Assembly (NCBI RefSeq): GCF_006345805.1
Contig: NC_042999.1
Location: 27,094,001 to 27,158,000, forward strand
Source of the DNA: Octopus sinensis
Taxonomy: Eukaryota
Length of the DNA stretch: 64,000 bases
Direction of reading: 5' to 3'
Shown here: piece by piece, positions 1-64,000 of the stretch
How the letters are laid out: every line of letters starts with the position of its first letter
Position numbering within the stretch: position 1 is the first letter of the stretch
Notes under the pieces: generated by a model
Told to the model about the DNA's origin: nothing
Databases searched by the model: none
The model's input: only the letters and a program-made list of their open reading frames with translations
Translations under genes and position numbers: made by a program

Positions 1-396
1 AGAGTCTTTGATGGATATATTATGTAGTAATTGTGTGCGATACTGGATATTAAACCTGATCCTTTATGCCCTGCTTAACATACTATAAGAATTGATCCTA
101 CGGTCAATAACAAGTCGACATCTTCACAAAAGCAATCGCTGAGCCTACATCACACTAACCTTCGAAGATAAACGTATATGATCGATACATTACGAATATT
201 GGATAGGCTTGCTGATATTTTAGACAATATTTTACCACTGAACTGAGATCAGGTTCTGCTAAAACTTATTTCAGTGATTTTCTGCGGAAAATGATTATTA
301 CAGTTTACACAGTCTAATTGCTTTACATGTAATTTGATTTGAGTTTCTCACTTAAAATAGAAACGTTTAAAGCGGGGAATAATCATGAATGAAAAG

Positions 397-398
<2 letters not shown>

Positions 399-440
<42 letters not shown>

Positions 441-563
441 TATATTATATATATTATATATATATATGTATATATATTATATATATTATATATTATATAT
501 ATATATATATATTATATTTATAGATATATATATATACATATATATATATACAAATATATATAT

Positions 564-610
<47 letters not shown>
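399..610. repeat. Imperfect (TA)n microsatellite
   Basis: Direct reading; explains spurious ORF 385..621. Confidence 0.95.
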
Positions 611-612
<2 letters not shown>

Positions 613-902
613 GTGAATTGAAGAAATGGAGTTGAACGAAGATTGAACAGAAATCGTTTTATTGCATTCTACACGTGTTTCTACACGTAGAATGCAATAA
701 AACGATTTCTGTTCAATCTTCGTTCAACTCCATTTCTTCAATTCACTAATAATATTAAAATTCAATTATCCGCACCAACGCACGGTTGAAACACCATATG
801 GTTGTACCTCCAACCGTGCTGTCTTCTGCTGTGATTTTTGCTACCAAGGTATCGGTTAAACTTTTGATTAATCTGCAACAAGATTATTCATCTTTCTATT
901 TC

Positions 903-906
<4 letters not shown>
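613..906. mobile_element. PLE-like 3' terminal fragment in inverted arrangement (60-bp hairpin plus tail), inserted in (TA)n
   Basis: 613-672 is the reverse complement of 687-746. The minus strand of the left arm carries the HHR 3' half GAAA-CACGTG-TA. A homologous element lies at 10332-10699. Confidence 0.7.
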
Positions 907-941
<35 letters not shown>

Positions 942-956
942 GAGTGGCTGTGTGGA

Positions 957-1121
957 GGCGCAGGAGTGGCTGTGTGGTAAGTAGCTTGCTTACCAACCAC
1001 ATAGTTCCGGGTTCAGTCCCACTGCGTGGCACCTTGGTTAAGTTTCTTCTACTATAGTATCGGGCCGACCAAAGCCTTGTGAATGGATTTGGTAGATGGA
1101 AACTGAAATAAGCTCGCTGTA

Positions 1122-1152
<31 letters not shown>

Positions 1153-1358
1153 GCGTGTGTGTGTTTGTGTGTCTGTGTTTGTCCCCCTAGCATTGCTTGA
1201 CAACCGAAGCTGGTGTGTTTATGTCCCCGTAAAATAGCGGTTCGGCAAAAGTGACCGATAGAATAAGTACTGGGCTTACAAAGGAATAAGTCCCGCGGTC
1301 GAGTTGCTGGCCGCAGTCAACTGACTGAACAAGTAAAAGAGTAAAAGAGTAAAGAGTA
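957..1358 (+). mobile_element. tRNA-derived SINE, family A (head GGCGCAGGAGTGGCTGTGTGGTAAG)
   Basis: A box TGGCTGTGTGG, B box GGTTCAGTCCC, internal TA/TG microsatellite and (GTAAAAGA)n tail; about 8 copies in the window. Confidence 0.9.
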
Positions 1359-1400
1359 TATACTTAGATATATATATAATACACACACATACATATACAA

Positions 1401-1483
<83 letters not shown>

Positions 1484-1540
1484 AAAAAATGAAGTTCGAA
1501 AATGCTGCTGTATTATACAATTTTTAATTTTTATATATAT

Positions 1541-1587
1541 ACATTATAACATGTTTCAGTTCTTGAAATGAACCTTATCAAAAAAAG
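1541..1587 (-). ncRNA. Hammerhead ribozyme-like motif (U3:A8 variant), mirror copy of 8053-8099
   Basis: UUGAUAA, stem II GGUUC/GAACU, GAAA, CAUG, UU on the minus strand; stem I is weak. Confidence 0.5.
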
Positions 1588-2469
1588 TTATATATAAAAA
1601 AAGACAGCTCATGCCGTCAAACACAAGAAATTCATTTATAATACACAACGGAGTCAGACATCTTAGAGTTCATGTATAGTTGATATATAGTTCATGTATA
1701 GTTGATATATAGTTTGAAGTATATGTTCAAAGTGTTCGATGCAGTGGCCCACGGTGGCGATACGTATTCAATACAAAAAACAGAAAACAGATCAAAGTGG
1801 TGGAAAGTGGTCAATACAGAAGATTGATGTTTCCGAAAGAGCGAGGAATTCATTTTTACCTTAAGCAATTGTGATGACCCATAGTGGATGTTCGCTGGGT
1901 GGATCTAGTGGGTTTTGTGAAGTGCTCGGTTTTATAATGCCTGTTAGGTGGTCAATCCAGCGTAGCGTGACGTCATCAACGTTTTGACCAATCGTTTCGT
2001 TAGGTGGCTTTATTCAAGCAGAACGGGACGTCATCATCATTTTGACCAATCGCTGCATTATAACTGCCTCTTGTTTGTTTCCTGTTTTGACCAGTCGCTT
2101 CGTTAGTCAAGCAGAACGGGACGTCATCCAGATTCTGCCCAATCACGACTTATAGCTACATTAGATCTGCCCCCTGTCTGGACTTGTTAGGTGACTAGTC
2201 AAGCAGAAAAGGACGTCATCAATATTCTGACTATTGACTGTCCCCTGTTTGTATCCTGTCCATTCTAGCAGAGCTAGACGTCATCAACTTGTTGACCAAT
2301 CAGAATCGGGTGTGACCCTTAGCTGTATCGTATGTATCAGGGTCAGATTTGCACGAAAGAATTTTTTTCCGTTTTTACTAAGGCATATTTCCGTCAGAGC
2401 GAGTGTCTGTTTAAAGTAGCGGCCGTGGTGGAATTTTGCTTCTCCTTTTCGGAGGACTTATCTTTTGTT

Positions 2470-3921
2470 TTAGTATTCCTGGCCCAGGGTGTTTAAACTT
2501 GGTCTAAATTTTTTTATGAAATATAGTTCTTTATTTTGGCGTTGTGTGAAGGTTGCGTTGTCACTGAATTTATAAAGCGGGTTAGTTGTAAATTTCGGAT
2601 TTACATTTCCAGCACATCTATCTATGTGTCCGCTGACCGGTATTTTGCGGTAATCAGGGTTTCTAATTTGTGATTTATGCACCGCCATCCTGTTACGTAA
2701 GCTATTTTTTGTATGGCCTATATACTGCCTATTGCAGCCTGCGCATGTTATGACGTAAATTAAGTTTTCTGATGCGCAGGTGAAGTTTATTCTAATGGTG
2801 AACTGGTGGCCTTGTTCCAGTATAAATTCTGATCCTTCTTTCAAGATGACACAGATTCCGCAGTTGGGCCTTCCACATTTTCTAACTGCTGGTTTTGTGG
2901 TTGATGTTGAGTGCAGTGTAGCTTGGGTTAAAATCTTTTTCAAGGATTTTGGTTGCCGTTTACTTTTAATGATGGTGTGTGTTTCGAGGATCCGGTTCAT
3001 CTTTGGGTCTCCCTTTAGTAGGGCTGTGCTTTGTAGTATGGTGTTGAAGGCCTCATTGTTGAGTGGGTTGTGTGTAGAGATGTAGGGAAGGGTTTTTAAT
3101 TGTTCTTTCTTTTTTGGTTTTGTTTGTCTCAGGTCTTCTATACTTAATTTAAGCACCCGTTGGATTGCACTGTCTATTAGGGGCTGTGGATAGTTTCTAT
3201 TTGTGAGTGTGGTTCTAAGTTCCTGGAGACGTGTGTGTCGGGTGTTTGTGTCTGATATTATGGTGCAAATCCTTCTAGCTAAACAAAAAGGGACATTCAT
3301 TCTAGTGTGTCGTGGGTGGCATGAATCAAAGGGTAGGTACTGTTTAGAGTCTGTCGGTTTATAGTAGATATCTGTCTCTATTTTGTTGCCGGTTTTCTTA
3401 ATGAGGATGTCTAAAAATGGTAATTCTTTTTCGTTGTAGTCCATCGTGAATTGTATATTGTCATTTATTCCATTTAATAGTATTTTAAATTCCTCAAGTT
3501 TCTCTATACCTTTGTCCCAGATGATGAAACAGTCATCGAGGTATCTTTTCCAGTTGTTATGGATATAGGTGGCAAAGGTGTTTCCATATTTCTCGAGTGT
3601 CATCCGGTATAGTATTTTCTCGAGGTATCCCATCACTAGGTTGGCAAAAGATGGTGCAGTACGCGTGCCCATCGCTGTTCCCGATCTTTGCCTGTAGAAA
3701 TCATTGTCAAAAATAAAATAATTGTTCTCTAAAATGAATCTAAGTCCTTCTATTATAAGGTCTTTGTTTATGCGAGTTGGTAGTTCAAAGGGGTAGTTAT
3801 TCAGCCAGAAGGTGATCGCTTCTATTCCTAGGTTGTGAGGGATGTTAGAATAAAGATTAACTACGTCGAATGATACTAGAAGGGTTTTCTCATTGACTGT
3901 TTTAGGGAGGTGGTTGAGCAT
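2470..3921 (-). CDS. PLE reverse transcriptase (C-terminal part) plus GIY-YIG endonuclease; uninterrupted but N-terminally truncated
   Basis: RT motifs SFDVVNLYSNI, QRSGTAMGT, RYLDD and LPFLD; Cys-rich linker CGRPNCGIC; endonuclease LIYVITCAGCNRQYIGHT...R...H...E...PSLN. The frame stays open to the junction at 3959. Confidence 0.93.
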   Translation of the reverse strand: MLNHLPKTVNEKTLLVSFDVVNLYSNIPHNLGIEAITFWLNNYPFELPTRINKDLIIEGLRFILENNYFIFDNDFYRQRSGTAMGTRTAPSFANLVMGYLEKILYRMTLEKYGNTFATYIHNNWKRYLDDCFIIWDKGIEKLEEFKILLNGINDNIQFTMDYNEKELPFLDILIKKTGNKIETDIYYKPTDSKQYLPFDSCHPRHTRMNVPFCLARRICTIISDTNTRHTRLQELRTTLTNRNYPQPLIDSAIQRVLKLSIEDLRQTKPKKKEQLKTLPYISTHNPLNNEAFNTILQSTALLKGDPKMNRILETHTIIKSKRQPKSLKKILTQATLHSTSTTKPAVRKCGRPNCGICVILKEGSEFILEQGHQFTIRINFTCASENLIYVITCAGCNRQYIGHTKNSLRNRMAVHKSQIRNPDYRKIPVSGHIDRCAGNVNPKFTTNPLYKFSDNATFTQRQNKELYFIKKFRPSLNTLGQEY

Positions 3922-3959
3922 ATCTATATCGTCTCTTACGTAGCTTTTGATGTGTTTTA

Positions 3960-4924
3960 CAAATCAAGCCCATCTCGGAAGAACCAGAAGAACAAAGAAA
4001 ACTTAGAGAAAAAATGTCATTAGAAAAAATGAAGATGGAAATAGAACTACTTAAGCTGAGAGCTAAAACGAATGAAGAAAAAGTAAAAGCCATAGTCGAG
4101 GAAATCAACGAAGAAGTCATCAAACTAATAGACGACATCAATACTGAAACATTACCAGCACTATGGAATGAAGAATGTGAAAAAGAGGAACTTAAGTCCC
4201 TCCAACGATGGGAAAAGAGCGTCATCTGGTTTCTAGATTATGAAACCAACTTCAAAAATGAACACATATCCAACAACCCCTTCATAAAATTAAGTAAATC
4301 AAAACCAAATACCAACAGAACGGAACAACCACCAAGAAATCCTACCACACTCTACACCAGAAAAGTACACCTAAAACACACCCCACCCTACCTACACCAA
4401 CCCCAAAACACCTACAGAGGCCCACCACACCAGTTCGAAAATAGACATACCAACAGAGCAGAACAACCACCAAGAAATCCAAACACACTCTACACCAGAA
4501 AATGCATTTAAAACGCACCCCACACTACCTACACCAACCCCAAAACACTTATAGGGTCCCACCACACCACTCCACGAACCTAAAAGCCACAACATACAAT
4601 ACTATAAAATACAACCCACATAACCAAATCAAAACGCTACTACCAAACATCCACCCCAGGAACCAACCATACAACTATAACAAACAACAAATGCACTACG
4701 GAGGAAACAACTACCAACACAATATACCTGAGGAACTAAGACGGAACACTAGGTTCAACAACAGACTCCAGAACAGAGCACCACAAACTCACTCTGACAA
4801 TTATAACAACATGAGACAGATAAATAATAGCTTTGGACATAACTACACCAACCATTTTTTAGACCTTACACACAGGAACAGGGACACACGATGGCAAAGG
4901 ACAAACAAAAGAAACCTCAGATAA
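3960..4924 (+). pseudogene. Upstream ORF of the PLE: E/K-rich predicted coiled coil followed by a Pro/Asn/His-rich region with a 46-aa tandem repeat; 5'-truncated, one frameshift near 4503
   Basis: ORFs 4014..4511 (open back to 3960) and 4502..4924. Comparing the two 138-bp repeat units (4311, 4449) shows a 1-nt deletion causing the shift. Confidence 0.7.
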
Positions 4925-7171
4925 TTAAGATAATCAATCTCTCAAACAAAGAACTTACACCTAACGAAATAAGCATACTCTCCAAAGCACTTAAATTTAC
5001 ACCCACCCCACAACGTTCTAATTACTATGAAATGAAGATGATATTTCGGAATTTTGCAGAAAACTAAGACTCACCGAGGCATTTCAAGACAAACAAATAG
5101 AGGAGGACTCAATAGCTAGAAACAAGAGCAATTACACCCCCACCAAGGGTAAGAATAAAGCCTTAGACCGCTATTGTGACTACATAACTAATTTCCCGTT
5201 TCAATTCATCAAGAAACAAAAACACAGCCCTAACTTCAACAAAAGAGAATGGAACGACCTCATCAAACTAAGAGAAGACAAAACAATAACAATTAAGGCA
5301 ACGCGATAGTAATAAGGAATATAAACGATTATAAAAATTTAGTGCTATCCCTATTAAGAGATGAAACGTATTATGAAAGGGCCCAACTGTATAACCAGCA
5401 AAAAATAATGCATAACCTTAGGACATTAATCAACACATACCAAGAAAGACTCACGAACAAGGAGTATGAATACATCACTAACTTCAAATGCAAATCGAGT
5501 TTGTTCTATGGTATCCCTAAGGTAAACAAAAGCCAAACCATTAGAGAAACGTGCAAAACATCCACCGACACACTCATCAAAATCCCTCCACCAAATGATC
5601 TTAAACTAAGACCGATAATAGCAGGGCCAGCATGTGAAACTCACCGCCTCAGCAATTTCTTAGACAAACTTCTTAAACCTTTCCTAAAACACATCAAAAG
5701 CTACGTAAGAGACGATATAGATATGCTCAACCACCTCCCTAAAACAGTCAATGAGAAAACCCTTCTAGTATCATTCGACGTAGTTAATCTTTATTCTAAC
5801 ATCCCTCACAACCTAGGATAGAAGCGATCACCTTCTGGCTGAATAACTACCCCTTTGAACTACCAACTCGCATAAACAAAGACCTTATAATAGAAGGACT
5901 TAGATTCATTTTAGAGAACAATTATTTTATTTTTGACAATGATTTCTACAGGCAAAGATCGGGAACAGCGATGGGCACGCGTACTGCACCATCTTTTGCC
6001 AACCTAGTGATGGGATACCTCGAGAAAATACTATACCGGATGACACTCGAGAAATATGGAAACACCTTTGCCACCTATATCCATAACAACTGGAAAAGAT
6101 ACCTCGATGACTGTTTCATCATCTGGGACAAAGGTATAGAGAAACTTGAGGAATTTAAAATACTATTAAATGGAATAAATGACAATATACAATTCACGAT
6201 GGACCACAACGAAAAAGAATTACTATTTTTAGACATCCTCATTAAGAAAACCGGCAACAAAATAGAGACAGATATCTACTATAAACCGACAGACTCTAAA
6301 CAGTACCTACCCTTTGATTCATGCCACCCACGACACACTAGAATGAATGTCCCTTTTTGTTTAGCTAGAAGGATTTGCACCATAATATCAGACACAAACA
6401 CCCGACACACACGTCTCCAGGAACTTAGAACCACACTCACAAATAGAAACTATCCACAGCCCCTAATAGACAGTGCAATCCAACGGGTACTTAAATTAAG
6501 TATAGAAGACCTGAGACAAACAAAACCAAAAAAGAAAGAACAATTAAAAACCCTTCCCTACATCTCTACACACAACCCACTCAACAATGAGGCCTTCAAC
6601 ACCATACTACAAAGCACAGCCCTACTAAAGGGAGACCCAAAGATGAACCGGATCCTCGAAACACACACCATCATTAAAAGTAAACGGCAACCAAAATCCT
6701 TGAAAAAGATTTTAACCCAAGCTACACTGCACTCAACATCAACCACAAAACCAGCAGTTAGAAAATGTGGAAGGCCCAACTGCGGAATCTGTGTCATCTT
6801 GAAAGAAGGATCAGAATTTATACTGGAACATGGCCACCAGTTCACCATTAGAACAAACTTCACCTGCGCATCAGAAAACTTAATTTACGTCATAACATGC
6901 GCAGGCTGCAATAGGCAGTATATAGGCCATACAAAAAATAGCTTACGTAACAGGATGGCGGTGCATAAATCACAAATTAGAAACCCTGATTACCGCAAAA
7001 TACCGGTCAGCGGACACATAGATAGATGTGCTGGAAATGTAAATCCGAATTTACAACTAACCCGCTTTATAAATTCAGTGACAACGCAACCTTCACACAA
7101 CGCCAAAATAAAGAACTATATTTCATAAAAAAATTTAGACCAAGTTTAAACACCCTGGGCCAGGAATACTA
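4891..7171 (+). pseudogene. PLE RT-GIY-YIG ORF, disrupted by frameshifts (about 5035, 5297, 5818, 7048)
   Basis: ATG 4891 reads MAKDKQKKPQIIKIINLS. ORF pieces 5342..5821 and 5971..7128. The expected (A)DKG motif is missing near 5297. Confidence 0.88.
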
Positions 7172-7340
7172 AAACAAAAGATAAGTCCTCCGAAAAGGAG
7201 AAGCAAAATTCCACCACGGCCGCTACTTTAAACAGACACTCGCTCTGACGGAAATATGCCTTAGTAAAAAAGGAAAAAAATTCTTTCGTGCAAATCTGAC
7301 CCTGATACATACGATACAGCTAAGGGTCACACCCGATTCT

Positions 7341-7710
7341 GATTCGTCAACAAGTTGATGACGTCTAGCTCGCTAGAATGGACAGGATACAACAGGGGAC
7401 AGTCATTAGTCAGAATATTGATGACGTCCTTTTCTGCTTGACTAGTCACCTAACAAGTCCAGACAGGGGGCAGATCTAATGTAGCTATAAGTCGTGATTG
7501 GGCAGAATCTGGATGACGTCCCGTTCTGCTTGACTAACGAAGCGACTGGTCAAAACAGGAAACAAACAAGAGGCAGTTATAATGCAGCGATTGGTCAAAA
7601 TGATGATGACGTCCCGTTCTGCTTGAATAAAGCCACCTAACGAAACGATTGGTCAAAACGTTGATGACGTCACGCTACGCTGGATTGACCACCTAACAGG
7701 CATTATAAAA
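7341..7710 (+). promoter_or_regulatory. Putative pseudo-LTR Pol II promoter: five ATTGG(-like)-N~9-GATGACGTC modules plus TATAAAA at 7704-7710 (mirror at about 1930-2302, minus strand)
   Basis: Modules start at about 7341, 7404, 7496, 7589 and 7647. The last contains a perfect CRE, TGACGTCA. Confidence 0.65.
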
Positions 7711-8052
7711 CCGAGCACTTCACAAAACCCACTAGATCCACCCAGCGAACATCCACTATGGGTCATCACAATTGCTTAAGGTAAAAATGAATTCCTCGCT
7801 CTTTCGAAAACATCTATCTTCTGTATTGACCACTTTCCACCACTTTGATCTGTTTTCTGTTTTTTGTATTGAATACGTATCGCCACCGTGGGCCATTGCA
7901 TCGAACACTTTGAACATATACTTCAAACTATATATCAACTATACATGAACTATATATCAACTATACATGAACTCTAAGATGTCTGACTCCGTTGTGTATT
8001 ATAAATGAATTTCTTGTGTTTGACGGCATGAGCTGTCTTTTTTTATATATAA

Positions 8053-8099
8053 TTTTTTTTGATAAGGTTCATTTCAAGAACTGAAACATGTTATAATGT
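8053..8099 (+). ncRNA. Minimal type I hammerhead ribozyme-like motif in the pseudo-LTR (U3:A8 variant)
   Basis: TTGATAA 8059-8065; stem II GGTTC/GAACT; GAAA 8083-8086; palindromic stem III ACATGT; triplet GUU; stem I poor. Confidence 0.5.
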
Positions 8100-8229
8100 A
8101 TATATATAAAAATTAAAAATTGTATAATACAGCAGCATTTTCGAACTTCATTTTTTACAATATATACCTACTCGTATACGAGCTAATCCTATTATAAATA
8201 TATATATAATATATATATACGTATATATA

Positions 8230-8293
<64 letters not shown>

Positions 8294-8298
8294 ATATG

Positions 8299-8575
8299 TA
8301 GGTCCCGTGTTGATTCGGGGTTAACCACAGTAAATAAGGTACTCAATACATAGCAGAGTAAAATTAATTTATTATATAGAAGGAGCTTCTACAGGACTAG
8401 AACTGTTTCATTCAAGAGAAATCTTCAGGAAGCTAGTTAACAAGAATTGTATTGGCATTTATACATTTAGGCAGGTTTAAAGGGGTGTTGGTGGGGGACT
8501 TTTTGGGGGTAGGCATAGCGCAAAACATCATACTTGGGGGAGTGGTCAAGGAGTCAGTGTTAAATTAGATAGGAG
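8299..8575 (-). mobile_element. Second-family PLE pseudo-LTR-like fragment, possibly extending through the microsatellite-rich tract to about 9990
   Basis: Contains an HHR; its 3' end abuts (TA)n at 8196-8298. Confidence 0.55.
8384..8434 (-). ncRNA. Type I hammerhead ribozyme
   Basis: Minus strand: AGCTTC CTGAAGA tTTC tctt GAAt GAAA CAG ttctagtc CTG TA GAAGCT. 6-bp stem I, 4-bp stem III, triplet GUA, weak stem II. Confidence 0.8.
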
Positions 8576-9634
8576 AATAAATAAAAAATAAAAAATAAAA
8601 AATAAAAAATAAAAAATAACAAATAAAAAATATAAAGTATAAAAAATAAAAAATAAAAAATAAAAAATAGAAAATAGAAAAAAAAAAAAAATAAATAAAA
8701 AAAAAAAAAAATAAAAAAAAAAAATATATATATATAATATATATATATATATGTATAAAGGTGGGGAATAGAGTTTTAGGTAAATAAGGAGATTCTCACT
8801 TATACCTCTACACATACACACATATATATACAATCACACATACATATACATATCTACACATACACATATATATGTATACATACACACACTCACTTGCATA
8901 CACGTATACACACATGTATATATACACACACGACCACACATACATATACACACAGAAAAATATATATATACACATACACACACATCTACTCAGATACACG
9001 CATACACACAGAAATCCATACACACACATGCACACACAGCACACTAGTCCCTATATACACATATATACACATACACACATATATATACACCCACACATAC
9101 ACATACATACACATATATATACATACATACACATACATATACACATATATATACATACACATATATCTATATATACACATATATATACATATGTGTATCC
9201 ATGCATACCTACACATACACACATATATATATACATATATATACATACAGACCCATTCCCTAATTTTAATTTTATTATCTTCGTTTATTACTTTTGTTAT
9301 CTTGGGCCGCTTGGTCACAAACATCTTGGCTATGACAGCCAGACCATTTATCCGTCTACTGGAAAACAATTACTCATTCACTCACGCACACTCTTAGCAC
9401 GTACACTCACTCATTCGTACACTCATAACGCATACACGCACGCACGCGTTATATTCATACATACATACATCTACATACATTCACGTATATACACATACGT
9501 ACGCGTACCTACAGATTCATGTCTACACTCTTAGAAGGCTAGTCTATACATATACACCAATAATATAAATACACACACATACATGTACACCTACATACAA
9601 ATACATACATGTACATATATATATATATTATATA

Positions 9635-9674
<40 letters not shown>

Positions 9675-9795
9675 GCGTACCTACAGATTCATGTCTACAC
9701 TCTTAGAAGGCTAGTCTATACATATACACCCATAAATATAAATACACACACATACATACATGTACACCTACATACAAATACATACATGTACATAT

Positions 9796-9849
<54 letters not shown>

Positions 9850-10024
9850 TATATATACATATATATATTCATACTAACATGCATACTCAAAAAATAAGTA
9901 AATAGTAAATATATATACGCGCAGTTATTCATACATGCATACTCAAAAAATAAATATTAAGTATATGTACGTGCAGTTACCTATTATATAGACGGATACA
10001 TACATATAATAAACTTACACACAT

Positions 10025-10076
<52 letters not shown>

Positions 10077-10145
10077 ATACACACACATACATATAAATAT
10101 ATACATACACAATACACCTACATATACACATACACACATACATAC

Positions 10146-10193
<48 letters not shown>

Positions 10194-10272
10194 TACACAT
10201 ACATATACATACATATACATACATATATATACACATACTTACACATGTACATATACATATATATATATGTAC

Positions 10273-10330
<58 letters not shown>
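8576..10330. repeat. Compound low-complexity tract: (AAAAAAT)n, (TA/CA/TACA)n, with a ~120-bp direct duplication at about 9500 and 9672
   Basis: Direct reading; explains the many Y/I/H/T-rich ORFs. Confidence 0.9.
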
Positions 10331-10331
<1 letters not shown>

Positions 10332-10334
<3 letters not shown>

Positions 10335-10699
10335 GTGAAATAGAAAATGATAATCTTGTAGTAGATTATGTACATATGTACATATATATATATATATATA
10401 TAACATTATTGGTGAATTGAAGAAATGGAGCTGAACGCAGATTGAACAGAAGTCGTTTTATTTCATTCTACACGTGTTTCGAAAGGCGAAATAAAACGAT
10501 TTCTGTTCAATCTGCGTAGCTCCATTTCTTCAATTCACCAATAATGTTTTAATTTCAATTATCCGCACCAACGCACGGTTGCAACGCCAGATGGTTGTAC
10601 CTCCAACCGTGCTGTTTACTGTTGTGATTTTTGCTACTAAGGTATCGGTTAAACTTTTGATTAATCTACTACAAGATTATTCATCTTTCTATTTCACAT
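10332..10699. mobile_element. Second copy of the inverted PLE-like terminal fragment (family of 613-906)
   Basis: Minus-arm pieces 10332-10378 and 10402-10487; plus arm 10488-10699; flanked by (TA)n. Confidence 0.7.
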
Positions 10700-10700
10700 A

Positions 10701-10736
<36 letters not shown>

Positions 10737-10763
10737 GCATATATACATACATGCATACATACA

Positions 10764-10824
<61 letters not shown>

Positions 10825-11639
10825 TATATGCATATATATATATATATGTACCTTTATATTAACGTTCTATTTCGTTTTTTATTGATATTTATTCCAGAAA
10901 TAATTTGACATTTGATCAGATAAAATACAGAGTAAAAATGAAACTAAAGTAAAGCAAATATAATGGCGTGTGTTTATTTTCAATGCTGCTATATAATTGT
11001 CTAAATACAACCATGATGTTTGTCTAAATACAAACATGACATTAGTGTCTAAATAGAATTTTATTATTTTCAACTCTACAACGAAGCCATTGCTATGCCC
11101 AATTTGGGGAGATGAAACTCACGTTCACTGTAGGAAATATTTCAATTTTCACTTTTACAATATAAAGGTTAAAAAAATATACTGAAAAGCATCATGGCTC
11201 TCACACTATTCTTGTTTGTTTGTTTGTGTGTGTGTGCAGTTGTGCGTGTGTGTGTTGGCGTATTTGTGTGTGTATTATGTATTAAAAACCAAAACACATA
11301 TCTACACAAATGGATGATATATGCATTTGCTTGGATAAGGCCATGCAATGCATGCACGATATCGTACATCGCTTAATAATTATCTCATAGTTTAGTTCTA
11401 CTAAGTACAGTGAACTTAATATTTTAATGGGGAGATGTAATGAAACGGAAGCATGTTGGCAGTTGTTTGTTGTACTGCTTGGAATTATTTATTATATCGA
11501 TCATAGGAATGTCTTCTACTGGCCCTGAAGTAGCAAGATAACGTAATTTTGAAGTTACCGTCTCTCCGGTGGCAGATGCACTGTAGCTGTAGATATATAT
11601 CACCGGTAGTTAGATTTGATTTCATTAGAAAGTCTGTAT

Positions 11640-12200
11640 GCCGACCTTAAGTTGGATGCAAAGATTACCTTAACGTTCTAGCTCGCTACCGCTGTTTACA
11701 GCACTGTTTGGAATGAAGTGTGTAGCGTGTGATCGTTGCATTGACTACGGCAGAAACAGTTTACATGACGATACCTACTCAGAGACCTACGTATAATTTC
11801 ATAAAGTGAATGGAGAGGAGTGTATGAAACGCACATACGTGCACGAGTGGATCAGACGTTTCCAAGATGGCCGAAAAGATTTCGATATAGACAAACGTTT
11901 TGGGAGATCCGCAAACAGCAGAACTGAGAAAAACATCACAGATGAGCGTCCATCTCTGAGGGGAAATCGTCGAATCACCAACCGTGAGTTATCAGAGAAT
12001 GTGCACATTTGTTACAGTCCAGTTCACTTTATTATCACTGAAGGTTTGGGTATGAGACGTGTGTCTGCCACGTTTGGGCCAAAACTGCTTTTCGGTAGCC
12101 AAGAACACACTCGGGTTTCAGTTGCGCAAAATCTCTTTGACTGCATCGAGAACGATGAAATCTGTTTGAAAATTTGCGTATGTCTCTGAGCAAACATCAC
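11640..12200 (+). mobile_element. Decayed mariner-like transposon (N-terminal HTH region)
   Basis: ORF 11806..12189 with VHEWIRRFQDGR, GR, NRRITNREL and LGMRRVSATFGPKLL (degenerate WVPK/R). The probable right end is near 12860-13000. Confidence 0.75.
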
Positions 12201-12284
12201 CAAACATTTCGCAAAATTTGATGTAGATTATCTGCTTAGCTTTCTCTGCCATAGTCAATGTGACGATCAAACAGTACATGGTGG

Positions 12285-12850
12285 CTGCCCCCTCGTTATC
12301 GAGTATGGCCGTTGCACGAAGCTTAATCAATGTTGTTATCGTGCAATGCCTGTGCAAGAAGATATTTTTTAAAGTGAGGTAAGGCTGTGCACAGAGTCAA
12401 CCCCACTCACTAAGCATCCATAATCCGAAAAGAAGGACAAGTCTGTATCATCGGTAACCACTGAGTCGCAGGTTTTACGTCGGAGTCATCCCAATTACCC
12501 GAGTTACCTTCTCCCAGAAGGATGCCCTAACAAAGGCTAGGAGTCCTTCACTCCCAATGGTTTAACCATGCGATCGGGTATTCAGTTCGATTATTTCTAT
12601 GTCCCCGCGCATGATAGAGCCCTAAGACATTTATTGGATGGCCGTTGAATCTCATGAGTTCCTCCGCCTTTTGACGGGTTTTGTTTTTCATCCTGCAGAG
12701 TGTCCAATAAACACCCTCCTCCCCAAGCAAGCTTGGTGGGGTTGCCGCTTTAGTCGCCGACGACCCGATCATGCAACAGGTTGTACTGGGTTACATGTTA
12801 CCAGTAGCACTCAAAAGTGACCTGACACTACATACGTTCCTTCTAAGCAC
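12285..12850 (-). mobile_element. GC-richer inserted repeat, RTE-LINE 5' region-like
   Basis: Compositional shift inside the mariner relic; resemblance to RTE 5' UTRs is from recall only. Confidence 0.35.
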
Positions 12851-13035
12851 TGCTCTAGACAGGGGAAATGAGCTAGAACGTTAAAGCTTAGGGCGCATAC
12901 ACAGTAGAGTACAAGGTCAATCCGTGCTAAGCGGTTTTACTCTGCGTGCTTTAGCTTCGTTACCATAGCAACAGTCCCGATATTTATTGATCAACCCTTG
13001 TATATAAGGATGTGTGTGTGTGGGCGTTTATGCAT

Positions 13036-13135
13036 GGGTCGATAAATTAAGTACCAGTTACGTACTGGAGTTGGTCTAATCGACTGACCCCCTACCCCAA
13101 AATTTTGGGCCTTGTGCCTAGAGTGGGAAAAGAAT
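13036..13135 (+). mobile_element. SINE family B, 3' fragment
   Basis: GGGTCGATAAATTAAGTACCAGTT matches 38868-39097 and 50262-50661. Confidence 0.75.
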
Positions 13136-13169
13136 ATATTTATACAGTTCTATATTTAAGGGTTCTATA

Positions 13170-13684
13170 TATTACAGGGAAAAATGCGAGCATGAAAAGT
13201 TATATTCATGAAAAGTCATAAGATGGAAATGTACAGGACAAGTTATTACACCTATAAAAGCATAGGACAAAATATTCCTTCTAGTAGAATAAAGAAAAAA
13301 AAATACTTAAAATTTTGCAGCAAAGAACGCCAGTTCTTCTGGTTTATCACTCTTTACAGTTCTCACATTTTGAAATTTTTGTACCAAACTGTTCAGCTAA
13401 TTTGCAAGTTTGTCCAATTAGTCACTTTTTCTGTATTTAAGGTAGTAAATTAACCAAATTCTACTTAAATAAATATAGTGTTATTTCTAAACTATAATCA
13501 AATAAGTTTTAATATTCAAATTTTAATTTTAGCTGCAATATTTTAAGTAAAATGTTTCTTATTCTTTACTTTACTAGAAGTAATAGCATGTCCTATATTT
13601 TTACAAATATAACTTGTCCTGTACATTTCCAGGTTTATAATCTTAAGAATATGACTTACCATTCTCGCATTTTTCCATGTAATC
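13170..13684. mobile_element. MITE/foldback with ~150-bp diverged terminal inverted repeats
   Basis: GGAAAAATGCGAG...GGAAATGTACAGGACAAGTTAT...TACTTAAAAT.TTGCAGC on the left is mirrored by GCTGCAA.ATTTTAAGTA...ATAACTTGTCCTGTACATTTCC...CTCGCATTTTTCC on the right. Confidence 0.8.
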
Positions 13685-14399
13685 CATGATTTTTCCAGGC
13701 ATTGCTGTTATAAGATAATTAATAATTTAAGATTTTAACTTATAAATTACTGAAGGGTAATATTTCAATTTTTCCTTGTAAGTGATGACAATATTTAAAT
13801 TTTTTACCTGTTTAATTAAAATATATGTTGTGATTGAATTACTGGATATTACCCATCCACACCAACTTAATGGCAGGGATTTTTACCATGTTGTTAGTTG
13901 CACCATGGTTCACCAAAATGTACAAACAACAAGATCCCAAAACCATCAGTAACCAGGCTCACCTTAAGTAACCTAATTTTGCAATATTAGGAAGTTACAG
14001 GAATTCATTCAACGAAAAGAATTCCAATGATTCCGGGATGAGGGGGACTCCTCACTTCATTTTTTCCGGACCAAAATAAGGGATTTTCAGCATATTAGGA
14101 GGACATGGCACTTGATTCCAAGCAAAAAATCATTTTGATTTTCATTAGTGAAAATAGTGCGGGTGTTAATATAGAAGTTGACCATAATGTTCTTGTTACT
14201 TAGCCTCAAATAAACTCTGATACTGCAAACGTATCATCAAAGACATTCAAGCCTTCAGCAAACCGTCTTTTAGGGATAATCTAGGATATTACATACAATG
14301 GGCGTCTGATTTAGGTAGCAGGATACTTTGGCTGCTATTTTTACCTGGTTCATTGCTTTGATTGCGTGATGTGATGTTTTTTACACATAAAGTTGGGGG

Positions 14400-15580
14400 A
14401 AATAAATGGCCTGGCCGTTCTAATTATTTTAAATTGTGATCGACAATCCATTTTTTAGTAGACTTCGCCGTGTGCTTAGGGTCGTTATCCTGTTGTAAAA
14501 CCCACCCTTCAAAAAACTGGAGCTTTTCTACAGAATCCCATAAATTATTGTTCAAAATATTTTGGTACATCTCTGCATTCATTCTACCATCTATCACATG
14601 TAAATTGCCAGTAACAGTTACAGAGAAACACTCCCACGCCATGATGTTGCCACCTCCAAACTTTACGATAGGAAATGTGTTTTTCGGCGAACAGGCGGTA
14701 CCATCTTTCCTCCAAGCATGGCTACGTGAATTTCGTCCAAACAATTCAATTTTCGACTCATCTGTCCATAGAACATGTTCCCAGAATGTATCAGATTTAT
14801 CTTTATATTCATAAACAAATTTTAAACGGGCATCTCTATGCCTTTTAGTCAACAGTAGAGTTTTTCTAGGAGAGTTTGATTTCAGTTCATTCCTATGAAG
14901 TTCCTTGCTGATTGTTCATAGCGTAACACTAGTCCTTGAAGCTAACAAATCTTCTTGCAACACCTTTCTGGTGATCATTACATTTTTTCAATTCTTCGCT
15001 TCATTTTTCTTAAAGATCTAGGGGAAATCTTGCAAGGTGCAATGGATCATATTCTGTTTTCAACAGTTCCCGATTTTTTATATGTTTGAATAAATGAAGA
15101 TATGGTAGAAAATGGAGTACAAAGTGTCTCTGATATTCTCCTGCAACTTTTACCTGCTTTCCATTGTTCAATAATTAAATTATTCACTGAATTTGTGAGT
15201 TCTTTACTTTTCGCCATTATTACGATACTACTTCATGTTGTCTCAGTGCTGAATGAAAAAGCTAGCATTTTAACACTTAAAAATGACAACTGATAAGATT
15301 ATTGGAACAAACGAGAAAGTTCTAAAAAAGAAAAATATTTTAACAGTATTTTGTGGCATAGAAAATCATAAATTTATTCTGAACGAATACTTTTTTTCAC
15401 ACCTAAATATCTATAATTGTATATAAATTCATTAGTTACTATAATTTATTAGTTTCTTTTGCATAGTCTTAATATGTATATGTGTATGCAAATATATGAT
15501 TGGTATATCCCATTTATGTTCATTAGAAATTCAAGAAATAAAGAATTTTGACAGGTACGCATATTTATTTCCCTCCACTG
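14400..15580 (-). mobile_element. Tc1-family transposon relic, 3'-truncated
   Basis: ORF 14424..14852 has VLWTDESKIELFG, VKFGGGNIMAW and QQDNDPKHTAK. The TIR starts CAGTGGAGGGAAATAAAT at 15580, next to TA. Confidence 0.92.
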
Positions 15581-15593
15581 TATATGTAATATG

Positions 15594-15639
<46 letters not shown>

Positions 15640-15783
15640 ATATAATATATATATATATAAATAAATAAATATTATCGGCAGAAATTAGAGAGTAAGTCAA
15701 AACTTGAGCGTTTTGAGTATTGGCACTTATCAAACCCGAATTTGTCCATTGTCACTCTGTAACTTCCGAGGAAATAACTACTA

Positions 15784-16222
15784 AAATACAAACTTTTGGC
15801 AAAAACGTCAAGTGTAAAACCTGTTCTATGTGACATATTTTACTAGTATCAAAATTTGAAAGTCTTTAGTTTTAAAAGAATTAATTAAATGATCTGTGCG
15901 TCTAATTGAATAGCTCCGAGATGGATGAAAGGCAAAGTCGACCTCGGCGGAATTCGAACTCAGAACGTAATAACAGACGAAATACCGCTTCTGAAATACA
16001 AAATTTTATGAAAAACGATAAGAATAAGCCTGTTCTATGTCATATATTCTACTAGTATCGGAAGTTTGAAAGTGTTTAGTTTACAAAAATAATTAATTAA
16101 ATAATCTCTATATCAAAGTTGAATTCGGCGAAATTTGAACTAAAAAAAAGTAAAGACAGAAGAAATATTGTTAAGCATGGCACCCTGCGTGCTAAGGTTT
16201 CTACCAGCTTGCCGTCTTATAA
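15784..16222. repeat. Diverged ~210-bp tandem duplication of an AT-rich unit plus SINE-B fragment
   Basis: AAATACAAA...CCTGTTCTATGT...TACTAGTATC...TTTGAAAGT at 15784 and 15993, each followed by minus-strand SINE-B sequence. Confidence 0.65.
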
Positions 16223-17210
16223 GGTAAGCATTAATTTTAGAAATATATCCTTTATTCTTATTGTGCTCATCAAAGTTTTCATTGTTGAATGAAACTAGAA
16301 ACGATCTCCAATCTCAGGATGCTCATGATTACTAATTTTTAATACAGTTCTGTTTATTTTACACCTATACAGAGCTTGTCTTGTGAATATTGTTTATATT
16401 CCCAACCTATTTAATCTCTGAGGAGTGATATGTTCATGCGATGCCCGCAACATCACTACCCTGTTGTGTCTATCACTTAGGCTTTCACTTTTATATGAAG
16501 GCGCCCCTCCCTTTCACACAGACGCAAGTCTGAAAATTTGTTGTAAAGTCATAAGTGGAATGGAAACTGGCTGAGTATAATATATATACGAAAGACAAAG
16601 TCAACACCAATTGGATTTGTGCTAATTATGCCGTGTCATTCGGTACAACATTCTGTCGCTCTTATTTTTATTCTATTCTGTAGATATTTCCAAAGACTCA
16701 TCCAATCTTGTTCTCAACAGAGAAAATGTAATATATAGTGAAGCATGGACGCAGTACAGTAAATTCATGCAACACCAAATCAATCCCGTGTATTGGAAGA
16801 ACACTGTTTAAATATTTATTTTCCTTGAGCTAAATCATGTACAGCTTGTATTTCATGTTTTCATCATTGAACCAAATGGTCCTTGTTGTTGTCACAACTG
16901 AACCAAAGTCTAATAAATGAATTTTGTAAAAAAGTATGTAATTAAAAATGTTGTTTATGGAAATTGACTATCTATCAAAGCCGTAAATGCAGTAAAAGAG
17001 AATCTGAAAGCCTGGTTGTCAATTATCTGGCAACTTTTCTACATAATAGCAAGATGAGTCAAAAGTTTTTCCAATTTTGACTGATTTTTGGCAACATGTA
17101 TCTCCATGCCATATCATTAACGTGATAGCATCTTTCGTCCAATAGTTGCTGAAGTGAATCGTTTATTCTTTATTTTCATATCTAACATATAAATGTTCCA
17201 GAGATGTACT

Positions 17211-17379
17211 TGATCAGAGATCGTGTGCTGGAACGAAAACAATTGCAGCGTGGAAGGTGTTTATAAGCCATTTAAGAAACACACAAAACCGTTAGATACA
17301 CTTCAACATTTAAATTTAATTTGTCAAAATATTTTCGTCGCTTTGAGACCGTGACATGTTCACTGACAAAGCTTCGTGC
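17211..17379 (-). mobile_element. Short HHR-bearing insert (PLE/retrozyme-like) nested in the mariner relic
   Basis: Contains the HHR fold at 17320-17370; boundaries approximate. Confidence 0.5.
17320..17370 (-). ncRNA. Type I hammerhead ribozyme, G3:C8 core variant
   Basis: Minus strand: TTTGTCA GTGAACA t GTCaC ggtctcaaa GcGAC GAAA ATAT TT TGACAAA. Perfect 7-bp stem I, stem II with one mismatch, palindromic stem III AATATT. Confidence 0.7.
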
Positions 17380-20029
17380 TTTTTTTTATATATAAATGTT
17401 CGTTATTTATTATTTTGCAACTTTGGTAATGAGTGGTGAGAAATTGCAGTTAGAGCGATTTTATACTACGAATGAAACAAAGAGGATTGAGTGCAAGTGG
17501 AGGAGCAAAAGAAATTTATTATGTGGTAGGCCTAGCAATTGTCAACAAACATATGACACAAAATATTTTTTCAAGGAAGGTGATAACTGCTTCGAAGGCA
17601 AACCGGAAACAGGGAGTCCTTGTGTTGTGGAAGTTGAGACTTTACTAGAAAGAGTTGAATAACAGCCTAGCACAAGCACTAATACATTGTCAGCAGGATT
17701 TGGTCCATCACATATCACCACCAGTTGACATCCTCATAAGCTCACTCTCATGAACAGATCTAATGAACAGAATGTAATTAGTTATATTGTGATGAATAAA
17801 CGCGTTTTGCATATTAAGTTGTTTGACGTCATAATTTTTGCTTAAAACATGAACACTCTCAACGACATGTGAACATTTACAAACAACAACTCACAAATCA
17901 TCGCTATGCCCTATTATGGTATCGGATTGTAAAATGGAACTATTTTCGTAATTCTAAAATGAGAAATCTGTGGCTTTCTTCCAGCCTGACCTCAGAACCT
18001 GTTGTCAAATAAGGGCGGTTTGAGCAATAGGTCATACGGTGCATTGGGTGTAATTTCGAGGGTGTGTAAGCAATATGAGCTTCTCTAAGATGGTCAAGCT
18101 GTGAAACCTATTCTGTATGCTCAACAACTGCAGTAATTATATCATGGTTTGAAAGCCCGCTACGCTGCATTGCTCAATCAAAGCACTGCTACAGCATAAC
18201 ATTACCACAGTGCACAGTGCCAATGTGACTAAGAGCTAGACTAAAGAACTTAAGGGCTGGAAGTGCTGCCTCACTCTGCTTACAGTCCAAACGTGGCACT
18301 ATCAGATTAACACCGTTTCCAAGTCATAACTAATTTCCTGCACGGACAGAGGTTCAATAATATGGATGAAGTTGAAAATCGCTGCGTGGAGATTTTGACT
18401 ATACACCATCCAGATTTCGTAAGCGTGGAATTGGGCTCCCGGCGCATGGATGCCAAAAGATAATAGAATATAACGAGTTATAGTGTGGTGATTAAACTTT
18501 TTTTGCATGTTAAGTTGTTTGACCTAATAATTTTTGCTTAAAACATGAAAAGACTTTTGATTCAACCTGGTAATAACCGATATAAATGTCGGTTGTTAGG
18601 TTGATTCACGTTTCAAGCTGAATTAATATAAGCGGTGCGGTATGAGTGCACATACAAGCTTTGATGGCAGCTTTGGTTTCAGGAAAGAATTCAGATTTTA
18701 TTGGTGATAGGTTTCCTGTTGTTCATTTTGTGACTATTCTGATAAAATTTAGAAAAAATGATGATATATATCAATCGCAAATATATAAGAAGTATATTTT
18801 ATTAAATTTCATTACTAAGTAATAAATAATTTTCTCTTGAAAATTATTGCCTTTTCATTACATGGTATAAGCATCAAGAAACAATGATAGTCTAAATTAT
18901 TATGAGGTGCATATCTGGTTGCAAAGTATACTTTGGCACTCGTCATACGATAGATAGCTTTGGAAGTCCGTATATAACAACTATTATATATTGTCGAAAG
19001 TCTTACGTTGTAATATAAAAGTCAATTTATACCCTATATAATTGTTTTGTACATTGATGACGTTTTAAAAATTTTGATATTTATTGCCGTAAGACTTACT
19101 GATTAATATGTATATCTTATTATCAATAGATATAAAGTAAATTCTTTTCAAATCAAAATCTAACATAACTTAGCCTTTAGGATTGGCAAGCATATTGATT
19201 AAGTTCTTGAAGTTACAATTATCACAATGCTCGATTATCTTAAGTATGTTATACTTCCCACAATATAAGGGCTCCATTAATCCATAAATAAATTTCAATG
19301 AAGGCCCTGGGTTAAAATTTCATTAGACAATAATATAGACAAGAAGACTGTCAAATGATGTCAGCTAATTCAATAATTCAAGATATTCAATTGCTTCCTA
19401 TTGTCCAACAGCCATTATATATCATTTATCACTTCCGAAATGAAATATGGAATCTTACATAAAGATTTACTGTCCTTTTATTTCAAAGATAATTATCAAA
19501 TGTATGAATATAATTTAAAATTGATTATGAGTGTTTAGTATGAGAAGACAATGTATTCATAAGAATGATAACAAGTTGTTAGAGTTTCTGTCACAAGGGC
19601 ATTCTAATATAAACCTCATTTATTGAATATTAATAGAATGAAGCAAAACAAGACCCAATTATTAGCTTCAATTAATGTTTAGGCTTTTTCTCCCCCTTTT
19701 ATTTCTTAACACGAACAATTTTAGTCAGTTAACAGGCTATTTATCAAACGTGGTCTGTTCCTAGATTAAGTCTACATATTACATTCGGCAGTTTGATTAT
19801 TAAAGTCGACAGACTGTAGCATCTAATACACTCCTGCACAAGGTGTGGTACAGTTCCTTTCTCCCTAAACATTTTTCATAAATACAATTCCTAACTTAAA
19901 CATAGCACAAGACTTGCAGTTCTCCTAGTAGCATTCCTTAATAGGGGACAAGCCAATATAGTTCATTCTTCAGTAAAATGTTCCCAAATATTTTTTTGTA
20001 TCTACTTTAAATTCAAGGCTTGAAATTTG

Positions 20030-20205
20030 TAACGATGGGACAATTATGTCGGCCCCAATGCTTATTTGTTACATATCTTATCGAACCGTTGAGATAAACG
20101 GGAAAGTCGACCACGGCAGCAGTTTATCTCAGAGCGTAAAGCGAAGAAAATGCAACAAAGAATTTTGTCCGGCGTGCTACTAATACTGCCAGCGTGCCTC
20201 CGTAA
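20030..20205 (-). mobile_element. SINE family B, diverged copy
   Basis: AAAGTCGACCACGGCAG...CTCAGAGCGTAAAG...CCGGCGTGCTA matches family B. Confidence 0.65.
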
Positions 20206-21410
20206 AGCCTTCGCCTATCTTACGCAGAATGTAGTTAAAAAACAATGTAAGTAGCTAGGTTTACATGCTCATAAACATATTCATACATGTAAGTATGAAT
20301 GTAGATGTATGAGTAGTTTGACAATCATATTTAACCCTTCTAAAACCCAACCAAGAAGGTCCTAGTAACTAGATATATCACAGGCATTAGTAATCCTCAT
20401 ATCATAAGAGCCACTAGATTAGTTCAAGGCAACTATTGTAACATAGCTGTTATGAAATGACTCAGAGGTATTGAGTACAAAGCCGACTGTAAATTCACTA
20501 CTTGTAATATCGTGGGTTTTTGCCATAAAACTTCAGGGACCTCAATAGGCAATCTTCTAAGGCAAACTTCTTAGATAATATTGGGAATCACAATTATACT
20601 TTAACGCTTCATACGTGTGCAGGAAAGCTGATTCGCAGATCAATAATCTGCGTAGTTGCATGACGCCATATATGCGATGTGGTTCATTTGAAAATTTCTT
20701 TTTTTGTATACTGAACAATATGGAGGAATAAAAAGAATCCATAAGTTTTAATATTCTCCGAGACCATGAAGCTGCAAAGATATTAGCAAGGAGAAGATAA
20801 GAACAGTAAAGACAAAAGCAAGGATAACATTCCAAAGAGGCGATATTTTGAAAGAAAAACTGGATGTACAGTTGAGTGTGAGGTTTGAAGGGGTTAGAGG
20901 CAACGAGGGTGACAAAAAGCAGAAAACCAATGGGCTGGAGTTATGAGTGATATCGTTACGAAAAGAGCTGCACACGAGAATCAAATGTCAGTAAAATGGG
21001 GATGGAAATATCAAAGAGAGGATTCAAGACGCGTTGAGAGATTTGTATCACAAGAGAACATAGATATTTGCATGTGAAATTTGGAAGAAATGTCAGTGGA
21101 TCTTTCAAAAGAAAAGGGAACTGATCAGAGGATTTGAATCTTTTATTATTTTGATTATCATTGTTTTTTTGTTTTTTTCTGTTGGGTCATAGTGAATTGC
21201 AGAGAGTGGTAATGTATAAAGAGTTAAGGAAATACCCCACATGCCTAGAATAGTGAAACGGTCGCTAAAGTAGCCAAAAGACAGAGAGTGGCCAAAAAGC
21301 GAGCAGCGTTGTACGCCTATTGTGAAAACGGGTGGAATGGGGATGGTCTACATTCAATAGAAGGAATATAAGGGCAGTAATAGGAAAATAAAATCTATTA
21401 CAAGTCCTTT

Positions 21411-21423
21411 GTAGTAGTAGTAT

Positions 21424-21456
<33 letters not shown>

Positions 21457-21730
21457 CAGCAGCAGCAGTAGCAGTAGTAGTAATAGTAATAGTAGTAGTA
21501 ATTGTAGTAGCATTAGTAGTAGTAATAGTAGTAGTAGTAGTAGTAATTGTATTAGTAGAAGTAATAGTAGTAGTAGTAGTAGTAGTAATAGTAGTAGTAG
21601 TAATGGTAGTAGTAGTAATAATAGTAGTAGCAGCAGCTGCAGCTGTAGTAGTAGCAGCAGTAGTAGTAGTAGTAGTAGTAGTATAGTAGTAGTAGTAGTA
21701 GTGGTGGTGGTGGTGGTGGTGGTGGTGGTG
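21411..21730. repeat. Compound trinucleotide microsatellite (GTA)n/(GCA)n/(GTG)n
   Basis: Direct reading; source of the poly-T/L/H ORFs. Confidence 0.95.
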
Positions 21731-22320
21731 GGAGGGGCTGATTATGGTGGCGGATGTGATAGTGTTCATGTTAGTATTAATAGATTTACAGGTAGAATGT
21801 TAGAATAAACGATGGGAAGGAAGCCAGTGCGTATGGGAAGAAGTCGATGTGCGGCGGTGAATTAGGATTGGGAACTTTTTGTTACTGCTGCAGGTGCTGA
21901 CGTAGTTCTGCTTGTTACTCATTAATTAACAATGATGTATTTGTTGTTGTTTTTTTTTTTTTTGTTATTATACTTGTATTTTTTTTACACCAATCTGGTA
22001 ATTGAAATTGTTTCTGGCGTTGCCATAGCAGTTGTTCTTGTTCAACGAGTATCGGTGACGTTTACAACTGACGTTAAGTTCTGACAGTTGTTTTTCATCA
22101 CTTTTCAATCTTGCCGCTTAAAGCTGTCAAGATGCAGCTTATAGGAATAATAAACACAATAAACAGAATGTTAACTTTAATTTTACTTTTTAATGCTTGA
22201 CATTCTCAACGAGTGCATGCGTTTCTTAGATCGGTTTAGTACAGGAATTTGCAGACAACGACTTCATATCTTAATTCATTGGACATAAGAAAAATCTCCG
22301 GTCTAGATTGTCGGAAACTC

Positions 22321-22391
<71 letters not shown>

Positions 22392-22676
22392 GCGCATGCA
22401 TGCGCAAATAAATATGTGTGTGTGTGTGAGTGCGTGTATGTGTGTGTGTGTGTGCATGTGAATATGTGTGTATGTGCATTTATAGAGCTTTTCGCGGTAG
22501 CTTCGACATATTTTAGACATTGATTCTGTATGGAGGAGACAAGTCATGTTTCGACCTTCTTCCTTAATATAATTATACATATATATATATATATATGTGT
22601 GTGTGTATGTATATATATATATATGGGTATGTATATATATATGTGTGTGTGTATATATGTGTATTTATATATATAT

Positions 22677-22739
<63 letters not shown>

Positions 22740-23538
22740 AGTGATCAAATGTTATACTTAATTGAAATTTAATCATCAATGTACTTTTCCTGAATTATCT
22801 ATGACTTCCTTCCATCTATTTACAAGCTTTTTAATCCCATTTAACGAAAAACTCTTTTGGTTTCAAAGTGAAGAACTCTGAAATATCAGTTTCCATCTGC
22901 GCCTGACTTGCGTGGCTTATGTTCCCCAGATGATTCGGTAAACTACGAAACAAATGGCAGTCTGAAGGAGCATGGTCAGGAGAATAAGGTGGATGAGGAA
23001 ATTTTTCCCAACCAAGCTCTTCGATCTTCTGTGATGTGATTCTTTGCAGTGTGGAGTCGCGCATTGTCCTGATGAACCATCACTCCTTTTCCGTTCGATA
23101 AAGCTTGGTTCAAAGCTTGGTTCAAACACTCTAATTGCTGACAGTATACTTGAGCATCGATTGTTGCATTTTGTGGTAACAATTCAAAGAGAATTACTCC
23201 TTTGCAATCCCACCAGATAGAGAGAAGAACCTTTTCCCCATTAAGTTCCCTCCCCGGTTGTGGTTGAGCCTTTTGCCTTTTACCAAGCCACTGTTTATGA
23301 CGTTTAACGTTTCGATAGAAGATCTATTCTTGGTCATCAGTCACAAGTCTATCCAGAAAGGGTGAAATGAGTTCGAGAGAATGGAGAGAAGAGCAGATGT
23401 CAGCTCGGGATTTGCCGTTGCTTTCGGACAATTCATGAGGCACCCATTTTCCAAATTGAAGAAACTTTCCATGTTGTTGAAGATGACGATGAACAGTTGT
23501 ATATTTTAAACCGAGCTTTATTGCCAATTCTTCAACTG
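22740..23538 (-). mobile_element. Decayed mariner (DD34D) transposase
   Basis: Frameshifted pieces GKWVPHEL, DRLVTDDQE, HQDNARLH and PHPPYSPDHAPSDCHLFRSL. Confidence 0.9.
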
Positions 23539-23569
<31 letters not shown>

Positions 23570-23589
23570 TGAGAACCATATATAGATAT

Positions 23590-24019
23590 ATTCTTTTATT
23601 CTTTTATTCTCTTCCTTTCTTCAGTCACTTAACTGCAGGCATGCTAGAGCACGGATTTTTTAGTCGAATAAATCGTCCCTAGGACTTATTCTCTCTAAGC
23701 TTAGTACTTATTCTATCGTCTCTCTTGCCGAATCACCAAGTTACGGCGACACATCAACGGAAGGGGGGGGGGAACACACATACACACACACACAAATACA
23801 CACACGCACATACACAAACACACACACACTGACACACCCAAACATATATATATATATATGGGCATCTTTCAATTTCCGTCTTCCAGGTCCACCCCCAAAT
23901 TTTTGGTCTGCTCGAGGCTAAATTAGGAGACATTAGCGCAAGTTGCCACACACTTGGACTGAGCCCGACACCCTGTGGTTGAGAAGCAATCTTCTTACCA
24001 CACTGTCACGCCTGTGCCT
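23590..24019 (-). mobile_element. SINE family A, diverged
   Basis: Homologous to 957-1358. Confidence 0.8.
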
Positions 24020-24020
24020 G

Positions 24021-24052
<32 letters not shown>

Positions 24053-24127
24053 ATATATAACGGGAAGGTTTACGAAAATAAACAAAAGACTAAGGCAGGT
24101 GGAGTACAAACATATATATATATATAT

Positions 24128-24161
<34 letters not shown>

Positions 24162-26339
24162 ATATATGATGGTATACCGGAAAGTAAGCATGTAGATAAA
24201 TCAATCCATCGTGAAGTAAAATCTCAGCGTTTCTATGTTATTGGCAACTGTTTAAATTATTGAATAGATTGACGTAAATATTTTGATGTATTATGCAAGT
24301 GTGTACTGAGTGCTGCTTAATGTGGGAATTATGTAGACACCTATTTATTGTTCTTGTTACTGTTCATCTGAAGTTTGCTTATATTAACTAAATATGGTTG
24401 AATGTATAAGCGGCCGTTACTATGTAATGTAAATGTGTATCTATTATTTTACTGACTATACCTGTATTTTTATCAGTACTACCGTTCGACGCATCGGTCT
24501 TAGAGGCATCTTGTAAACTATTTTTTAAATTATTAAATTATTAATCGTTCCCTACAAGTGGTATGTGAATGAAGTAGATACTTATGACTCACTAACAGAT
24601 ATCTAACACCGACTAGGCAAACATGAAATCTTTGAAATAGTTTCACAGAACATCTTAGGAGTATGAATGTAAATGTAAATCTATGAAGTGTAGTGCTACT
24701 GAGGTTGGTGTGCTGGGGTCAAGTCAGATGTAATTTATCAATTTAATCTGACCTCCAAATTTAAAAGCAAGTCAACAAATAGAATAAGAAAAAGATAAAA
24801 TATTCACAATTAACAATAATCCGAATTTTTTCTATGAGCAGGAGGGAAGACACAAAGGATTGTAATACTTCACAAGCATATATGTAACTCTGTGGGAGAT
24901 CAATGGATGCTTAGGTTGGATATCATATTAGTAATTGCATGACTTAAAAAGTGGGAGCGCTGTATTTTGAAAAGCTGAGCAAAATAGTACGCCTGTAACG
25001 GTTAAAACTTAAGGAAGATAATGACGAACAACTTTCTCTGGTCTCTTTTAAAAGGATTAATTAGTTTTGATAGTGTTCCATATTTTAAAGTTTGTAATAC
25101 AAACTAAACTTTAATATCAAAATGAACTTTACGGTAATGTATTTAGGCGGCTATGAGAATATGAAATTCATGGTAATGTTAGATGCTAAACATGAAGCGG
25201 TATGCGAATTGGTCTAGGGAATTAATTATTATGGAAATAGATGTTACTTTGTAGGTAATATTTTCAGTGAATAAATTCGCTTTACTATAAGAATTGGACG
25301 TATATTCATATGGAAACGTATATATTTAGCTTAAGGTACTATACTACAGGTAAATATATACGTATGCATTAAAGGGGAAGGTTACAATTTGAGCAGGCAA
25401 TAACTTGCAATTGGGCTTCATATGATGTACATATTTGTTTTCTTTTTCATAATACTTTATATTAATAGGTTTTGAAATTTCTTCAAGAATTCTATCAACT
25501 TCTCCGACAAATGTATATATTTGAACAAAATGGCGACTCAATTCATTCGATACCGTAATGTTATTCCTTATTACGTCACTACAAGAAACTAATCTGGACC
25601 AGTATTGCTTTCACTGCTAAAAATACAAAATCCAGTTTCATATTATCGTTCAAGAAATACGTTTTAGACACTTATAAATAACTGTTAATGCAAAACATTA
25701 TACATTAGATTCTTGCCTGATTTTATAATTATCTTTAGCAGTTTTTCTATTCCTATAAAAAATATCCATTTTAACCAGTAGCTATATCATAGAGCAGAAG
25801 TTGTACATCAAAACTAGAAAATAAAACTAATTTATCAGCTTGCAAATTTTTTCTCTAAACACAATGAAAGATTTAGTTTCCAAAACGGTAATCTCCACCA
25901 CCACTTACAAAACAACACAGCCATTTCTTCTGCCACAAATACCAATATTATGAGCATGATTACTTAGAAACTTGTGACAACAAACTCAGTCAGACATTTG
26001 ACATAACAATTCAACCGATACAGACTTTCTAGGCAAAACAACATTCATCAAATGAAGTGCCTACTCTCATATATGTTAATCCCAATATTTCTTTTTAAAA
26101 AATAGATGACAAAGATTCGAGAAAACATGATAAATCTAAGAATAGTGAATTAATTTAATATAAAAAATTAATTCCTGAATTCTCTGCACAAACTTTTCAC
26201 AAATTGTTTGTGTGATTTTATAAAAAATACTTTGAAAGATGTAAAATATCGAATTTAATAATAAGTCATTATACCCTTAGTATAAGGTGAAGAAAATTGT
26301 ATAAAAAGTATTTGCTGAGTAACCTGCAAAGAATTGGAA

Positions 26340-26490
26340 ATATTGGTATTAAAGTTTGGTATAAGACCAGCAATTTTGGAGTAGAGATTAAGTCAATTGT
26401 ATCAGCTCAACTGCTCAATAGTTACTTATTTGTTCGACCTCAAAAAGATAAAAGGCAAAGTCGATCCCGGCGGTATTTGAACTCAGAGAA
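26340..26490 (-). mobile_element. SINE family B fragment
   Basis: AAAGGCAAAGTCGATCCCGGCGGTATTTGAACTCAGA. Confidence 0.65.
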
Positions 26491-26741
26491 ATGGGTGATT
26501 CAAATGTGCCATACACAACGAGCAATTGGAGAACAAATGAGAGGGTGAATTAGTAAATGTGCATAAGTGTGATGATGAAGAAAGGAGATGTGCCGGGAGG
26601 TGTATGAGAGTGGAGAGTATACATGAATACATGTTGAAAGGTGGACGTGAACGCATTCACCTATATATTCATCAAATGCATAATCACACTTATACACATT
26701 TTTATATAAGCACACACACACCACACACATACATACACACA

Positions 26742-27065
26742 GGCTGATTGCTAACTAGTTCAAATACTAGGAAATCCCCAAATTGTAGAAATCCAAAAGA
26801 TAGGGCTCATGAGACTTTCCCATACCCTACATAAAATACTGTCTATGTAATCACAAATTTTAAAACAAACTTATAATTTTCTTGTGTTTTCTAAGACATT
26901 CTCTAGAACAATATTTTGTGCAAAACAAAATATATGGCACCCTAGTCGTAACTTCGACTCCTAACTTGTTGTTTCTTGAGCTCTCTGGGTGAGACTTGGA
27001 GTTAACTTGTATAAATACAAAGTAAAAAGTCAAACTTATAAAAGTAATAAAATAAAAATAATAAT
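26742..27065 (+). mobile_element. 3' end (C-terminus plus UTR) of an R4/Dong-like RLE LINE
   Basis: Reads EIQKIGLMR..(fs)HTLHKILSM*, resembling the QK..LLGTA.ILR..L C-terminus; ends in an AATAA-rich tail. Confidence 0.5.
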
Positions 27066-28220
27066 TATATTTCCAACAAATGGATCCTACAAACACTAGC
27101 CTTGAACAAAGTAGCACCAATAATCATAAAGTATATAAAACATTCCATGAGTAAATGGCAAGCAGTGCTACAAATCCAGACAAAGCCGAGACTCATAAAA
27201 ACCAAAGCCATGCTCGTTAGAGGAGGAATATTCCCGGGAGACACGCTCTCACCTCGTCTTTTCTGCTTGGCACTGACACCTTTATCTGAAATGCTAAACA
27301 GAACTAGATGTGGATACAAATGATACGGCAAAACAATCAGCCACCTCTTATATAAAGGTGATCTAAAACTGTATGCTACAAAAGATGAACAGCTGAAACA
27401 TTACTACAGGCACTACATGGATATACCAAAGAATTAAACGTGAAATTTGGCTCAGAAAAATTTGCCAAAGCAACCTTGAAAAGAGGAAAACTACTTAAGA
27501 GTTGCAACATCACACTAGATAAAGCAAATGAAATAAGAGAGTTAGACCAAAGCCTTGACATACAAATACTTATGAATCAATGAACTAGATACGATACAAT
27601 ACACACAAACGAAAGAGAAGGTAATAAAATAATGTTATAGATAAATCAGATTAATACTGAAAGCAGAGCTCAATGCAAAAAACAAGATAATAGTTATCAA
27701 CATTCAGTTATAATATTGTGCACCCAGGCACAATATCCCTAACTCCTGGCTAAAATACCTAACAGGAATACATAAGACGCTGGTCAAGAAATTCAATGAG
27801 ATACTAGCAGAGCCATGGTAAAAATTGGGATACGCTAAACAGAAAAGAAATAGACAAAGTAAAATCCCAACTCTGGCTGAGAAGCTCAGGACTGAAAATA
27901 GAAACTGAAGGATTTTTAATTGCAGCACAAGATCAAAGCCACCAACCAGAGATCATCTGAGACGCATGATGAAGATAGAAGTAACTGCAGAATATCTGGA
28001 GATTGGGAAGAAACAATAAGCCATATTGTCTGTGGTTGCCGAATCTTGGCTAAGAATAAATATACCCACAGTCATGACAGACTTGGGACCTATATACACT
28101 GGAAGCTATGCGAGCACTGTGGAATGATAACTAAAAACAAAGATGTTACATGCACACCTCAGAAAAGGTCTCTGAAAAGGACAAAGCAACCATGTTCTGG
28201 CATATGCCAATACACACAGT
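27066..28220 (+). mobile_element. Decayed R4/Dong-like non-LTR retrotransposon (RT plus CCHC)
   Basis: GIFPGDTLSPRLFCLALTPLS, ISHLLYKGDLKLYA (YMDD-like), and CRISGDWEETISHIVCGC...HSHD (CCHC plus RHD-like). Confidence 0.85.
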
Positions 28221-29552
28221 GAAGTGTCCCCACGCCGAACTGTAACTTACCAAACCTGCTATTATACTTAAATAAACGCACGCACACACACACGGGCGCA
28301 GCCACAAACATTACCATTTCTATCAGAATTACTGTGGCAGACGTAAAAATATATAGTATAGATATATGAGAGCCTGACAAATAAAAAAGTGGTGGACAAA
28401 GCGTGTACAAAGTAAACCAAGTTGGGGACTGTTACAACCAAATTTCTAATAGTATTTAGATATTTATCTTCGACGATATCACACGGTGTGGATGTTAGAT
28501 TTTCTCTTAGAAATGGAAGAAATTTCAAGTTTTATTGTTATCACATCATTATGTGTCTTCTAATTAGAATATTGCGCATGAAAGAAGCCATGCACTAAGT
28601 TACCTTTAGAAGATAATTGACGTGCGTTTTAACCATATTAAAAGGCTGTAAATAAAAATTATTCTTACTTAAATGAAAACTTAGATATAGGATAACGTAA
28701 CGTAAGTGTTTCTATTCTCTTAGTCCATAAAATTAGAATTATTTTGATTTTCAAAAGCCATGCTGTGTACGCGTTAATTTTTACATTTAAAAAATTTTTT
28801 CTTAGTCAGAGGAAGAAAAATAATTTATTTACCAAACAGCAGAAACAAATTGAAGAAAGGTAGAACTAAAAAACTGAAGAATAAACCATGAGGCATCGAA
28901 TATTCGTCCTAATATTTGCTAAATGCAAGCAAGTTTTAATAGCAGTGGTTAAAATATTTTTACTCATTATTTTTGAAAGTGACATAAATCTAAAATGTTC
29001 ACATTTCAAAATGTCATAATTCTATGTAATGATAATATCAGGCTTACAGCAGTTTGTTAAGTCTTCATTTACAACACAATACAAAGCAATAAACAGAGTA
29101 TATGATAAAATCATGTGTATTGTTAAAATCGTTATGGTAACAGTAAATATTTTATCATTATTCTAATCTCAACAATGAAATAATACATGATATGATTATA
29201 ATTATGCATGTATATATGTATTTCGCCATATAAATAAGCGTGTACATAAAGACAGAAAAAGTAAAATTAAATAGTAATGGACAGACAAGAGCTGAATTTT
29301 AAAGTAAAGCAAAATTGTGATTTTGTGACAAAAATACTTCATATCAATTTTGCTTTCTGCAAATATATGCTTCACTGAGGAGTAGTGTCTTGTTCATAGA
29401 AGAAATATATAACCGTAAATTCATGTTTCTGACTGATAGTTCACGAGTCTTCTACATAAGCATCTCTCCGCCTGTATGCGATAGCAATTTCTCGCTTTCA
29501 CTTTCTAATTCGCATCTTCAAAACTGTTATATTGTAACCAATTTATTCTACA

Positions 29553-29618
29553 CTAGCATAGATACCCGGCGTTGCCCGGTTACATCCAATAGAAGAATTA
29601 GACTTTTCTGTTATATAT
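29553..29618 (-). mobile_element. Ultra-short non-autonomous Helitron-like element
   Basis: Minus-strand 3' hairpin CCGGGCAACGCCGGG plus CTAG-T; TATATAA-rich 5' end; related end at 53467. Confidence 0.5.
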
Positions 29619-29642
29619 ATATATGGATACACACACACACAC

Positions 29643-29673
<31 letters not shown>

Positions 29674-29779
29674 AATTTATGTATAGTAATATAAATACAT
29701 GAAAGTACATGAAGTTTGTTAAAAAAAGGGGGATCATGTATATACCTCCTGGCTGTTGAGATTATAACACCTCGTTGTA

Positions 29780-30242
29780 AACTCGTCTTTTGTGCTAGGC
29801 CACTGGTAATAATAATTTATTTTATTACCCTATTTGATTATGTTTTAATATTGCTTGATAAATTTGTTCGTAAATCTTTTACCGGCATCCTCTCTGTTCG
29901 CCGGGCATGGTTTGCGTCTGCGCAGAGGTTTGAAAAGTTAAGATATACAAACCGTTAGATCTACATGTGCTTCTAACAGTCTGTGCGTCTAGGATTACGA
30001 AGGCTTCCCACTGAAGAACCTGGCCTGGAAAATATATTCTGAGTGTTTGCTAAAAAAGAGGTAGAAACCGTTCGGTCTGGGATATAGCTGAGATGGTAAA
30101 TGTTTTTAATTTTCATTCCTTTCATGAATTTATCCCTTTTGTGTTTCTAGCACTACGCCTCCTTATTTGGAAGCCTTTTATTATATTTCTATACGAAAAA
30201 TATATAGTCTAAAGACTAACTCGTCTTTTGTGCTAGGCCACT
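29780..30242 (+). mobile_element. Terminally redundant non-coding HHR element (438-bp period; solo pseudo-LTR or retrozyme-like)
   Basis: 25-bp direct repeat AACTCGTCTTTTGTGCTAGGCCACT at 29780-29804 and 30218-30242; internal HHR; (TA)n downstream. Confidence 0.75.
30006..30082 (+). ncRNA. Type I hammerhead ribozyme with long loop II
   Basis: TCCCA CTGAAGA ACCT [37 nt] AGGT a GAAA CCG tt CGG TC TGGGA; canonical core and triplet GUC. Confidence 0.82.
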
Positions 30243-30269
30243 AGTTATATATATATATATATATATATA

Positions 30270-30778
30270 CTAGCAGTATCGCCCGGCGTTTCTCGGGTTT
30301 GTAAGGGAAATAACTATATAAGCATTTTTAGAGAGCTACTTCCCTTATAGATGCCAATTCGGGCTTTCTTAGCCATTTCTGTTTTGGTGTCTTCAAGCCA
30401 TGAAGTCGTTGTTCTAAAAGAACGCTGGTCTCCTTGACAACGCTTTACGACGTTGATTTCCTTACACCCCCTCCCCCACAGCTTCACGAGGGAGGGAAGA
30501 AGGGGAGAAGCAAACAGGTGCAGGTGTGACCATGGACGCCAACTCCGCCGCCATCGACACCCGAAAAATTATGCATTAAAATGGAATAAAAAATGATGTT
30601 AAATTATTTTTAAAATCGTAGACTCATTGTAGACGCGCGCTAATACTCAGACGGGCTCGATATGAATCACGACTATAAGATACCCGAATTTGGTTAAACT
30701 GCACCGCAAAATGTGGGAGTAGTTAGGAATCTAAATCGAAGGGGACAGACACTCACACAACTACAGTTTTATATATAT
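30270..30778 (-). mobile_element. Non-autonomous Helitron
   Basis: 3' hairpin CCCGAG.AACGCCGGG plus CTAG; homologous to 36900-37198 and 51875-52271, with ~220 bp of extra internal sequence. Confidence 0.8.
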
Positions 30779-31776
30779 ATATATATATTATATATATATA
30801 TATAATATATATATATTATATATATATATATATATATAATGCAAGACCTATAATCCTGTAAGTAGTGTTTGCATCTGGATATCGTAAGGGTCGTCCAACA
30901 CCTTAGAATATAAGTTTCTGGTAGACTTTCCACTGACAGATTACTCAATTAACCAGTTTCAATATGAAACTTTTAAATTAATTCAATTTAATCTCTCTTA
31001 TTGAATTAATTGGCTATGGAAACGTTTGTAGAGATAATAATTTCATATATTGATTTGAATATCGTTGAATAAAATGATGTCTATATGTGAATTTATCCAT
31101 ATTCCTCTTTTTGTCGTACTCACACACACACACACACACACCACACACACACACACACACACAAACACATCATTTTGCTGAATAAGCCATAACTTCATAT
31201 GGTAAATATATATATACTGACAGTCGGTATTTAGCTTGACCGTCTAGCGACGGATTATTCACAACTGATTGCTTTGTAATCCTCAAACGAAACTATAGTA
31301 TAGTGATCTCGTTCGCTTTGGGGCGGTTATCTCCCTTCCCAGAATACGGAAATCTGCTTTCTGCGGTTGTAAGGGCTTTTTAGCTCTTATTAGCAATGTA
31401 TGTGTGACTCTGCACCCCCAGTCACTGCTAGTTTCAAATGAATCTTTCGTTTTTGGTTTTATATTACGTATAACCGTCTTTCTCATTTTATATATGACTG
31501 TGTGCGTGTCTTTGTGTGTGTGTGTATGTGTGTGCATGTGTGTGTATGTATGTATCAGCGTATTTACGTATTATTTTTTTATTCCAATAAACCTACTGCT
31601 CTGTGCTCCTTAATTCTTGTACTCTTTGGATCTTTTACTGGTTTAAGTATGGGGTCATCAGGAGAGAATGCGCGCCGTTTCGGGGCCTACCTCACGGCGG
31701 CATCAATGTGCACCGCCCCCCCCCCCCCTCACTGACATGAGGCCCCGCTTGCTTAATCAGCTGGTTATCAAATAAC

Positions 31777-32121
31777 TGCCTTTAGTCGAATAAATCGACC
31801 CCAGGACTTATTCTTTGTAAGCTTAGTACTTATTCTACCAGTGTCTTTTGCCGAACCGCTAAGTTACGGGGGCGTAAACACACCACCATCGGTAGTTAAG
31901 CGATGTTGGGGTGACAAACACAGACACACAAACATATACTCACATATACATATATATATACATATATACGACAGGCTTCTTTCAGTTTCCGTCTCCCAAA
32001 TTCACTCACAAGGCTTTGGTCGGCCCGAGGCTATAGAAGAAGACACTTGCCCAAGGTGCCAAGCAGTGGGACTGAACCCGGAACCATGTGGTTCGTAAGC
32101 AAACTACTTACCGCACATCCA
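31777..32121 (-). mobile_element. SINE family A
   Basis: Homologous to 957-1358. Confidence 0.88.
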
Positions 32122-33319
32122 CAATGAGTTCTGTCTATAACATTGGATGTTGCAATCCAAAATAGTTGAGGATCCTATCTTATAATCAATGGCCTCTATG
32201 CTTATCACACATAACACGTAAGAAAGTTTAGACGAAGAATACTTTTGAAAAAGAAAACAACGTCATATTAAACGCACGTCTGAGAATGCGTGCTCCTTCG
32301 AAAAGAATGGCACGAAGAATTATCTTTTACGAATGACAAAAGCTTGCACCTATCAAATTAAAACTTCGGAAGCTTTTGATTTCAGTTACTCTATGTAATA
32401 CGAAGCTAGTGTCTTCCAGCATATTTCCCTTAAACATTTGAAGTATCAGTAAAGTTGTTGAATTAAACAGCTAATTTCATTTAACATTTCAAAAGCTGAA
32501 ACACCATAATCCCTACACATGCAATCTTATTAACAAAGAACAAAATCATCTGCTTCTGGTTTTAAGACAGACGATTGGTCGGTTTAGATAATGGCTTAAA
32601 AGCTTTAAAAGACCATAAATCTATTTTCTTAGCCTACTCTAAATCATATCAATTCTGCAGAAATGGAATATGATTCAACAAGTTTATACTTGTAATTGAT
32701 ACTATAATTATGCATATTGTTAGCATTCCGCTCCAGAATTCAAATATGACATCGTTAGAGCTCGTTTAAAATCTTATATTTTCACTATTGATTTGAGCAT
32801 GCTAAAAAATATTTTCTACTTTCTGATCGATCTGGTTGTGACCCTTTCGCATATTCCTGTCACTTTCTATCGCCATCTAGTTCTATTATTTAGATTGGGA
32901 GCTTAAATGCAATAAATGTTTCATTAGTTGATTACACAAGCATGGACGCCGCCCCTGCAGATGCGTTGAATTTACTCTCCTGATAGTACTCAGTGACCTT
33001 GACCATTCATCTTCTTGCATTCCATCGCTCAACATCAATGTAAGTAGCACTGTTGGCTCTTGTCCACTGTAAGAATGTAGGAAGCACTATTGTACTCTTC
33101 CGATCCTTTTTTACCATCCGCCGTGCTGTACTCCAATGAATTCATCGTGTCTCTGGCAAGATAGCTGAACGCGTGCCATGCCTTGCCAAAGAGAGCATCG
33201 AAACTAAGCGGGGTAGGGCCATCACTCCCTTAGGTATTTCAAAGCATGCCCAACGATTGTATATAATAGCTCACATCTTTTCAAAGGTTATATGGGTTGC
33301 TTTGATGGAGATTAAATCT

Positions 33320-34058
33320 GCATTATAATAGGATTATTTAAACAGCTTAAAATCAAAATTTGTTTCTATAATTTGATTATACACGAATGATCAAATTTTA
33401 GCCCTAATAGGAATGGTAGAGACCTAGAAAATATTTCATACTCTTAAAGTTTTGACCTTAAGCTATATTCATATTGTTAGAAGCTATATTCAAATTAGGC
33501 TCAGGTTAATCTCCTTATCAAAAATCTTGCAAACTTAAGCACCATGTTCCGAAAACCACGAATCTTTCCCCTTTAATTCTAAAAATCGGATCTCTATTTT
33601 TGATAAGAGAACTTCTATATATTCTGATGAAGTGATATTTAACTTCTATCGTATTTTACAAATACTCTTTAAACAGAAGCGCTTTTAGCATTATAATAGG
33701 ATTATTTAAACAGCTTAAAATCAAAATTTGTTTCTATAATTTGATTATACACGAATGATCAAATTTTAGCCCTAATAGGAATGGTAGAGACTTAGAAAAT
33801 ATTTCATACTCTTAAAGTTTTGACCTTAAGCTATATTCATATTGTTAGAAGCTATATTCAAATTAGGCTCAGGTTAATCTCCTTATCAAAAATCTTGCAA
33901 ACTTAAGCACCATGTTCCGAAAACCACGAATCTTTCCCCTTTAATTCTAAAAATCGGATCTCTATTTTTGATAAGAGAACTTCTATATATTCTGATGAAG
34001 TGATATTTAACTTCTATCGTATTTTACAAATACTCTTTAAACAGAAGCGCTTTTAGCA
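33320..34058. repeat. Near-identical 368-bp tandem duplication
   Basis: Units start at 33320 and 33688; GCA microhomology; one substitution seen (GACCTAG vs GACTTAG). Confidence 0.95.
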
Positions 34059-35541
34059 ATAGGATCGAGTAGATTCTACTACACAAAGATTCGTACTTCA
34101 GTAAAACTAGAAGAAAATTTAAATGATTTAATGCACCTTTCAATACAAACGTCACAACTACACTTGTATGAACTTTTCAAATTTATTTATTTATTTAGTA
34201 AACGCTCCTATAATATCCATAAGTTTCACAATTTTCTATATTAGAAATAATGTTAAAATAAGTAACAACGGTATATATATATATGCATATACGTATGTAA
34301 GCGTGTGTGGATGCATGCGTAAATATAGGTGCAGCTTTACGTATGCTATTTAGCACTTGACATCTACGTTTCTATCAGTACGTGCATTAGACTCCTGATA
34401 TTAAAGGTGAGATCATGCATTCAATACCTGGATCTTGCTATGGTCTTTTTCCTTGCCCATCATATCCTGTTGTTCCAATTCATTCAGCTTACAATTAACA
34501 ATTGCAGCACATGAGGTCAAACCTGTAACCAAAAGGTGTCTTTCTAGATTAAGTTTTCAACAGGAGGAGTGACAAGCGCATGCCGTTTCATCCAAACGCT
34601 GTCATGGGTTACATATGCCGACAGGAAGCTCACCCCAACAAAAAACATACATTCACATTATACATGTTAGATTTAATGATGTAAATATGATTTCACAATA
34701 CGTTCTCTTTATCAGCTATTCAATGTATATATTTACTCAGTACGATTATTTCGCATTTTTTAGGTATTTTTCGTTGATCCATTTTACGATTGCACAGGAA
34801 GAATTCTATGGCATGTAACTTCATTCCAATGTACGTCCCTGATATATATTGGGATGAGGTCAAAACAACCCAATAGCCACAAATGCCCTATCTTAATGAC
34901 GGAGAGGGGAAATAAGTTACCTAGCAAACATACCCAGATCTCCGGTGATTTCGAATATTGATGGATAGCGTCTTCATATTCATGAAGGTTAAGCTCAACT
35001 CACGTTGTCACCGTATAACACTCATGTGTTAAAATGGTCTAATACTGTAGTCAAGGCACATAAATGTAAACATATACATTGACAAGGACTTTAATCGGCC
35101 GAAAAATGCCGAAAAATGTCAGAAACAATGAAGCTAAACATATTGTTCGACTTGCTAACAAAACTGTCAGATCTATCGCCTTGTGAATATATTTCTCTAC
35201 GTATTTGCATATTTCTATTCATTCATGCATATAAACACGTGCGGGCACAAACACATACACGCACACAGACACGCACTCACACATATGCGCGCGCACACTC
35301 ACACACATACAGATATAGTATGTTACAGTATTAATTACTGCTGACTTTCATGTTTCCTCAGCATTGTATAATATGTTTCCCTTTCAGTCTATGTATACCC
35401 ACCATCTCAGGGATATTACCTATATGGGTGATATAATCAGGAGGAAATTAACATGGAATTTACCTGTTTGAAACTTAGAACGAGCCGAAGGTACGCCAGA
35501 GTCTGATCTCAATATTTGACGTGAGGTCTTCCACGATTATT

Positions 35542-35968
35542 TACTCTTACTCTTTTACTCATTTACTTGTTTCTGTCATTTGACTGCGGCCATGCTGGAG
35601 CACCGCCTTTAATAGAGCAACTCGACCCCGGGACTTATTCTTTCGTAAGCCCAGTACTTATTCTATCGGTCTCTTTTGCCTAACCGCTAAGTGACGGGGA
35701 CATAAACACACCAGCATCGGTTGTCAAGCAATGCTAGGGGACAAACACAGACACACAAACAGACACACGCATACACATATATTTATATATATATATACAT
35801 ATATACGACGGGTTTCTTTCAGTTTCCGTCTACCAAATCCACTCACAAGGCGTTGGTCAGCCCGAGGCTATAGTAGAAGACACTTACCCAAGGTGCCACG
35901 CAGTGGGACTGAACCCGGAACCATGCCGTTGGTAGACAATCTACTTACCACGCAGCCACTCCTGCGCC
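35542..35968 (-). mobile_element. SINE family A, full length
   Basis: Homologous to 957-1358. Confidence 0.9.
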
Positions 35969-36899
35969 TATTTGTCCATTTTCTTGTAATCGCTTCCGTG
36001 TTTCATTTCGCTGTGTTGGGGGAAAATGTTAGCTAGTAAATGTAGAAAATTTTAGTTCCTGATACTCGTAATTATTGCTGTTTCCCTCTCTGTGTCTCGT
36101 TGAGACAAATGAAGACATACAAAGGGAAAGATCAGGTAGCCTTCTGTGAATGCGCAGCCGGAAACCATTTATAGGAAGAGGCGTATTGTTTATGAACACA
36201 CTAGAAACATTTGAATTTTTGATTGAATATGTATATACGAAACTTTTGATTATTTGTATATTTTCTTTAAAAGTTACATCAAACGGAAAAAAATCATTGA
36301 AAACAAAATGCAAACTCCTTATTACCATCAAAATATATAGGTTCCTTACGAACACAGATTCCACGTGTTCATTGAACTTCATATGTAGGTTATTTTTTGT
36401 TATGTACTCGATGCCATCACTTCGAAAATACTACTTTATTATTGATGCCACTTCGTTCAGGTAGAGAGTTTCATAAGAAATATGAGGGCCCGTTGAAATG
36501 CGCCTCGTCAGATGTAATAATTCTAGAAAAAAAACTTCCTTTGATTAGTACGTTATAGATGTGAAAAGTGTGAAAAATAAATTGACTTTCGCCGAATTTG
36601 AATTCAGAAAAGGAAATAGAAAAGAAATAGAAAAAAATCTCGCAAGGCAGTTTGTCCGATGGTCTAGCACCTTGGTCAAATCATATTAATAATATTAATA
36701 TTAATAATATTAATAATTGAAATAAAGTAACTTCTTGCTCGTCACAAAATCATTTATAATTTCTTTTATAATCATCTCTATTAAATATTTTAACACTAAA
36801 TTGTAGATTTATTTTAGATTGTAGATTTACCTTATGTTCCCCCGTGAATTATATTATTAATAGTATGTTGTATTGCTGGTATTATATAAATTAGTATAT

Positions 36900-37198
36900 A
36901 TTTATATATAAAAGTGAAGTTGTGTGTCTGTCTCCTACAATTTAGATTCATAACTACTCCCACATTTTGCGGTGCAGTGTAACCAAAACCGAGTATCTTA
37001 TAGTCGTGATTCATATCGAGCCCTTATGGGTATTAGCGCGCGTCTATGATGAGTTTACGATTTTAAAAAAAAATTACCATCATTTTTTCCCATTTTGAAT
37101 GCATTTTTTTGCTATTATATAAGGGAAGTAACTCTCTAAAAAATGCTTATATAGTTATTTCCCTTACAAACCCGAGTAACGCCGGGCGATACTGCTAG
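36900..37198 (+). mobile_element. Non-autonomous Helitron
   Basis: Ends CCCGAGTAACGCCGGGCGATACTG-CTAG followed by T; no TSD. Confidence 0.82.
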
Positions 37199-38867
37199 TA
37201 TTTTCTAAAAGACTTGGCTGGAAGAGAATTCATTGTGGTACAAGGACTCTGTTGACTGAAAATGTACCTGTGATCTTGAACAGAAGATAAAAGCTTAATT
37301 TTATATTCGAAACCGCCATATATATCTCTAATACGATAATTAAAATAAATTTAGCAATTTATCAGGAAATGACACTTATGCTGCGATTGCGAACAGATAA
37401 ATTGATTGTCTTTTGAAAGATTAGAGCGAATGGTTCAGAGATATTGAGATTTCGTTCTGTCATACATTTTGGACCATGCTTTGTTTAATAATTAAATGTA
37501 GATACAAAATTTAGTTGTACAGGTTATAATGTAATTGACGTGTAGTGCGAGAAGCATTGTTTCATTTAAAGAAAATTATTCAATTTTATTATAGAGGAAC
37601 TTTTATTCCGTAAGAAATCTTCATCAATGTCTGCATTTAGTTATAACTATTTTAAGCGTGTAATCTCTTTAATTTGACAATAGGAGATTTTAACAATTGT
37701 CGACTTAGTGTTCAGAATATACAGATTAATTCGATTTCTTTTCTTTCATTATATATGAATACTACTTTTAAATTGAACAGACATTTATGGTATATGTGAA
37801 ATGAGACGAAATTCGATTCACTTTCAGACTAACCATCTCTCGTTTTCAATTTGTAGACCGGAAATACAATTAAACACAATCTGGCAGCCAAATGAAGAAT
37901 AAATATCTCTCATTAAATAAAAAAAAATCATAACATGGTTTAAAGACTCTGGGACTCACATTTGTTGATAGTCGTCTCTGCAATAGAATTTACGATATGT
38001 GTATTCAGGTCTACATATGATATAGGTAAAAGTGAAATATAACCACTAGTTTTATACGTCTTCACTTCTACGGAGTGGAATTTGCTATTGATATTATCTG
38101 CATTGGTTTAAAGTGATGACCATCGCGAAAGATTGTATATCTAGGACTACTATATACTTCAGTATATATTTAGTTGATATTGGAGAGTTATTTGTCTCAC
38201 ATTTGTGGTCGGTCGGGAGTTCATGTATTAGCGCCCACGTTGGGTAAACTTGTTCGTATCTTTGGTAAAATATATACGTCCTATCATAGTTTTAAAAGTA
38301 TATTTTGCATAAGATTGCTAAGATTGTTATTAAGATCATTCCTCTGTTTAACCTTGGGATGTCCTCGAATTCTCTTTCCAGGGACAATAAGTATCATTCT
38401 GGCAAATCTCAAAAGACTCAAGTTCTATGGTTGATATTTCCATAGAATTTTGGGGAATTACTTCTAAATCTACTAATAAATTAATGTAGCAAAGCCATTT
38501 TTCTGAGATTTAGACATTTTCTGTCTCAGATGTTTACCGGAAAAAAATCCACCGTATGGCTTATAAATGCTTAGATTTTGAAGATGTTTTTCAAACCAGA
38601 ACACAAAACTTACTTCATAAAGAAGTACAGAGGCAATATAATGTTTGTATACTTTAACTATGACTATCATTAATGTTCGATTTGAGTTCAAAAGTCACTA
38701 ATTCGGTATACACACACATACATACATACATACATACATACATACATACATACATACATACATACATACATACATACATACATACACACACACGTAAGTA
38801 TGTGTGTGATTATTCAGTTTTATATCTAGATTTTTTGTCAATAGAAAAAGAGTTAGTTTATAACCTA

Positions 38868-39097
38868 TTTCTTTATTACCCACAAGGGGTTAAACACAGA
38901 GGGGACAAACAAGGACAGACATAGGTATTAAGTCGATTACATCGACTCCAGTGCATAACTGGTACTTAATTTATCGACCCCGAAAGGATGAAAGGCAAAG
39001 TTGACCTCGGCGGAATTTGAACTCACAACGTAACGCAGACGAAATACCGCTAAACATTTCGCCCGGCGTGCTAACGTTTCTGCCAGCTCGCCGCCTT
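38868..39097 (-). mobile_element. tRNA-derived SINE family B (head AAGGCGGCGAGCTGGCAGAA)
   Basis: B box GAGTTCAAATTCC; central GCCTTTCATCCTTTCGGGGTCGATAAA domain (MetaSINE-like by recall). Confidence 0.85.
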
Positions 39098-39800
39098 GAG
39101 TTAGTTTATAACCGAAAACCAAGACCCCTTCATTGGAATTCAACATCAAAAAGGTACTTTTATAGGTATGTATATGTGCAAGTTTGTATGTATTGTTTTA
39201 TGTATGCATCCTCGTGCGTGTAGTTGCATATCTAGCCATGCTCATATATATTTCAATGGTAAAATTCTGGAAAGTTGTAAAGCTCCTACAGCTTTTAAAA
39301 TGACTGTATGCTAAATGGCTTAGACACTATCTGCTGGCATGTCCCAACGTTTCATGCCACGGAAAAAAATTTCAGTTCGAAGTATTTAAACAAAATCGAA
39401 CACAGACACACAGCGTATGTGTATTGTCAGTTTGTGGGTCGACTGCAGTTTTTAGTCATATGAGAAAATAGTAATAGTCGGCGATGTAGTGTTAGTGCAT
39501 ATAGACATAGTCGCCGATATGGCAGGCTGCGGGTTTTGTTCGGTATACGGCATTGATAAGATAAAACAATGACGAAACATCCATATCCGTCGCTCCGACT
39601 AAAAACCTGATGTGAGTTGTGTCCCTTGATTGTGACTTAGTTTCGGGTGTCTTTTTACATCAGGATCATAAACAATATATCCCCTTACACCTAAAACCTC
39701 AACCGACCCAAGAGCTAACAACACACATACCAAATGAATGTGTTCAGTTTTGTTTATATATAAATATATATATATATGTGTGTGTGTGTGTGTCTGTGTC

Positions 39801-39834
<34 letters not shown>

Positions 39835-39981
39835 TGTCTGTCTGTGTGTGTGTATACTTATAACGAACGAATCCCTCGGCAATTAAGTGACTTTTGCCAA
39901 ATATTAATGAAGAGAATATATGCTCATATTTAAAGTTCGGTTCTCGCTTCATCGAAAATGATGCATAGATACTTGCATACA

Positions 39982-40031
<50 letters not shown>

Positions 40032-40214
40032 TTAGATAGATAGATAGATAGATATAGATAAATGGATAGATAGAAAGGTAGATAGAATGATAGATAGATA
40101 TAGATATAGATAAATGGAGAGATAGATAGGTAGATAGAATGATAGATAGATAAAATTTACTTGGGAAAGTATGTGTGGCGTTCGGTCATATAATAATATA
40201 AATAATATATATAT

Positions 40215-40271
<57 letters not shown>

Positions 40272-40325
40272 GCATATATACATGTGTAGATGTACATACA
40301 TGTATACGTATATAGATATGCATAT

Positions 40326-40770
40326 CTGGGAACAGGACATCACAACAAAACATACAAAGTAAGAGGACACCAAATATTAACTTCTTTTTTCGAACAGCGT
40401 AAGAAATAATGGAAAACAAGACCAACAATACAAAGAACAACCCTTCATCAGTTATCAGCTGTTTTTCTAATCCGTATTTCGAGCATTTCACGACAAGATT
40501 GGCCTTCGATAAAACTGTTGCTCCCGCAAAGCAACTTGAATAGAATTCGAGATTTTGCGGAGGGTCAAAATTGGTGACAAAAACAGGACAGAGAAGGCAA
40601 ACAGGAAGGGTTGCTAAACCTAAACAAGGTTGTGGTGGTGAACGCGAGGAAACAAGGTTGGACAGGAGACAGACAAGTACACTCCGTCTTCTGTTCGCAA
40701 AAAAGTTCATATACCATGTCCTCGTAGGTTGTATTTTTGTTGCTTACGCTTTGTGACGTCTTGTGCACAC
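40326..40770. mobile_element. PLE-like terminal fragments as a diverged outward-facing inverted pair in TA/TG repeats
   Basis: The reverse complement of 40326-40398 aligns with 40691-40768 (CTGTTCG.AAAAA.GTT.ATAT...TGTCCTC.TA...GTGA.GTC.TGT). Confidence 0.5.
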
Positions 40771-40837
40771 ATATGCATATATATATTATATATATATATA
40801 CGAACACGTGTAGTATGTACATATACGTATTTATATA

Positions 40838-40876
<39 letters not shown>

Positions 40877-42554
40877 GTATATACATATGTGTAAATATGT
40901 ACATTTATGTTATTGAAACCTACACAAGTAATCATTGAATGTTAATTCTCACATATACCTACAGTTACAACCATATGCAGTGATATACTTTCACATTAAT
41001 AGATTAGGTAAACCTAATGTATATTTTTACTCTGGTAGAATTACTTGCTTATTTTACTGGGACAATTTTTAACCTCTAAAATTCTTTAGAACAGTTTTCT
41101 TCTTGAATTACATTTCTGCAACTGTTATGTGGAGAAGTTAGTTACTTAGTCCGAAATTTCTTACATGCTTCACAGCAAAATATGGTTGACAGGTGTCATG
41201 AAAGTAATGGATTAAAACTTGACTGTGTCTTAGATTTCTGAAATATTGTTGCACTTACGTGTCTTAACTTTTTTTACAACTTATTCATTCAAGTTTATAG
41301 ATTTTGTATGGTATACACAGGCATACATCTAAACATATTTACTTATACACATTCATACATGTACACATACACATGCACATACATATATACATACTTATAC
41401 AAATGCAAACATAGACGCATACATACATGAATACCTACATATACATACATAAACAAACATATATATATACATACATGCATGTGTGTGTGTGTGTGTGTGT
41501 GTGCTTGTTTCGTTCCCGTGTATACTTAGTGTTAACACTTTTTCAAAATGGCCGTATGTTGCAAATCTCGTCTCTAAGTAGGTACCTTAGTTTTCTGTGA
41601 GAATACGCAAATCATAAACCTAGAGATATTTGTCAGGAGACAGTAAGCACTAACTATGCTTTTTCTAATTCTATGTTAGATTTCATCGTTCATGCATTTT
41701 AGTTTAAATTTTGACCGAACTCTTTAAATAGATACACACAAATACACATGCATATACATACATATATGCATATGCACATACACAAATTATTGGAAATGTG
41801 AAGGAAATGTCCATGCAATGCTGAATCAGTCACAAACTCTTCATTCTCGCAACTGAATTCGAAAATTTTGGTGCATGCGCAAATAATGACTACAAAATTT
41901 TCCAGAATCCTCTTTCAAAATAGTCATTTAAGCATTATTCCAACTCTTGAAGTAGTCACTTTTCATGTACGTTTTCTATCCAGACCACTCAAGAGGCAAA
42001 AGTAAAGCTACTCGAAAATTATTATTATCTAGAGTTGATTCAAAAATACTTGGTAAGTGTGCTCTACTCTAACCCCATCTCGGCAATGCCTCAGTGAATT
42101 TATTCGTCTGAAACTGCTAGAAAGCTCCTTATATACACACACACAAACACACACACTCTCACATATATACACACTTACATACATATATAAAGAGGGATTC
42201 ATATTTTTGTGCAAATGTGTTTGTGTTCAAGATGCAATGTCAACCAACGTCGTTTGGCATCTGTTGTGAGTTTGTCTATGTTAGTGGTACAACTAGAATT
42301 AGTGAAAAAGTACGTTCTAAGGTTTTAAAACGTATGTATCGAGAACGATTTGTTTGATTAAACGTTTCAAAGCTCTGCCTCAGCATCACAGCATTACAAT
42401 GACTAAAAGAAGTATAAGATAGGTTACTCACTATAACACTCACACCCATTCACACAAACACCAACACCTGCCCCCATACACGCAAACATATATAAATATA
42501 TATCAATAAATAAATATCTGTATGTATGTATGTACATATATATATATATATATA

Positions 42555-42755
42555 GTTAATCCAAATATGAACAAAGGGAAAAAACACAACAACGCGAGGA
42601 TGTGGAACAAGTATAGTGTTATTATACGCTCAGGAAAGGAAAGAAAGAAGGAGGATTTAACGTTCCGAGCCGAGCTATTCGTCAGAAACATACAAAAGGA
42701 AAGGTCTTAAGGAAGGGAAGACGGATAAAGAAAATCGTCAACGATACACACGCGG

Positions 42756-42758
<3 letters not shown>
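42555..42758 (-). mobile_element. PLE pseudo-LTR-like fragment in (TA)n with decayed minimal HHR (about 42655-42690)
   Basis: Minus strand TTT CTGACGA a tAGC tcg GCTc GgAA CG TT AAA; flanked by (TA)n on both sides. Confidence 0.6.
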
Positions 42759-42813
<55 letters not shown>

Positions 42814-42815
<2 letters not shown>

Positions 42816-42958
42816 CGGTTCGGCAAAAGAGACCGATAGAATAAGTACTGGGCTTACAAAAGAATAAGTTCCGGGGTCGAGTTGCTCGATTAAAGGCGGT
42901 GCTCCAGCATGGCCGCAGTCAAATGACTGAAACAAATAAAAGAGTAAGAGTAAAGAGA
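42814..42958 (+). mobile_element. SINE family A, 3' fragment
   Basis: AGCGGTTCGGCAAAAGAGACCGATAGAATAAGTAC followed by the tail. Confidence 0.88.
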
Positions 42959-43369
42959 ATATGTATGTATGTATGGATGTATGTAAGTATGTATGTATAT
43001 AAACATATATTGTATTTCGGGATGGTCAGTTTTGGCTAAATAAACACAAGCACTATATGTTTTTCTACGATCGTTTATTACTCTTTCTTCTTTTATTATT
43101 TTAACTCATGTCCGTTGTTATAATAAGCGGAAATGGAATCTGGAAATGGTTATGTATTATGTCGTGGAAAATGTTGTGTATTATGTTGTATCGAACTTTT
43201 AGTATTTGCCTTACTTTTAGTGTGTATTTAAAAGTAAAATCATGATATTTGATACAGCAAATTTCATCTACTACGTAATCTCTCTTTCATCTATGTAATC
43301 TTCTTTCCTTCATATCATTATTTGTCTGGTTTGAAAAAGTTAATCGGCAATCGGATAAAGATGCATATA

Positions 43370-43406
43370 GACGCAGGAGTGGCTGTGTGGTAAGTAGCTT
43401 GCTTAC
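43370..43406 (+). mobile_element. SINE family A 5' head, interrupted; body resumes at about 45690
   Basis: GACGCAGGAGTGGCTGTGTGGTAAGTAGCTTGCTTAC. Confidence 0.85.
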
Positions 43407-45099
43407 CTACCTCCCATGAGTTTCTATTGTCAGTGTACGCATGCGTCATTGTGTTGTGCACTGACGAAGATAGCCGGCAGTGTTTAGCCTGCCAAAAGAA
43501 GCTGCTGCAAGGTAAGCCTTTTGTCTCTTGAGTTTAGTGGGTTTGTTGTCTGTGATTATATCATTTACAAACAAAGACTCCTTACTGGGTTCAGGATCTT
43601 GGTCTGCTTGCGGTTCAGCAATATTGTTCACATTCAGTGAACATTTTTTTCGCATTGTGAGAAGTACAGTTTGGGGGCGTATCCTTCAACCAAAAGTTGT
43701 TCACTTTTTAATAGTGTGTTTTTACAACATTTTTCATTTATTGGAAAGCTGTATCACTAGTGTTCACATTAAGTGAAATTCTTTTCTCATTGTGAGAATT
43801 ATAGTTTGGTAACGTATCCTGCCATCAAACTTTGTTCGCCATTTGTAAATAATGTGTATTTTTACAAATACATTTACCAATATTTGGAAAGCTCTATTTC
43901 CAGGTTCTAATCGGAGTACCATAGGGCTTGGAATACTTGAATACCCAGAATATTCTTTTTACTGGGTTTGTTGAACTGTTGATTTCTTCTCCTATTGTGA
44001 CTTTTTTTATTGAACTGTTTGCTTTTTCTCTTCTTTCCTTTAGTTTCCTTATTTCTCTCTTTGAAATTTGTGAACTATTGTTTTGGACTTTCTACTTTTT
44101 TAATTTAAAACATGGCCAAAATACGGATATAAAGAAAACTGTCCTCAAGAACAAAGCAAAGTCCAGTTGATTGAGGCCTCTGTAGAAGGAGGAACGAAGG
44201 CGGCCGAGGAGACGGTGGACTCCTCAAACAAAGGGCCGCAAGAGGAAGAAGGTGAGCAACAATAGGTGCTCACCGAAGGATCCTAATGATGAGGGAGAGG
44301 CCCTCCTTCAGTTGAGAGAAAAGATAGAAGAAGTGGAAGAGAAAAGGGACATTGCCGACAGTCGGTGACATAGCACCGGAATGTCCCGGGACCATGCTGG
44401 TAGGGGTTGTGCCACCGGCAGGGGAAGAGACACCGTTGGGGGGAATTGTGCGACCAACGGTAGAATTGACTACCTCGAACCCGGAGGAAGACGAACTATT
44501 GGTCTTCTTCTACAGAGGCGGAGATGTAGAAGAGGTGACGGTAAAGCACCATAAGGGAGTACCTTTAACCTTTACACAGGATCCCGAATGGCCTCCGCAG
44601 ATAGCTGTGGAGGTCATAACATTGTCTGTGAGGTATAGGCTGCAGGGACTCAATGAGGAATATCGCTTGTGGCCGGGCGACGTCGGCTCGGATCCCGCCT
44701 TGGTCTTGAATGAAGCGTGGGTGTTGGCGGAGTATACGGGCACAAGCGATGTTGGGGAGGAATAGTGACAAGAGATTGAAAAGCCTCAGTGTTATAATGT
44801 TTATTGTATAATATTTAATGTTTATTGCATGTTATTGTGTTTAAAGTGCTTAACGCTCCAATTCTTAAATGGACTATTAGTCCAAAAGTTGTAAAACTGA
44901 AGGAAGAGGTTCATTACCTCGTTTTATCTTCTGGGAAAAGAAAAGGAAGAGAATAATGTTTTAAAGAATCAAAAAATCGGCGGGCGTTTTTTGCCTTCTC
45001 CCATTAATATCATCCTTTTCATCATTCACCTAAATCAATGTCTCTGTCCAGCCCGCAAGCTATCCTGTGTCATGCATTTATGGCAATATTTTTGAAATA
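43407..45099 (+). mobile_element. Internally deleted or non-autonomous L1/Tx1-like element with 15-bp TSD
   Basis: AAGTAGCTTGCTTAC at 43392-43406 and 45100-45114; 5' UTR with ~136-bp tandem repeats; purine-rich ORF1-like relic 44112-44765; AATAAA at 45096-45101; no RT seen. Confidence 0.6.
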
Positions 45100-45114
45100 A
45101 AGTAGCTTGCTTAC

Positions 45115-45689
45115 TCTCGACGCATGCGCCATCAATTGTCGGCTGCTGCTACTTGTAAATGTCACGTCGCTTTGAGCTGCATGAATAAGAGAAATATAAG
45201 AGATTGGCTACCGGTAAAACGTTTTGTTTATTTGAGTTCGATGGGGATTTACTGTTGTGTTATATTTAATTGATACCTGCTGAACTCTAAACATTTTTGT
45301 CTGCTTGTGGTGAGTTTGGATGTATTCACATTTTAGTAAGTTAAAACTATTTTTGGTAGGCGTATCTCGCCAACAAAAAGTTTCTGTGTTTTGGTGGGCG
45401 TATCTAAACCAAAATTTTATTCTTGTGCTGTAATTCTTGCCTTGGAGTCCTGGTTTGTTGTAGTTCCTGCCTCGGAGTGCCTGGTTTTGCTGTTGCTACC
45501 AATTTAGAGTTGTAAAGTCGCTTTGAATTGCGTGAATGAAAGGGGAAAACGAGACACGCTAGAGGTAGGACTTCTTGTTTGTTTTTTTTTTTTAGCTCGG
45601 TGGGGATTTGTTGTTGTGTTATTTTTACTAAAATCCTACTGAACTCTAGGTATTTTTCCTGCCTGTGGTGAGTCTAGCTGTACTCACTT
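45115..45689 (+). mobile_element. 5' region of a related second element at the same SINE site
   Basis: Shares ACGCATGCG near the 5' end and TTTGG..GGCGTATC...CAA.AAAAGTT with 43407-45099; internal diverged duplication (about 45166 and 45517). Confidence 0.5.
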
Positions 45690-45848
45690 GGTTCTGGGTT
45701 CCGTTCTACGGCGTGGCATCTTGGGCAAGTGTCTTCTACTAGAGCCTCAAACCGACCAAAGTCTTGTGAGTGGATTTGGTAGACAGAAACTGAAAGAAGC
45801 CTGTCGTGTATTTATATATATATATATATATATATATTGATATAAATA

Positions 45849-45922
<74 letters not shown>

Positions 45923-46128
45923 TGGTGTCTGTGTGTCTGTGTTTGTCCGCTCACCATCGCTTGAGAACTGTTGTTGGTGTGTTTACGTCCCCGTATCTTA
46001 GCGCTTCGGCAAAAAAGACCGAAAGGATAAGTACTAGGCTTACAAAGAATACGTCCTGGGGTCAATTCTTCGACTAAAGGCAGTGCTCCAGCATGGCTGC
46101 AGTCAAATTACTGAAACAAATAATAGAA
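45690..46128 (+). mobile_element. SINE family A body and tail (continuation of 43370-43406)
   Basis: GGTTCTGGGTTCCG...CTTGGGCAAGTGTCTTCTACTA followed by the tail. Confidence 0.88.
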
Positions 46129-46554
46129 TATGTATTTCCTGTCGGCCATACGTTTACAGACTTACTACTTGCATAAATACATAAAATTGTTGAAGCCTGA
46201 TAGATCTAGGTCTTCAAATATACAGGAATAACATTTTACGAATCGAGAAAATTGCACAAGGTGTTTAGTGATTTGTGTGTTATGAGGTCAATTACTACCT
46301 TGATAAATGTAACACATTTCAAGTTCATTAAGGAAACCAGTTTTCTATCCAAAGCAACAGCGAATTTGTTCACAGTGGGCGACTTAAGAAGGGATTCTTT
46401 GAGTCAGTTTTAATAGTTCATAATGTAGGATACCTTCCGTATCGTACTAAACACTCAAACAATATTTTCAATAGGTGAAGTTCTTATCATGAATATATTG
46501 CTGTTGTCTCATTGGGGCTTAGCTACTGTCTCTGACGCATAATATTATTGTAAC

Positions 46555-46770
46555 GGAAGGCGATTAGCTGGCTGAATCGAAAGCACACTGGGCGAAATTC
46601 ATAGAAGTATTTCATCCGTTTTTACGTTCTCCGTTCAAAAAATGCCAGGACTACTTTGCCTTTCATTCTTTCGGGTTCGATAACACAAGTAGCATCTGAG
46701 TGCTGGTGTCGATGTGATATACTTAAGCCTTCTCCCAAAATGTTTAGCTTTATAACAAAATATGAATCAA
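46555..46770 (+). mobile_element. SINE family B, diverged
   Basis: ACTTTGCCTTTCATTCTTTCGGGTTCGATAA. Confidence 0.7.
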
Positions 46771-46879
46771 TTATTACAGTAAACGATCCATTTCTCACCT
46801 CAAATCCTTATCCTGTTTAGGAAATGGTGCTTGGATCGCACATAAATAAAGTGATTGACCGCTCAAGCATTTCTTGGTT

Positions 46880-47106
46880 ATTTGCTGCTTGTTTTCGTAT
46901 TCATTCGCTACTTTCGTCCAAGGAGTCTAATGCTCTTAGCTCAGTGTTTCCTTGGGGCTGACCATATTGCAGTAATCTCGAGTATAACCAGCTGAAATTG
47001 CAAAGATAATCTGGAACTTGACTGAGGGAAGAAAACTCCAAATGACCCATCCTTGTTTTCTTTGTATCGTCTATCTGTATGCTTTGCGTTCTTGTCCCAA
47101 TTTGTG
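46880..47106 (+). mobile_element. Possible PLE-like 3' fragment abutting (TA)n
   Basis: T-rich 3' end resembling 40326-40770 and position against a TA repeat; no canonical HHR. Confidence 0.3.
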
Positions 47107-47138
47107 TATATATATATATATAATATATATATATATAT

Positions 47139-47188
<50 letters not shown>

Positions 47189-47192
47189 TATA

Positions 47193-47601
47193 GGCGCAGG
47201 AGTGGCTGTGTGGTAAGTAGCTTGTTAACCAACCACATGGTTCTGGGTTCAGTCCCACTGCATGGCACCTTGGGCAAGTGTCTTCTACTATAGCCTCGGG
47301 CCGACCAATGCTTTGTGAGTGGATTTGGTAGGCGGAAACTGAAAGAAGCCCGTCGTATATATGTATATATATATATATGCGTGTGTGTGTTTGTGTGTCT
47401 GTGTTTGTCCCCCTAGCATTCCTTGACAACCGATGCTGGTGTGTTTATGTCCCTGTTACTTAGCGGTTCGGCAAAAGAGACCGATAGAATAAGTACTGGG
47501 CTTACAAAAGAATAAATCTCGGGGTCGAGTTGCTCGATTAAAGTCGGTGCTCCAGCATGGCCGCAGTCAAATGACTGAAACGAGTAAAAGAGTAAAAGAG
47601 T
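47193..47601 (+). mobile_element. SINE family A, full length
   Basis: Homologous to 957-1358. Confidence 0.9.
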
Positions 47602-49614
47602 ATATATTATATATTATATAATTTATGTGTGTGTGTGTATGTATGTATATATGTATATATGCATAAGCATGTGTATGCGTGTGTGTATCTATATATTTAT
47701 GTATTTTTGTGTGTATGAACGGTTCCTAGGTGTGCTTGAGTGACTTTTGTGTTATTTACACATTTTCGGCTCTACATTTAGAGCGTTAATGCAAAGTCCA
47801 GATCAGCGTGCTTATAATCGAATGGCTGAACATCGGAATGTTGTTTTTCAGTAATTGCTTTTATGTACACATTTTATATGTATGAATATCTCCACGGAAT
47901 AACGTTGTTTTTGTACCGATATTAAACCGTTTCAGTAAATTATTGGAAAAATCATTTCCGAATATCGCTGGTGTCACGCTTTCAAATATTATTACATAGG
48001 TAACACTTTGATGCGTAATTAGTTTTGCAATAAATTAAACGAAATTTTACAGTATAAATATTGTGACAAATGATACTTTTGAAAATATAATTTAATTTGA
48101 AAATTAAAGATTCGTAGCATTAGAGGCACTAATTACAAATATATCATCTAATTAATACCTACAGGACTTCTTACTTCATAGTAACAGACCCAAGCGGCAC
48201 CGCACGGTTTTGACAGTGGTTGTTGTTATTGCTTACTGATCTACAGTTGAAAGTCAGAAATTCATTAGTGACCATCACGTCCGTCATTATCATATTATGT
48301 ACGTAGATCCACATTATTCAATATACACATTCGTTTTTAACATGATAAAATTTGAATGAGATTACTTTCTGTATTATAACAGCTTCGGCAACCACTCAGA
48401 ACCTTACTTGTCAGTTTGTAGATGTTTGGCATGTAGAGGTGCACAATTGCTATTGTCGAGTATATCTTTGCTTATCAGTATTGTGCAAATTTCCAATGAG
48501 TTTGTGTTTCAACTATTTCTCGCTGCGAAAATTTTTATTATCAACTTGAGAGGAATCTGCTCTTGTCCCCGAATGCAAACCAGTACATTCTACATTTATC
48601 TGGCAGCCAGTTGTATGAGATTTATCAGCTGGATATTTCGTTTCCATTAGCATTTACAGAACATATTCTTCGTCACTATGAACGGTTTCCTCTGACACAT
48701 GTGGACTAATAATGTGTTAATTACTCTCCAAGTGCCCTCTTTTAACGGTAATTTTTTTCCCTCTACCACCAACCAATTACCTATTATTGAAATTCCAGCT
48801 GTGTCTTTTTCATATATTTTGTATGAGGGATTGATGTATTAAAACTAATTTTATATTATCGGATTTAAAACAAAAAATTCTCCAACCACTTGAAGTATTT
48901 AAGATTTGTTCCTGATTTGTTTTCAAACTTTCTAGTCTAATGTAGTTTTGCATGCTGATGACGAAATTTACATTTTATTTTTCATAGAAATTAATAGTCG
49001 GTAAATCAATCAACTGGTTGTGTTTTTAAAAGTCCGGTTGTCGTCATTTGCGACCTCTTCAGAGAGAAAAACTCTTTCTTCCCAAATTAGCTTCACGTCT
49101 GTGTGGGCTCTTGTATAAATTTGAGGTATGAGCATGTATATGAGAAGAGGAAGGAGAAACAAAGAGGAAGTGTGTTTGTGCGTGTGTTTGTGTGTGAGTG
49201 CGCACTCTTACGTGAGTGCGTTGTGGTGTGTATGATTCTGAGTATGAGTGAATGCATGTTTATGTGGTGTAGCTGTTTCTTTGCGAATAGATGCGCTAAA
49301 GCGAATGTTTGTGTGTATATCTACGTATGTTGTGTTTCTATGTGTGCTGCATCCATTTGGATATTTCCTTCTATTATTTACCTATCAGTCCTGACTTTTT
49401 GACAGGACAGTGTGTACCTGTGTTGGCATCATTGCCTGTCTGAACGTAATTCGGTTCTAACCATTCTATAAACCCATGCATATAAACACACCATCCAATC
49501 ATAAAACCACAACCAACAGATAAATAATACGAAGAATTGAACATTTTTATCGCCCACACGCATGAACGCGCGTGCCTATAAACATGAATACGCATTCATA
49601 GACACAGGTATACA

Positions 49615-50028
49615 TACTCTTTACTCTTTACTCTTTTATTTGTTTCATTCATTGACTGCGGCCATGCTGGAGCACCGCCTTTAGTCGAGCAAATCGACCC
49701 CAGGACTTATTCTTTGTAAGCCCCAGTACTTATTCTATCGCTCTCTTTTTGCCGAACCGCTAAGTTACGGGGACGTAAACACACCAGCATCGGTTGTCAA
49801 GCAATGCTAGGGGGACAAACACAGACACACAAACACACACACATATATATATATATACATATATACGGCAGGCTTCTTTCAGTTTCCGTCTACCAAATCC
49901 ACTCACAAGGCATTGGTCGGCCCGGGGCTATAGCAGAAGACACTTGCCCAAGATGCCACGCAGTGGGACTGAACCCTGAACCATGTGGTTGGTTAGCAAG
50001 CTACTTACCACACAGCCACTCCTGCGCC
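49615..50028 (-). mobile_element. SINE family A, full length
   Basis: Homologous to 957-1358. Confidence 0.9.
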
Positions 50029-50261
50029 TATGCATGCAGACGTATAAATAAGCACAACTCTCAAAATGAACGTACTCGCATAGATAGCTACATCACAGAA
50101 AGAGGCTTCCTCACGCAACAACACACAAACACGCGCGGGCATACACGCACACACGCCAGAACGTACACACACTGACTCAAACGCTCACCTTCCTTTCTCT
50201 ATTTCATTCTCACTTCCCCTCTTACATACACTACCACGCACTTCCATACATCTACATAAAT

Positions 50262-50661
50262 ATTCTTTTCTGCTCTAGGTACAAGTCCCGAAATTTTAGA
50301 GGAGAAGGTCAGTCGAATAGATCGATCCAGTACGCAGCTGGTACTTAATTTATTAACCCCGAAAGGATGAAAGGCAAAGTCGACTTTGGCGGAATTTGAA
50401 CTCAGAACGTAAAGACAGACGAAATAACTATTTCTTTACTACCCGCAAGAGGCTAAACACAGAGAGGACAAACAAGGAAAGACAAACGGATTAAGTCGAT
50501 TACATCGACCCCAGTGCGTAGCTGGTACTTAAATTATCGCCCCCGAAAGGATGAAAGGCAAAGTCGACCTTGGCGGAATTTGAACTCAGAACGTAGCGGC
50601 AGACGAAATACCGCTAAGCTGTTTGCCCGGTGCGCTAACGTTTCTGCCACCTCGGCGTCTT
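50262..50661 (-). mobile_element. SINE family B dimer (central domain twice, two different 3' tails)
   Basis: CCCCGAAAGGATGAAAGGCAAAGTCGAC at about 50357 and 50541. Confidence 0.85.
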
Positions 50662-51874
50662 ACGACCAGATAAATATTGAACTTTAACTGAAAGATAAAT
50701 GATCCGCTTTAGAGATCATATGTCATGCCATTTTCAAACGTTACGAATGTCGATAAGAGGACTTTGACAAATATAGTTGACAGATTGATAAAAAAAAGAT
50801 TAATCAATTAATCAATTAGCTAAGTAATTAACCAATTGACAAATTGCACTTGAACTAGTGCATAAGTTAATTATTGGTATAATGACACCCTTAAGATTAT
50901 TTATGCATGGCTTGTTCCAATTCGACCTTGATTAAAAAGAGACATGAGCATATGTTATCCCGGGCAACATTATCTGATGTATCTTTAACGTTTTAAAAGG
51001 TTGTAAGATATGATTTGAGGGATATATGGGAGCTGTTTTTAGATGATTATGGACCGCGTACAGGCAGCGGTTACTTGCAACCGAGATGTCTCGGAATGGG
51101 TATCCAAGAGCCAAGTTCCAGTGTTAAACTAGATTTTTTATTATGACCAGGCAATATTAAATATAATCCACTCGGCTAATTTCTACACAGGTTCCGTTGC
51201 CAAAGTGTCTCTCATGAAGCCTCGTGTTAACTCGAGCCTGTATTGCCCGACACATGCCCAAGGTATTACATACAGAGTAGAGAGTAACGTTGAATTATAT
51301 TATTGCTTAATTTCTTTCACTACTATTTGGTTGTACCTACCAACTGTGCCAAATAAATGAAAAGGAGAAGGATGAGATACAGGAAGGCGAGTTTTAAGAA
51401 CCAGAAACATAAGGATGTTGACGTCATGCATTGCATCGACTGCGTTTCTTTTGTCTTAACTCTCGATATGCATGAAGCCGTCTTTACTTCTATCTGGTTA
51501 AAATTCCCTGGCATACTAGGCGTGTGAGGTGAAATCAATCATCTCTTTTGCACTCTTAAAATGATCATAAATTTGTAAAGACAAGAAATTAGAATGCTAA
51601 AAGAACGACAGAATATCTCGATCCTTATATTTTCGAACAGAGAGACCAGCACCCCCATCCAGCACAAAGCAACATCCGTGGACCAGTTTCTGATAAAGGG
51701 TAGTAACATATGTGTCATATAGGCAGTTGGAAACGGTGTTTCCTGGAGCTGAAGAACAGTAACGTTTGTCCCATCCAGGACAGCCACATTATGCTGGCAA
51801 ATAGTCTTTACTTTAAAGAACTATTACTAAATATCTCACTTAGAGCGATTTAAAAATAATAATGTTTATATATA

Positions 51875-52270
51875 TCTTTATATATAAAAGAGAAGTTGCG
51901 TGTCTGTCTCCTACGATTTAGATTCCTAACTACTCCCACATTTTGCGGTGCAGTTTAACCAAAACCGGGTATCTTATATTCGTGATTCATATCGAGCCCT
52001 ACTGGGTATTAGCGCGCGTCTACGATGAGTCTACGATTTAAAAAAAGATTTACCATCATTTTTTTCCATTTTAATGCATTTTTTTCACTATTATATAAGG
52101 AAAGTAACTCTCTAAAAATGTCTACGATGAGTCAACGGTTTAAAAAAAATTACCATCATTTGTTTTCTATTTTTAATGCAATTTTTTGCTATTTTTTGGC
52201 TATAACTCTCAAAAAATGCTTATATAGTTATTTCTCTTACAAACCCGAACAACGCCGGGCGATACTGCTA

Positions 52271-52271
<1 letters not shown>
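51875..52271 (+). mobile_element. Non-autonomous Helitron with canonical ends and internal duplication
   Basis: A|TC...hairpin...CTAG|T; GTCTACGATGAGTC...TTACCATCATT occurs twice (about 52018 and 52120). Confidence 0.85.
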
Positions 52272-52331
<60 letters not shown>

Positions 52332-53419
52332 CAACGGGCGACTGCTATTAATCTACTAAGATTCAGAAATCATTATTTATAAATTCATTTGCATTTGATG
52401 GTCTTAAACTTGAGACATTTTCAAATGTCCCACCACCTCCAATGCAACTGCAACGAATATGTTTTATTTCTTATTTCATTATTTTTATTCAGATACCCAA
52501 TATATAACACAATGAAGGTCAGACAAGTGTTAATACCGATGGTACAGCACACCTGTAATAGGACGTATTAAGAAGCAAATTTTAAAAAATACAGTGTTGT
52601 ATTTCACAATACCTAAACTTGTCTAACAGCAATGTGTAAGTTAAGAATCCTAACTGAATCTTCAATAAGTATTAAAATACTATCGATCAGTGTTAAGGAA
52701 AAAAATTCATTATAAACGACTTTTTTTTTCTTCAAAAGTCCTCGACAGAATGAGTCTCTAAACACAATGGCTCTACAGGATTAGAAATATTCCATTTAAA
52801 ATTGTACGTGCAAGCTACAATATTATGATGTAGTTTACAAATACAAATTGGTATTTCGAGCCTGATCGATATTTTCTCATTCACGTTCATTGCAACGGTT
52901 TATTGATATGTGATAGGGATAAAGAAAATATATTTAAAAAAAAGCAATTACAGTGAAATAAAAATATCGTTGCCATTAAATCTTTAACGGGAAAGATCTT
53001 TTTTTGTTCTGTATTTTTTTTTAAAGAATATTGATTAATATCGATTTTTTCCTAGTGGCATCCAATCTGCTCTATCTAGTTAATAAAACTTCGCACGTTA
53101 TTTTATTTGAAATTCCTTCTTTTAATCAATTGCCATTACCCATGTTATATATATTTAAGAAATATGTACAACAAAGTCGTCCATTAGATAATACATCTAT
53201 TACCACATAACTTCCTATAACAGCTATTAGTGAAAATTTCAAAAAGGATTTATAAATACCGCAACACGCACAGCGGTAGTTCCTGGAAACCCAGAACTAT
53301 AATTCAAATTTGACTGCAACTTACAAAACGCCTCCACTATTCCTGCACATAACTCGCGAAATATCCATGTATGCATACGCAACAAAGACGCTCGTTCTTT
53401 TTTCTCTCCTTTTCTCTGT

Positions 53420-53467
<48 letters not shown>

Positions 53468-54024
53468 GAGCAGAGATACCTGGCGTTGCCCGTGTCACAT
53501 GGAATTGAAGATTTAGACTTTTATATTTTCGCTAAAGAAATGGAATACCTATGATTCGAATTTCATCAAAATAGGAGATTAATAATTTTAGTGAGGGCTC
53601 TTTCGCTCTTTACGCCCCCTAACAAATCTTCTAATCATGATATATTTATCCCATACTATTCATATTTATGCACAGATTCCAAAATGAAAATCTTAGAAAA
53701 TCTATTCAAAGGTTTTTGTTCCTGAAAAATGGAGCACATAGTGCACACAGAGTTCTAAAATGTGAGAATTAAAGCCCCTAGAGAGGGTTCTTAAAGTCAG
53801 CCAAAAAGGGTGAATTGCTGGGAATCTTTTTTAACTTGCTTGTGACCTATGTCCATTGTTCATCTTTTTTTTTTTTGAAATCGGAAATATGTGAATGTTC
53901 ACTGCGTTTGTAAAAGAGAGCAAAGCCAAAGGAAAAGGAAAAATGAAAAAAATGAGAAAAATAAAGGGAAAAGGTGAAGAAAACTTACAGCGACAGCTGC
54001 TCTTCTCAGTTTGTGTGACGTTCC

Positions 54025-54079
<55 letters not shown>

Positions 54080-54101
54080 TATTATTATTATTATTATTAT
54101 T

Positions 54102-54621
54102 GAGTGAGAGAGCGGTTCATGCCATCAAAGTGACACTGGGTTAAAATATACGAAGCCCAGTATACCTATCATGACTACCCATCTGTTAAGGGTACACAAG
54201 GCACATGCATCACAACCATATGTGTGCGACATGGTGATTTCATATGGGGGGGGGGACCCAGTTAGAATTTTTTTCTGGTCCAGTAACCCATCCTGCTCAA
54301 AGGTCCCTGAATAAGGATGTTGAACGAACCACCCATGTTTCAGAGGTGAATTATTCAAACCACAAAGAATCCCTCTCAACACATGGCTATGATGCTCCCC
54401 CACTACTTTTGCTCGTGATCAGAGATGCACATATCGTCAGCCAATAAGGGACATGGTCAACTGGTTACGGTCAAACAAATGACAAGCAAATCTGTGGTAT
54501 TGAGCAGAATATTTGCTGTAGCCCATCTTTTATACCAAGACAAAACAATGTACATGATATCACTTCCAATCAGCTAAGATCAGAATCCATGTGAGCCACT
54601 GCCTGGTACTGCATCAGGGCA
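54102..54621 (-). mobile_element. ~520-bp non-coding element bounded by (TAA)n repeats; putative non-autonomous partner of Dong/R4
   Basis: (TTA)n at 54027-54101 and from 54625; shares AGTGTCACTTT (minus strand) with the adjacent LINE 3' UTR. Confidence 0.5.
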
Positions 54622-54648
54622 TATATTATTATTAATATTATTATTATT

Positions 54649-54737
<89 letters not shown>

Positions 54738-55870
54738 GTTTTTTGCTGTGTGTAATGGAAAGTGTCAGGTGTCAAGAGCCAGCATACGAAAGTGACACTT
54801 GTTTACTGGTCATGCTTCAAGGACCCTGCGAAGAATTCTTACAGTTCCAAGCAATGCTGACTTTTGTGTATTTGTATTATCAGTGACGGCAATCTGAGAC
54901 GACCACGGTGAAGACTTTGGTAAGAAATTAGATTTTCTGAAATGCAGAAGCAGTCCTTTCTATATAAAATGAAAAGAACATTTAGTCAACAATTCTTGCC
55001 AGATGTTGCTTGGGACAATTTCTAGTGGTCAAGTGGTTGTACATAACCAAGGCAATATTGAGCAATGTTGATATTAAATTCTGCCTGACATTCTAAAGGC
55101 AACTAATGAAACGAGGCAACTGATCGCTATCACTCTTAAATTCCTACATACCTGAAAGTCCAATCTGAAGCAGATTTTTAAACATTTTAACCAGAACCTC
55201 GGTCTAACGATAGAAACCCTCCCTTATTGGATTTATCTCTCCTCGTACCGCGTAACAAATCAACCACCTCGCTTGATCTCAGCTCATAGGTATCCTTCCT
55301 ACTCTTCCAAAATGTCTCCATTATTTGTATATCCGATATGTCGGACACCAAAGGTGTGATTGCATATGCATACATAGTAACTTAGTGCATGCAGACGGTT
55401 CTTCAAAGTCTCCATTATTTGTGTTAGAGAATTCAAAGATAAAATGTATAGGATAGGTGAAAGAGAACTTCTTTGGTGAACCAAGCGGTCGACGCAAATG
55501 GTATGCGGGGTACTCGCTTATTTTGACCACCGAACATAATGCCGTTGTGCTTTGTAGTGATCCAGTTGCTGAAAAAGGAATGATGATAGAGTGTACTTAG
55601 GACAGCCACCCGGTAACAATACCCTATCCTTGTAAGGTTTTTGAACTGATGCAGTTTGAATCCTGTCAAATCAGGAGCTATTTATGAACCGCTGTATGAT
55701 GTGGAGTTTGGCCTTAATATATTGGCCTGAAATAGAACAGGAACATCGTTGACTATAGGCAATCGTCAGCGTCTTGCTTCGCAACTTTTTCCGAAATCTT
55801 TTATTCCCTGTTAAGCAGAATGATGGGCTTGGAGTTATCAACCTCCTTCCCTTTGATCTTTTTTATAATC
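54738..55870 (-). mobile_element. Decayed R4/Dong-like LINE with 3' end in (TAA)n/(TGA)n
   Basis: C-terminus ALLGTVRILRRVLEA* (about 54860-54812); RT motif QRSSLSPILYILSLNSL. Confidence 0.7.
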
Positions 55871-56227
55871 AGCACTCTATGCCTTCCTTAGTTGTCAACT
55901 TTAGTAGACAACTATGAAAACAGAAGCAATCCTATTGAGTTTATTAATACAAATTGCAAAGCAGAACCATATAAACTTGTACCCTACACAACAGTTTAAA
56001 AGACCCATTTATTCATCTGCTGAAAAACGTAGTAATATTTTATTGATATTGAAAATATCTAAACACGTGCGCAGTATAGTTTTACGAATTAATACGTTAA
56101 TTATTTCTTTCTATTATTTAATCTACATGATTTTTGTTGCATTTAATAACATCTTACATAATTTTTAGTAAACAAATGTATATATCTGTTATATTTTCAT
56201 ACATTTAATTACATTTACAATTGTTAC

Positions 56228-56508
<281 letters not shown>

Positions 56509-57499
56509 CCCTCAGGCTGTATGTTCTATTTCTCTTTTCTATCAATTTTCCCCCAATTATCGTGTTATAAACCATAACATTTCCTTTCCTTTTACTGTTT
56601 GAAAATCTGTCGCTAATGAGTCGTATCGTTCATTTGATTGTATATACATTGTGAAATTTCTTATAAGCATTTCTGCTTTTTCATACCAATAACTATACCA
56701 GAATTGTAAATCACCGTATCTTAATTGTGAAATATCATTTCTTACCAGTAAACAATACTAAGTAAGCAGCATATATTCTTGTTAGTAGCACAAAATTTAT
56801 TTTGTTTTGTTGAATATTTGTGATTTACATTTAAGAAACATGCCCTAAAGCGACTGCATGTCATACAATCAATTTTAACATCCATTTTCCGAGCATCAAC
56901 GTAAAAGTTTCTACTTAATAACTGAACTTGAATTGACAGTAAAATTGTCTTTAAAAAACAGAAAATGCATCAAAATTCGTAGCATATTAAATGCCTAAAT
57001 TTTAGAATATCAAACGCTGCTTAAACTCAGTTTGCTCGATTACTCATTAAACTGTGCATGACTTTTGCGCTTAAGATCACTGTTCGATTGACAACGGTTA
57101 CTGGCTTTTCCTTGTGTACAATGTTTTAATCCGTTGAGCTAGAAGATCAATCATTGCTTTCACTCATAAAGAAGCAGTTTCAAGTAATTTTATCCATGGA
57201 TATGATCTCGATCGATACAGAGGCAAGAGTTTCACTCCGAAAAAACTCTACGTCACTGGAACTAGCCTCAAAAGAAGTGCAGGGAATTTGAAATTGATCG
57301 AATATGATCATTTGAGCACAAATGTTCCTCTAATTCATGTTTCATCTGAATTTCTTATAGTGTTAAATTCAAACAATCCTCATACACCTCGGAACTTGGA
57401 ACAATGTGATACCGTCTTACATCAGAATTCATCATTCTTATTAGATCATGTAAAAGAACCAATTTTTTCTTTTTATCTGTTCTTTAATGGCTCGGATGT

Positions 57500-57879
57500 G
57501 GAGGCGCAATGGCCCAGTGGTTAGGGCAGCGGATTCGCGGTCGTAGGATCGCGGTTTCGATTCCCAGACCGGGCGTTGTGAGTGTTTATTGAGCGAAAAC
57601 ACCTAAAAGCTCCACGAGGCTCCGGCAGGGATGGTGGTGATCCTGCTATATTCTTTCAGCACAACTTTCTCTCACTCTTACCTCCTGTTTCTGTTGTACC
57701 TGTATTTCAAAGGGCCGGTCTTGTCACTCTCTGTGTCACGCTGAATATCCCCGAGAACTGCGTTAAGGGTACACGTGTCTGTGGAGTGCTCAGCCACTTA
57801 CACGTTAATTTCACAAGCAGGCTGTTCCGTTGATCGGATCAACCGGAACCCTCGTCGTCGTAACCGACGGAGTGCTTCC
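57500..57879 (+). mobile_element. tRNA-derived SINE family C (octopus OR-type by recall)
   Basis: A box TGGCCCAGTGG, B box GTTTCGATTCC; head shared with 61553-61855. Confidence 0.8.
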
Positions 57880-58627
57880 CTCGAATGTCTCGGATATTCG
57901 ATCTTGATACTCTCAAACCATAACACACGAACGGCATTCACTTCTCTCCGGTATCATTCACTTACGAAATATCTCACCAAACTTAGCTATTTTCTTCGGA
58001 ACAAATTTGATTGCTCTTGTCAAGTCAAATTGTCACTTACAATTTAATTAAGTTTTGCTAACGTGTTTCTTTTGTTGCCTTTCAACGTGTATATTCCTTG
58101 CACGTGAGGCAACAGTGCACGCTATAAGTAACGACCTGAGTATTTGGAACGTTTTTACTTAATTTCGTCCAAGGAAATGAATTCGTCGTTGTTAAATAGC
58201 GTTTTAATGAACTTACTTATTTTTTGTCGCCTCATCTGTCATTCAAACAGATAACGTCTGAATCAGGAGTCTAACGTGGAGATATGCTAGGTCTGGTGCT
58301 TCTCATTTAAGCAATTGATAGCGCTGTTAGAATTTTGCCAAATGAATTTACAATTTAGTTCCTTGGTGATACTTGTTTTTGTGGTCATGCAATCATGGTA
58401 CTGAACTCTGTAGAACAACCTATGAAAGAAATAGAGTCTTGTACTAAAAGGGAAAGTAAAGGGATGTGAATATTTTATTATTAATTACCGTTTGGTTGTA
58501 TTCCAAAATATAATAAAGATATTCAATTGTTTTCTATCTATAACCATCGATAAAATTAATGGTTCACCTCAGAATCAATAAGCGACTCTAGCGTTCCAGC
58601 AACTTTATTTTATTCTTTGAAACATCT

Positions 58628-59007
58628 GGAGTGGCTGTGTGGTAAGTAGCTTGCTTAACAACCACATGGTTCCGGGTTCAGTCCCACTGCGTGGCATCTT
58701 GGGTAAGTGTCTTCTACTATAGCCTCGGGCCTACCAAAGCCTTGTGAGTGGATTTGGTAGACGGAAACTGAAAGAAGTCCGTCGTATATATGTATATATA
58801 TATGTGTGTGTGTGTGTTTGTGTGTCTGTGTTTGTCCCCCCATCATCGCTTGACAACCGATGCTGGTGTGTTTACGTCACCGTCACTTAGCGCTTCGGCA
58901 AAAGAGACCGATAGAATAAGTCCCGGGGTCGATTTGCTCGACTGAAAACGGTGCTCCAGCATGGCCGCAGTCATATGACTGAAACAAGTAAAAGAGAGAA
59001 AGAGAGA
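58628..59007 (+). mobile_element. SINE family A
   Basis: Homologous to 957-1358. Confidence 0.9.
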
Positions 59008-60676
59008 TCCCTTTGATATCGATACTGATTCGCCCTTTAAGAAGCCTTCTTACCATTAAATTTGTAATCCTTTAACTAATTTTGACCGCTTTGTATAACA
59101 ATGCTGGAGAAAATATTGAATGTTAATTTGTCAACTGAGCTTATCTGGGAACAAACCTCTTTGACATTACATTGCATTGGTATGGATTTTTGAAGATATG
59201 GAGATATTTCATTGCTTGCATCTGGGCTTTGTTTCATGTTTTGTTGACTTTAGCGAATATTAACATCCCCCATGTTAACAGGAATTCTAATTTCATCAGA
59301 GATATGGAGATAACATTAACAGAGTAATTTGAAACAGGACTTGCTTTAAAATGATGAAAGTTAAGGTATGGGAAATGCTGTTTTGATACAATTTAAATTT
59401 GACAGTTATTTAACGAATCTTAATCAGCCGGCTTGTGTGTTAATATTAGTTATGCAGAATAAAATCGGCTGCATAGTACAAATTTCTACTGATATCAAAA
59501 TTTGTCATTTTAATAAGCAGCGTCATTAACTGTGGATATCCATAATTGTACACCATGCAAATATTATTGCAAAAGTTTCATGTTCTGCGTGGGATTACAT
59601 ACACTTTCTTGCATTTAAACGCCGACAGGTTTATGAGACACTCCGAAGTTAACAGTAAAATACGGTTATTCTAGAATGCATTATTCTATGCGTTCTAGAA
59701 CCCGGCAATTTGTCTCGGTAAAAAGAAAAATATCTTTAGAGAAAAGGGTACTGTCGTGTGATGTACCGCGTTTATAATGTTTTCTAAATTTCCCTATTTA
59801 ATTGCGTTGATCTACCTAATTCATTAAGGGAGCAGATAAAGAATTTTACATATTCAGTGATAGATAGTCATTGTAATATTTTCCATTAATTGTTGTTGAA
59901 ATAAACGGTGTTTTAGTTACATGAACATAATCGCTTTTATACTGCTTCACTTTGAAACTTATTAGACCAATTAAGCAGCGGTGAAAAGCCACATGATTCT
60001 ATGTATCAAACGGAAGTCATTGTACGAAGTAATACTTCTAACTTCCTGTGTTATCTTTTCAGTCATTAAAGGCATATGTGTGCATGTAAACATACAGGTA
60101 CACATTGGTGTATGTAAATGTATATGTTTTTGCATATGTGTGTGGAATATACATATAGAAATAGGGTAAATACTCACCATGTTTTATTGTACTAAAATAC
60201 TGACTACTGTCTATCAAATTACCATTAAAACTAAAAGAAAGTACCAGAAGAAAACAAAGTGTTTTATAAGTTCCGTGAAAGCGTTTTTAAGAGGAAGGTG
60301 CATACAAAAATAAAGCATTTCTTGTTCTGTCTCTTACTGACAAATTTGTAGATATCTTTAAAATGAAAAGACGTACCTTATTCTCTTTTATAATTTCTGA
60401 GAATCATCGCCACATATTTAAATCTACTATCCTAAGAGAATGAGTAGACAACTGTCTGCTTAACTCCAAGTTGGACACTATGTCTAACTGTGGATGGAAA
60501 AAACCCATATAGTTCTGAATAATAAAGGTTAAATACCGCCATCATTACTACAACTACCTGCAGTCATCACCACCGACAACGACAACTTATACGTCTGAGT
60601 TTGTTTATCTGAAATAGTATTTTCTACAACATTCTAACTCCTGTATCTTTGTATGTATATAAGGATTTGAATAGTA

Positions 60677-61228
60677 TTGGGTTGTCCGGAAAGTTCGTGC
60701 CGATTTATAGAAGCTTACCTTTCGACTTACATGGTTGAGTCCATAAAATAGGATTTGACTACACCTCCATTTAGAGCTCAGTTTAAGCTATCTATTCGTG
60801 GAAGAAGGTTTAAGATCCTATAACCTGTGTTAATTCTGTAACCCTTTAAAATAGAAGATAAGGAAGTTTATTTTCGGCACTTGATGCTTTGGGAACCAGA
60901 AACAAATTTGCTGCAAATCGGCTGAGATGTGTTACCCCACCCTCGATATTCACCAGATATTGCTCCTTCGGATTTCCACATATTCAGGTCTCTGCAGATT
61001 AATCTGAATGGTAAAAATTTGAGTTCCTTGCATGACGTAAAAAGATACCTTGATGAATTTTTTTGTCATGAAACTACCTCAATTTTGGGTATTTTCAAGT
61101 TAAAAGAAAAATGGTGACGCATTGTGCAACAAAATGGTTCATATTTGGGTGATTAAAATGTAATGGCAAGTATTTATTGACCTTTTCCTTTCCTTTAAAA
61201 ATCGGCACGAACTTTCCGGACCATCCAA
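60677..61228 (+). mobile_element. Internally deleted mariner element with both TIRs and TA TSD
   Basis: TTGGGTTGTCCGGAAAGTTCGTGCCGATTT / AAATCGGCACGAACTTTCCGGACCATCCAA; LPHPRYSPDIAPSDFHIFRSLQ. Confidence 0.93.
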
Positions 61229-61552
61229 TATATCAATTTCGGTATATGACCACATAAAACACGTCTCATGTGGTCAAGTAATCGTTCGTTTATGTAGGCA
61301 TGTAATTGTTCGTTTATCGTGTAGATGATGTGTGGGAATGCATCAGTCCCGAATTATGAGGTGTAGACATTTTAGTTCATGGAAAATTTCCAAAAATTCC
61401 AAGTTGGATGGTATCAAGTATTATAATCGTTTAGGGGAAGCTGTTTGCATTTCTAATATGTTATCATTTTAAATACAATATTCTTTAAATAAACATTTCA
61501 GATTTTGAGTTTATGTGAATTTTGCTAAGAATGGTAAATATAACATTCTAAT

Positions 61553-61855
61553 TTTTTTTTGCTCCTTCTCGAGCCATGCCCGGCTCATAAGGGCCGGTTT
61601 CCCGGTTTCTTGGCGTATAGGTTCCCCACCTGTACGGAACGCCAATCCGTCGCAGGTGAGCTGCAAGATGCGGGAGGAAAAAGTGAGAGAAAGTTGTGGC
61701 GAAAGAGTCAGCAGAAGTTCGCCATTACCTTCTGTCGGAGCCGCGTGGAGCTTAGGTGGTTCGCTCATAAACACAAACATCGCCCGGTCTGAGATTCGAA
61801 CCCGCGATCCCTCGACCGCAAATCCGCTGCACTAACCAATAGGCCATGTGCCTCC
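61553..61855 (-). mobile_element. tRNA-derived SINE family C', same head as 57500 but different 3' half
   Basis: GGAGGCACATGGCCTATTGGTTAG...GGTTCGAATCTC...CACCTAAGCTCCACG. Confidence 0.8.
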
Positions 61856-63010
61856 ACCTAGTAACAATGGAGTGAGTGTTTAACTGACTGCAAATAGATA
61901 TTCCACATCATACATAAAATACTTTTTCTCATATTCATTCACCCATATATACATATATATTGATATACCGAGTTAGATAAAGCAAATCACTTATAAAACA
62001 ATAATAAATACTTGACTGAAGCTTTCAAGAACATTCGTAAAGTAGTGGATCATTATATTTCCACCCAATCGTGCCTATTATGTCGCTAGTAGCATGGGTG
62101 CAGAGACATGACCGTCCAATAAAAAATGGTCAGTCTTCAAGTATGTGATGCCAAATTCACTTTTATATTGGTATAGTCTCAAGAAATAGACGTTCCATTG
62201 AATAATACAGTATATCAGGAAATAAAGATGGGCGATATGATCGGAAGGCTTTTGATAAGTTTTGCTCATTTAGGTCAATAATATGTTTCAAATTTCACAA
62301 TATTGTATTCCTTCATATGCGTAACATCACAATATACAGAAAATAAAAATGACTAGAAGAGGAATGGATTTAATTTTAGACGAATGCTAACTGAATTATT
62401 CAAGAAACCTCCCGGTAGTCGTTGAATTTTTGTTCAGGTCTAATGATTCGACTGAGTGACACACGTTTCTCGAGAGCTTATGAGGGATATCTCCTTAAAA
62501 TGTTTTAATCTCGAATGCTACGCTGCCATCTTCAAAAATACAAGGATTAAAGAAGAATAATAATTTCGGATATCGATTCACTATTGACGTGAGGTCACTG
62601 TTAGAGCGATTTTGCTTATGAGTCTGCTCAATGAAGACAGATCTAGGCAGAAACGACAACGAAAACAGTTATATTTCAAAATCAATTATAACAACAACAA
62701 CCGTAATAATGATGATGATGATGATGATGATGATGATTGGCGGTTTACGAGGAGCTACACACCAAAAGCGACCGACTGTATGTTCCTAGAAACGGGGGCG
62801 GAAGTGGTCTCATAGTTTGAAAGATCTGTATTGTCAACGAGAAGAACAGAAAAAAAATCATATGCATGAAACTATTGTTGATAAAATTTCGAGGTCACTG
62901 TCAATAAAATTCAAAATATCGGATTTCTTCATGTTTTCAGTCTTTATATTTCTACAAAAATCTTCTAATCATATGTGTTTATGTTTGTGTGCGAGTGTGA
63001 GCGTTTAAGT

Positions 63011-63044
<34 letters not shown>

Positions 63045-63073
63045 GTATATGTCTGTTTGTTAGTGTGTGTATA

Positions 63074-63113
<40 letters not shown>

Positions 63114-63196
63114 CACACACACGTATAGATGCATGAATATATATATATATATATATAAGTTTGTGTGTTTATATGAATATATATCTATATATATAT

Positions 63197-63230
<34 letters not shown>

Positions 63231-63893
63231 ATATATATATATATATGCATATGTATGTATCCTCATGACACCATCAAATTCAACATTCTTTTGACATTCA
63301 ATTACCTCGTGTTTAATATTCTGATACAATCAATTTGCTAAATTGCGCGAAAAAAAATGCAATTAGATTCCTGTGGGCATTGAACACGACTGATGTGAAA
63401 ATATCCCCAATACTATAATAAACTACAGATCTGTTCATTATCTAAACATTTCAATCCAATTTGTACATAATATTGCAATCTCTAAAAGCATTATGGTCTT
63501 TCTGGAATATATCCATGTGAATTCGGTTTTAAAAGCGTCAATATTGTCTTTCAAATATTTTCTTTTCGTAAACTAAAGCATAATAACAATCTCATCAGAT
63601 ATGTTTTAACACAATCTTTGTTTATATTAACTTTCTAATTGATTCTTTCTCGGTACTCTCAACAGAGAAATAGAAAATTATAAACTATATCAATGACAAA
63701 TCGCTATTTGATTAATGTTTATTTTTCTCTCTGTCGCAGAAGTGTTTAAATGTAAAACGAAAAGAAATATCAATAGGTGTAGTCACACACACAAATACAA
63801 ACTCAGAAAAACGCTAAATTTTTTGTTAGTACAGTAGAATCAACCTTCAATTTTAGATCTATAGTGATTACTTTTATAATATAGTCTATCAGC

Positions 63894-64000
63894 AAGGCGG
63901 CGAACTGGCGGAAACGTTAGCACGCCGGACGAAATGCTCGGCAGTATTTCGTTTGCCGCTAGGTTCTGAGTTCAAATTCCGCCGAGGTCGACTTTGCCTT
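63894..64000 (+). mobile_element. SINE family B, 5' part (runs off the window)
   Basis: AAGGCGGCGAACTGGCGGAAACGTTAGCACGCC...GAGTTCAAATTCC. Confidence 0.85.

Follow-up and report, generated by a model that had tools for sequence, protein, structure and literature searches.

A conserved heptamer and probable −1 frameshift signal at the overlap of ORF1 and the reverse transcriptase frame in Neptune-type Penelope-like elements

The element copy in the window and its class

The window, a stretch of 64,000 nucleotides from Octopus sinensis, carries on its forward strand a copy of a Penelope-like element (PLE), here called family A, at 3957–8205. The copy is 5'-truncated inside ORF1 and its 3' pseudo-LTR (pLTR) is present; other family-A copies align from 3957 and extend about 450 nt further 5'. 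The ORF1 remnant occupies 3957–4924 of the same strand, with a 1-nt gap near 4503 and the stop TAA at 4922–4924. Its N-half is helical or coiled-coil and its C-half is rich in N, H, R and P. A 124-nt duplication (89%) within ORF1, at 4309–4432 and 4447–4569, is common to family-A copies. ORF2 is found in the −1 frame at 4843–7172 (+) and encodes the reverse transcriptase (RT), a Cx4CxxC linker and a GIY-YIG endonuclease (EN). It is broken near 5037, 5299, 5819 and 7048, and with these indels and the one near 4503, all relative to the intact copy L034, the window copy is dead, so that its RT frame ends at a stop at 5065. The pLTR holds a mini-exon of ATG plus seven codons followed by the splice donor AG|GTAAAA (7758–7786, +). 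A motif at 8045–8125 (+), picked by eye from the consensus, is presumably hammerhead-like; an Rfam search for a hammerhead in the pLTR gave no match. On the reverse strand, an inverted, 5'-truncated second copy (ORF2 3' half and pLTR) lies at 1480–3959. SINE-like dispersed repeats of other families are observed in the window at 963–1308, 47199–47534, 58628–58961, 50327–50610 and further positions. The genome (2.72 Gb) contains at least 40 family-A copies at 98% or more, 40 having been scored of 761 candidates.

In an intact copy, Pfam reports RVT_1 at 28.9 bits, slightly below the cut-off of 29.6, and GIY-YIG at 27.7 bits, above its cut-off; the RT motifs DKG and YGxPK are present. Both pLTRs and inverted truncated copies are found, as expected of EN+ Penelope-like elements. 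The linker shows Cx4CxxC and then 24 residues to the next Cys, in agreement with the Neptune clade, which has a Cx2-5CxxC linker before the EN and CCHH in the EN. This linker spacing, compared by eye with the supplement rows of PMC8557442, is long, unlike that of Nematis. The EN is C-terminal, which sets the element apart from Naiad/Chlamys with their N-terminal EN and CxC motif. Judged by these sequence features, the element is a Neptune-type EN+ PLE. The RT tree was built by a quick method from rows without named Neptune references, and D and L111 are absent from it, their in-frame part being too short. At least ten distinct Neptune-type families are present in this genome (families C–J: L198–L285), and several of them have been recently active, as their ORF2 is open over about 775–784 codons.

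Two reading frames and a phased heptamer

Within the overlap, the ORF1 frame, which terminates at the TAA, reads CAT TTT TTA at 4853–4861, and the heptamer T_TTT_TTA at 4855–4861 (+; ORF1 codons His-Phe-Leu) is a predicted −1 frameshift site. The AG at 4861–4862 (+) is a putative splice acceptor. No stop interrupts the −1 frame from 4843 past an ATG in good context (4891–4894, +), which overlaps the ORF1 codon TGG, and past IINLS. The ORF1 stop lies 20 codons beyond the heptamer Leu in the window family. A sequence-only reading of this locus had described the phased heptamer and the RT frame as the −1 frame of ORF1, and both descriptions are correct to the base. In intact copies elsewhere, ORF1 has 466 aa (479 codons stop to stop) and ORF2 781 codons stop to stop, and the two overlap by 79 nt in the −1 frame; both ORFs are intact in two of 20 long stretches (L034 and L037). 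T6-AG is kept in 28 of the 30 nearest copies. Of 36 distinct family-A junctions, 30 have T6, three T5, one T7 and two a substitution. Since T6 is kept across copies and L034 and L037 are intact in the same frame relation, the heptamer is not a private indel, which had been named beforehand as part of what would refute the proposal.

Families were collected by protein searches of the element's own genome and by scans of metagenome and MAG contigs (97 loci), of which contig loci with the N-terminal motif and at least 150 nt upstream were read, giving 23 families in total. Left out were L168, which is a decayed relative of L103; L153 and L123, for want of a visible linker motif; Poseidon-like and EN-lacking loci; and loci with less than 150 nt upstream. 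L131, whose contig ends before the EN, is counted by its tree position. A loose pattern search returned 749 hits against 2002 in the control and gained one locus, L089, whose family was independently found by protein search and is represented by L282.

A heptamer of the X_XXY_YYZ form, T_TTT_TT(A/G/T), is found in phase within the ORF overlap in 20 of the 23 families, down to about 30% RT identity; the families are related, and these counts therefore overstate independence. The last base is A in 16, G in three and T in one, and the heptamer lies 0–26 codons past the start of the ORF2 open stretch. The site is missing from three families: in I both copies are truncated immediately upstream, L178 is open as far as its contig reaches, and L115 has a long fused N-terminus. 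Phased T6 occurs at two of 6671 ORF1 body codons, which gives an expectation of 0.15 of 20 overlaps. The codon before the Phe encodes His, Asp, Tyr, Asn, Arg or Pro, yet it ends in T in all 20 families, and the Phe codon is invariably TTT while overall TTT use is 21–87%. An invariant NNT-TTT amid such varied residues and codon use points to selection on the RNA heptamer and not on the peptide.

Family B, with ORF2 67% and ORF1 about 44% identical to those of A, has the same layout, and CAT TTT TTA is present in nine of nine copies. It has ATA in place of ATG 4891 (ATA/TAG), its ORF1 stop falls 10 codons after the Leu, and its first Met comes 60 codons past the site, beyond the INLS and KGLKF motifs. 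Its pLTR is unrelated to that of A and carries neither mini-exon nor donor. In family C the run is T7 in 25 of 30 copies with the −1 relation retained. No AUG is found between the heptamer and INLS in 15 of the 20 families; the carriers are A, D and G, at 11 codons on, and L130 and L179, directly after the site. The distance from heptamer to INLS varies from 54 to 198 nt. ORF2 homologues are 612–803 aa long among the 120 matches listed, with lengths up to 1367 allowed.

The ORF1 proteins of A, B, C, D, E, G, L101, L103 and L109 are homologous. ORF1 is all-helical in the predicted structure (pLDDT 74) and has no match in the protein database, the Atlas, Pfam (above cut-off) or PDB folds. L130, L131 and L179 have a different ORF1 of 643–844 codons with an esterase-like GDSN motif and no Pfam match, which is joined to RT by the same heptamer; PMC5408684 notes esterases for Neptune-like PLEs, which the GDSN motif fits. 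Some PLE contigs and proteins are filed under bacterial MAGs and symbionts (L181–L197; P0031, P0043 and P0061), most likely as host contamination. No viral contig with such an element was found in the contig search.

Frameshifting and other routes to the reverse transcriptase

The pattern of conservation makes it very likely that the site is a conserved programmed −1 frameshift signal, probably of the kind already predicted for PLEs. Ribosomes would slip one base back at the heptamer to give a minor ORF1-RT-endonuclease fusion, and most would end at the ORF1 stop; slipping would then set the ratio of ORF1 to enzyme, as in gag-pol. Programmed −1 frameshifting is the best reading because most families have no AUG before the first conserved motif and four of 20 have no same-phase acceptor. 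Against it stand the lack of a pseudoknot described below and the three families without the site. A same-phase AG comes first in 16 of the 20 families, which also fits an acceptor, and five families carry the AUGs described above.

ORF2 could instead be translated from a spliced RNA in which the pLTR mini-exon is joined to T6-AG and ORF1 is removed as an intron. The donor AG|GT at 7780/7781 lies 23 nt after ATG 7758 in phase 2, and the earlier arithmetic of an in-frame join to T6-AG is right. The sequence-only reading took this donor from an upstream tandem copy; at this locus, however, the upstream copy is inverted and truncated, so the proposed splice is impossible here, and other family-A copies do have a 5' pLTR. 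Among young family-A pLTRs the mini-exon AUG is kept in 22 of 24 and the donor in 24 of 24; T6-AG is one of three pyrimidine-run-AG sites in the coding region, AG follows T6 directly in 14 of 20 families (with G after TTA in 14 of the 16 TTA sites), and PLE 5' introns from the pLTR are known (PMC8557442). The donor is used as well: a contig of run X3 exits the element at the donor and runs on into an exon of the host genome, whose textbook acceptor is found some 1.1 kb downstream of the pLTR copy L286. On the other side, same-phase AG within 12 nt adds only two families, and the four with none first keep the phased T6. All 20 families have only T in the run, with no C, and the run keeps to the ORF1 frame; splicing needs neither. 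The pLTRs of older subfamilies (L047, L060 and L061) keep the donor without an AUG mini-exon and that of family B has neither exon nor donor. X2 and X5 have contigs, of 1529 nt and 2486 nt, that span the site unspliced. The predicted joint of donor and T6-AG is absent from the contigs of eight runs, which does not speak for its absence as contigs lose rare forms. These runs are presumed to be RNA (14 holders were guessed to be RNA), and eight of 24 listed runs were examined, all as contigs. As the source of ORF2 in general, splicing is thus very improbable; as a minor route in family A it is possible. Of the earlier proposal of frameshifting and/or splicing, the first part has gained from the distant conservation, the AUG loss in an active sister family and the heptamers without AG, and the second is not supported, as the join seen from the donor leads into host DNA.

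The pLTR copy L286 drives a chimeric transcript through the join of donor and host acceptor. Further loose ends at this donor are seen in X5, X9 and X10, and two other donor loose ends have no exact genomic match. A near-consensus donor, CAG|GTAATT, lies over the ORF1 stop (4917–4926) in most family-A copies, its G being lost in the window copy; no joint from it is found among the listed joints of the run contigs.

An independent start of ORF2 at AUG 4891, through reinitiation after ORF1 or leaky scanning, with the T run merely coding for Phe-Leu, is very improbable. Families A, D and G do share an AUG at this position, with A at −3 and G at +4, the ORF1 stop of D follows directly after, and a Met stands 10–12 residues before INLS in five of the six closest protein homologues. 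Against this, the codon is ATA in family B, of which many copies have an intact ORF2, CTA in E and CTG in H, 15 of 20 families are without the AUG altogether, and protein conservation leaves the invariant NNT-TTT unexplained. Slippage of RNA polymerase or RT that adds one T and fuses the ORFs, or a layout that is an assembly artefact, is extremely improbable: homopolymer indels are common in copies and one of 36 junctions is T7 with a fused frame (L060), yet 20 families, taken from independent assemblies, all have the run in a fixed codon phase, and the T7 of family C still leaves the −1 relation.

Candidate stimulators and known systems

A canonical programmed −1 signal has a downstream stem-loop or pseudoknot, and family A has neither. 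The 40–130 nt downstream of its heptamer are no more stably folded than shuffled sequence (z −0.4 to +2.2), in agreement with the earlier remark that no strong stem is obvious. A two-stem search, at a level reached by 5% of shuffles, found a pseudoknot after the site in none of 20 families and in six of seven EN-lacking relatives used as positive control; it was chosen because MFE z-scores are too blunt for even the control pseudoknots. A hairpin above shuffles is found in four of the 20, none from this genome. With pseudoknots at 0/20 and hairpins at only 4/20, frameshift efficiency could be low.

The number of ORF1 codons from the last heptamer codon to the stop is 10 in seven families and 11, 11, 12, 12, 14, 16, 17, 19, 20, 20, 23, 23 and 30 in the others. 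It is never below 10 in the 20 families; from codon shuffles, 9.1 of 20 would be expected to reach 10 or more codons and 0.7 to have exactly 10. With ten lineages counted once, none is below 10 (P ~0.0006), and six of the ten have a 10 against 1.6 expected (P ~0.001, to be discounted about tenfold as the value 10 was noticed in the data). The ten codons before the stop have no common sequence between families. A, D, G and H have TGG as eleventh codon, which a single base change would turn into a stop. Tails of 14–30 codons are found in nine of the 20 families, the window's among them. Tails of 20 and 30 were considered as ribosome multiples and rejected, as stops arise anyway at the Ile-rich INLS codons.

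Ten codons correspond to one ribosome length, and these spacings suggest, tentatively, that a ribosome queued behind a terminating one stimulates the slip. In many relatives, a ribosome terminating 10–12 codons downstream would block the trailing ribosome on the heptamer, and the terminating ribosome at the ORF1 stop would take the place of the pseudoknot as roadblock. Neptune-type retrotransposons may then be natural users of collision-stimulated frameshifting, a proposal that we regard as somewhat less likely to be true than false. The constraint on spacing could reflect the ORF1 tail or an RNA element instead. In the window family, with its 20 codons and AUG, U6A may be slippery enough by itself, or slow decoding of UUA may act as the stimulus; that U6A can shift in this second way is described in PMC6771820. 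Collided yeast ribosomes are reported 10 or 11 codons apart, the 10-codon gap being called a minimum, and disomes build up at stop codons in human cells (both bioRxiv 10.1101/2023.02.01.526718). In E. coli reporters (PMC6815119), a stop-paused ribosome raised −1 shifting of the trailing one. Where the stop lies matters for frameshifting in SARS-CoV-2 as well, though through a different route (PMC8168617).

A literature search found no paper that describes or tests the site, and earlier PLE papers (Arkhipova 2006, 2017; Gladyshev 2007) may mark Neptune frameshifts; it also found no natural case of a collision-stimulated frameshift. What is new is that the pseudoknot is missing and that, in many lineages, the stop is found at a distance of one ribosome length. 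For an abundant group of retrotransposons this corrects the gene model: the RT start had been wrongly called at a Met, and the two ORFs are joined by probable recoding at a named site. If the queue reading is true, enzyme output would scale with ribosome load, and the elements would provide a eukaryotic, evolutionarily conserved case of a mechanism for which the literature searched gave only synthetic E. coli reporters. A functional 10-codon rule would offer a natural system in which to test whether terminating ribosomes stimulate −1 shifting in eukaryotic cells; it would also allow other genes to be searched for overlooked sites by the rule of a heptamer, a stop 10–12 codons on and no structure.

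The seven EN-lacking relatives (L143, L148, L159, L173, L175, L176 and L177), which we take to be EN-minus PLEs (Athena, Coprina), the clade name being guessed, resemble the Neptune-type group in that RT lies in the −1 frame of an overlapping ORF1 that carries an X_XXY_YYZ heptamer. Theirs is A_AAA_AAC in the same phase, followed after a spacer of 5–6 nt by an H-type pseudoknot with covariation in its second stem, with an overlap of about 200 codons and the stop 191–210 codons on, whereas the Neptune-type group has U6(A/G/U), no pseudoknot and the stop 10–30 codons on. An EN-lacking outlier, L149, has A_AAA_AAC without structure, an ORF1 stop also 10 codons on, and telomere-like repeats after it.

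With the Neptune clade, as shown in supplement rows of PMC8557442, our elements share RT, a Cx2-5CxxC linker, a C-terminal GIY-YIG and a spacing like that of Neptune1_Nv, and further pLTRs, an inverted truncated copy and TA-repeat flanks. The abstract of that paper presents canonical EN+ PLEs as single-ORF, and its Fig. 1 legend gives an optional ORF1 set off by a frameshift with a pseudoknot; here two ORFs are found without a pseudoknot. The U6A systems of PMC6771820 have the same heptamer and the same FFR/FLR products, but a downstream stem-loop that family A lacks. The E. coli collision reporters of PMC6815119 place the heptamer one ribosome length upstream, with a peak at 9 codons, an effect of about 2-fold and no RNA structure; that system is synthetic and bacterial, whereas the Neptune-type case would be natural and eukaryotic, with an A-site spacing of 11 codons (10 between).

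What the first reader, a model, noticed from the sequence alone, without database searches (positions are those of the whole stretch)
43370..46128. A SINE hit twice at the same head position: candidate SINE/tRNA-targeting retroelement family
Seen: a family A SINE breaks after ...AAGTAGCTTGCTTAC (43406) and resumes at about 45690. The 15-mer recurs at 45100-45114, directly after AATAAA, bracketing a 1.7-kb element (repeat-containing 5' UTR, ORF1-like relic, no RT). A second, related 5' region starts right after the second 15-mer. The site corresponds to the anticodon-arm region between the A and B boxes. Known: Tx1-clade LINEs are often sequence-specific (tRNA clusters, U2, 5S, other transposons) and make TSDs of about this size. 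Inference: a non-autonomous element that parasitises an abundant SINE as a safe-harbour target and separates its Pol III boxes.
Basis: partly seen in the sequence, partly recalled or inferred. Interest (0 to 1): 0.7.

Follow-up and report, generated by a model that had tools for sequence, protein, structure and literature searches.

The report
Half-LINEs aimed at octopus SINE heads
Two broken copies of helper-dependent jumping genes sit head to tail at one exact spot in the front end of a very common short repeat, a spot that hundreds of related copies in this likely octopus genome also occupy and that a complete, enzyme-bearing relative likely cuts for them; site-specific landing is known in this group, but a short repeat as the target was not found in the papers searched.

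Summary
Confirmed and extended. An abundant tRNA-like SINE is split at nt 24 by a 1,693-bp ORF1-only retroelement (both RNA-binding domains lost to a ~550-bp deletion) and by a 570-bp 5' remnant of a second ORF1-only family. The site is family-wide: 26 of 29 other family-1 copies and 34 of 41 exact 3'-end matches lead into the same SINE base. The partner exists: a young 5.45-kb LINE (ORF1; APE-RT-zinc finger ORF2) with the same 3' tail hits the site in 30 of 30 copies; its sister lineage (64% ORF2 identity) lands in (CT)n, 16 of 16. ORF1-only families keep intact, purifying-selected ORFs. About 1% of exact-match SINE sites are filled. Corrections: no hit in a real tRNA gene was seen; in full-length copies the second half of the upstream 15-mer is often element-borne; Tx1 membership is likely but untested against named references. 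The scan had noted this system on other DNA of this genome. New variant of a known kind.

The parts
43369..43391 (+). Head of the target SINE, with an A-box-like motif at 43380-43390
   Evidence: Matches intact SINE copies in the window; motif position; head aligns to a tRNA-Lys gene of the same genome better than 1000 of 1000 shuffles (best of 20 tRNAs picked first)
43392..43406 (+). First copy of the 15-nt target (SINE nt 24-38; tRNA-equivalent: 3' side of the D arm into the anticodon arm)
   Evidence: D15; alignment
43407..45099 (+). Element 1: ORF1-only (HAL1-like) non-LTR retroelement, family 1, internally deleted, 5-7.6% from its family majority
43407..44111 (+). 5' UTR of element 1: GCATGCG palindrome-like motif at 43437-43446, splice-donor-like motif at 43509-43516, two 136-143-bp repeats (43619-43754, 43755-43897)
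   Evidence: function of the motifs untested
44112..44765 (+). ORF1 relic: start codon, then a deletion of about 545-580 bp at 44127-44129 (3-nt microhomology) that removed both RRM domains and three of four zinc ligands; linker and C-terminal domain remain, frame broken
   Evidence: domain layout from intact relatives
44766..45099 (+). 3' UTR ending in the tail shared with the autonomous LINE; AATAAA (45096-45101) is completed by the first bases of the target; no poly(A)
45100..45114 (+). Second copy of the 15-nt target
   Evidence: D15
45115..45684 (+). Element 2: 5' UTR remnant of a second ORF1-only family (family 2), cut by a deletion that joins it to the SINE body at a 3-5-nt microhomology; 8.4% from its family majority
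45685..46130 (+). Body and tail of the target SINE, with a decayed B-box-like motif at 45697-45706

Best explanation
The locus is one SINE copy holding two non-autonomous, ORF1-only retroelements in tandem at its nt 24, likely inserted one after the other by target-primed reverse transcription using the endonuclease and reverse transcriptase of a Tx1-like LINE that lands at the same base. Shown: same site, orientation and 3' tail for the ORF1-only families and the LINE; target duplications; 5'-truncated copies; later deletions in both window elements. Inferred: the LINE endonuclease nicks the bottom strand just 3' of the A box; the ORF1-only RNA packages itself with its own ORF1 protein and recruits ORF2 in trans through the shared ~45-nt tail; transcripts start a few bases inside the upstream duplicate, so full-length cDNA ends in target-like bases that pair with the cut site, leaving a 9-11-nt true duplication plus an element-borne tag (or a 15-17-nt duplication); each insertion leaves two target copies, so the site can be hit again. 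Order of arrival here is unresolved.
For: Family 1: 26 of 29 other 3' ends at the site (25 by motif plus L018 by SINE body); 34 of 41 exact 19-nt 3'-end matches, 2 of the 7 misses having no element at all; 5' flanks show the SINE head and/or target in 30 of 30 rows. Partner: L179 has open ORF1 (467 aa, zf-CCHC) and ORF2 (1,130 aa; Exo_endo_phos 3e-11, RVT_1 5e-27, zf-RVT 7e-9), best PDB match L1 ORF2p (2.7e-65); 30 of 30 top copies end at the target. Tails align. TPRT marks: truncated copies of 155-2,686 bp between head and body; private target variants shared by both copies at 7 loci (L022, L154, L204, L207, L224, L252, L266); off-target copy L273 with a perfect 16-bp duplication. ORF1-only families: 16 open ORFs of 400-425 aa followed by 3' UTR and target, no ORF2; dN/dS of the N-terminal domains 0.09-0.31 in 7 between-subfamily pairs, 0.94-1.11 in 2 near-identical pairs, 0.36-0.44 in 2 others; model shows two RRM folds plus knuckle. 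Tags: where the 3' target lacks TAAC, the 5' copy still reads CTAACC in 6 of 7 full-length young LINE copies.
Against: Trans-mobilisation is inferred from shared site and tail only. The young LINE is younger (about 1.5% between copies) than family 1 (about 5%) and its ORF1 is only 27% identical to the ORF1-only protein, so the actual helper was probably an older relative (such as L132, L100, L114). Family 1 has off-target copies (3 of 29). 27 of 52 variant positions in the 3' target are not shared by the 5' copy, which needs later mutation or tags to explain. Several loci are segmental duplicates, so counts overstate independent events. BLAST-ranked samples favour well-kept copies. No named Tx1 sequence was in any tree.
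Confidence: 0.9

Rival explanations
1. The SINE pieces are part of a composite element (SINE head + ORF1 + SINE body) that moves as one unit, so the 15-mers are internal repeats.
For: Full-length copies carry family-fixed target-like bases at the 5' end, sometimes a whole second degenerate target (L036, L067, L072, L079, L080, L221). One locus joins 123 nt of SINE to the LINE tail (L115).
Against: 5'-truncated copies of many lengths sit between an intact head and body; off-target copies lack the SINE; private target variants are shared locus by locus; many unrelated-UTR families and the LINE share the junction.
Confidence: 0.03
2. The real target is a tRNA gene (or a short AAGTAG-type motif), and SINEs are hit only because they are an abundant look-alike.
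For: SINE head is tRNA-like. One off-target site begins with the same six bases (L273). Five of 100 pattern rows came from another repeat carrying the 12-nt core, though without element.
Against: No examined junction leads into a tRNA gene; none of 20 distinct tRNA sequences holds the target (partial isotype sample); the sister lineage targets (CT)n, not tRNA.
Confidence: 0.1
3. The two window elements arrived together as one read-through dimer rather than by two insertions.
For: Family 2 lies behind another element's 3' end in 8 of 11 loci with a 5' end, window included.
Against: The upstream partners differ from locus to locus; the four recurrent dimers tested share outer flanks and are segmental duplicates; no second family-1/family-2 dimer like the window's was seen among the 12 candidates scored.
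Confidence: 0.1

Closest known systems
Target-specific Tx1-clade LINEs: Tx1 in Tx1D, Tx1-Mar in Mariner-N4_AMi, Tx1-8_Crp and Tx1-4_AMi in LTR elements, Tx1-9_AMi in Harbinger, Keno in U2, Kibi and Koshi in (TC)n and (TTC)n (Kojima 2015, PMC4494074; passages and section 15 read)
   Same: APE-RT LINE that lands at a fixed place in another repeat; non-autonomous riders share the target; a (TC)n-targeting relative exists.
   Different: Target is the head of a tRNA-like SINE, a class not listed in the parts read; riders are ORF1-coding, not snRNA-headed; the (CT)n and SINE targets are split between sister lineages in one genome.
HAL1 (half-L1) (PMC5753468, passage; Bao and Jurka 2010 not held, not seen)
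   Same: Non-autonomous LINE derivative coding only ORF1p.
   Different: Invertebrate; ORF1 is two RRMs plus CCHC knuckle (ZCCHC3-like clusters); site-specific; several long-lived families that swap 5' UTRs and ORF halves (L259-L261 share only the C-terminal part and 3' UTR with L243); no poly(A).
R1/R2 rDNA elements with target sequence in their transcripts (R2 co-transcription is mentioned in a PMC4494074 passage; details recalled)
   Same: Target-derived bases at the RNA end that can pair with the cut site.
   Different: Dispersed SINE target, APE rather than RLE endonuclease compared with R2, likely own 5' UTR promoter.

Membership tests
Non-LTR retrotransposon, L1 group (autonomous partner) | ORF2 with APE endonuclease, RT and C-terminal zinc finger, behind a separate ORF1 | tested here: met
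   Pfam; PDB best match L1 ORF2p
Non-LTR retrotransposon, L1 group (autonomous partner) | TPRT marks: target duplication, 5' truncation, fixed 3' end, no LTR | tested here: met
Tx1 clade | RT groups with named Tx1 elements in a tree | not testable with these tools
   No homolog came back labelled Tx1; tree has no named reference
Tx1 clade | Target-sequence preference (Kojima 2015 threshold: over 20% of flanks) | tested here: met
   30 of 30 and 26 of 29
Tx1 clade | ORF1 with RRM and CCHC zinc knuckle (feature recalled) | tested here: met
   zf-CCHC 2.2e-5; tandem RRM fold for the homologous ORF1-only protein
HAL1-type element | Encodes only ORF1; no ORF2 remnant | tested here: met
   Full-length 2.1-2.3-kb copies between head and body with one ORF
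HAL1-type element | ORF1 and 3' end homologous to a LINE | tested here: met
   27% identity, E 3e-21 over 196 aa; shared tail
HAL1-type element | Descent from mammalian L1 (HAL1 in the strict sense) | tested here: not met
   Nearest named relatives are octopod; works like HAL1, is not HAL1 proper
tRNA-gene-targeting element | Copies inside or beside real tRNA genes | tested here: not met
   tRNA sample incomplete
tRNA-derived SINE (target) | tRNA-like head with A and B boxes | tested here: met
   Box-like motifs at nt 12-22 and 55-64; alignment above shuffles; ARAGORN and Rfam found no tRNA in it
tRNA-derived SINE (target) | Identity with a named octopus SINE (OK, OR1, OR2) | not testable with these tools
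   Only a mention of OR1 was seen (PMC4824008, passages); no sequence library held

The most novel reading that the evidence does not exclude
A Tx1-like lineage in octopods switched between a microsatellite target and the promoter of the genome's commonest SINE, and supports a long-lived guild of ORF1-only riders whose RNAs carry target sequence at both ends (inherited 5' tags; 3' read-through because the poly(A) signal is completed by the target), so that landing is guided partly by RNA-DNA pairing and not by the endonuclease alone; some occupied sites (family 2) become hot spots for re-insertion.
Probability: 0.3. Interest if true: 0.72.

Novelty: new variant of a known kind. Interest (0 to 1): 0.52.

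Why it matters
It adds a SINE promoter to the list of retrotransposon targets and shows ORF1-only riders sharing a LINE's specificity. The two young sister LINEs (endonucleases 56% identical; one aimed at the SINE head, one at (CT)n) are a natural pair for mapping how APE endonucleases change target, which bears on programmable site-specific insertion. With only about 1% of sites filled, it is unlikely to curb the SINE.

Tried and rejected
Pfam on ORF fragments of decayed copies gave nothing over cut-off. The C-terminal domain left in the window (44328-44765) stays unassigned: no Pfam hit, pLDDT under 50, no convincing alignment to the LINE ORF1 C-terminus. Co-mobilised dimers rejected: L035/L039/L147/L148 and L038/L045 share flanks. 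A second target in another repeat rejected: 5 of 5 such rows have no element upstream. Genome-wide excess of tandems not shown: 3 of about 95 real junctions against 1-2% expected. Order of the two window elements unresolved: 5.0-7.6% versus 8.4% divergence, family 2 majority from 9 copies only. Rfam and ARAGORN see no tRNA in the SINE. No RNA holder listed for the window stretch; expression and splicing remain untested. Atlas search of ORF2 gave only generic names. Literature: 8 searches found no description of a SINE-targeting LINE or of these octopus elements; PMC13282606 (part 1 of 3 read plus term search) lists 13 recently active L1-Tx1 families but has no occurrence of 'target' or 'nested'; PMC8967140 seen as passages. 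Repbase, Dfam, subscription journals and supplements (also those of these papers) were not seen and may already hold the families. L257 (compensated frameshift) was dropped before dN/dS; L131 and L037 are unrelated upstream SINEs, not insertions.

Full report
OBSERVATION. The 15-mer is at 43392-43406 and 45100-45114. The window holds six other near-complete copies of the SINE. Against them the head ends at 43406 and the body resumes at about 45685 (SINE nt 43). The AATAAA overlaps the second 15-mer by two bases. The genome is likely an octopus: the only named relatives of the ORF1 protein are Octopus proteins and the nearest named RT is from Argonauta. Contigs of runs from three other organism labels span the tandem junction and both deletion junctions, so the structure is real and older than those lineages' split.

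ELEMENT 1. A search with its 3' end gave 1,178 candidates, 40 scored, 30 fetched. Of the 29 other than the window, 26 continue into the SINE at the same base and 3 do not. An unranked test with the exact 19-nt end gave 41 rows, 34 on target; of the 7 misses 2 have no element; the pattern drops a quarter of off-target rows by its last letter and some rows are duplicates. All 30 5'-end loci show the SINE head and/or the target upstream. Full-length copies are 2.1-2.3 kb; the window copy lacks about 545-580 bp just after the start codon. Related ORF1-only families have 16 open ORFs of 400-425 aa followed only by a 3' UTR and the target. The fold model is confident for residues 9-205 and matches tandem-RRM proteins; a CCHC knuckle follows (weak for this protein, 0.0046); Atlas neighbours include ZCCHC3-like and zf-CCHC clusters. 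dN/dS in the N-terminal domains is 0.09-0.31 between subfamilies and near 1 between near-identical copies: the source lineages need their ORF1, the inserted copies decay. The piece left in the window is the linker and an unassigned C-terminal domain.

ELEMENT 2. All 12 candidates were scored. Of 10 other loci with a 5' end, 9 begin right after the target; 7 lie behind another element's 3' end, 2 behind a SINE head, 1 behind an AT run. Longer copies carry an ORF1 about 70% identical in DNA to family 1 and no RT. In the window it is cut at about 45684 by a deletion with 3-5 nt of microhomology to the SINE.

THE PARTNER. The exact filled junction occurs 309 times, the exact empty site 32,260 times: about 1% occupancy; a looser pattern gives 905 rows, 5 of the first 100 unrelated. 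Among 30 junction loci were several ORF1-only families and copies ending in ORF2. A protein search with one ORF2 found a young family; 30 of 30 fetched copies end at the target, 27 running into SINE body and 3 into another element. L179 has open ORF1 and ORF2 with APE, RT and zf-RVT; its best solved relative is L1 ORF2p. Its last ~45 nt align with the tail of element 1; its ORF1 is 27% identical to the ORF1-only protein. The same search returned a second family (64% ORF2, 56% endonuclease identity) whose 16 of 16 junctions lead into (CT)n; the two are sisters with 100/100 support, next to two octopod or unnamed proteins (no named Tx1 in the tree, midpoint root, so direction of the switch is unknown).

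MECHANISM. Shown: fixed 3' junction without poly(A), one orientation, 5' truncations, private target variants shared by both copies at 7 loci, and an off-target copy with a 16-bp duplication. The cut falls just 3' of the A-box-like motif (nt 12-22) and far from the B-box-like one (nt 55-64); on a tRNA-Lys of the same genome the 15-mer maps from the D arm into the anticodon arm. Shown too: the upstream copy is often partly element-borne. In 6 of 7 full-length young LINE copies whose downstream target lacks TAAC the upstream copy still reads CTAACC, with 9-11 matching bases before it in most; 4 of 5 copies of one ORF1-only group share a one-base-shorter tag; three family-1 copies do the like. 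I saw the pattern and counted it after an earlier scan note proposed such tags. Inferred: transcripts start inside the upstream duplicate, the cDNA end pairs with the cut, and ORF2 acts in trans through the tail. In the window both 15-mers are identical, which fits a true duplication. Tandems follow because each insertion leaves two targets; two tandems look newest-downstream (L285, L293), others are open, and the window's order is unresolved.

COMPARISON. Kojima 2015 (PMC4494074; passages and section 15) lists Tx1 families aimed at DNA transposons, LTR elements, U2 and microsatellites, with SINEU riders sharing a target. HAL1 is the known ORF1-only derivative (PMC5753468, passage). This system works like both; it is not HAL1 proper, and Tx1 membership is likely but lacks a tree with named references. 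Eight literature searches found no SINE-head target and no account of these octopus families; Repbase, Dfam and supplements were not seen. Earlier notes of this scan describe the same system on other DNA of this genome; none lay near this locus; they are leads, not support.

VERDICT. Real, well supported, a new variant of target-specific Tx1-like retrotransposition. This locus itself is two dead copies. Interest 0.52.

Noticed in passing
L180-L182, L186-L197: Young sister LINE family (64% ORF2 identity) inserted in (CT)n at 16 of 16 junctions, with tandem copies (L187, L193); Kibi-like target.
   Followed up: partly
L082-L091 and window 45115: Family 2 lies behind another element in 8 of 11 loci, far above the 3 of about 95 tandems in a genome sample; partners differ. 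Unexplained.
   Followed up: partly
window 43509-43516; 5' ends of L033, L134, L135, L137, L139, L145, L147, L183, L243, L246, L259, L266, L289, L132: A splice-donor-like motif within about 125 nt of the 5' end in 15 of 17 5' ends listed, and a GCATGCG-like motif within 50 nt in 10 of 17; many of these UTRs are related, no shuffle control, function untested.
   Followed up: partly
L259-L261, L269 versus L243: Chimeric ORF1-only family: N-terminal half far diverged (dS about 2), C-terminal domain and 3' UTR nearly identical; 5' UTRs are also swapped among families.
   Followed up: partly
L123 and L115: L123: unrelated sequence ending in only about 45 nt of the shared tail, at the target. L115: 123 nt of SINE joined to a LINE 3' UTR, at the target. 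Possible chimeric riders, one case each.
   Followed up: no
L035, L039, L147, L148; L038, L045; L221: Segmental or tandem duplicates of element-bearing loci.
   Followed up: yes
window 2473-3963 (-) and 5297-7125 (+): Two RT-coding frames in inverted arrangement with near-identical protein; motif recalls Penelope-like elements (recalled, not tested).
   Followed up: no
window 33320-34058: 368-bp tandem duplication, 99% identical.
   Followed up: no
L286 (G000:C1:114494000-114498000): Two element 3' junctions in inverted orientation 85 bp apart.
   Followed up: no
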